The notes beneath the pieces are model-generated. The model did no database searches. It saw nothing but the letters and a program-made list of their open reading frames with translations, and was not told the origin of the DNA. Position numbers and translations under genes: made by a program. From a virus (lineage: Duplodnaviria > Caudoviricetes): a stretch of 24,249 nucleotides of DNA. Within the stretch, counting starts at the first letter, position 1, and every line of letters begins with the position of its first letter. The DNA lies in the IMG/VR virus record IMGVR_UViG_3300009495_000075, positions 1 to 24,249 of that record; one strand, 5' to 3'. Shown here in pieces: positions 1 through 24,249 of the stretch.

Positions 1-33
1 GGTTGGACGATAACAGATGGTGGTGGAATATAA
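1..33 (+). CDS. 3' end of upstream gene, possibly BspA/DUF285-like repeat protein (partial)
   Basis: Reads GWTITDGGGI* from base 1; WTITDGG resembles the motif closing DUF285/BspA-type repeat domains in Flavobacteria. Only 10 codons visible. Confidence 0.45.
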   Translation, partial: GWTITDGGGI

Positions 34-43
34 ATAAATAAAA

Positions 44-199
44 ATGGAACAAACTGATTTAAAAATATACTTATTTAATACAATAGCTTTTTTTACCTCT
101 TTTGCAAATGTAGAAATGTGGTTACAAATAATTTTATTAATAACTACTATTATATATACAATTCAAAGAATAATAAAAAATGATAAAAAAGATAAGTAA
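44..199 (+). CDS. Small membrane protein, putative holin/antiholin (51 aa; absent from ORF track)
   Basis: Hand translation MEQTDLKIYLFNTIAFFTSFANVEMWLQIILLITTIIYTIQRIIKNDKKDK*: two hydrophobic stretches, charged C-terminus, A-rich leader, overlaps endolysin start by 20 nt. Confidence 0.7.
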   Translation: MEQTDLKIYLFNTIAFFTSFANVEMWLQIILLITTIIYTIQRIIKNDKKDK

Positions 200-668
200 A
201 CACATATCAGAGAAAGAGGCTACAAAATCTATTACCGCATTAAGACTAGGCATAGCTAACACACCAAATGGTACAGCGCTAGCTAACATGAAAATTCTTG
301 CCGAAAAAATATTTGAGCCACTTAGAAAATGGGTTGATGGTCCAATAAAGATTAATTCTTTTTATAGATCAGAGGCACTTAATAAAGCTATTGGTGGTGC
401 ATCTAAAAATGGTAAACAAACAAGCCAGCATTGTTATGGTCAAGCTATGGATATAGATGATATATATGGTCATAAAACAAACAAAGAAATGTTTAATTTT
501 ATAAAAGAAAAATTAGACTTCGATCAACTCATCTACGAATTTGGAAACGAAGAAAACCCAGATTGGGTTCATGTATCGTATGTTAACAAAGATGATAACA
601 GGAACAGGATATTAAAAGCTGTAAGAGATAAAGGAAAAACAATATATATAGATATAACAAATGGGTAA
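180..668 (+). CDS. Endolysin, peptidase M15 family Zn metallopeptidase
   Basis: Motifs INSFYRS..LN..IGG, SQHCYGQAMDI (SxHxxGxAxD), DQLIYE and WVHVSY; flanked by membrane proteins. Confidence 0.9.
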   Translation: MIKKISKHISEKEATKSITALRLGIANTPNGTALANMKILAEKIFEPLRKWVDGPIKINSFYRSEALNKAIGGASKNGKQTSQHCYGQAMDIDDIYGHKTNKEMFNFIKEKLDFDQLIYEFGNEENPDWVHVSYVNKDDNRNRILKAVRDKGKTIYIDITNG

Positions 669-701
669 TAAAAGTGTAGAAAAAAAATCAGTTTACATAA
701 T

Positions 702-1001
702 ATGTCAGAGCCGTTAAAAGAAACTTCGCAAATTCAGTTAGACATAAAAACATTAATAGGAATAGTTTTTGGAATAGTGTCTATTGCAGGCATATGGTTT
801 AATCTTACGGCTGAAATTGCAAAACTTGATAGAGACGTTTCTAGATTACAATACAATCAAACATTAAATGATGAGTTTAGAATAAAATGGCCAAGAGGTG
901 AGATGGGGGCTTTGCCTGACGATGCTAAACAAGATTTAAGAATTGAGTATATGGAAAAAGAACTAGAAGAAATATATGTAATATTAAAAGAATTAAAATG
1001 A
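702..1001 (+). CDS. Single-TM protein with coiled-coil tail, lysis-associated hypothetical
   Basis: Hydrophobic TLIGIVFGIVSIAGIWF followed by heptad-like segments; between endolysin and holin; ATGA overlap with next gene. Confidence 0.6.
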   Translation: MSEPLKETSQIQLDIKTLIGIVFGIVSIAGIWFNLTAEIAKLDRDVSRLQYNQTLNDEFRIKWPRGEMGALPDDAKQDLRIEYMEKELEEIYVILKELK

Positions 1002-1396
1002 AAAATATTTTAGCAAAACTATTTGGAGGTGTTGGTGCGGATATTGCAGGAAAAATATCTGGCATCATAGATAAACATACTTTTTCAAAAGAAGAGCGTG
1101 CAAAGTTAAAACAAGAAATGGATAAGGTCTTTATTGATGCAGAGGCTGATATGCAAAAAAATGTTACAGAAAGGTGGAAGGTAGATTTGCAACATGGAAA
1201 CTGGTTAACTAAATCAGTACGCCCACTTACCCTTATATTTTTAGTTGTTTCTACTGTTATAATGGTTTTTATAGATAGTGGATTTATTGCTTTTGAAGTT
1301 GAAGAAAAATGGACAGAGCTTTTACAGCTTGTTTTAATAACAGTGATTGGAGCTTATTTCGGAGGAAGGTCGATTGAAAAAGTAAAAAAAAGATAA
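998..1396 (+). CDS. 3TM-type holin (GTA_holin_3TM-like)
   Basis: RW.xD...WLTKSVRP before TM1, second TM ending AYFGGRSIEK, basic C-terminus. Confidence 0.85.
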   Translation: MKNILAKLFGGVGADIAGKISGIIDKHTFSKEERAKLKQEMDKVFIDAEADMQKNVTERWKVDLQHGNWLTKSVRPLTLIFLVVSTVIMVFIDSGFIAFEVEEKWTELLQLVLITVIGAYFGGRSIEKVKKR

Positions 1397-1429
1397 AAAA
1401 CTTTACAAAAAATTCTCTTAAAAATAAAT

Positions 1430-1437
1430 TATATTTG
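1430..1437 (+). promoter_or_regulatory. Bacteroidota housekeeping sigma -7 box (TATATTTG)
   Basis: Matches TAnnTTTG, intergenic, 19 nt before ATG 1457. Confidence 0.65.
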
Positions 1438-1456
1438 TTAAATTAAATTTAATTAA

Positions 1457-1690
1457 ATGAATGATATAAGAAAAATATCAATTGGACAAGATTATAAAAA
1501 CAATGCAATGCATTATATTGTTAATCAAGAGGTATTAAATGGTCACTACACAATTTATTTAATTAAAAAAATTCAATCTACTGATTCTATAAAAATATAC
1601 ATAGAAAATAAAGAAAATGAAATTTTTCTTTGGAAAGAATTTAATAATAATATGCCTGTTTCAATTGAATATAATTTATTTTTTAAATGA
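1457..1690 (+). CDS. Hypothetical phage protein (77 aa)
   Basis: Follows promoter box and pentamer leader; ATGA-coupled to next gene. Confidence 0.8.
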   Translation: MNDIRKISIGQDYKNNAMHYIVNQEVLNGHYTIYLIKKIQSTDSIKIYIENKENEIFLWKEFNNNMPVSIEYNLFFK

Positions 1691-2250
1691 AATCACCTTT
1701 TTATTTTATAGTAAAACCCAAAAATGGGGCAAGATATGATAGTATAAAAAAAATAGGAGATGTTAATTTTATAACTAGCACTTCAAAAGAAGATTTTAAA
1801 TCTTCAAATAGATATGCTAAAGTTGTTGAAACTCCAATTAATTATACAGGACCTATTGAAATAGGAGATACACTTTTAGTGCATCATAATGTTTTTAAAT
1901 ATTATAACGATATAAAAGGAAAAGAAAGAAGTGGTAAAAGCTTTTTTAAAGATGATTTGTTTTTTATTGATAATGATCAATTTTTTATGTACAAAAAAAA
2001 TAATAAATGGAAAGCTCATTCTAAATATTGTATGGTAAAACCTATTGAAAAACAAAATTATTATATTAAAACAAATCAAAATGAAGAACCTTTAAAAGGT
2101 ATAATTAAATATCCAAATGAATATTTAATTAAAAAAGGCGTAAAAAAAGGAGATTTAATTTCTTTTAAACCTGATAGTGAATATGAATTTAATGTAGATG
2201 GAGAAAAACTTTACAGAATGTTTGATAAACATATAACTTTAGTATTATGA
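1687..2250 (+). CDS. Co-chaperonin GroES-like protein, two tandem domains
   Basis: Twice repeated pattern: FIVKP...AKVV...IEIGDTLL and CMVKP...GIIK...VKKGDLISF...EFNVDGEKLYRM, resembling Cpn10 strands. Confidence 0.7.
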   Translation: MKSPFYFIVKPKNGARYDSIKKIGDVNFITSTSKEDFKSSNRYAKVVETPINYTGPIEIGDTLLVHHNVFKYYNDIKGKERSGKSFFKDDLFFIDNDQFFMYKKNNKWKAHSKYCMVKPIEKQNYYIKTNQNEEPLKGIIKYPNEYLIKKGVKKGDLISFKPDSEYEFNVDGEKLYRMFDKHITLVL

Positions 2251-2525
2251 ATGTAAATCAAATAAAATTAGATATTATTGTAGCTGGTGAAAAAGCAGTC
2301 AAACAATTAATTAAAGTTGCTGAAGAACAAATAATTAAATATGGTGAAGACGATGAGCTTGCAGCAGATAAATTAAAAAATGCAGCAGCAACAAAAAAAT
2401 TAGCAATATTTGATGCCTTTGAAATATTGACAAGAATAGAGTTAGAAAAAAATTTAATTGAAGGTAATGATTCCACAACAGTAAAAAAATCAGTAGAAGG
2501 ATTTGCAGAAAGAAGATCAAAATAG
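2247..2525 (+). CDS. Small helical protein, candidate terminase small subunit
   Basis: 92 aa helical-looking ORF directly upstream of and overlapping TerL; function inferred from position only. Confidence 0.5.
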   Translation: MNVNQIKLDIIVAGEKAVKQLIKVAEEQIIKYGEDDELAADKLKNAAATKKLAIFDAFEILTRIELEKNLIEGNDSTTVKKSVEGFAERRSK

Positions 2526-4749
2526 TTTATGCAAAAGTTTAAAAAACTTTGTGCCAAAAACAGTCATAACAAATAAGAACAAGGCTAGGTCTTGGAAATA
2601 TGGATATGATGCTAAATATGATTTTGTTGTTATTTCTAAAAATGGTGAAATTGAAGATATTATAGAAATAGAAGGTTTAAAGATTGCGCTACCTAAGCCG
2701 CCAAAAGAAATTTATTCAAGAAATAAAAACATTAAAGAACAGTATTGGGAATCTTTTCAGTATCCTAAAAAATTACAAAAAATACAATCTATATTTCAAT
2801 GGCACGCTACTCCTTCAAATTTCAAAAATGAATGGGTAGATTATATTGAAGAAGAATTTGACAGAAGAGATGAAGGTTTTTGGTTTATGAATAATGGTGT
2901 TCCTACATATATAACTGGATCTCATTATATGTATCTTCAATGGACAAAAATTGATGTTGGTTTACCAGATTACAGAGATGCAAATAGAGTTTTCTACTTA
3001 CATTGGGAAGCTTGTAAAGCAGATAAAAGATGTTTTGGTCAAGATTATTTAAAAATAAGACGATCAGGATTTTCATATATGGCAAGTGAAGAGTCTGCCA
3101 ATATTGGAACTATTAGCAAAGATGCGAGATTGGGTATATTATCTAAAACAGGAGCAGATGCCAAAAAAATGTTTACAGACAAAGTTGTTCCTATAGTTAG
3201 GAATTATCCTTTTTTCTTTAAACCTGTTCAAGATGGTATGGATAAACCAAAAACAGAATTAGCATTTAGAGTTCCTGCTTCAAAAATTACTAAAAAAAAT
3301 ATGTATATAGAAGAAGAAGATCTTGTTGAAGGATTAGATACTTCTATTGACTGGAGAAACACAGGAGACAATAGTTATGATGGAGAAAAATTAAAACTTC
3401 TTGTACATGATGAATCTAAAAAATGGGAAAAACCTAATAATATTTTAAATAACTGGAGAGTTACAAAAACTTGTTTACGTTTAGGAAGTAAAGTTATTGG
3501 GAAATGCATGATGGGTTCTACAGCAAATGCTTTAGAAAAAGGAGGGGAAAATGGAAAAAAATTATTTTATGATTCAAAAGTTGAAAAAAGAAATGCAAAT
3601 GGTCAAACTAAAAGCGGACTATATTCACTTTTCATCCCAATGGAATATAACATGGAAGGGTTTATAGATATCTATGGAATGCCTGTTTTAAGAACACCAA
3701 CCAAACCAATATTAGGTATAGACAACGAAATGATTACTCAAGGAGCAATAGATTATTGGGAGGCAGAAGTAGATAGTTTAAAAAATGATGCCGATGCTTT
3801 AAATGAATTTTATCGTCAATTTCCTAGAACTGAGTCTCATGCATTCAGAGATGAAAGTAAACAATCCTTATTTAATTTAACAAAAATATATCAACAAATA
3901 GATTATAATGATTCTTTGATTAAGGATAGATTTATAACTCGTGGTTCATTTTCTTGGAAAAATGGAATAAAAGATACTGAGGTTGTTTTTTCTCCAAATA
4001 ATTCAGGAAGGTTTTATGTTTCTTGGACACCTAATAAAACCTTGCAAAATAAAAAATATTCAAAAAACGGAATTTATTATCCTGGTAATGAACACATGGG
4101 ATCTTTTGGATGTGATAGTTATGATATTTCAGGAACTGTTGGTGGAGGTGGCTCAAACGGAGCTTTACATGGAATGACCAAATACCATATGGATGAAGGG
4201 CCTGTAAACGAGTTTTTTTTAGAATATGTAGCTAGACCTCAAACAGCTGAGATATTTTTTGAAGATGTGCTTATGGCTTGTGTTTTTTATGGGATGCCTA
4301 TTCTTATAGAAAACAATAAACCAAGATTATTGTATTATTTTAAAAATAGAGGATATAGAGGCTATTCTATGAATAGACCTGATCGTTCATTTAATAAACT
4401 TTCTAAAAGCGAAAAAGAATTAGGAGGTATTCCAAATTCAAGCGAAGATATTAAACAAGCTCATGCGGCCGCAATAGAATCTTATATAGAAAAATATGTT
4501 GGGTTAGATTTATTAGGCACTTTTAGGGAGATTGATTTAATGGGAACAATGTATTTTACAAGAACATTGGAGGATTGGGCTAGATTTAATATAAACAATA
4601 GAACTAAATTTGATGCATCAATAAGTTCAGGTTTAGCTATAATGGCAAATCAAAAATCATTATATCATCCCGTTAAAAAAAAATCAAAAATAAAACTTAA
4701 CTTTGCTAAATATGATAATAAGGGGAGTTATAGCCAAATCTTAAGATAA
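2503..4749 (+). CDS. terL: Terminase large subunit
   Basis: Walker A-like LKIRRSGFS, Walker B LLVHDE, coupling motif GSTAN, nuclease-domain FGCDSYD and ILIENN; 748 aa; precedes portal. TTG start uncertain. Confidence 0.92.
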   Translation: MQKEDQNSLCKSLKNFVPKTVITNKNKARSWKYGYDAKYDFVVISKNGEIEDIIEIEGLKIALPKPPKEIYSRNKNIKEQYWESFQYPKKLQKIQSIFQWHATPSNFKNEWVDYIEEEFDRRDEGFWFMNNGVPTYITGSHYMYLQWTKIDVGLPDYRDANRVFYLHWEACKADKRCFGQDYLKIRRSGFSYMASEESANIGTISKDARLGILSKTGADAKKMFTDKVVPIVRNYPFFFKPVQDGMDKPKTELAFRVPASKITKKNMYIEEEDLVEGLDTSIDWRNTGDNSYDGEKLKLLVHDESKKWEKPNNILNNWRVTKTCLRLGSKVIGKCMMGSTANALEKGGENGKKLFYDSKVEKRNANGQTKSGLYSLFIPMEYNMEGFIDIYGMPVLRTPTKPILGIDNEMITQGAIDYWEAEVDSLKNDADALNEFYRQFPRTESHAFRDESKQSLFNLTKIYQQIDYNDSLIKDRFITRGSFSWKNGIKDTEVVFSPNNSGRFYVSWTPNKTLQNKKYSKNGIYYPGNEHMGSFGCDSYDISGTVGGGGSNGALHGMTKYHMDEGPVNEFFLEYVARPQTAEIFFEDVLMACVFYGMPILIENNKPRLLYYFKNRGYRGYSMNRPDRSFNKLSKSEKELGGIPNSSEDIKQAHAAAIESYIEKYVGLDLLGTFREIDLMGTMYFTRTLEDWARFNINNRTKFDASISSGLAIMANQKSLYHPVKKKSKIKLNFAKYDNKGSYSQILR
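4698..4705 (+). promoter_or_regulatory. -7 box TAACTTTG inside terL 3' end, candidate portal promoter
   Basis: Matches TAnnTTTG, 44 nt upstream of portal ATG. Confidence 0.5.
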
Positions 4750-7185
4750 ATGGAAGACGTAAAAATAAATATAAACCCTACTGCATTTCCAAGTCAATTT
4801 GTTTCTGATGCAGAAAAAAAATCTTACGAATTTGGGTTACAGATAGGTCAAGCAATTCAATACGAATGGTTTCGAAAAGATGGAGGTCAAAGTAGATTTT
4901 ATAATCAATGGGCTGATTTCCACAGGCTTCGTTTATATGCTCGTGGTGAGCAATCAATACAAAAATATAAAAATGAATTAGCTATTGACGGAGATTTAAG
5001 TTATTTAAATCTTGATTGGACTCCAGTTCCTATTATACCAAAGTTTGTTGATATAGTGGTAAACGGCATGGCTGATAGAATATTTAAAGTAAATGCTTAT
5101 GCTCAAGACGGAATGTCTTTAGATAAAAGAAGTAAATATCAAGTAAATTTAGAAAAAGATATGCTTGCTAAGAATGTAATGAAGCAAGTACAAAATGATT
5201 TTGGCATTAATACTTTTGCAACATCTGAAGAAGAAATTCCAAATAGTTCAGAAGAGCTTGCATTACATATGCAATTAAAATATAAACCTTCCATTGAAAT
5301 AGCAGAGGAAGAAGCTATAAATACAGTTTTAGCAGAGAATAGATATTATGAATTACAAAAACAAATCTATTACGATCAAACTGTCTTGGGAATTTCTATT
5401 TGTAAAAATACATTTCAACCTGGGGCAGGCATAAAAATTGAATATGTTGATCCAGCTAGTGTTGTATATAGTTATACAGAAAATCCTCATTTTCAAGATT
5501 GTTTTTATTGGGGAGAAATTAAAACACTACCAATAACAGAATTAAAAAAAATTGATCCAAGTCTTACTAACGAAGATATGGATGAAATATCTAACTACAG
5601 TCAAAGTTGGTATGATTATAATAATACAGCTCAATATTATAACAACAGCTTGTTTAGTAAAGATAGTGCTACTGTTTTATTTTTTAATTATAAAACAACT
5701 CAAACATTTACATATAAAAAGAAAATAAATGCTTCAGGTGGAGAAAGGTTAATAGAAAAAGAGGATACATTTAACCCTAGTCCTGAAATGATGGAAGAAG
5801 GTAATTTTAAAAAAATCTCTAAAACTATAGACGTTTGGTACGAAGGTGTTATGGTTATGGGAACGAATATTATTTTAAAATGGGAAATGTCAGAAAACAT
5901 GGCTAGACCTCAATCTGCATCTCAAGAAGTTTATCCTGAATATGTAGCTTGTGCGCCAAGAATGTATAAAGGTGTGTTAGAGTCTTTAGTAAGACGTATG
6001 ATTACGTTTGCTGATTTAATTCAAATAACACATTTAAAATTACAACAAGTAATTTCAAGAGTAGTTCCTGATGGTGTGTTTATAGATGCAGATGGATTAA
6101 ATGAAGTAGATTTAGGAACAGGACAAGCTTACAATCCTGAAGACGCACTTAGAATGTATTTTCAAACAGGTAGTGTTATTGGAAGAAGTTACACTCAAGA
6201 CGGAGATTTTAATCAAGCAAAAGTTCCTATTGAGCAATTAAATAGTAATTCAGGACAAGCAAAAATTCAAAGTCTTATAGGAAGTTATAATCATTATCTT
6301 TCTATGATAAGAGATGTAACAGGTCTTAACGAAGCAAGAGATGGTTCTACTCCAGATTCTTATTCATTAGTAGGTCTTCAAAAATTAGCAGCATTAAGTA
6401 GCAATACAGCAACTAGACACATATTAGATGCTGGGTTGCAAATGAGTCAAAGATTATGTACTGCTTTATCTAGTAGAATAGCTGATATGTTGCAATATTC
6501 TGATTTTAGAGAAGAATTTGTAAATCAAATAGGAAAATATAATGTAGGAATTTTAGAAGAAATAAGTGAATTGTATTTAAGTGATTTTGGAATATTTATT
6601 GAAATTGAACCTGATGAAGAACAACAGAGAATGTTAGAACAAAATATTCAAATGGCTCTTCAAAGAGATTCTATTAATTTAGAAGATGCAATTGATATAA
6701 GAGAAATAAGAAATATAAAATTAGCTAATCAAGTTTTAAAATTAAAAAGAAGATCTAAGCAAGATTTAGAAGAACAACAAAAAGCAGCAGTAGCTCAACA
6801 ACAAGCTCAAATAAATATGCAATCTCAACAAATGGCTGCACAAACAGCTATGCAAAAAGTTGAAATGGAAACTCAATCTTCAATAAAAATAGAAGAGGCA
6901 AAAGCTCAATACTCAATACAAAAAATGCAAGGTGAAGCTGCAATTAAAAAACAACTAATGGATCATGAGTTTGGATTACAAATGAGTTTAAAAGGAGTTG
7001 AACAAAAAGGATTAGAAGATAGAGAGTCTCAAAGAGAAAAAGCAAAAGCTAATAGAATATCTCAAGCTAACACAGAGCAATCAAAATTAATACAACAAAG
7101 AAAAAATAACTTGCCTCCTGTAAGTTTTGAGTCAAATGAAGATACGTTGGATGGATTTGATTTAGCTGAATTTGAGCCTAGATAA
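4750..7185 (+). CDS. Portal protein
   Basis: 811 aa, directly after TerL; PIIPKFVDIVVNG, GLNEARDG and long Gln-rich coiled-coil C-terminus as in large podovirus-type portals. Confidence 0.88.
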   Translation: MEDVKININPTAFPSQFVSDAEKKSYEFGLQIGQAIQYEWFRKDGGQSRFYNQWADFHRLRLYARGEQSIQKYKNELAIDGDLSYLNLDWTPVPIIPKFVDIVVNGMADRIFKVNAYAQDGMSLDKRSKYQVNLEKDMLAKNVMKQVQNDFGINTFATSEEEIPNSSEELALHMQLKYKPSIEIAEEEAINTVLAENRYYELQKQIYYDQTVLGISICKNTFQPGAGIKIEYVDPASVVYSYTENPHFQDCFYWGEIKTLPITELKKIDPSLTNEDMDEISNYSQSWYDYNNTAQYYNNSLFSKDSATVLFFNYKTTQTFTYKKKINASGGERLIEKEDTFNPSPEMMEEGNFKKISKTIDVWYEGVMVMGTNIILKWEMSENMARPQSASQEVYPEYVACAPRMYKGVLESLVRRMITFADLIQITHLKLQQVISRVVPDGVFIDADGLNEVDLGTGQAYNPEDALRMYFQTGSVIGRSYTQDGDFNQAKVPIEQLNSNSGQAKIQSLIGSYNHYLSMIRDVTGLNEARDGSTPDSYSLVGLQKLAALSSNTATRHILDAGLQMSQRLCTALSSRIADMLQYSDFREEFVNQIGKYNVGILEEISELYLSDFGIFIEIEPDEEQQRMLEQNIQMALQRDSINLEDAIDIREIRNIKLANQVLKLKRRSKQDLEEQQKAAVAQQQAQINMQSQQMAAQTAMQKVEMETQSSIKIEEAKAQYSIQKMQGEAAIKKQLMDHEFGLQMSLKGVEQKGLEDRESQREKAKANRISQANTEQSKLIQQRKNNLPPVSFESNEDTLDGFDLAEFEPR

Positions 7186-7192
7186 TCCTTAA

Positions 7193-7242
7193 AAATTAAA
7201 TTAAATTAAATACTAACTTTGTAAATAAAATCAAATCAAATG
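7193..7242 (+). promoter_or_regulatory. -7 box TAACTTTG (7214-7221) within in-phase AAATN pentamers
   Basis: AAATT x3, AAATA, 10-nt promoter block, AAATA AAATC AAATC AAATG (start codon). Confidence 0.7.
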
Positions 7243-8349
7243 GAAATTAAAGTATCTGAGGTAAAACCTTTAGACCAAAAGTCAGTTCAAGAAGTGGAAA
7301 AAACGCTTTTAGACAAGCATGATCAAGAATTAAATGAGCAATCACAAGAAGTTGAATCAGAGAAAGTTGAATCAACAAATAAAGAACCTCTTGTAGTAGA
7401 GGAAACAGAAGTTGATCGTCCAACTATAAAAGACGAAGACGTTCTTTCATATATTAAGAATAGATACAATAAAGAAATATCATCGGTAGATGAGTTATTT
7501 AATGAAAAAGAAAATAACGAATCATTGCCTGAAGATGTTTCTAAATATTTAGAATTTAAAAAAACAACTGGTCGAGGGTTTGACGATTTCGTAAAAGCAA
7601 ATAAGAATTTCGATAAATTAAATGACGATCAGTTATTAGCAGAATATTATTCTTTAACAGAAGAAGATTTAGATAGTGAAGATATTTATTATTTAATGGA
7701 TTCAAAATTCGGAATTGATGAAGATATTGATGATGAAAAAGATGTTAAAAAGAAAAGTATAGCTAAAAAACGAGAACTTTCTAAGGCAAAAAAATATCTT
7801 AATGATTTTAAAGATAAATACAGCATTCCTCTTGAGTCAAGCGGGAATTCTTTATCTAATAAAAATCAAGAAGAAATTGATGCTTATAAAAAGTACATTC
7901 AAGAATCTAAAACTATTCAAGAAGCTAATCAAAAAAAGAATGAGTATTTTAAACAGAAGACAAATGAAGTTTTTAACTCTGAGTTCAAAGGTTTTGAGTT
8001 CAATGTAGGAGATAAAAAAATCGGATATTCTTATGGGGATGCTCAAGAAATGAAAGCTAAACAATTAAATCTAGACACTTTTATAAGTAAATATGTTGGA
8101 GACGATGGTTTAATTTCAGATGCTAAAGGGTGGCATAAAGCAATTAGTGCCGCTATAGATCCTAATCGTTTTGCTCAGTATTTTTATGAGCAAGGTAAAT
8201 CAGATGCTGTTGGTGATATTTCTAAAAAAAGTAAAAATATAAATATGGATATTAGAAAATCTCCTCAAGCAATTGGTAGTGATGGGTTTAAAGTTAAGTC
8301 GGTTAACAAGGATAGTGGTAGAGGATTGAGAATAAGAAGTAAAAAATAA
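7240..8349 (+). CDS. Acidic scaffold/head assembly protein
   Basis: Very D/E/K-rich, helical, between portal and capsid; FYEQGKSDA near C-terminus. Confidence 0.7.
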   Translation: MEIKVSEVKPLDQKSVQEVEKTLLDKHDQELNEQSQEVESEKVESTNKEPLVVEETEVDRPTIKDEDVLSYIKNRYNKEISSVDELFNEKENNESLPEDVSKYLEFKKTTGRGFDDFVKANKNFDKLNDDQLLAEYYSLTEEDLDSEDIYYLMDSKFGIDEDIDDEKDVKKKSIAKKRELSKAKKYLNDFKDKYSIPLESSGNSLSNKNQEEIDAYKKYIQESKTIQEANQKKNEYFKQKTNEVFNSEFKGFEFNVGDKKIGYSYGDAQEMKAKQLNLDTFISKYVGDDGLISDAKGWHKAISAAIDPNRFAQYFYEQGKSDAVGDISKKSKNINMDIRKSPQAIGSDGFKVKSVNKDSGRGLRIRSKK

Positions 8350-8375
8350 ATTAAAAAATTAAAAAAATTAAAATT

Positions 8376-9803
8376 ATGGCAGGACAAGTTAATAATGTAC
8401 CAGGATTCGATCTACAACCTAGTTCAGAACAGGTACTTTTACAAACAAATTATATTACAAACTTTGATTTCTTAAATCAGTATCTTCCAGATACTTATGA
8501 AAAAGAATTTGAAAGATATGGAAACAGAACAGTAGCATCATTCTTAAGAATGGTAGGTGCTGAAATGCCTTCTAACTCTGACCTTATAAAATGGGCAGAG
8601 CAAGGAAGATTACATACAAAATACACGAATGTAACTTCAGCAGCAGCAGCAGGTCAAGATAATGCAACTCTTACAATTGCAGATGTATTAGTACCAGGCT
8701 CTGGTTCTATAGCAATTAGAGTTGGTCAAACAATTATGTTGTCTGACAGTTCTATTAACTCAACAAACAGTAACAAAGCAATTGTAACAGCAGTAGATAC
8801 TGCAGCTGGAACAATTGATGTAGCTTACTATGAAGCTGGAGGTCAGACAATGGCTGCAGGAGTAGTATGTTCTTTATTTATCTATGGTTCTGAATTCCAA
8901 AAAGGAGCTATCGGAATGCAAGGACAATTAGAAGCAGATGATCAAATCTTTCAAAACTCACCAATTATCATTAAAGATAGATACGCAGTTAGTGGATCTG
9001 ACATGGCTCAAATTGGATGGATTGAAGTAACAACAGAAAACGGAGCAACTGGATTCTTATGGTACTTAAAATCAGAGCATGAAACTAGATTAAGATTTGA
9101 AGACTACTTAGAAACAGCAATGGTTGAAGCAGTACCAGCTGAAGTAGCTAGTGGCGCAGCAGCAATTGTTGAAGGTGTAGCTTCAGGTGTAGGTAACAAA
9201 GGATCTGAAGGTCTTTTCTATGTTGTTGAAGAAAGAGGAAATGTATGGGCAGGAGGAAATCCTGATGCATTAGCAGATTTTGATGCAATCATTTCTCGTT
9301 TAGACAAGCAAGGTTCTATTGAAGAGAATGTAATTTTCTTAAACAGAGATTTCGGATTTGACATTGATGATATGTTAGCAGCTCAAAACTCTTATGGAGC
9401 AGGTGGTACTTCTTATGGTCTATTTGACAATGATGAAGAAATGGCTTTAAACTTAGGTTTTACAGGGTTTAGAAGAGGTTATGACTTCTACAAAACTGAC
9501 TGGAAATACTTAAATGATCCAACAATGAGAGGGGATATCGTAGGTGGAGCTATAAATGGTATATTAGTACCTGCAGGTTCTACAACTGTTTATGACCAAG
9601 TACTTGGTAAAAACGCTAAGAGACCTTTCCTTCATGTTAGATATAGAGCTTCAGAAACTGAAGACAGAAGATATAAAACTTGGATTACAGGTTCAGCTGG
9701 TGGAGCTGCTACATCGGATTTAGATGCGATGGAAGTAAACTTCTTATCAGAAAGAGCTTTATGTACTTTAGGTGCTAATAACTTCTTTATATTTAAGCAG
9801 TAA
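8376..9803 (+). CDS. Major capsid protein
   Basis: 475 aa, synteny, codon use suggestive of high expression (frequent TTC/AAC/TAC), strong terminator after; resembles Bacteroidota phage capsids. Confidence 0.9.
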   Translation: MAGQVNNVPGFDLQPSSEQVLLQTNYITNFDFLNQYLPDTYEKEFERYGNRTVASFLRMVGAEMPSNSDLIKWAEQGRLHTKYTNVTSAAAAGQDNATLTIADVLVPGSGSIAIRVGQTIMLSDSSINSTNSNKAIVTAVDTAAGTIDVAYYEAGGQTMAAGVVCSLFIYGSEFQKGAIGMQGQLEADDQIFQNSPIIIKDRYAVSGSDMAQIGWIEVTTENGATGFLWYLKSEHETRLRFEDYLETAMVEAVPAEVASGAAAIVEGVASGVGNKGSEGLFYVVEERGNVWAGGNPDALADFDAIISRLDKQGSIEENVIFLNRDFGFDIDDMLAAQNSYGAGGTSYGLFDNDEEMALNLGFTGFRRGYDFYKTDWKYLNDPTMRGDIVGGAINGILVPAGSTTVYDQVLGKNAKRPFLHVRYRASETEDRRYKTWITGSAGGAATSDLDAMEVNFLSERALCTLGANNFFIFKQ

Positions 9804-9817
9804 TATAGTAGTAATAT

Positions 9818-9853
9818 TTACCCTCGTTATAATGACGAGGGTAATTATTTTTT
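9818..9853 (+). terminator. Rho-independent terminator after capsid gene
   Basis: TTACCCTCGTTA-taa-TGACGAGGGTAA stem (one G-U) followed by TTATTTTTT. Confidence 0.88.
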
Positions 9854-9854
9854 A

Positions 9855-9879
9855 TAAATTAAATTAAATTAAATTAAAT
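9855..9879 (+). repeat. (TAAAT)5 tandem repeat running into start codon
   Basis: taaattaaattaaattaaattaaat then g; ATG at 9878. Confidence 0.85.
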
Positions 9880-10624
9880 GAAACCAAAAAAACAAAGCAA
9901 TTTTGTAGATAAAGTCTACAAATTAACACACGACAGAGCGCCTTTAAGCTATTCAATTCCTTCAAGAAACACAAAAAGGAAATCTTTACTTTATTTTGAT
10001 GAAGAGACAGGGGTAAATAGACCTTTGCGTTATTCTAGAAATCAAAAAAGCATTTTTCAAGATGAACAAGACAATACTGCTATCTTAGAGCCAATTATTT
10101 TTGAAGATGGATTATTATTTGTTTCAAAACAAAATCAAGTATTACAGAAGTTTTTAGAATATCATCCGAATAATGGGAATATGTTTATTGAAGTTGATAA
10201 AGAAAAAGATGCATCTGTAGATGTAGAGTCGTTAGATTTATCTTTAGACGCTCAATTAATGGCTAAAGAATTAAGTATTGAAATGCTTGAAACTGTAGCA
10301 AGAATTGTTATTGGATTAAGAATAGATACTTTAACTTCTGCTGAATTAAAAAGAGATGTTCGAGTATTTGCAAGTAGATATCCTAAAGATTTTATAGAAG
10401 CATTAAATGACCCCTTATTAAAACTACAAAATAAATGCGCTCAATTTTTTGCAGAAAACATTTTAGTTTTAAAAAACAAAAAAGATGTTTACTATAATAT
10501 TAAAGGAAACAAAAATAAATTACTTACAGTTCCTTACGGTGAAGATCCATTATTTATTTTAGCATCATTTTTGCAAAGTGACGAAGGTTTAGAAGTATTA
10601 AGAATACTTGAATCTAAATTATAA
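9878..10624 (+). CDS. Conserved virion-associated protein downstream of capsid
   Basis: 248 aa ORF in the post-capsid position; function not recognised. Confidence 0.65.
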   Translation: MKPKKQSNFVDKVYKLTHDRAPLSYSIPSRNTKRKSLLYFDEETGVNRPLRYSRNQKSIFQDEQDNTAILEPIIFEDGLLFVSKQNQVLQKFLEYHPNNGNMFIEVDKEKDASVDVESLDLSLDAQLMAKELSIEMLETVARIVIGLRIDTLTSAELKRDVRVFASRYPKDFIEALNDPLLKLQNKCAQFFAENILVLKNKKDVYYNIKGNKNKLLTVPYGEDPLFILASFLQSDEGLEVLRILESKL

Positions 10625-10646
10625 TAGAATATATCGTTTATACACT

Positions 10647-10680
10647 AAAGAGGTTTCAAAATTATGAAGCCTCTTTTTTT
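10647..10680 (+). terminator. Rho-independent terminator
   Basis: AAAGAGGTTTCA-aaatta-TGAAGCCTCTTT stem with T7 tract. Confidence 0.85.
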
Positions 10681-10681
10681 G

Positions 10682-10689
10682 TATCTTTG
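10682..10689 (+). promoter_or_regulatory. -7 box TATCTTTG
   Basis: Matches TAnnTTTG right after terminator, 18 nt before ATG 10708. Confidence 0.75.
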
Positions 10690-10707
10690 TGTAAAGATAA
10701 TTAAGAA

Positions 10708-11403
10708 ATGGCATCAATAATTAATACAGTTAGAGCTACTGTTCTTTCAATAGCAAATAAAAATAATTTTGGATACATAACTCCAAATGATTTTAATTTG
10801 TATGCAAAACAAGCTCAATTAGATATATTTGAGGATTACTTTTATCAATATAATTCATGGATAGTAAAACAGAACGCAAGAGTTTCAGGAAGCGGATACG
10901 CTGATATAATAAAAGGATTGGTAGAAGTAATAGATGGGTTTTCAAATACAGAAGTTTTAACACCTATTACAGGAGGATACAGTTTGCCTATTGATTATTA
11001 TTTGATAAATAAAGTATTTCAATTAAATACAGAAATAGAAAGAGTTAGTCAAAGTAAAATACTTTTGCTTAATAGTTCTCAACTAACTACACCTACATCA
11101 ATGTTTCCTGCATATACACTTGAAGGAAATACCATTTCAGTTTATCCTGTTTTGACTGGAGATGTAAACTGTCAGTATATTAGATATCCTAAAGATCCAA
11201 AATGGACTTATGTAGAATTAGCTGGTGGAGAACCTTTGTTTGATGAAACTGCAATAGGTTATCAAGACTTTGAGTTACCTCTTTCAGATCAGGTTAATTT
11301 GATTAATAAAATATTACAATATGCTGGAATGTCTATTAGAGAATTGCCATTAGTGCAATTTGGACAATCAGAAGAAAATATAGAAAATACACAACAAGGA
11401 TAA
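10708..11403 (+). CDS. Head-tail adaptor/ring protein
   Basis: NK...GYITP.DFN..A..AQ N-terminus and YIRYPKDPKW; position between head and tail genes. Confidence 0.6.
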   Translation: MASIINTVRATVLSIANKNNFGYITPNDFNLYAKQAQLDIFEDYFYQYNSWIVKQNARVSGSGYADIIKGLVEVIDGFSNTEVLTPITGGYSLPIDYYLINKVFQLNTEIERVSQSKILLLNSSQLTTPTSMFPAYTLEGNTISVYPVLTGDVNCQYIRYPKDPKWTYVELAGGEPLFDETAIGYQDFELPLSDQVNLINKILQYAGMSIRELPLVQFGQSEENIENTQQG

Positions 11404-11406
11404 GAT

Positions 11407-12330
11407 ATGGCATACTTAACACAATACCAATATTATGAGAATGACGGAAATAATCCTATTAATGAAAATTGGGGTTCGTATCAATATGTAACATTAAAAG
11501 ATATAGTTAATAATTTTATGTTAATGTATGTAGGTAATGATAAGCTAATAAATAATGTTGAAAGATATAATGTTTTATTTCATGCAAAAAGAGCAATACA
11601 AGAATTAAATTATGATTCTTTAAAAGAAATTAAAATACTAGAATTAGCAGTAGATGATCAATTAAGATTTATTTTACCAAATGATTATGTAAATTGGGTT
11701 AGAATTTCTATGTACAAAAATGGAGTTTTATTTCCATTAACTGAAAATATTCAAACTAATTGGAGTGACTCATATTTACAAGACAATAATTATAAAATAC
11801 TATTTGATCAAAATGGTAACGTATTAAAGCCAGAGTTTTCTACTGTAGATATAGATAGAATAAAAGGAAGTAGTCGTACAATTTATTTAAATGCTCAAAG
11901 CCCTTATGATGGTCAAGAAGGTTATTTTTATAACGGCATTTGGTATTTTGAATATCCTATTGGAGGACGTTATGGATTAAATACAGAAACAGCTAATCAA
12001 AATCCTACTTTTAAGATAAATAAAAAAAGCGGTGTAATTAACTTTAGTTCAGATATGGCAGACGAGTTAGTTGTATTAGAATATGTTTCAGATGGAATGG
12101 AAGGTGGTGTAGATGCAGATATAAGTGTAAACAAGTTATTTGAAGATTTTATTTATTCATATATAAAGTTTGTAATATTATCTAGTAAATACGGTATTCA
12201 AGAGTATATCATAAATAGATCTAAAAAAGAAAAATCAGCTCTTTTGAGGAATGCAAAAATTAGACTAAGCAATATACATCCTGGAAGATTATTAATGAAT
12301 CTGAGAGGTCAAAATAAATGGATAAAGTAG
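11407..12330 (+). CDS. Second ring / tail tubular protein
   Basis: LPNDYVNWVRI resembles the LPxDy motif of tubular/adaptor proteins; precedes stabilization protein. Confidence 0.6.
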   Translation: MAYLTQYQYYENDGNNPINENWGSYQYVTLKDIVNNFMLMYVGNDKLINNVERYNVLFHAKRAIQELNYDSLKEIKILELAVDDQLRFILPNDYVNWVRISMYKNGVLFPLTENIQTNWSDSYLQDNNYKILFDQNGNVLKPEFSTVDIDRIKGSSRTIYLNAQSPYDGQEGYFYNGIWYFEYPIGGRYGLNTETANQNPTFKINKKSGVINFSSDMADELVVLEYVSDGMEGGVDADISVNKLFEDFIYSYIKFVILSSKYGIQEYIINRSKKEKSALLRNAKIRLSNIHPGRLLMNLRGQNKWIK

Positions 12331-12331
12331 T

Positions 12332-15300
12332 ATGGCTAAAATTCAAAAGAACTTTATAAAAGGGCGAATGAATAAATCCGTTGATGAACGATTAGTTCCT
12401 CAAGGAGAATATATTGATGCTTTAAATGTTAGATTAGGTTCAACAGAAGGAACTGAAATAGGTGCTGTAGAAAATTCAAAAGGAAATGAACTTATAGTTG
12501 AGTTGATTTATGACGGAAATCCTTTAAGTAGCAATGCTAAATGTATTGGCGCTTATGAAGATGGTGTGAATGAAACAATTTATTGGTTTGTTAATGATGA
12601 ACAAAACATATCCTCTCCTACAGGTAATGTCGATTTAATTGTATCATATAACACAAGAACATCAATTTTATTTTATCATGTTGTTTCGACATCTGTTTTA
12701 AATTTTAATAAAGATTATTTAATAAATGGTATAAATTTAATAGATGATTTACTTTTTTTTACCGATAACTTAAATCCTCCAAGAAAAATAAACATAAACA
12801 GAACTTATGCTCAGCCTTTATTAGGAGTTGATCAAGTTACAGAACAAGATATAGGCGTAATTGTTGCTCCTCCTTTAAAAGCTCCTGTATTAAGTCAATT
12901 TCAGTTAGGTGGAGGTGAAAATTACATGGAAGATTTGTTTTTAAGTTTTGCTTATAGATGGCAATATGAAGACGGAGAATACTCAGCTCTTTCACCATTC
13001 AGTCAAGTTGCTTTTACACCTGGTCCTTTTCAGTTAAATTATGACACCTATGACAATGATTCAATGCAGAATATATTTAATAGTGTATCTATAAGTTTTG
13101 ACACAGGCGGTAAAAATGTAAAAGATGTAGATATTATTTTTAAATTTTCTACAAGTCAATCGGTAAATGTAATTGAAAGATATAACAAAGTAAATCAAGG
13201 ATGGTTAGACAATGTTAATCAATCTATTGATTTTACTAATAAAAAAATATATACAACACTTCCAGAAGAACAATTGCTTAGGCTTTATGATAATGTTCCT
13301 AAAATAGCTCAAGCTCAAACCATTATGGGTAATAGGGTAATGTATGGTAATTATGTAGATGGGTATGATATTGTTAATGAAAACGGAAAACAAATATACT
13401 TAGACTATAATTTGTCTTTAATTACGGAAAGCTTAACAAATGAAGAAATTCAAGGTGTTAGATCTAATTATTCATATGATATAGACGTATTAACTTCTGT
13501 TGTAAATGCTAAAGCTTCAATTAATTTTGGTGGATTAGATTTAATTAATGGCTCTCAAATAGGTATTGTATTTAATTATCAAAGTCAATTGTTTGGTGGA
13601 GATCCTACATATGATGACGGAACACAGCCTTTAAATCAATTTGATTATACTTTTTTATTTAATTTACAACAAGACTATCCTAGTGTTCACGATCTAGTGA
13701 CTAGTCCAGAGTTTGTAGCTGCAGTATCTGATTTTGAAGTTAATTGTGCAGATGGCTTTTCAGTGACTGATGTTTATAATTGTGGTATAACTTCTAAATC
13801 TGGATGGATTTTTGATGGATTTGGAGTAACAACTACAAATCAAGGATTCGTTATAGAAAGTTCTTTAGGTAGTGATATTGTAAGTATAATAATACCAGGC
13901 TTAAGATTTGAAGAAATTGCAAATCCAGGGACTTTTGCTTATGAATATTTAAGCTCTATAGAAACTACAGGATTATATTCATTAACTTCTTCTAAACAAA
14001 GCTTACACAGTAATAGAGATTATGAAATTGCTGTTGTCTATATGGATGATTATGGAAGAAGTACAACTGCTTTAGTTGATACTAATAATACAGTTTATGT
14101 TCCTTGTCAAAATTCTATAAACAAAAACACTATAAGGGTTCAGTTAAATAGTTACCCTCCTTTTTGGGCAACAAAATATAAATTTGTTGTTAAAGAATCA
14201 AAAACAGGATATAGAACAATTTATTCTAATATATTTTTTAGAGAAGAAACTACAGGAGATGTATACTATAAACTAGAAGGTGATAATAGAGATAAAGTTA
14301 AAGATAACGAATCTTTATATGTAAAAGCTGATACAGGTGGCCCTGTTTTAAGGTGTACAAAAACAAAAGTATTAGAATTTGGTTCTAAAACTGAAGATTT
14401 TTTATGTACTAAAGATGCAGATGGAGTTGTAATTTCAGGTACTTGTGGACAACCTTCAGGTACTTACATGAAATTAAAGCCATCTAATTTTAACGCTAAT
14501 TTAGTTGAAAATGCATTTATAGATAGGACTGATAACGGAGGGCCTTCAAGCTATAGTAGCGCTAGTGTTTCTTGTAGTGTAGAAGATGAAACTAACCCTG
14601 GTAATTATTTAGATATTGATATTCCTGCGGGTTCTTTAATAACTTTTAGATTTACTACTACTAGGTTTGAAAGAGGAAGTAGATGCGGAGGAAGAACTTA
14701 TGATTATGATAAAACATTTACATCAGGAAATGATTACACTGATTTAGCTTCATTTGTTACAGGAGAGCAAATAGATTTTACAAACGGAATTTCAGGAGGT
14801 ACTGACAGTACTATAAATGTAATTAATCAACCTAATACCATATACCCATTTTACACTTCATTGGCAAGTGGTGGTCAAACGTATATTACTTTTCAAAGAG
14901 ATGCTTCAGACAACAGGCTTTTATTAGTAATTCAAACAGGAACACCTAAATGCGGGGGAGTAGATCAAAGAGGATCTTATGAAAGTGTTCAAATAATATT
15001 AAACAGAGCGGCAACTTTAAATATATTTGAGACAGAACCAATTCAAGCAAATGATGAATTATATTATGAAAACGAACAAGTTTTTGATATTTCAGGTGGT
15101 TTTCATTTATCAGGTAATTCTGCATTTGATCAAAATCAAACCGCAGTTCTTCCTGCTGTAATAGATTTAACATTTTTTAATTGTTATGTTTTTGGAAATG
15201 GTGTAGAGTCAGATAAAGTTCTTGACGCTCTAACAACTCCTACATTATCGTTAGGAGAAAAAGTTACTTCAGTTTCTGAAGAGGAATATAAAGAAATTCA

Positions 15301-16921
15301 TAGATTATCAGATATTACTTATAGTGGAGTGTACAATCAAGAAAGTGGATTAAATAAATTAAATCAATTTAATCTAGCTTTATCAAATTTTAAGACTTTA
15401 GAAAGATCATTTGGGCCATTAAGAAAATTGCATTCAAGGCAGACTGATATTCTTGCTTTACAAGAAGATAAGATATCGTATGTATTGGTTGGTAAAAATT
15501 TATTATCTGATGCTGCTGCAGGAGGAGCTATAACTTCTATACCTGAAGTTTTAGGAACTCAGTTAGCAAGAATTGAAGAATTTGGAATAAGTAATAATCC
15601 TGAAAGTTTTAGTTCATATGGTTATGATGTTTATTTTACAGACTCAAAAAGAAGTAGTGTAATTAATTTAAAAGGAGGATCTGCTAAATCAGATCAATTA
15701 AATGTTATTTCTCAAGCGGGAATGCGTAGTTGGTTTAGAGATTTATTTACTGAAGCATTACCTACTCAGAAACTAGGTGGATTTGATCCTTACATGAATG
15801 AGTATGTGTTATCATCAACAGAAACATTAGTTCCTACGCCACCAATTGAAAGACAATGTGGTTATCAATTGATTCAACAATCTAGTAATGATGCAGTTAT
15901 TTTTAATTTAAATTTAACCACAATTATAGGTGATGTAGATTTAAACTATAATGTATCTGTAGGCTCTGTAAATATTAAAGTAGTATACAATGGTATTACA
16001 GAAATAGATAATATTGTAACAGGAGTAGGGGTTTTACAGTTTACAAAAAATTTAAATAATCCTATTTTAGCTCAAGTATTTATTACTCCTCAAGCATTAT
16101 CAACATACGACATTACATTCGGATGTTCTGTTGCACCACGATTAACAGTAAAACAGATTGTAATTAATAACGCAGGAGACGTTAGTTTAACAACTACTTC
16201 AAGATATAATTGGAAACTAGGCAGTGATTTAAGTCCTTTTAGCACTAATTCAATTGTTTTAGAATCTGATGGAATTTCTTTGTTTGTAGAAGAAACAGGT
16301 GAACAGTCATTTGGATCAATACCTACTGAAGGATCGGTAGTTAATATGCAAATGATACAAGAGAAAGGACAAACATTTGTGTTTAATGCGGCTAGTGATA
16401 ATATGAAGTATTTAATTTCTAATGTAAATTATAATGAAACTGACATAAATACTTTAATTCCTTTATTAGTAAATTCTGGACCAGTTGTGGGAGGGCCTTT
16501 AAATTATGTGTCTAAATTTACTTATACTAATTTAACTAATCAAGATTATTTATATTTAGTATGGGATTTAAGAAGTCCTTCAGAATTAAGTTTTTGTTAT
16601 GATGCAACTTCAGCAATAAGTGCTTGTTGTGATTGTTCAACACCACCTGCTTTAACTTTATTTCCTATTGTCTTAGAGTATGGTAGTATAAGTTGTGCTG
16701 CAGTTTGTTCTAATTTTGGAGCAAATAATTCAGGCACTTTTTATGTAGACGTAGGGACACCTTCTGGAGGAGTATTTGCACTATCAACAAAAATATATTT
16801 AGATTCAGCTGGAACTTCTTTTGCGCCATCATTCTTTTATACGGATGGAACGGAATGTAGACCAGTGGATGGGAATGGTAATTTAGGAATAACATCAGGG
16901 TGCGGTGCGCCTCCACCATAA
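12332..16921 (+). CDS. Tail stabilization (muzzle/nozzle) protein, main part with C-terminal accessory domains
   Basis: F..GRMNKSVDERLVP.GEY.DALN, LLFFTDNLNPPRKIN, FAYRW.Y.DGEYS, GNRVMYGNY, FGISNNPESF, YFTD.KR motifs typical of crAss-like stabilization proteins. Confidence 0.8.
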   Translation: MAKIQKNFIKGRMNKSVDERLVPQGEYIDALNVRLGSTEGTEIGAVENSKGNELIVELIYDGNPLSSNAKCIGAYEDGVNETIYWFVNDEQNISSPTGNVDLIVSYNTRTSILFYHVVSTSVLNFNKDYLINGINLIDDLLFFTDNLNPPRKININRTYAQPLLGVDQVTEQDIGVIVAPPLKAPVLSQFQLGGGENYMEDLFLSFAYRWQYEDGEYSALSPFSQVAFTPGPFQLNYDTYDNDSMQNIFNSVSISFDTGGKNVKDVDIIFKFSTSQSVNVIERYNKVNQGWLDNVNQSIDFTNKKIYTTLPEEQLLRLYDNVPKIAQAQTIMGNRVMYGNYVDGYDIVNENGKQIYLDYNLSLITESLTNEEIQGVRSNYSYDIDVLTSVVNAKASINFGGLDLINGSQIGIVFNYQSQLFGGDPTYDDGTQPLNQFDYTFLFNLQQDYPSVHDLVTSPEFVAAVSDFEVNCADGFSVTDVYNCGITSKSGWIFDGFGVTTTNQGFVIESSLGSDIVSIIIPGLRFEEIANPGTFAYEYLSSIETTGLYSLTSSKQSLHSNRDYEIAVVYMDDYGRSTTALVDTNNTVYVPCQNSINKNTIRVQLNSYPPFWATKYKFVVKESKTGYRTIYSNIFFREETTGDVYYKLEGDNRDKVKDNESLYVKADTGGPVLRCTKTKVLEFGSKTEDFLCTKDADGVVISGTCGQPSGTYMKLKPSNFNANLVENAFIDRTDNGGPSSYSSASVSCSVEDETNPGNYLDIDIPAGSLITFRFTTTRFERGSRCGGRTYDYDKTFTSGNDYTDLASFVTGEQIDFTNGISGGTDSTINVINQPNTIYPFYTSLASGGQTYITFQRDASDNRLLLVIQTGTPKCGGVDQRGSYESVQIILNRAATLNIFETEPIQANDELYYENEQVFDISGGFHLSGNSAFDQNQTAVLPAVIDLTFFNCYVFGNGVESDKVLDALTTPTLSLGEKVTSVSEEEYKEIHRLSDITYSGVYNQESGLNKLNQFNLALSNFKTLERSFGPLRKLHSRQTDILALQEDKISYVLVGKNLLSDAAAGGAITSIPEVLGTQLARIEEFGISNNPESFSSYGYDVYFTDSKRSSVINLKGGSAKSDQLNVISQAGMRSWFRDLFTEALPTQKLGGFDPYMNEYVLSSTETLVPTPPIERQCGYQLIQQSSNDAVIFNLNLTTIIGDVDLNYNVSVGSVNIKVVYNGITEIDNIVTGVGVLQFTKNLNNPILAQVFITPQALSTYDITFGCSVAPRLTVKQIVINNAGDVSLTTTSRYNWKLGSDLSPFSTNSIVLESDGISLFVEETGEQSFGSIPTEGSVVNMQMIQEKGQTFVFNAASDNMKYLISNVNYNETDINTLIPLLVNSGPVVGGPLNYVSKFTYTNLTNQDYLYLVWDLRSPSELSFCYDATSAISACCDCSTPPALTLFPIVLEYGSISCAAVCSNFGANNSGTFYVDVGTPSGGVFALSTKIYLDSAGTSFAPSFFYTDGTECRPVDGNGNLGITSGCGAPPP

Positions 16922-16931
16922 AAACAAATAA

Positions 16932-17861
16932 ATGGCAACAACAGTAAATAAATACATTGATAGTAATGATTTTTTAACAGCATCTGCTGTTTTTGATGAC
17001 GTAAGTCTAACTATTCCATCTTCTGATGGATACTATCAAATTGATGGAATATATAGACAACAAGTCTCGGGTCTTTTATTAAGCGGATCTAGTTTATGCG
17101 AATCATGTGATGGTCAAGATTTAAGGTATAATGTTACAAGTGGTTCTGATTTATGCTGTGTAAGTGGAACTATATTTACATATTATTTTTCTCCAGGTGA
17201 TTCGTTTACCGATCCAAGTACAACTTTAATGTATTCAGACCAAGCTTTAACAACTTTAGCACCAGATGGATTTTATAATATTAGTCCATCAGGAGATTAT
17301 AGAGAGCAATCTTCAGGTGTATTAGGAGTTCTTACATCTTGTCCAAGTTGTTTTACATCTACAACTGTAGAGTATAGTTCAGTATCTGCTAATGATTTAT
17401 GTTGTGGATCTCCAACATCAGGAACTTATTATCTTGACTTTGGAACTACATTCTTAACAACAAGTAATTTATATACAGACACTTTAGGAACAATAGCACC
17501 AGATGGATTTTATAAAGAAATTTTGACAAACACATATAGAGAAATGGCACTTAGTGTTTTAGATTCACAGAATCCTTGTAATCCTTGTACTACTCAATCT
17601 TGGAGAGCTACAGAATGCGGAGGTGGAGGAGCAACATATTATTTAGATCAGTCAAATGGTTTTGATGGATCTTTATCTGTGATATTAGCTTATTCATATA
17701 ACATAGGTGATGTTGTTTGGGTAAAACAAACATCTACTGGAGTAATTACTTGTGCTGAAATACAGTCATTATCATCTACACCTCCTAATTATTTTATAGA
17801 TGAGGCGGCAAATAGCGGAAATGGACCTTATAGCAATTGTGTTTCTTGCGCAATACCTTAA
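16932..17861 (+). CDS. Cys-rich tandem repeat protein, putative tail accessory
   Basis: Three ~80 aa units with DG(F/Y)Y...YR...CxxC (DLCC in units 2 and 3) plus distinct C-terminal Cys domain. Confidence 0.75.
   Translation: MATTVNKYIDSNDFLTASAVFDDVSLTIPSSDGYYQIDGIYRQQVSGLLLSGSSLCESCDGQDLRYNVTSGSDLCCVSGTIFTYYFSPGDSFTDPSTTLMYSDQALTTLAPDGFYNISPSGDYREQSSGVLGVLTSCPSCFTSTTVEYSSVSANDLCCGSPTSGTYYLDFGTTFLTTSNLYTDTLGTIAPDGFYKEILTNTYREMALSVLDSQNPCNPCTTQSWRATECGGGGATYYLDQSNGFDGSLSVILAYSYNIGDVVWVKQTSTGVITCAEIQSLSSTPPNYFIDEAANSGNGPYSNCVSCAIP
17257..17515 (+). repeat. 22-bp direct repeat TAGCACCAGATGGATTTTATAA (17257-17278; 17494-17515)
   Basis: Identical copies 237 nt (79 codons) apart, both encoding APDGFY. 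Confidence 0.85.
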
Positions 17862-17889
17862 AATAAATTAAAAATTAAAATAATAAACA

Positions 17890-18672
17890 ATGGCACAAGA
17901 AGAATATACTTTAACATATAGCGAATCTGTAAGCGGATGGCCTTCATTTTACAGTTTTATTCCTGATTTTATTTTAGGAATGAATCAATATTTATATACT
18001 TTTAAAAATGGTAATTTATTTAAACACAATTCTAATAATACTAGAAATAATTATTATGGTGTTCAATATAATTCTAAAATAACAAGTGTTTTTAATCAAG
18101 AACCAACAACCACAAAAGTTTTTAAAACTATTGAACTTGAAAGCGATGATTCTTGGGACTGTTCTTTAGTTTCAGATTTAGGATCTGGGTTTATGCCATC
18201 AACTTATTTCGTAGAAAAAGAAGGAACTTATTTTAGCTACATAAGAAGATTAGCAAATTCTAAAAATTTATCTTTAAGATCTGCACAAGGTATAGGAACA
18301 ATAAAAGGAAGCACAGGAGTAGGGCCAAATCCTATAACGATAGAGTTTGGGTTTTTATTAGGTTCAATGATTAATATTGGTGATGCGTCTGACCCTACTA
18401 GTGTAGGTGATGTGGCATATTACAATAATAGCGGAACACCTGTTGAAATAGGAGAAATTACAGGTATAAGTGCAGATAATAAATCTATTACTATAGATAA
18501 TCCTGTTATAGTTGGAGCTTTGCCTGCGTCATATATATTGTATTTAAAAAACAGTGTAGCTGAGTCTTATGGAGCGTTAGGATATTTTTTAGAATTTACA
18601 TTAACTAACTCAAATACTGAACCAGTTGAATTGTTTACAGTTGATTCTGATGTATTTAAAAGCAATCCTTAG
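17890..18672 (+). CDS. Tail protein, probable detached C-terminal part of stabilization protein
   Basis: TLTYSE..SGWPSFYSFIPD...YTFKNG.L..H...N.YYG...KVFKTIELES...KEG pattern resembles the C-terminal portion of such proteins. Confidence 0.65.
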   Translation: MAQEEYTLTYSESVSGWPSFYSFIPDFILGMNQYLYTFKNGNLFKHNSNNTRNNYYGVQYNSKITSVFNQEPTTTKVFKTIELESDDSWDCSLVSDLGSGFMPSTYFVEKEGTYFSYIRRLANSKNLSLRSAQGIGTIKGSTGVGPNPITIEFGFLLGSMINIGDASDPTSVGDVAYYNNSGTPVEIGEITGISADNKSITIDNPVIVGALPASYILYLKNSVAESYGALGYFLEFTLTNSNTEPVELFTVDSDVFKSNP

Positions 18673-18680
18673 TTTTTTTG

Positions 18681-18688
18681 TATCTTTG
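18681..18688 (+). promoter_or_regulatory. -7 box TATCTTTG
   Basis: TAnnTTTG; 17-mer TTTTTTTGTATCTTTGT identical to 10674-10690; 5 nt before ATG. Confidence 0.75.
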
Positions 18689-18693
18689 TTTTA

Positions 18694-19104
18694 ATGAATT
18701 TCGAAGTAAGGAAATTAAATAATACTGATTATAATTTAATCTTAACAAAATGGTGGAAAGATTGGAGATGGACACCACCGCCTAAAGACTTTTTACCAGA
18801 GAATGGTGAAGGAGGATTTATTGTTTATGATAAAGAAATACCTGTTTGCGCAGGATTTATTTATGTAACTAATTCTAAAGTAGGATGGTGTGATTGGATT
18901 GTATCTAATTTTGATTATAAAAATAAAGAAAAAAGAAAAAAAGCATTGACATATTTAATAACAATATTAACAAATACATTGAAATTATCGGGTTGTAGAT
19001 ATTCATATGCTCTTTTAAAATCTAAATCTCTTATTGATCATTATAAAGAAAATGGTTACACTAAGGGGGATTCATATAATTCGGAAATGATAAAAACATT
19101 ATAA
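18694..19104 (+). CDS. GNAT-fold acetyltransferase-like protein
   Basis: GFIVY...PVCAGFIY beta hairpin, W..WIVSN, and terminal Y.ENGY match GNAT topology; position before ejection genes common in podoviruses. Confidence 0.6.
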   Translation: MNFEVRKLNNTDYNLILTKWWKDWRWTPPPKDFLPENGEGGFIVYDKEIPVCAGFIYVTNSKVGWCDWIVSNFDYKNKEKRKKALTYLITILTNTLKLSGCRYSYALLKSKSLIDHYKENGYTKGDSYNSEMIKTL

Positions 19105-19105
19105 T

Positions 19106-20056
19106 ATGGCAGCATTTACAACAATAGCAGCGTATACAGTAGCAGTAGGAGGCAATGTAGCAAAAGGGATTTTAGCTGGAGACTCAGCTACAGTTGCTTC
19201 TAGAGAAGCAGGAAGATTACGGCTTCAGCAAGAAGAATTAGAACAAGAATCAGTCGCTAGACTAGAAGAAAATTTTTACGATGCTGTAAGAGCAACTACA
19301 GATATTTATGACAAGCAGTTACAGGCAGGAAATGTAATGGGTTCTCAAATACTAGAAGCTGTTCAAGAAGGAGATCAGAGAGGTGTAGCAGCAGGGGCAG
19401 GAAAAGTTAAACAAGCTTCAGATGCTACGTTTGAAAAAAGTGCCGATAAAATGGCTCAACAAAAATTAATTATAGACATGGCTCGTGCTAAGGCAGGAGA
19501 AATGTCTGCTTCAGAAATAGCTAAGTTACAAGATGATAGAGCGGCAGCAGCAGGATTGAAAGCTGCTGGATTAACAGCTCAAGCGAATAAATTAAAAGGA
19601 GAGGCTACGGGTTCATTTATTGACGCAGGTGCTAGCGCACTACAAGCGGGAATTTCACTAGCAGGATCTATACAAGGTAAAGCTGGCCAAGACGCTATAG
19701 ATAGTGGATTAGATAAAGCTACAGTAGCTAAAATGACCCCAAAAGAAATAAGACAATATAATAGAGGTGATTCTGAAGGAATATTAGCTTCAGTAAATGC
19801 TGGAAGCAGATCTTTACCAGGAGTAAGCTCTGAAACTCAAGAATTGGCAGGTATACCGACAGAAAACACACTGACAAACGAAAATAATGAAGATTTATCA
19901 GAATCTCCGATGTCATTTAACATTAATGGTGCTAACTTTAGTTTTAATGAAATAACGGATTTAGCTAATAAACAACAGGCGGAAAGAGAAGAAGCCGCTA
20001 AAACTGACATTGAGAAACTTTTAGAAACCTTTTCGTCAGGTATAACAAGATTTTAA
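19106..20056 (+). CDS. Internal virion/ejection protein 1
   Basis: Ala/Gly/Gln-rich helical protein with weakly hydrophobic N-terminus and a second small-residue segment; synteny. Confidence 0.6.
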   Translation: MAAFTTIAAYTVAVGGNVAKGILAGDSATVASREAGRLRLQQEELEQESVARLEENFYDAVRATTDIYDKQLQAGNVMGSQILEAVQEGDQRGVAAGAGKVKQASDATFEKSADKMAQQKLIIDMARAKAGEMSASEIAKLQDDRAAAAGLKAAGLTAQANKLKGEATGSFIDAGASALQAGISLAGSIQGKAGQDAIDSGLDKATVAKMTPKEIRQYNRGDSEGILASVNAGSRSLPGVSSETQELAGIPTENTLTNENNEDLSESPMSFNINGANFSFNEITDLANKQQAEREEAAKTDIEKLLETFSSGITRF

Positions 20057-20061
20057 TAGTT

Positions 20062-21786
20062 ATGGGTAATAAATTAGAAGCAACAAGAGCAGCAATTGCA
20101 GCAGGTTTTACAGGAGTTAGTGATCCTAGCTCTACTCTTTCTGCAATAAGCAAAGGAGCAAAAGATATTGCAGCTTGGAAAAAAAACTTAGATGCTCAAA
20201 AATTAAAATTAAAAACAGACACCGCTAAAATAGCTAGAGATTTAGAAAAAGAAACTTATGAAAATCTACCCTCTAATGCAACCTATCAACAAAGTATATT
20301 AAAAGGATTAGCCGATTACAAAGAACAATTATACATCAATACAGCTTTAGTTCAAAAAGGAATATTAAAACCTGAAGATAACTTGATAATGCAAGAGAAT
20401 GCAAAAGAAAGTTTTAGTATAATGTCTAAATTAGTAAAAGACAACGAAAAAGATTATGCTCAAAATCAAAGAGAACTTAGTGGTTATTATCAAACAAACG
20501 ACAAAGGAGAACAAGTTTTTGTAAAACCTACAGCTGGAGCGGGTCAATTAGCTTTATCAGAACAATATAATAGATTAAACGATTCAAGTCTATACGCTAT
20601 TACTTTTGGAAATGATGGAATGGGTAGGATTAATTATTATAAAACAAAAATTGATAAACCAAGTAATACTAGAATTTTAGATTTAGATAAAAATGGTAAT
20701 CCTCAAATTGATCCTAATGTACCAAGTCAAAGTGTCTTGTCTTTAAAAGGAGGAAGGAATCAAAAAATGGCAAGAATATATATTAATGATGAAGTTGAAA
20801 GATTAACAGGTAAAAACACGGCATTTGATAGAAGTTTTCAAACATTTGTAGAAACAGATAAGACAACAGGTAAATTTATAGGTACTCTTGAAGATAATTT
20901 AAAAAACAAAGAAGGTATTGTAGGTATTATAAACAATGCCGTTTCTGCAGTAAATGTCAATCCAGCTAATATTTTAAGTATATTATCTGATAATGGGCCT
21001 GGTGAACAACAATCTAAACCATTAAATGAACTGGACTATGGATTGTTAAGTGATAAAGAAAAAAATGAAAGGTTAGAGTATTCTTATATTGATAAAAAAG
21101 GTCAAAGACAAATTGGTGTAAAAAGTAAATATATTCAGTTAAAAACTTCTAGTAATCAAACTATAGTTCCAATACTATCTGAAGAAGATAGACTTGCAGC
21201 AGAAAGAATTTCTTACACGGCTATCTATGATTCTTTAGGAAGAAAATTTACTAGAGGTGTTGTAGATCCTGAGATAGCTATTGAAGCTAGAAAAGCAGCA
21301 GCAACTCAACAACAAGAATTTACTGAAAAGGAAAAAGAAAAAGATAGACAATTACAGAGGGATCTATATGCCTCAAAAAATCAAGATTTTGTAGAAACCT
21401 ATTCAGGGTTAGATAATATAGCTATTGAACTTGACGGTACGAAAATTACAACTGCTGTAGATTTAATTGGAAATATTAGCAACTCAACAAAAAAAGATGA
21501 AGATGACTTAGCGTTTGTAGGTCGAAAAATTGTAGATAAAGCTCTGACTTTATATCCTGAATTAAAGGGATTAGATGTTGAATTAAAAGGAAAAGATGTA
21601 ATGGGTGTAGATGATGATACACTAGAGATATTTGTTGACGGTAAATTATATGACACAATTCAAGAAGGTAAAAGCGATAGTGAAAATCAGCAGTGGTTAC
21701 TGAAAAGTTTAGATAAAATATTTAGAGAGCAATCAAATAAAAATTTACAAACAATAAAAGAAGACGCATTCGGAAAACCAATATAA
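20062..21786 (+). CDS. Internal virion/ejection protein 2
   Basis: 574 aa hydrophilic, Cys-free; synteny between ejection-type genes. Confidence 0.55.
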   Translation: MGNKLEATRAAIAAGFTGVSDPSSTLSAISKGAKDIAAWKKNLDAQKLKLKTDTAKIARDLEKETYENLPSNATYQQSILKGLADYKEQLYINTALVQKGILKPEDNLIMQENAKESFSIMSKLVKDNEKDYAQNQRELSGYYQTNDKGEQVFVKPTAGAGQLALSEQYNRLNDSSLYAITFGNDGMGRINYYKTKIDKPSNTRILDLDKNGNPQIDPNVPSQSVLSLKGGRNQKMARIYINDEVERLTGKNTAFDRSFQTFVETDKTTGKFIGTLEDNLKNKEGIVGIINNAVSAVNVNPANILSILSDNGPGEQQSKPLNELDYGLLSDKEKNERLEYSYIDKKGQRQIGVKSKYIQLKTSSNQTIVPILSEEDRLAAERISYTAIYDSLGRKFTRGVVDPEIAIEARKAAATQQQEFTEKEKEKDRQLQRDLYASKNQDFVETYSGLDNIAIELDGTKITTAVDLIGNISNSTKKDEDDLAFVGRKIVDKALTLYPELKGLDVELKGKDVMGVDDDTLEIFVDGKLYDTIQEGKSDSENQQWLLKSLDKIFREQSNKNLQTIKEDAFGKPI

Positions 21787-21787
21787 A

Positions 21788-24249
21788 ATGGATAAACTAC
21801 AAGCGCTTTACAAAAGCTACCAGGAATCAGGGCTATTAAGTAGTGAAACTACTTTTGATGAATTTAAATCAGCAGATGAATCTGTAAGAAAAAGTTTATA
21901 TGACCAAGGAGTTAACAATAAAATATTAAGCGTTGAAACAGGATTTGATCTTTTTTCTTCAGCTTGGTCTGAAAAAAAAAATCAAGTCGACACTTTACCT
22001 TTAGATTTTCCAGAGGAAGTTACGGAGTCTATTATAGAAACGGAAACACAAGATGGTGTTGTGGATTCTTTAGATCAACCACCAATTGAATATTTAGATT
22101 CAGATTTTGAAGAATTAAAAAAAATATCTACACGAACAGAAGTTCCTTCTGTGTTCCAAAGTCCAGCTTCAATTAGGGCTAAAATGTTAAGTGAGCAAAA
22201 TGTTGAAATAGATTTAAATAAAAAAGAAAAACTTTTATCTGATTTTAACATAAAAAAATCTTTAGAAAAAAAAATTATAGATCAATTAATTATTGACAAA
22301 GCTTTACAAGGAAATAAAAATGCTATTAATAAACTAGAAAAAATAGCTGTTTCCAATCCAGAGGTTTATAAAAATAAAATAAAAACAAAAAATTTAGACA
22401 AGCCTTTTGCTTATGAAGATAAATCTCAATTAGTCGAAATAGAAGGTTCTGATTTAGACAATATGTATAATTCAGAAAGTTTAAAAACAATTAAAGGTTT
22501 TAATTTAAAAGATTTTGACGGCTATTTAAATGATCAAGGGTATAAAGAAAATTACTTAGAATTATTAAACGAAGAGACTTTAGCTGAAGACGGAAGAAGT
22601 TTTGATTATAGTGGTCAATACAATCCTTCTTTAGCGGCTGAAAGATTAAAATTAGAATACATTACTAACTATGTGAATAATCAAATAGAAAGAAACGTAG
22701 AATCCCAAGTTTTAAATTATCAATTAAATAATGAAGGGAAAAATCCTTCTTTAGATGGAATTAAGTTGTCTTATAGTTCGGGGATAGATGAAAAAGCTTT
22801 AACTAATTATATAGAAAAAGAGCTACCTGTAATCACTTCCAAGTTAAAACAAAGAGATGTAGCCAACCAGGAGCTTTATCAAGACATGAAAAATGGAGAT
22901 GTAAGTGCTGTAGGTCAAGCGTTTAAACAAGGATGGAGATCTGTTGAAGATAGATTAGCTAGTTTTAGCGCAGGAACTTATGATTTTATTGGAATGGATA
23001 GTGTGGCCGATGAAATTAGAATGAGTCAGGCTGAGACTGAATTGAATCGAGAAGATTTCATGAGATATGCTTATGCAAGTGGGAAAAAAACTACAGTAAA
23101 TGGAACTCAATATTTAGTAGATGATCAAAACCAAATATATGATACAGATTTAGGGATAAGAGTGACTAATGTTTTAACTCCAAATAAATCAAAACAAATA
23201 TATGCCGACGTAGAAAAAAATGGAGAAGAAAGTTCTAGTTTAAGTTTAACAGGCGGTGCTATAATTACAACAGGAATAGCGGCAGATGTTGTTCTTCAAT
23301 TAGGATTACAAAGAGGTGTAGGAATTGCAGGCAAAGGATTAGGTGCATTTACAGGTGCATTTGATACGGGTAAAAAAATTCAAAAATTAATGTCTTATGT
23401 TCCCATGAAAGCTACTACTGCTTCAGCTATGATTGCTCAAGGAACTTTATTTTCTACAAATTTATCAGAACAAACAAGAAAACAGGCGTTAGAGGCGGGT
23501 TTATCTATTGAAAAAGCAGAGGAACTTTCTGTTGTAGCAGGACAACAAGGATATTTATTAGGTACTCTTACTGCTCCATTATCTACTCAAACTGTAACAA
23601 TGGATAAGATATTTGGGAAAAAAGCAACTGAAAAAATAGCTACAGAAGCTTTAGAAACTTATCAAAAAGGAGGTATAACTGGATTAAAAGGTTATTGGAA
23701 TAAAGCTCTTCAAAAAGCAAAAATATATGGAGCAGAAGGTGGAAGAGAGGTTTTTCAAGAAAACGTACAGCAAGCAGGACAAGCATTTTCTATTGCGCCT
23801 AACGTAAATGAAATAGCGGGTAAAGAAATAATGACTAATACAATAAGTGGAGATGAGTACATGAACACTACACTCTTGTCTTTAGCAGCAGGAATATTGA
23901 TGCCTTTTGCTGGGGATATAAGTACTTCAGCTAAAACTTCATTTAACAACAGATTTAGACCAGGGGTTGCTGCCAGAGATAAAATGAATTCATTGTATAC
24001 GTTGTCTCAAGACGTTGACAAAACAACTGATTTATTAAACTCTCAAGTAACTAAAGGATTATATACCGAAAAGCAAGTGCAAGAGATTTTAAAAGACATT
24101 GAGGTTTTTAGGAACACAGTAAATTCTATTCCGACTAATTTATCACCTGAAACATCTTTGTCGGTTATGTCTGATATAAATGAAATAAAAAAACAAGAAG
24201 AATTAAAAAAGCAAAGAGATCCTGCTTTTCATGAATCTATAGATAATAA
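21788..24249 (+). CDS. Large internal virion/ejection protein (partial, >820 aa; absent from ORF track)
   Basis: ATG 21788 (MDKLQALYKS...), no stop in the stretches translated and still in frame at window end; Gly/Ala hydrophobic segments and EGGREVFQENVQQ motif. Confidence 0.8.
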   Translation, partial: MDKLQALYKSYQESGLLSSETTFDEFKSADESVRKSLYDQGVNNKILSVETGFDLFSSAWSEKKNQVDTLPLDFPEEVTESIIETETQDGVVDSLDQPPIEYLDSDFEELKKISTRTEVPSVFQSPASIRAKMLSEQNVEIDLNKKEKLLSDFNIKKSLEKKIIDQLIIDKALQGNKNAINKLEKIAVSNPEVYKNKIKTKNLDKPFAYEDKSQLVEIEGSDLDNMYNSESLKTIKGFNLKDFDGYLNDQGYKENYLELLNEETLAEDGRSFDYSGQYNPSLAAERLKLEYITNYVNNQIERNVESQVLNYQLNNEGKNPSLDGIKLSYSSGIDEKALTNYIEKELPVITSKLKQRDVANQELYQDMKNGDVSAVGQAFKQGWRSVEDRLASFSAGTYDFIGMDSVADEIRMSQAETELNREDFMRYAYASGKKTTVNGTQYLVDDQNQIYDTDLGIRVTNVLTPNKSKQIYADVEKNGEESSSLSLTGGAIITTGIAADVVLQLGLQRGVGIAGKGLGAFTGAFDTGKKIQKLMSYVPMKATTASAMIAQGTLFSTNLSEQTRKQALEAGLSIEKAEELSVVAGQQGYLLGTLTAPLSTQTVTMDKIFGKKATEKIATEALETYQKGGITGLKGYWNKALQKAKIYGAEGGREVFQENVQQAGQAFSIAPNVNEIAGKEIMTNTISGDEYMNTTLLSLAAGILMPFAGDISTSAKTSFNNRFRPGVAARDKMNSLYTLSQDVDKTTDLLNSQVTKGLYTEKQVQEILKDIEVFRNTVNSIPTNLSPETSLSVMSDINEIKKQEELKKQRDPAFHESIDN
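21972..22089 (+). other. Candidate programmed frameshift site (A10) and -1 frame extension
   Basis: A10 at 21972-21981; -1 frame open 21973-22089 between two TGA stops, no ATG. Confidence 0.55.

Follow-up and report, generated by a model that had tools for sequence, protein, structure and literature searches.

A conserved A10 run and an overlapping -1 frame near the start of a large phage gene, a candidate site of transcriptional slippage

The large gene that closes a 24-kb linear virus record of 30% G+C (the window, meaning the whole 24,249-nucleotide stretch analyzed, in which lysis, terminase, portal, capsid and tail genes are present) carries near its start a run of ten A's that opens a second, overlapping reading frame in -1 (Table 1). 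The run is conserved among syntenic genes of related phages, where the -1 frame stays open and shows the substitution pattern of a protein. We propose that the host RNA polymerase slips on A10 and adds one A to some transcripts, that slipped transcripts would be translated into a 100-residue protein (N-domain plus tail) beside the full-length virion protein, and that the run length would set a fixed ratio of short to long product. That transcriptional slippage on A10 yields the short protein beside the long one is, on the sequence evidence, the reading we think probable, with considerable room for doubt.

Table 1. Features of the window around the A10 run
Feature	Position	Strand	Description
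A10 run, inferred slip site	21972-21981	+	GAA AAA AAA AAT, codons 62-65 of the ORF from 21788
Hidden -1 frame	21973..22089	+	38 codons and TGA; cationic Gly/aromatic tail
N-domain common to both products	21788..21970	+	Codons 1-61, acidic (pI 4.5), predicted helical, exchanged among phages
0-frame acidic Ser/Thr/Glu linker	21983..22087	+	Same bases as the -1 tail
Large gene	21788..24247	+	Last ORF, open at the window end; 820 aa visible; inferred virion/ejection protein
Upstream synteny block	18694..21786	+	136-aa GNAT-like gene, 316-aa and 574-aa putative internal virion genes
TATCTTTG, Bacteroidota -7 promoter element match	18681..18688	+	Just before the GNAT-like gene, likely head of transcription unit

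The A10 run in the window and in related genes

A search for runs and a reading of the ORF bear out an earlier note on this DNA, made from the sequence alone, which had described the A10 as the longest A run in the window and placed it at codons 62-65. After a TGA at 21970-72 the -1 frame runs on for 38 codons, as that note had read it, with neither methionine nor an acidic residue before the stop at 22087-89, so that one extra A would produce a 100-residue protein combining an N-part of pI 4.5 with a tail of pI 11. The run length is not the assembly artefact of which the note had warned, because contigs from DNA runs belonging to two separate studies (X1 record 1, X5 record 16) span A10 without a gap; contigs of two RNA runs (X19, X20) do not reach the site. 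At least 38 codons are open in 6 of the 1019 -1 stretches across the window's 20 genes; the length of the frame was accordingly rejected as evidence, and the case rests on homologues.

The start of the large gene alone retrieved only one relative, and homologues were instead anchored on two upstream genes and then followed by synteny, with exclusion of loci that end before the large gene and of one locus with a different gene order (L181). This left 82 gene starts that differ from one another within their first 300 bases, among them the window's own and that of a near-identical copy. The run is A10 in 78 of them, an in-frame A9 in one, A13 in one and missing from two; wherever it is present (80 starts), the -1 frame extends over 20-51 codons, with a median of 37. 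Loss of the run or random -1 stops, the outcome named beforehand as contrary to the proposal, is thus not the general pattern. Two pattern scans that allowed any run length were added against a bias to intact genes. Every homologous match of the viral scan was A10 (37/37, of 97 viral matches, one false positive, L217, having been removed), and the 61 metagenome matches comprised 58 of A10, two of A11 and one of A12, with none shorter, the off-length three being copies that may be DNA or RNA (L292 and L325, A11; L329, A12). One of these, L325, has ten A10 twins.

Other runs of at least ten A's number five in 989 kb, and the A10 site is the sole run of nine or more A's in the whole genome of phi40:1, both strands considered; a second A10 in one genome (G001) is intergenic. 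Lys-Lys-Lys elsewhere in these genes is written entirely with AAA in 3 of 94 cases, although AAA makes up 75% of lysine codons. The run therefore bears the mark of purifying selection expected of a programmed slippage run, being exactly A10 in 78/82 while all-AAA lysine triplets are avoided elsewhere, and at ten A's it attains the homopolymer length of a transcriptional slippage site (about nine or more A/T in a coding region). Two separate lineages (L050, from 9680 onward; L173, from 9199 onward) lack the A run and have no tail-like frame in the stretches examined, so the run is not universally required.

The N-domain is common to both predicted products, as first proposed, but is not conserved among homologues: the 77 compared fall into 10 BLAST groups with no links between them, and 75/77 have a net negative charge. 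Five homologues (L009, L063, L075, L100, L108; first 130 codons) have a second copy of the N-domain motif in the 0 frame, directly behind the dual-coding stretch, which would give the short product one copy and the long product two.

The large gene exceeds 1632 aa in the near-identical L062, and its complete GenBank orthologues (elemoE, MW202828, phi40:1) are about 1700-3900 aa. The earlier label of ejection gene receives no support from families, as the protein has no match in Pfam or PHROG. Its putative identity as an ejection (internal virion) protein is drawn from gene order, from its size and from the presence in virions of its syntenic counterparts, phi18:3 gp123 and phi40:1 gp101 being MS/MS-detected structural proteins according to their record notes. 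Upstream, the 136-aa GNAT-like gene owes its acetyltransferase label solely to record MW202828 and has no Pfam match. Comparison of the window with near-identical L001 over 20062-24249 places 52 of 58 mismatches in the 3' part of the 574-aa gene (21200-21799), whose L001 counterpart ends differently, at 572 aa, and overlaps the next start; this part looks like a swapped or diversifying C-terminus. A 309-aa Cys-rich protein at 16932-17861 with repeated CxxC-type motifs has no PHROG match, and a similar Cys-rich segment closes the preceding 1529-aa tail protein (12332-16921). At the other end of the window a 51-aa hydrophobic ORF (44-199, +) overlaps the start of the M15 endolysin gene and may, with the 99-aa and 132-aa genes (the latter a weak holin match), complete the lysis cassette.

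The closest GenBank relatives are podoviruses of Flavobacteriia (Pachyviridae, Pervagoviridae, Elemovirus), in which gene order and run position match those of the window. The window's phage is uncultured and lies nearer to MW202828 (portal identity 67%) than to isolates of these groups (27-45%). Of 11 GenBank records examined, five (elemoE, elemoC, Gundel_1, phi40:1, Calle_2) have A10 with an open cationic -1 frame of ~27-46 codons, MW202828 has A11, in frame, and five have an A9 that splits the long gene: Cellulophaga phages phi46:3, phi18:3, phi13:2 and phi19:3 and Maribacter phage Panino (L134 12537-12845, L135 12412-12723, L137 12272-12535, L138 5205-5513 on the minus strand, L139 11555 onward). 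None of the 11 annotates a frameshift product. All five A9 records place the start of the large gene downstream; the four from Cellulophaga phages annotate as a short ORF the N-domain with its continuation in +1, and the Panino record has no annotation for the N-domain. The four Cellulophaga genomes were reportedly sequenced by 454. A search for independent copies of the Pachyviridae A9 site returned four records only, matching the four isolates in length. Panino was sequenced by nanopore only, according to PMC11590407. The A9 in these five records is probably a sequencing error, which is not certain because phi40:1, from the same collection as the Cellulophaga phages, has A10; the split genes are, in turn, probably mis-annotations, or else may mean that the long protein itself really requires slippage.

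Selection on the -1 frame and the predicted tail

To set an expectation for openness, each 0-frame protein and its own gene's codon usage were held fixed. On this basis 8.4 of 62 genes would keep -1 open over the 16 codons that follow the run, and all 62 do, a count that does not represent 62 independent events since the homologues are related, their spread over three named phage groups offsetting this only partly; over the 16 codons that precede it, -1 is open in 5 genes where 3.7 would be expected. Across 31 non-overlapping pairs, differences at 0-frame codon positions 3 and 2 stand at 80:80 in the overlap compared with 176:58 upstream and 471:166 downstream, an inverted codon-position signature (Fisher p=3e-5 for the 14 pairs with all three regions) in which the selection of pairs by tail likeness depresses the total rate of the overlap and leaves the 3:2 ratio unaffected.

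The pattern extends to individual residues. Two tail glycines are near-invariant (76/83 and 77/78) with several codons used, while the overlying 0-frame residue varies among E, V, D and G; -1 Tyr and Phe change codons as the 0 frame alternates between T and M or between S and L; and indels in the overlap preserve both frames. The alternative frame is thus open beyond expectation and selection acts at the amino-acid level, as dual coding predicts, and from these substitutions we conclude that the -1 frame is selected as protein. The 0-frame linker, judged by the same alignments, is constrained mainly to remain open and polar, its residues varying where -1 residues stay fixed. A comparison of homologues had been specified in advance by the earlier note, and its three expectations were borne out, namely a retained A10, an open -1 frame with conserved YG...W..GF and suppressed third-position variation in the 0 frame.

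Other particulars of the note fared less well. The TGA directly before the run is present here but is not conserved, a stop standing there in 33 of 67 genes; G-ending codons, said to be raised, are raised only mildly (0.175 against 0.125 over 62 genes, 0.15 against 0.10 here); and of the residues in which the tail was called rich, Gly (12.6 vs 4.7% in other -1 frames of these genes), Phe (11.5 vs 5.3%) and Trp (5.1 vs 2.7%) are enriched, whereas Arg, at 16.7% vs 15.9%, is about as frequent as in -1 frames of these genes generally. Neither the TGA nor the Arg content is distinctive, and both were rejected as evidence.

Tail alignment columns alternate strictly between hydrophobic and polar, basic or Gly positions in three segments, and the AlphaFold model from 57 tails has strands at 6-13, 16-23 and 26-32 (pLDDT 80, pTM 0.44), so that the tail is predicted to be a three-stranded amphipathic beta-meander. 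The model of a database protein in fused form, of low confidence (pLDDT 59), has four helices and the same three strands; the shortest tail variants retain only the last two strands and both glycines. The tails combine this alternation with Gly on the polar face, as strands of an oligomeric transmembrane beta-barrel might, but their hydrophobic cores span only ~5 residues. Searches of the tail against Pfam (including AP2), PHROGs, PDB, BFVD and the ESM Atlas returned no match at E<=0.001, the best Pfam value being 0.029; Foldseek against viral and PDB libraries was equally negative at E<=0.001, and tblastn against GenBank phages gave no match. An AP2-like or other family for the tail was rejected, as Pfam, PDB and the Atlas give it no support. 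A tail profile gave scores for elemoE (17.9 bits) and phi46:3 (22.9 bits), whereas the tails of Gundel_1, Panino, phi40:1, Calle_2 and MW202828 and the short two-strand tails went unrecognised; beyond the core group, therefore, only composition and pattern are held in common. Among 7999 candidates for a free-standing or long in-frame tail protein there were 6 matches, all of them shifted versions of the large gene itself, of 81-127 aa, which is weak evidence of absence. Database gene calls exist in both shifted frames but are few and fall in clusters of 1-6 members; these are probably read errors and not evidence of expression.

Routes to the second product

The earlier note had left open whether RNA polymerase slippage or a -1 ribosomal shift gives access to the frame. 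A recoding site is supported, and the evidence favors the transcriptional over the classical ribosomal route. Downstream of the run, RNA structure has a mean z of -0.03, with 5 of 70 sequences below -2 compared with 2 of 67 controls; the consensus fold on 65 sequences is empty, the window itself has z +0.98 (pseudoknot-free models throughout), and no conserved motif lies upstream. The slippery heptamer of a classical -1 ribosomal frameshift (A_AAA_AAA) is therefore present, in both codon phases, whereas its stimulator is not seen. Of the 78 A10 genes, 36 have two AAA codons and 42 have three, and phase 0 never occurs. On a tree of the neighboring gene (78 sequences, no bootstrap) the phase label changes 11 times, two of the changes being losses, against a shuffled mean of 27.6; such changes may reflect N-domain swaps. 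Polymerase slippage is favored over the ribosome because ten A's are kept in two codon phases with no RNA stimulator, and because A_AAA_AAA needs seven A's only, whereas bacterial RNA polymerase is described as slipping efficiently from nine (PMC5009743). A10 dnaX genes have been interpreted as slippage sites (PMC3711429). Against the transcriptional route, E. coli RNA polymerase is reported to prefer poly(T) to poly(A) as a place to slip (PMC6260861).

The Bacteroidota -7 element before the likely operon indicates the host polymerase. Its consensus is given as TANNTTTG (PMC6847099). The element occurs in 21 of 23 distinct upstream regions; window-wide, TANNTTTG is not enriched (41 found vs 41 expected). 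Matches lie in four intergenic gaps, at 1430, 7214, 10682 and 18681 (+), and two of them have TTTTTTTGTATCTTTG in common. The 18681 element ends five bases before the ATG, a spacing that suggests a nearly leaderless mRNA.

The strongest competitor, which we rate as a tentative but serious possibility, is that the same two products come from unaltered mRNA, through a -1 shift or sliding of the ribosome on A_AAA_AAA. The heptamer's presence in both phases agrees with this, as do the absence of phase 0 among the 80 runs, the sliding of E. coli ribosomes on consecutive AAA codons without a stimulator (as described in PMC4363877) and the known use of -1 ribosomal shifts by tailed phages (PMC5009743). 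A ribosomal route is nonetheless at odds with the lack of a conserved stem, consensus fold or upstream motif, and it leaves ten A's unexplained whether the run has two or three AAA codons.

We consider it improbable that there is no second protein, the site being a nucleotide-level signal (a pause, packaging or ejection site) or a Lys-rich/acidic linker with the open -1 frame as its by-product. The overlap DNA is more conserved than its flanks, relatives' contigs aligning there only, and openness in +1 likewise exceeds the simple expectation (34 vs 8 of 62 genes). However, 27.7 open +1 frames are expected once the -1 residues are held, and +1 lengths scatter from 10 to 65, so that the -1 constraint accounts for most of the openness in +1, and a functional +1 product was rejected. 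Substitutions synonymous in -1 where 0-frame residues change, indels that keep both frames, the absence of RNA structure and the avoidance of all-AAA codons in other Lys runs likewise run counter to a by-product.

Phase variation at the DNA level, in which replication slippage would create sub-populations encoding the short or the long protein only, could draw on the three A11/A12 metagenome copies (one with ten A10 twins), the shifted short forms that gene callers list on a few contigs and the five A9 isolate records, but seems very unlikely given consensus copies that are A10 in 37/37 and 58/61, shifted records that form clusters of 1-6 members in both shifted frames, as read errors would, the nanopore-only sequence of Panino and a loss of the long virion protein that would likely be lethal.

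Known systems and a possible role

Slippage on poly-A with a trans-frame product is already known from dnaX, P3N-PIPO and tssM. In dnaX the long product is likewise in the 0 frame and the short one follows poly-A slippage (PMC5009743, PMC3711429): tau and gamma of Thermus thermophilus arise through RNA-polymerase slippage on a 9-base A/T run (PMC5009743), and among the two-ORF dnaX genes of Antonov et al. 2013 A10 is reported in nine species (PMC3711429). In the Thermus gene both shifted frames stop at once and gamma is a truncation, whereas the phage -1 frame is a conserved domain of 20-51 residues in a viral gene. Potyvirus P3N-PIPO likewise joins a common N-part to a short trans-frame tail from an overlapping ORF through one added base (PMC5009743); it belongs, however, to an RNA virus with its own polymerase, whereas here the setting is a dsDNA phage, likely the host polymerase and A10, with no sequence likeness. 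In Citrobacter rodentium tssM1 (A11, type VI secretion) poly-A slippage yields two length variants of an envelope-machine protein whose ratio matters (PMC4256274), but there slippage restores the long form, while the phage gene has its long form in frame and would gain new sequence in the short one. Lambda gpG/gpGT tail chaperones and T7 gene 10A/10B also draw two structural products in a set ratio from one phage gene (PMC5009743), by ribosomal shifts at X_XXY_YYZ-type sites near the 3' end that extend the protein. The A10 run lies instead at codon 27-118 of a giant gene, and its product would be cut to about 100 aa. The open-licence literature searched contained no paper on this element and no report of slippage leading, early in a giant phage virion gene, into a conserved new domain.

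A role can be suggested with little confidence. The short protein may follow the long one via the N-domain, probably into the particle, where the aromatic face of the tail would pack on the host envelope or on its own copies during DNA ejection; we hold this as a guess of some plausibility that falls short of probable. The tail may alternatively serve at the lysis stage or bind DNA. More speculative still, and in our judgment unlikely as a whole, is that throughout an abundant aquatic lineage of Bacteroidota podoviruses slippage of the host polymerase on a tuned A10 in the giant ejection gene makes an unannotated virion mini-protein whose beta-hairpin tails form an outer-membrane channel, or wedge into an outer-membrane machine, for entry of the genome and the long protein.

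The short protein would be a conserved product so far missing from the annotation of Pachyviridae, Pervagoviridae, Elemovirus and many uncultured relatives. Its tail matches no known family, and cultured phage-host pairs carry the site. The A9 in five GenBank genomes also explains annotation trouble in which a large virion gene was split or mis-started. If the route is transcriptional, the phage would be using the error rate of its host's polymerase to fix the proportion of the two proteins that one gene yields, and if the channel reading is true, the tails would represent a new family of envelope-breaching proteins, made through a recoding route unreported for phage structural genes in the literature searched.
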